Source of the DNA: a phage
Sequence record: KM389369.1
Length of the DNA stretch: 315 bases
Reading direction: 5' to 3' (one strand)
This document shows, piece after piece, positions 1 to 315 of the stretch (positions are counted from its first letter, which is position 1; each line of letters opens with the position of its first letter). The translations under genes were made by a program, and so were the position numbers. The notes under the pieces are model-generated. The model was not told the DNA's origin and searched no databases. It saw nothing but the letters and a program-made list of their open reading frames with translations.

Positions 1-314
1 ATTACGTCCCCTAAGTCCCCCCGTAACGTTTTGGTTACGTCCCCTTTGGACCGGACCGGAACCGACCGGGTACCCCGGTTCCCCGGCCGTACGTTTCCCG
101 TCGGGTTACGTCGTACCGCACGCTGTCCGCCCAGCCTCAGCCATGTCTTGCATGAGTTGAACATCTCCCCACGCTTGTTAAGCATCTGCGGGTCAGTAGA
201 CGCGCCACCGAACGGAACAAGTTGCCATGTACGCCCCCAACCATCACCGATTGACTTCAAACCGGTTCCGTAACCGAAGTCGATGAACACCGCGTCAGCC
301 TGGTACTGGTCTTC
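1..314 (-). CDS. Partial CDS, hypothetical protein; frame open across the entire window (truncated at the 3' end, possibly also at the 5' end)
   Basis: Reverse-complement frame with codons ending at window 314, 311, ... has no stop in 104 codons; the other two minus-strand frames carry several stops. Translation (N to C): EDQYQADAVFIDFGYGTGLKSIGDGWGRTWQLVPFGGASTDPQMLNKRGEMFNSCKTWLRLGGQRAGRRNPTGNVRPGNRGTRSVPVRSKGDVTKTLRGDLGDV. The first ~60 residues (window ~140..314) have mixed hydrophobic/polar/aromatic composition typical of a folded protein; the remainder is R/G/N/V/T-rich and low complexity. An in-frame GTG at 288..290 (minus strand) preceded 8 nt upstream by AGG is a possible but weak start; otherwise the CDS begins beyond position 315. 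Third-codon-position GC is moderately enriched. No homology search was possible. Confidence 0.4.
2..45. repeat. Exact 11-bp direct repeat TTACGTCCCCT (2..12 and 35..45) with a degenerate tandem copy TAAGTCCCC (12..20)
   Basis: Read directly: 2..12 and 35..45 are both ttacgtcccct (33 bp apart, start to start). 3..11 tacgtcccc is followed immediately by 12..20 taagtcccc (1 mismatch), forming a tandem 9-mer pair. Confidence 0.7.
22..39. repeat. Short inverted repeat CGTAAC (22..27) / GTTACG (34..39) with 6-nt spacer GTTTTG
   Basis: Read directly; arms are exact reverse complements (6 bp). The right arm overlaps the second TTACGTC copy. The T-run lies in the loop, not 3' of the stem. Confidence 0.55.
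51..89. repeat. CCGG-dense dyad-symmetric tract: perfect 7-bp inverted repeat GGAACCG (58..64) / CGGTTCC (76..82) flanking palindrome GGGTACCC (68..75); five CCGG sites and one CGGCCG
   Basis: CCGG at 51..54, 56..59, 66..69, 75..78, 83..86; GGGTACCC at 68..75 is an exact 8-bp palindrome; CGGCCG at 84..89; reverse complement of 76..82 equals 58..64 exactly. Confidence 0.6.
104..112. repeat. Third copy of the TTACGTC core (GGTTACGTC, identical to 33..41)
   Basis: ggttacgtc occurs at 33..41 and 104..112; the TTACGTC core therefore occurs three times on the plus strand (2..8, 35..41, 106..112). Confidence 0.65.
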
Positions 315-315
315 A

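What the first reader, a model, noticed from the sequence alone, without database searches (positions are those of the whole stretch)
140..314. Minus-strand reading frame with a protein-like N-terminal segment carrying a hhhh-D-x-G / Gly-rich loop signature
The peptide ...DAVFIDFGYGTGLKSIGDGWGRTWQLVPFGGAS... has a hydrophobic beta-strand-like run ending in Asp, then a Gly-rich turn and a Lys. This pattern recurs at the first strand of RNase H-like and ASKHA (actin-like) folds, such as RuvC-type resolvases, terminase nuclease domains and ParM-type ATPases. I cannot discriminate among these or exclude an unrelated family; the resemblance is motif-level only. If the GTG at 288..290 is the start, the motif sits at the extreme N-terminus, as in ParM-like proteins.
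Basis: partly seen in the sequence, partly recalled or inferred. Interest (0 to 1): 0.45.

Follow-up and report, generated by a model that had tools for sequence, protein, structure and literature searches.

The report
Terminase fragment plus pyrosequencing noise tail
The reading frame is real but ordinary: it is an internal piece of the DNA-packaging enzyme (large terminase) of a common E. coli phage. The left 126 bases of the window are very probably the same gene garbled by a pyrosequencing base-calling error.

Summary
The minus-strand frame and the peptide are there. Window 127-315 is 96-100% identical in DNA to the large terminase (TerL) gene of phiV10/epsilon15-like E. coli phages (Uetakevirus). 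The peptide is identical to TerL residues 351-413 of 491, and all 7 nucleotide differences from phiV10 are synonymous. So the segment is internal, not N-terminal, and GTG 288-290 encodes Val359. The hhhh-D-x-G motif is the fourth beta-strand, not the first, of the C-terminal RNase H-like nuclease domain. Its Asp (D362, codon 281-279) aligns with Sf6 gp2 D296, one of the three Mg-binding acids. Homology stops abruptly at 126/127, and 1-126 matches nothing in any collection. In flow space (454 order TACG) it is the in-register native terL continuation (residues 414-437) plus about 0.5 signal unit of spurious signal per flow. The correlation is 0.62, rank 1 of 79,578 possible starts. The whole window takes 401 flows, close to one 400-flow GS FLX read. 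Verdict: a known gene plus a sequencing artefact. Low interest.

The parts
127..314 (-). Genuine coding sequence: codons E351-G413 of the large terminase subunit (TerL) of a Uetakevirus (phiV10/epsilon15-like) E. coli phage. This is the middle of the C-terminal RNase H-like nuclease domain. Base 315 is the third base of the F350 codon.
   Evidence: megablast 100% to KM389362 and 96-98% to phiV10, TL-2011b and prophages; identical to phiV10 TerL 351-413; only synonymous differences; PHROG 2 hit on the full-length protein at E 3.4e-52
279..293 (-). Codons A358-D362 (AVFID): beta-strand 4 of the nuclease domain. It ends in D362 (codon 281-279), the second metal-binding acidic residue.
   Evidence: AF2 strand E358-362, block pLDDT about 86-94; D362 invariant in 35 relatives of about 40% identity; aligned to Sf6 gp2 D296, which binds Mg2+ in crystal structures (PMC4678813)
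288..290 (-). The GTG proposed as a start codon. It is the internal Val359 codon.
   Evidence: position in phiV10 TerL; V359 invariant in alignment A1
261..278 (-). Codons F363-G368 (FGYGTG): the Gly-rich turn that begins the helix after strand 4 (helix 363-375).
   Evidence: G366, T367 and G368 invariant among close relatives; model helix H363-375; corresponds to Sf6 DGDGVGAG
135..176 (-). Codons K397-R410 (KRGEMFNSCKTWLR): the conserved 'N-K/R-R-A/G-E-M' helix of terminase nuclease domains.
   Evidence: model helix H397-410; aligned to Sf6 NKRAQFYYALADRL
1..126 (-). Base-calling artefact. The 72 native nucleotides that encode TerL M414-I437 (plus the third base of the G413 codon) are read with spurious extra bases in flow order T-A-C-G. 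It is not foreign DNA and not a real C-terminal extension.
   Evidence: 70% of run-to-run transitions follow TACG, against 34% in 127-315; in-register flow-space correlation with native terL 0.62, rank 1 of 79,578 starts; only the TACG order works; 66 of 72 native nt embedded in order; no match in any collection

Best explanation
The whole window is one stretch of the large terminase (terL) gene of a phiV10/epsilon15-like temperate E. coli phage, read on the minus strand. Bases 314-127 are correct sequence for residues 351-413. They cover strand 4, the following helix, strand 5 and the next helix of the C-terminal RNase H-like nuclease domain, which cuts concatemeric DNA during headful packaging. 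It ends in D362, which forms the two-metal active site together with D309 on strand 1 and D457 on a late helix, both outside the window. Bases 126-1 are not different DNA. They are the next 72 nt of terL (residues 414-437) as called by a flow-based sequencer (cyclic order T,A,C,G; most likely a 400-flow Roche 454 GS FLX read) after the signal baseline rose by about half a unit near flow 294. From there about half of the flows that should have been empty were called as a base and homopolymers were inflated, which stretched 72 nt into 126 nt. Shown here: the gene identity, the fold, the alignment of D362 to a catalytic residue, and the flow-space identity of the tail with native terL. Inferred: nuclease activity of this particular protein, the read direction, the platform, and the physical cause of the baseline rise.
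For: Gene identity: DNA and protein identity, synonymous-only changes; PHROG 2 terminase large subunit, E 3.4e-52, residues 21-480; prophage order terS-terL-...-portal-capsid. Fold: AF2, nuclease domain block pLDDT about 74-95; order b1 304-309, b2 318-324, b3 327-334, helix 340-353, b4 358-362, helix 363-375, b5 381-383; the 36 best Foldseek matches in the PDB are all large terminases, followed by an integrase and RuvC. Catalytic Asp: D309/D362/K442/D457 invariant and aligned to Sf6 D244/D296/K428/D444; profile E 3e-12; PMC4678813: that triad binds two Mg2+. Artefact: 53 of 76 transitions are step 1 in TACG order, against 48 of 140 in the real part; binomial 1e-10; 0 of 200,000 shuffles reach it; natural 126-nt windows reach at most 0.51 against 0.70 observed; the change-point at 118-126 coincides with the homology break; the Ion 'Samba' order does not fit; the in-register native continuation gives correlation 0.62, the best of 79,578 starts on both strands of 40 kb, with the next at 0.45 and a null sd of 0.10; 50 of 55 native-positive flows are positive against 27 of 53 native-zero flows; the five other flow orders give -0.01 to 0.19; the longest common subsequence (LCS) is 66 of 72 against a null of 54.6+/-2.3 with maximum 62; window call = native signal + about 0.5 at every signal level; Fisher p 4.5e-6; 401 flows with the TCAG key. 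PMC2872875 and PMC3045300: the 454 order is TACG, a GS FLX run has 400 flows, and noise rises towards read ends. The only 100% match is an UNVERIFIED GenBank contig with a Newbler-style name.
Against: The origin and platform of the window are not known to me, and no flowgram or quality values are available. The flow count is 401, not exactly 400. The onset is abrupt: 189 error-free bases, then noise. The first 27 flows after the break fit the native sequence poorly (correlation 0.20, 6 of 10 native-positive flows recovered), so something more than a uniform baseline shift happened there. Three larger contigs of the same GenBank series show no such tails. Nuclease activity of Uetakevirus TerL has not been tested experimentally as far as my searches show. 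Pfam, NCBIfam and PDB single-sequence searches do not recognise the protein, so the family assignment rests on PHROGs, a profile search and a predicted structure.
Confidence: 0.93

Rival explanations
1. Bases 1-126 are real foreign DNA joined to terL at 126/127. Candidates are the end of an unknown mobile element with repeated TTACGTCCCC-like binding sites inserted into terL, or a recombination or assembly chimera with an unsequenced genome.
For: Sharp breakpoint at 126/127. Repeated TTACGTCCCCT (2-12 and 35-45) and related GTTACGTCG (106-114), visible, recall multi-site transposase-binding ends. The frame stays open.
Against: No exact 22-24-mer in IMG/VR, 241 million metagenome records or 185,579 species genomes. 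No blastn hit in E. coli genomes or phages even at E 10, and only chance GC-rich hits in plasmids. A foreign sequence would not correlate in register with the native terL continuation in flow space (rank 1 of 79,578), nor contain 66 of the 72 native nt in order. The repeats are what successive T-A-C-G cycles with similar signals produce.
Confidence: 0.03
2. Bases 1-126 are a real, indel-riddled (pseudogenised) allele of the terL 3' part in a decaying prophage.
For: The tail is derived from native terL sequence. Frameshifted or truncated TerL fragments do exist in databases (P0004, P0010, P0020).
Against: The 54 extra bases fall specifically into the empty flows of the TACG dispensation order and as +1 on homopolymers. 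That pattern has a chemical meaning but no biological one: the other five cyclic orders give no signal, and the additive +0.5 holds at all signal levels. The 189 nt next to the tail carry no change at all relative to KM389362.
Confidence: 0.02
3. One reading: the peptide is the N-terminus, starting at GTG 288-290, of a ParM-like/ASKHA ATPase or of a stand-alone RuvC-type resolvase.
For: The motif-level resemblance hhhhDxG + Gly-rich loop. RuvC appears as a distant structural match.
Against: The frame continues upstream in all relatives, and the residue is the internal V359 of a 491-aa protein. That protein has an N-terminal Walker A/B ATPase domain (G78/K83 and D182/E183 invariant) and matches full-length large terminases. 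There are no ASKHA hits among the 50 matches listed.
Confidence: 0.01

Closest known systems
Large terminase subunit of Escherichia phage phiV10 (PhiV10p02, AAZ95895.1) and other Uetakevirus/epsilon15-like phages and prophages
   Same: 63 of 63 residues identical (351-413). DNA is 96.3% identical with only synonymous changes. The gene sits between terS and portal.
   Different: Nothing in 127-315. The apparent divergence in 1-126 is attributed to base-calling noise.
Shigella phage Sf6 gp2 large terminase and its nuclease domain gp2C (PDB 4IDH, 5C10, 5C12)
   Same: Same two-domain architecture and RNase H-like nuclease fold: Foldseek E 2e-12 for the full length, and TM 0.62-0.66 normalised to the target for the nuclease domain. 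The profile hit is E 3e-12. The acidic triad and the regulatory Lys align: D309/D244, D362/D296, K442/K428, D457/D444 (PMC4678813).
   Different: Only about 15-18% identity. There are long insertions in Sf6 between strand 5 and the C-terminal helices. The Sf6 metal ligand N441 is Gly454 in the Uetakevirus protein. A single-sequence search does not connect the two.
RuvC Holliday-junction resolvase / RNase H superfamily
   Same: The same core five-stranded sheet with carboxylates on strand 1, strand 4 and a C-terminal helix. RuvC structures appear at Foldseek E about 2e-3.
   Different: RuvC is a stand-alone dimeric protein of about 150-170 aa. Here the fold is the C-terminal domain of a packaging ATPase and carries extra helices and a beta-hairpin (430-439).
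Low-quality 3' ends of 454 pyrosequencing reads (noisy flows)
   Same: TACG dispensation order, 400 flows per GS FLX run and noise increasing towards read ends (PMC2872875, PMC3045300). The tail shows over-calls in empty flows and inflated homopolymers.
   Different: The onset is abrupt rather than gradual, and the stretch escaped quality trimming and entered a deposited or assembled sequence.

Membership tests
Phage large terminase subunit (TerL) | Significant profile match over the full length of the protein | tested here: met
   The full-length homologue (phiV10 TerL, identical to the window over 351-413) hits PHROG 2 'terminase large subunit' at E 3.4e-52 over residues 21-480. Pfam and NCBIfam give no hit. 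The 104-aa window translation alone hits nothing.
Phage large terminase subunit (TerL) | N-terminal ASCE ATPase with Walker A (G-x-x-G-K-S/T) and Walker B (hhhhDE) | tested here: met
   GHGIGKS at 78-84 and VVFDEAS at 179-185. G78, K83, D182 and E183 are invariant in 35 relatives. This lies outside the window and was tested on full-length homologues only.
Phage large terminase subunit (TerL) | C-terminal RNase H-like nuclease fold | tested here: met
   AF2 block pLDDT about 74-95 over 290-470 with the order b1-b2-b3-a-b4-a-b5. Foldseek matches the nuclease domains of Sf6, E217 and G20c at target-normalised TM 0.57-0.66.
Phage large terminase subunit (TerL) | Acidic metal-binding triad of the nuclease site | tested here: met
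   D309, D362 and D457 are invariant and align to Sf6 D244, D296 and D444. Only D362 (codon 281-279) lies in the window. Catalysis itself is not testable with these tools.
Phage large terminase subunit (TerL) | Gene context next to the small terminase and portal genes | tested here: met
   phiV10 and the APEC O1 prophage show terS immediately upstream, and portal and major capsid genes downstream. The window itself is too short to show context.
ParM-like / ASKHA (actin-like) ATPases | Phosphate-1 motif (hhhhDxG) on the first strand at the extreme N-terminus of a duplicated RNase H-like fold | tested here: not met
   The motif lies at residues 358-368 of 491, on the fourth strand of a single RNase H-like domain. 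There is no ASKHA structure among the 50 Foldseek matches listed.
Stand-alone RuvC-type resolvase | An independent protein of about 150-190 aa with its first-strand Asp near the N-terminus | tested here: not met
   The domain is fused to a packaging ATPase in a 491-aa protein. RuvC matches are weak (E about 2e-3, query-normalised TM 0.14-0.17).
Flow-sequencing (454) base-calling artefact | Extra bases follow the nucleotide dispensation order T-A-C-G | tested here: met
   53 of 76 transitions are step 1, p 1e-10. Natural windows reach at most 0.51 against 0.70 observed. The other orders and the Samba order fail.
Flow-sequencing (454) base-calling artefact | The underlying true template remains recoverable in flow space, in register | tested here: met
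   Correlation 0.62 at offset 0, rank 1 of 79,578. From flow 321 on, 44 of 45 native-positive flows are recovered. Only the TACG order works.
Flow-sequencing (454) base-calling artefact | Read length compatible with the instrument's number of flows | tested here: inconclusive
   401 flows with the TCAG key, against 400 for GS FLX (PMC3045300). This is one flow too many, and the key and the single-read origin are assumptions.
Flow-sequencing (454) base-calling artefact | Low quality values or noisy signals in the raw flowgram | not testable with these tools
   No SFF file, quality file or provenance is available for the window.

The most novel reading that the evidence does not exclude
Bases 1-126 are real DNA: either an unknown element or junction inserted after codon 413 of terL, or a bizarre insertion-riddled allele. 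That would truncate the nuclease domain before K442 and D457 in a phage that is otherwise identical to a known one.
Probability: 0.03. Interest if true: 0.3.

Novelty: already known. Interest (0 to 1): 0.05.

Why it matters
Biologically there is little new. The fragment belongs to a well-populated terminase family: 9042 representative clusters at 50% identity, and a match in 506 of 5426 complete E. coli genomes. Its motif is the expected catalytic strand of the nuclease domain. The practical point is data hygiene. About 40% of this 315-base record is base-calling noise that keeps a reading frame open. An automatic pipeline would therefore call a chimeric protein with a novel 41-residue tail, or report a 'novel junction' inside terL. 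The flow-space comparison used here projects both the suspect and the reference sequence onto the TACG dispensation order and correlates them. It is a simple way to recognise such tails in old 454-era records, where BLAST sees no similarity at all.

Tried and rejected
1. Pfam and PHROGs on the 104-aa window translation gave no hits.
2. Pfam, NCBIfam and PDB sequence searches with full-length phiV10 TerL and with its C-terminal 211 aa gave nothing significant, only a spurious glucanase at E 0.3. Family assignment therefore needed PHROGs, a profile built from distant relatives and a predicted structure.
3. I first read 1-126 as a possible transposon end or other foreign DNA because of the TTACGTCCCC repeats and the ...CTGT terminus. 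Exact-word scans of viral, metagenome and genome collections with two different 22-24-mers, blastn at word size 11 against E. coli, phages and plasmids and Rfam all found nothing. The flow-space test then made the idea unnecessary.
4. An intein or other insertion at the break was considered, because 812-814-aa TerL relatives exist. Their insertion is in the Walker A loop, not at residue 413.
5. Ion Torrent 'Samba' flow order does not fit.
6. A second template on a mixed bead was tested by correlating the residual signal with all starts in 40 kb of prophage. The best value was 0.47, about 4.8 sd among 79,578 tests, so not convincing. A mixed bead would also have spoiled the first 293 flows.
7. 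I looked for the same artefact at the ends of three larger contigs of the KM389xxx series and found none.
8. Literature searches for the KM389xxx/Phi05 data set found no paper. A search for the 454 'mixed/positive flows' filter found nothing useful.

Full report
**1. What is in the sequence**

The window is 315 nt. Translating the minus strand from base 314 gives 104 codons with no stop:

EDQYQADAVFIDFGYGTGLKSIGDGWGRTWQLVPFGGASTDPQMLNKRGEMFNSCKTWLRLGGQRAVRRNPTGNVRPGNRGTRSVPVRSKGDVTKTLRGDLGDV.

The other two minus frames are broken.

**2. Identity of 127-315**

- Megablast against phage records finds 15 records, all matching window 127-315 or 133-315 at 95.8-100% identity. Where the record is annotated, the gene is the 'terminase large subunit' of Uetakevirus phages such as phiV10, TL-2011b and vB_EcoP_ZX5.
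- The same stretch occurs in 506 of 5426 complete E. coli genomes, nearly always on the chromosome, that is in prophages.
- In phiV10 the gene encodes 491 aa, and the window peptide equals residues 351-413.
- All seven nucleotide differences from phiV10 and all three from the APEC O1 prophage are synonymous. This frame is therefore the one under selection.
- In phiV10 and in the APEC O1 prophage the gene lies just downstream of terS and upstream of the portal and major capsid genes.
- The segment is internal. The frame continues upstream (…AKRIADF|EDQYQ…), and GTG 288-290 is Val359, which is invariant among close relatives.

**3. Is the protein really a terminase, and what is the motif?**

Curated sequence libraries are blind to this family:

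- Pfam and NCBIfam give no hit for the full-length protein.
- There is no PDB sequence hit.
- The window fragment alone hits nothing.

Three other lines of evidence do identify it:

- PHROG 2 (terminase large subunit) matches residues 21-480 at E 3.4e-52.
- An exhaustive HMMER search finds 9042 representative clusters. In 35 of them, at about 40% identity, the invariant residues include G78 and K83 (Walker A), D182 and E183 (Walker B), and D309, D362, K442 and D457.
- An AlphaFold2 model of P0025 (491 aa, 99% identical to phiV10 and identical over the window) has block pLDDT of about 74-95 over the C-terminal domain.

The order of elements in that C-terminal domain is:

| Element | Residues |
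|---|---|
| β1 | 304-309 |
| β2 | 318-324 |
| β3 | 327-334 |
| helix | 340-353 |
| β4 | 358-362 |
| helix | 363-375 |
| β5 | 381-383 |
| helix | 397-410 |

Foldseek against the PDB returns only large terminases as its 36 best matches: Sf6 gp2 at E 2e-12, the PhiV-1 terminase, T4 gp17, D6E, HK97, and the isolated nuclease domains of Sf6, E217 and G20c at target-normalised TM 0.57-0.66. After them, at E about 2e-3, come an HIV integrase and RuvC. No actin-like fold appears among the 50 matches listed.

The profile of the 35 relatives hits the Sf6 gp2 nuclease domain by sequence at E 3e-12. A residue-level hmmalign map gives:

| This protein | Sf6 gp2 |
|---|---|
| D309 | D244 |
| D362 | D296 |
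| K442 | K428 |
| D457 | D444 |

Zhao et al. 2015 (PMC4678813) show crystallographically that D244, D296 and D444 of Sf6 gp2C bind the two catalytic Mg2+ ions in an RNase H-like fold.

The Gly-rich stretch FGYGTG is the turn into the next helix. The fold class was guessed correctly. The strand number, the N-terminal position, the GTG start and the ParM option were not.

**4. The break at 126/127**

Every DNA match stops at 127. The native gene continues …GGMLDDQETADD…, whereas the window reads …GGQRAVRRNPTGNV…. No protein among 5.8 billion carries that tail. Bases 1-126 match nothing:

- blastn at word size 11 and E ≤ 10 finds nothing in E. coli genomes or phages, and only short chance hits to GC-rich Streptomyces plasmids.
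- Two exact 22-24-mers are absent from IMG/VR, the metagenome contigs and the 185,579 species genomes.
- There is no Rfam family.

**5. What 1-126 is**

Written as homopolymer runs, the stretch walks round the cycle T→A→C→G. That is the nucleotide dispensation order of 454 pyrosequencing (PMC2872875; PMC3045300).

*The flow-order signal:*

- 53 of 76 run-to-run transitions are single steps in that order. In 127-315 the figure is 48 of 140, and no other cyclic order is enriched.
- The binomial probability is 1e-10, and none of 200,000 shuffles reaches the observed value.
- 16,470 natural 126-nt windows from phage and prophage DNA reach at most 0.51, against 0.70 observed.
- A change-point fitted on this statistic alone falls at 118-126, which coincides with the homology break.
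- The Ion Torrent 'Samba' order does not fit.

*The decisive test.* I projected both the window and the native terL continuation onto TACG flows, starting from the last shared base.

- The two flowgrams correlate at 0.62. Among 79,578 alternative start points on both strands of 40 kb of prophage, the in-register native continuation ranks first. The next best is 0.45, and the null is 0.00 ± 0.10.
- 50 of 55 flows that are positive in the native sequence are positive in the window, against 27 of 53 native-empty flows (Fisher p 4.5e-6).
- From flow 321 on, 44 of 45 native-positive flows are recovered.
- The window call equals the native signal plus about 0.5 at every level: 0→0.53, 1→1.50, 2→2.60, 3→3.5.
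- With any of the other five flow orders the correlation is -0.01 to 0.19.
- In plain base space, 66 of the 72 native nucleotides occur in order inside the 126-nt tail. The null is 54.6 ± 2.3, with a maximum of 62 in 3000 trials.

The tail is therefore the native codons 414-437, inflated by spurious calls in empty flows and by +1 calls on homopolymers.

*Supporting points:*

- With the standard TCAG key, the whole minus-strand sequence needs 401 flows. A GS FLX run has 400 (PMC3045300). This is suggestive of one full-length untrimmed read or a set of duplicates, but it is not exact.
- The only 100% match for 127-315 is an UNVERIFIED GenBank contig with a Newbler-style name, KM389362, 'Phi05_1387 B clone contig00003'.

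*Caveats:*

- No raw data or provenance is available.
- The onset is abrupt, and the first 27 flows after the break fit the native sequence poorly.
- Larger contigs of that GenBank series are clean.
- The read direction (minus strand, noise at the 3' end) is inferred from how such reads usually degrade. The TACG order is its own reverse complement, so the flows cannot tell the direction.

**6. Other features of the window**

The 80-aa plus-strand ORF at 31-273 is antisense to the conserved terL frame over 127-273 and lies in the artefact over 31-126. I regard it as spurious, as I do the two short minus-strand ORFs. No RNA family was found.

**7. Comparison with what is known, and novelty**

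The real part is an already known gene, identical at protein level to phiV10 TerL. Its mechanism is inferred by homology to Sf6 gp2: a headful-packaging ATPase whose C-terminal RNase H-like domain cuts DNA by two-metal catalysis, with D362 as one ligand.

The membership tests for TerL are met on full-length homologues: profile match, Walker motifs, nuclease fold, acidic triad and gene context. The window contains only the part around D362. ParM/ASKHA and stand-alone RuvC membership tests fail.

The tail is a technical artefact, not a feature of the genome. The residual probability that 1-126 is real DNA is about 5% in total.

**8. Verdict**

- Novelty: already known.
- Interest: 0.05. The main value is the warning that 40% of the record is noise that mimics an open reading frame.

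Noticed in passing
not in the window; proteins P0027-P0048, e.g. P0028 and P0030: Many TerL relatives that are 94-98% identical are 812-814 aa long instead of 491. They carry a roughly 323-aa intein-like insertion with a LAGLIDADG_3 domain (PF14528) inside the Walker A loop: GHGIGK|ALRPDD...IVTHN|SAFIS. The representative search also shows many 780-880-aa members whose match is split at residue 83, so the P-loop is a recurrent insertion site in this family.
   Followed up: partly
full-length homologue of window 127-314 (phiV10 TerL, L001:2766-4238, minus strand): This large TerL family (9042 representative clusters at E<=0.001) is invisible to Pfam-A and NCBIfam, and to single-sequence PDB searches. 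PGAP labels some copies 'hypothetical protein'. Only PHROG 2, a custom profile and structure prediction identify it.
   Followed up: yes
L002/L006 = KM389362.1, record end: The only 100%-identical record ends inside terL, just 110 nt beyond the point where the window degenerates. The window and that contig may come from the same fragmented 454 assembly, with terL at a contig break.
   Followed up: partly
window 1-315 read on the minus strand with a TCAG key: The complete sequence consumes 401 TACG flows, one more than the 400 flows of a GS FLX run. This is close enough to suggest a single untrimmed full-length read, but I cannot explain the extra flow.
   Followed up: partly
window 100-126 (read flows 294-320): The first 27 flows after the break fit native terL poorly (correlation 0.20, 6 of 10 positive flows recovered), whereas later flows fit well (0.55-0.81). 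Something more than a uniform baseline rise happened at the onset. Possibilities are a transient phase slip or a fluidics event.
   Followed up: no
P0025 residue 454, outside the window: The position that aligns with the Sf6 gp2 metal ligand N441 is Gly in the E. coli Uetakevirus TerL (SPGKGD). At least 90% of the 35 more distant relatives have Asp there (SPDxAD).
   Followed up: no
P0122 (619 aa): A predicted protein fuses a replication-protein-like N-terminus (PF06992) to TerL residues of about 106-491. This is probably a prophage rearrangement or a misassembly.
   Followed up: no
window 31-273, plus strand: An 80-aa TTG-initiated ORF runs antisense to terL and into the artefact region. It is most likely spurious.
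   Followed up: partly
L003 19017-19093 (APEC O1 prophage): A tRNA-Arg gene sits between terL and the portal gene in the Uetakevirus-like prophage.
   Followed up: no

What the first reader, a model, noticed from the sequence alone, without database searches (positions are those of the whole stretch)
1..139. Low-complexity Arg/Gly-rich translation coincides with the DNA repeat cluster: coding tail, embedded cis-site, or non-coding?
The same minus-strand frame stays open through 1..139 but encodes QRAGRRNPTGNVRPGNRGTRSVPVRSKGDVTKTLRGDLGDV, which looks disordered. The DNA here is dominated by short direct and inverted repeats. Three explanations are possible: (a) a genuine disordered linker or tail; (b) a cis-acting DNA site (origin or operator) embedded within a gene, as ori-lambda lies within the lambda O gene; (c) non-coding DNA where stop-poor GC-rich sequence keeps the frame open by chance, implying a frameshift or a gene end that the window does not show. 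Plus-strand frame 1 is also open from 1 to 273, showing that stop-codon absence alone is weak evidence here.
Basis: inference. Interest (0 to 1): 0.5.

Follow-up and report, generated by a model that had tools for sequence, protein, structure and literature searches.

The report
Sequencing noise fused to terminase gene
The "Arg/Gly-rich tail" is not a protein feature: bases 127-315 are a genuine piece of an E. coli phage terminase gene, and bases 1-126 are orphan sequence that follows the nucleotide flow order of a 454-type sequencer, most likely base-calling noise, so the finding is an artefact.

Summary
Window 127-315 (minus strand) is 100% identical to Escherichia phage Phi05_1387 B and 96% identical to phiV10. 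It encodes residues ~351-413 of the 491-aa terminase large subunit (TerL). Homology stops at 126/127. All 63 IMG/VR relatives and 505 of the 508 E. coli genomes carrying this stretch read straight through that point into the conserved TerL C-terminus (MLDDQETADDL...). The window instead has 126 nt with no DNA or protein relative in any collection searched.

The in-frame "tail" has non-coding codon usage, below 99.3% of true phiV10 coding windows. Its open frame is unremarkable: about 24% chance per minus frame, and three of six frames are open.

In 1-126, 70% of non-homopolymer steps go to the next base of the T>A>C>G cycle. That is the 454 / early Ion Torrent flow order. The right part scores 34%. 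Natural windows score 30 ± 5.5%, with a maximum of 56% among 6,825. This bias explains the stop-poor frames, the small word set and the short direct and inverted repeats.

Read on the minus strand, the window uses 393 flows, or 401 with a 4-base key. A GS FLX run has 400.

Verdict: a technical artefact joined to a truncated terL fragment. It is neither a coding tail nor an embedded cis-site.

The parts
127..315 (-). Genuine fragment of the terminase large-subunit gene (terL) of a phiV10/epsilon15-type (Uetakevirus) E. coli phage. Codons ~351-412 plus the first two bases of codon 413, out of 491. In frame from base 314.
   Evidence: 100% identical to KM389362, 96% to phiV10 and 82% to epsilon15, under features annotated as terminase large subunit. 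phiV10 TerL matches phrog_2, terminase large subunit, E = 3e-52. Among 58 relatives, 22 of 27 variable sites are at third codon positions. Codon log-odds +21.6 over 62 codons.
126..127 (.). Breakpoint. Homology to every terL relative ends between these two bases. In phiV10 the gene would continue for another 238 nt (79 aa).
   Evidence: Alignment with Phi05_1387 B and phiV10. 63 of 63 IMG/VR relatives continue with ...CATCCAGCAT(G/C) or ...CATCAAGCAT(G/C) here. 505 of the 508 E. coli genomes with this stretch cover at least 80% of a query spanning the point.
1..126 (.). Orphan sequence of 64% GC that follows the T>A>C>G nucleotide flow cycle. Interpreted as base-calling noise at the 3' end of a flow-based (454 / early Ion Torrent) read taken on the minus strand. 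Not coding and not a cis-element.
   Evidence: No match in phages, plasmids, E. coli genomes, IMG/VR or JGI metagenomes. No protein relative in any frame. 70% 'next-in-cycle' steps, against 30 +/- 5.5% in 6,825 natural windows (max 56%). Positive-flow fraction 0.71, against 0.48 +/- 0.023. Step sizes fit independent positive flows (chi-square p = 0.28) and reject a uniform distribution (p = 9e-11).
2..12 (+). Copy 1 of the 11-nt direct repeat TTACGTCCCCT. As a flowgram this is T2 A1 C1 G1 T1 C4 T1.
   Evidence: A repeat of 11 nt or more is marginal against dinucleotide shuffles (p = 0.044).
35..45 (+). Copy 2 of the 11-nt direct repeat TTACGTCCCCT.

Best explanation
The window is a true read, or small contig, of the terL gene of a phiV10-like E. 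coli phage, taken on the minus strand (315 down to 127). Its last 126 bases (126 down to 1) are not template sequence. They are what a flow-based sequencer (Roche 454, or early Ion Torrent; nucleotide flow order T, A, C, G) outputs when about 65-70% of flows are called positive. The result is runs such as TTACGTCCCC, GTACG and CCGG that step through the flow cycle with variable homopolymer lengths.

Three by-products follow from this:
- Only TAA can be written without skipping a flow, so the stretch is stop-poor and several frames stay open. One of them happens to be in phase with terL and translates as an Arg/Gly/Val-rich peptide.
- The word set is small.
- The cycle is its own reverse complement, so short direct and inverted repeats appear.

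Shown: the breakpoint, the lack of any relative, the non-coding codon usage and the flow-cycle bias. Inferred: that the cause is sequencer noise, and which platform produced it.
For: Breakpoint and missing C-terminus:
- Homology to terL stops exactly at 126/127, while all relatives continue into the conserved C-terminus.

No relatives for 1-126:
- No DNA match in INPHARED phages, PLSDB plasmids, 5,426 complete E. coli genomes, IMG/VR or JGI metagenomes. In the GTDB species genomes the only matches are the searched 11-mer itself.
- No protein relative in any of six frames.
- No Rfam family, tRNA, promoter or terminator.
- Folding is no better than shuffles.

Non-coding signal:
- Codon log-odds of the in-frame tail is -1.4 over 41 codons. 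True phiV10 coding windows average +14.1 +/- 5.7, and only 0.66% score that low.

Flow-cycle bias:
- 53 of 76 non-homopolymer steps go to the next base of the TACG cycle (binomial P = 1e-10).
- The other five possible base cycles score 0.11-0.39, and the terL part scores 0.34.
- None of 6,825 natural 126-nt windows reaches 0.70, and none of 43,622 natural 80-nt windows reaches 0.62. The left part scores 0.70-0.74 in 80-nt windows.
- Positive-flow fraction is 0.71, against 0.48 +/- 0.023 in natural windows (max 0.61).
- Step sizes of 53/15/8 fit a model of independent positive flows and reject a uniform distribution.

Read-length coincidence:
- Read on the minus strand, the window consumes 393 TACG flows, or 401 with a 4-base key.
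- A GS FLX run has 400 flows revealed in the order TACG, and noise rises toward read ends (Quince et al. 2011, PMC3045300).

Context:
- The only 100% relative is an 'UNVERIFIED ... clone contig00003' record. That naming style is, to my knowledge, Newbler's (the 454 assembler).
Against: - The switch from perfect terL sequence to noise is abrupt. 454 dephasing is usually gradual. The first 27 flows after the junction are only 59% positive.
- No adaptor sequence is recognisable at the junction.
- The flow count with key is 401, not 400 or fewer, so the window cannot be an unedited single 400-flow read.
- The platform of the source is unknown, and no quality values or flowgrams are available.
- The T>A>C>G cycle is also the alphabetical A>C>G>T cycle. 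A computational or synthetic origin would leave the same signature.
- Natural DNA can contain the word TTACGTCCCCT(TT). It is the core of REP-like repeats in several bacterial lineages.
Confidence: 0.7

Rival explanations
1. Real biological junction. The end of an uncharacterised mobile element or other foreign DNA has inserted into, or recombined with, terL of a Uetakevirus prophage. Candidates are a REP-like element associated with a Y1 transposase, or an integrative element whose repeated TTACGTC(CCC) words are recombinase-binding sites. On this reading 1-126 is non-coding element DNA and terL is inactivated.
For: The junction is sharp. There is an 11-nt direct repeat plus partial copies, TAAGTCCCC at 12-20 and GGTTACGTC at 104-112. 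The same 11-14-mer is the core of repeats that flank IS200-like Y1 transposase genes in inverted orientation in Massilia/Duganella and other lineages. Two other public contigs have rearrangement junctions within 20 nt in the same gene.
Against: No related sequence beyond 14 nt was found anywhere. The match to the REP-like cores is circular, because they were found by searching for that 11-mer. The repeats are barely above dinucleotide-shuffle expectation and the inverted repeats are not. No natural window approaches the flow-cycle bias. None of 508 E. coli genomes or 63 IMG/VR contigs has anything inserted at this site. GC is 64%, against 49% for the phage.
Confidence: 0.1
2. Library or assembly chimera. 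A true terL fragment was joined in vitro or in silico to a true but unsampled natural sequence from another organism, for example a repeat-rich intergenic region of a GC-rich bacterium.
For: The source is very short (315 nt) and the junction is unique and abrupt. Other short contigs of this terL in public assemblies also carry odd junctions or frameshifts.
Against: The left part is far outside the range of natural DNA for flow-cycle bias. None of 43,622 natural 80-nt windows reaches 0.62, and this includes GC-rich and REP-rich loci. It has no relative in about 600 Gb of species genomes for the repeat pattern, nor in JGI metagenomes for two 21-22-mers.
Confidence: 0.1
3. Computer-generated or synthetic filler whose symbols drift through the alphabetical order A, C, G, T, appended to a natural terL fragment. 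It would have no laboratory origin.
For: The cycle favoured is also the alphabetical one. There is no natural relative.
Against: It does not explain why the whole window comes within one flow of the 400-flow length of a GS FLX run. It also does not explain why step sizes fit independent flow calls. It cannot be tested with these tools.
Confidence: 0.06
4. Genuine coding sequence: a disordered Arg/Gly-rich C-terminal extension or alternative C-terminus of TerL. Alternatively, a cis-acting origin or operator embedded in the gene, as ori-lambda lies in the O gene.
For: The frame stays open in phase with terL across the junction.
Against: The conserved 79-aa TerL C-terminus is replaced, not extended. 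There are no homologues of the tail; the two hits in 1.84e9 proteins are score inflation on proteins with 16-17 tandem repeats. Codon usage is non-coding. An open frame is expected by chance about 24% of the time. The DNA is absent from this position in all relatives. There is no array of iterons and no AT-rich region.
Confidence: 0.02

Closest known systems
Terminase large subunit (TerL) of Uetakevirus phages (phiV10 PhiV10p02, epsilon15, TL-2011b)
   Same: Window 127-315 is 96-100% identical in DNA to E. coli members and 82% to epsilon15. It has the same frame, and relatives show third-position substitution.
   Different: The window lacks the last 79 residues, which are conserved in all relatives. 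In my reading these include the ...GRSPGKGDALLLTFAFP... segment of the nuclease domain. Unrelated sequence takes their place.
Flow-order noise in 454 pyrosequencing or early Ion Torrent reads (flow order TACG; 400 flows in GS FLX; noise rising toward read ends; Quince et al. 2011, PMC3045300; Huse et al. 2007, PMC2323236)
   Same: Steps follow the TACG cycle. The positive-flow fraction is 0.71. The stretch sits at one end of a read-length sequence whose total is 393 flows, or 401 with key. It has no natural relative.
   Different: The onset is abrupt, no adaptor is visible, the flow count is one above 400, and the platform of the source is not known.
ori-lambda inside the lambda O gene
   Same: Short repeats lie inside an open reading frame.
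   Different: ori-lambda's iterons are part of a conserved, functional coding sequence (my own knowledge). Here the repeat-bearing DNA is non-homologous to the gene and absent from all relatives. It carries only two exact 11-nt copies and is GC-rich.
REP / REPIN elements mobilised by RAYT (IS200-like Y1) transposases
   Same: The word (G)TTACGTCCCCTT(T/G) is identical to the core of REP-like repeats that flank Y1_Tnp genes in Massilia, Duganella and other lineages.
   Different: The window has no hairpin around the core, no inverted pair and no similarity outside the core. The resemblance was obtained by searching for that very word.

Membership tests
Terminase large subunit (for 127-315) | Sequence homology to annotated or profiled TerL | tested here: met
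   96-100% DNA identity to features annotated as terL. phiV10 TerL matches phrog_2, E = 3.4e-52. It has no Pfam hit.
Terminase large subunit (for 127-315) | Coding-type substitution pattern in relatives | tested here: met
   22 of 27 variable sites are at third codon positions among 58 relatives.
Terminase large subunit (for 1-126) | Continuation into the conserved C-terminal 79 residues | tested here: not met
   About 30% ungapped identity to the natural sequence, which is random level. The peptide is unrelated.
Disordered coding tail or linker | Homologues sharing the tail, and host-like codon usage | tested here: not met
   No real homologues. Codon log-odds -1.4, below 99.3% of coding windows.
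Cis-site embedded in a gene (ori-lambda type) | Repeats lie within sequence that is still homologous coding DNA in relatives; several regularly spaced iterons | tested here: not met
   The region is absent from relatives. It has only two exact 11-mers (p = 0.044), and the only tandem array is a weak GGACC x4.
Insertion sequence or transposon end | Match to known elements; terminal inverted repeat and target-site duplication | tested here: inconclusive
   No match in E. coli genomes, plasmids or phages. The second end and any duplication cannot be seen in a 315-nt window.
Group I or II intron, or intein, in terL | Intron RNA structure, or intein motifs in frame | tested here: not met
   No Rfam match at E <= 10 except two chance hits. 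No Pfam or PHROG match for the in-frame product.
REP / RAYT repeat | Palindromic unit, inverted pairs, many genomic copies, RAYT gene in the genome | tested here: not met
   No hairpin around the cores, and folding is no better than shuffles. All copies are direct. The genome context is not available.
Flow-sequencing noise | Base steps follow the instrument's flow cycle, and the positive-flow fraction lies above the natural range | tested here: met
   70% next-in-cycle steps and 0.71 positive flows. No natural window comes near. The step sizes fit independent flow calls.
Flow-sequencing noise | Located at the 3' end of a read whose flow total equals the run length | tested here: inconclusive
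   393 flows, or 401 with a 4-base key, against 400 for GS FLX. This is off by one, and the window may be a contig rather than a single read.
Flow-sequencing noise | Low quality values or ambiguous flow signals in the raw data; platform is 454 or Ion Torrent | not testable with these tools
   No raw reads, quality values or provenance are available.

The most novel reading that the evidence does not exclude
Bases 1-126 are real DNA: the end of an unknown mobile or REP-like element whose repeated TTACGTC(CCC) words are binding or cleavage sites for an HUH/Y1-type or other recombinase, inserted into the terL gene of a phiV10-like prophage. That would be a first case of such an element disrupting a phage packaging gene. 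Its core would be shared with REP-like repeats across several bacterial phyla.
Probability: 0.07. Interest if true: 0.4.

Novelty: not a real feature. Interest (0 to 1): 0.05.

Why it matters
It matters mainly as a caution. A frame that stays open in phase with a real gene, and that lies over apparent repeats, looked like a disordered tail or an embedded origin. It is best explained as instrument noise. A simple test separates it cleanly from natural DNA: the fraction of base steps that follow the sequencer's T>A>C>G flow cycle. That test could be used to screen short contigs from older 454 or Ion Torrent data sets before they are annotated. If the junction were real after all, it would mark an inactivated terminase gene and an unknown inserted element.

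Tried and rejected
- Searched 1-126/1-140 by blastn (word 11) in phages, plasmids and E. coli genomes. Only chance 25-45-nt GC-rich hits appeared.
- Ran exact-word scans of IMG/VR (four patterns, including the junction itself) and JGI metagenomes (two patterns). Nothing was found.
- Ran a repeat-pattern scan of GTDB species genomes. It gave 32 loci that share only the 11-14-nt core. Some are REP-like repeats next to Y1 transposase genes. I judge the resemblance coincidental for this window.
- Tested the mirror-image (reversed, not complemented) sequence as a possible spike-in-type decoy. No match.
- Tested all 24 base permutations against the natural terL continuation, as for a colour-space decoding error. 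Identity stayed at random level, 35% at most.
- Compared base composition with the natural 126 nt. The left part is not a shuffle of it.
- Looked up the window's own products by exact sequence. Neither is on record.
- Searched the tail against 1.84e9 representative proteins. The two hits (E = 7e-26 and 4e-18) are artefacts of 16-17 tandem repeats in the targets.
- Searched a concatenate of all six frames of 1-126 against 5.8e9 protein clusters. Nothing was found.
- Ran Rfam, tRNA, promoter/terminator and tandem-repeat scans, and RNA folding of both strands. Nothing was above chance.
- Asked whether 126/127 is a rearrangement hot spot. Two other contigs break within 20 nt, but 505 of 508 E. coli genomes and 63 of 63 IMG/VR contigs are intact there, so I rejected the idea.
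- Literature searches for the 10-mers and for the Phi05 records gave nothing relevant. A search for the vendor's 'mixed read' filter also failed.

Full report
**What is in the window**

The six-frame translation confirms that the minus-strand frame starting at base 314 is open over the whole 315 nt. It reads EDQYQADAVFIDFGYGTGLKSIGDGWGRTWQLVPFGGASTDPQMLNKRGEMFNSCKTWLRLGG, followed by QRAVRRNPTGNVRPGNRGTRSVPVRSKGDVTKTLRGDLGDV.

**The right part is a terminase gene**

- blastn against phage records matches only bases 127-315 (124-315 for distant relatives). Identity is 100% to Escherichia phage Phi05_1387 B (KM389362), 96-97% to phiV10 and its relatives, and 82% to epsilon15. All matches lie under features annotated as terminase large subunit.
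- In phiV10 the match falls at nt 1050-1238 of the 1,476-nt terL gene, which then continues for another 238 nt.
- The phiV10 protein matches PHROG 2, terminase large subunit, with E = 3e-52.
- Among 58 IMG/VR relatives, 22 of 27 variable sites in this stretch are third codon positions. This stretch is ordinary coding DNA.

**The breakpoint**

- Alignment with Phi05_1387 B and phiV10 shows that identity collapses exactly between bases 126 and 127.
- All 63 IMG/VR contigs that carry the 30-mer at 127-156 continue upstream with the normal terL sequence. Their ungapped identity to window 1-126 is 29-32%, which is random level.
- Of the 508 complete E. coli genomes holding this part of terL, 505 cover at least 80% of a query that spans the point.
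- At the protein level every homologue continues after KTWLRLGG with MLDDQETADDLSAAEYKVRVDGKIVIEPKEDIKERLGRSPGKGDALLLTFAFP.... In relatives that continuation also shows third-position variation, at 14 of 16 variable sites.
- The window's "tail" therefore replaces a conserved 79-residue C-terminus rather than extending it.

**Is the tail coding?**

- A phmmer search of the 42-residue tail against 1.84 billion representative proteins gave two hits. Both are proteins of about 1,300 aa built from 16-17 tandem repeats, where a weak 19-24-residue resemblance is counted many times. They are not homologues.
- A concatenate of all six frames of 1-126 found nothing among 5.8 billion protein clusters.
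- I built a codon table from 19 phiV10 genes. The terL part scores +21.6 log2 odds over 62 codons. The in-frame tail scores -1.4 over 41 codons. True coding windows of that length average +14.1 ± 5.7, and only 0.66% score as low as the tail. The natural continuation scores +20.9.
- In dinucleotide-preserving shuffles of 1-126, a given minus frame is open 22-24% of the time and a plus frame 41-44%. Three of six frames are open in the real sequence.
- The open frame carries almost no information. The coding-tail reading is rejected.

**Is it an embedded cis-site or a known element?**

- The DNA is absent from this position in all relatives, so it is not a site embedded in the gene.
- It matches nothing in INPHARED phages, PLSDB plasmids or 5,426 complete E. 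coli genomes.
- It matches nothing in IMG/VR or in JGI metagenomes.
- Rfam at E ≤ 10 gives two chance hits.
- There is no tRNA, promoter-like or terminator-like site.
- Both strands fold slightly worse than their shuffles.
- The repeats are weaker than they look. The longest direct repeat (TTACGTCCCCT, 2-12 and 35-45) is matched in 4.4% of dinucleotide-preserving shuffles. The longest inverted repeat (8 nt) is matched in 83%.
- What is abnormal is the vocabulary. The dinucleotides CC, CG, GT, AC, TT, GG and TA dominate, while AT, AG and CA occur once each and GC three times. This gives 50 distinct 4-mers, in the lowest 0.2-0.4% of natural windows.

**The decisive observation**

The favoured dinucleotides are either "same base" or "next base" in the cycle T>A>C>G>T.

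| Measure | Window 1-126 | Comparison |
|---|---|---|
| Non-homopolymer steps to the next base of the cycle | 53 of 76 (70%; binomial P = 1e-10) | 34% in 127-315 |
| Same measure for the other five possible cycles | 11-39% | n/a |
| Same measure in 6,825 natural 126-nt windows | n/a | 30 ± 5.5%, maximum 56% |
| Same measure in 43,622 natural 80-nt windows | 0.70-0.74 | none reaches 0.62 |
| Fraction of positive flows when written as a TACG flowgram | 0.71 | 0.48 ± 0.023, maximum 0.61 |

- The numbers of one-, two- and three-flow steps (53/15/8) fit independent positive flows with p of about 0.64-0.71 (chi-square p = 0.28). They reject a uniform distribution (p = 9e-11).
- TACG is the order in which 454 pyrosequencing reveals bases. 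A GS FLX run has 400 flows, and noise rises toward read ends (Quince et al. 2011, PMC3045300).
- Read on the minus strand, the whole window consumes 393 flows, or 401 with a four-base key. The junction falls at about flow 292.
- The only 100% relative is an UNVERIFIED record named "clone contig00003". To my knowledge this is the naming style of the 454 assembler.

**How this explains the finding**

- Only TAA can be spelled without skipping a flow; TAG and TGA need skipped flows. The stretch is therefore stop-poor on both strands. Five of its six stop triplets are TAA. Frames stay open by construction.
- The small set of words (ACGT, GTAC, CCGG, TTACGT, GTCCCC) yields short direct repeats.
- The cycle is its own reverse complement, so it also yields short palindromes and inverted repeats.
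- The Arg/Gly/Val-rich peptide is simply the translation of CGN, GGN and GTN-rich noise.

**Caveats**

- The change from perfect sequence to noise is abrupt. The first 27 flows after the junction are only 59% positive.
- No adaptor is recognisable at the junction.
- The flow count with key is 401, one above 400, so this is not an unedited single GS FLX read.
- The platform of the source is unknown.
- The same cycle is the alphabetical A, C, G, T order, so a computational origin would look alike.
- I therefore put 0.7 on sequencer noise, about 0.06 on synthetic filler, 0.1 on a chimera with unsampled natural DNA, 0.1 on a real insertion or rearrangement, and 0.02 on any coding or embedded-site reading.

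**Side lead that did not explain the window**

- I scanned 185,579 species genomes for two copies of the 11-mer 12-32 nt apart. This returned 32 loci in at least 14 unrelated lineages.
- In these loci TTACGTCCCCT, often followed by TT, is the constant core of short tandem or palindromic repeats whose flanks differ by lineage.
- In Pseudoduganella sp. (L003) and Duganella sp. (L031) contigs, inverted copies flank a gene with an IS200-like Y1 transposase domain, PF01797, E = 1.3e-11. Homologous ORFs lie within 3 kb of the repeat clusters in Thiotrichaceae, Massilia and Phycisphaerales contigs.
- This looks like a REP/RAYT-type system. Similarity to the window does not extend beyond 14 nt, and it was obtained by searching for the window's own word. 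I treat it as coincidence for this finding and record it separately.

**Verdict**

The feature itself is not real biology. Bases 127-315 are a truncated fragment of a well-known phage gene. Bases 1-126 are most likely flow-order noise. Interest is low.

Noticed in passing
L003 2087-2907; L031 3448-4297; also L004-L034 (genome-contig loci): TTACGTCCCCT(TT) is the invariant core of short tandem or palindromic repeats whose flanks differ by lineage. It occurs in at least 14 unrelated bacterial lineages, including Planctomycetota, Clostridiales, Burkholderiales, Thiotrichales, Deltaproteobacteria, Nostocaceae and Priestia. In L003 and L031, inverted copies flank an IS200-like Y1 transposase (RAYT-like) gene. 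The flanks are often complementary, which places the core in a hairpin loop. It is not in Rfam. It may be a cross-phylum REP/RAYT family. No control scan with other 11-mers was possible.
   Followed up: partly
L099 480-736 (ENA metagenome contig, 736 nt); L100 100-246 (E. coli WGS contig, 246 nt): Two other short public contigs carry junctions in the same terL gene, 3 nt and about 20 nt beyond the window's breakpoint. L099 joins to a region with a LexA-box-like CTGTATAAATATACAG. L100 joins to unrelated AT-rich coding-like sequence. Complete genomes show no hot spot at this site.
   Followed up: partly
Proteins P0004, P0023, P0024 (Logan contigs); one IMG/VR relative among L036-L098: Several database 'proteins' of this terL are frameshifted read-throughs; P0024 continues in the window's minus frame 3. 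One IMG/VR relative has an in-frame stop (GDG*GRTW). Public short contigs of this gene often carry sequencing errors or pseudogene lesions.
   Followed up: no
window 48-69: A weak pentanucleotide array (GGACC x 4.4, 76% matches) is the only tandem repeat Tandem Repeats Finder reports. It lies inside the flow-order-biased stretch and is probably part of the same noise.
   Followed up: no
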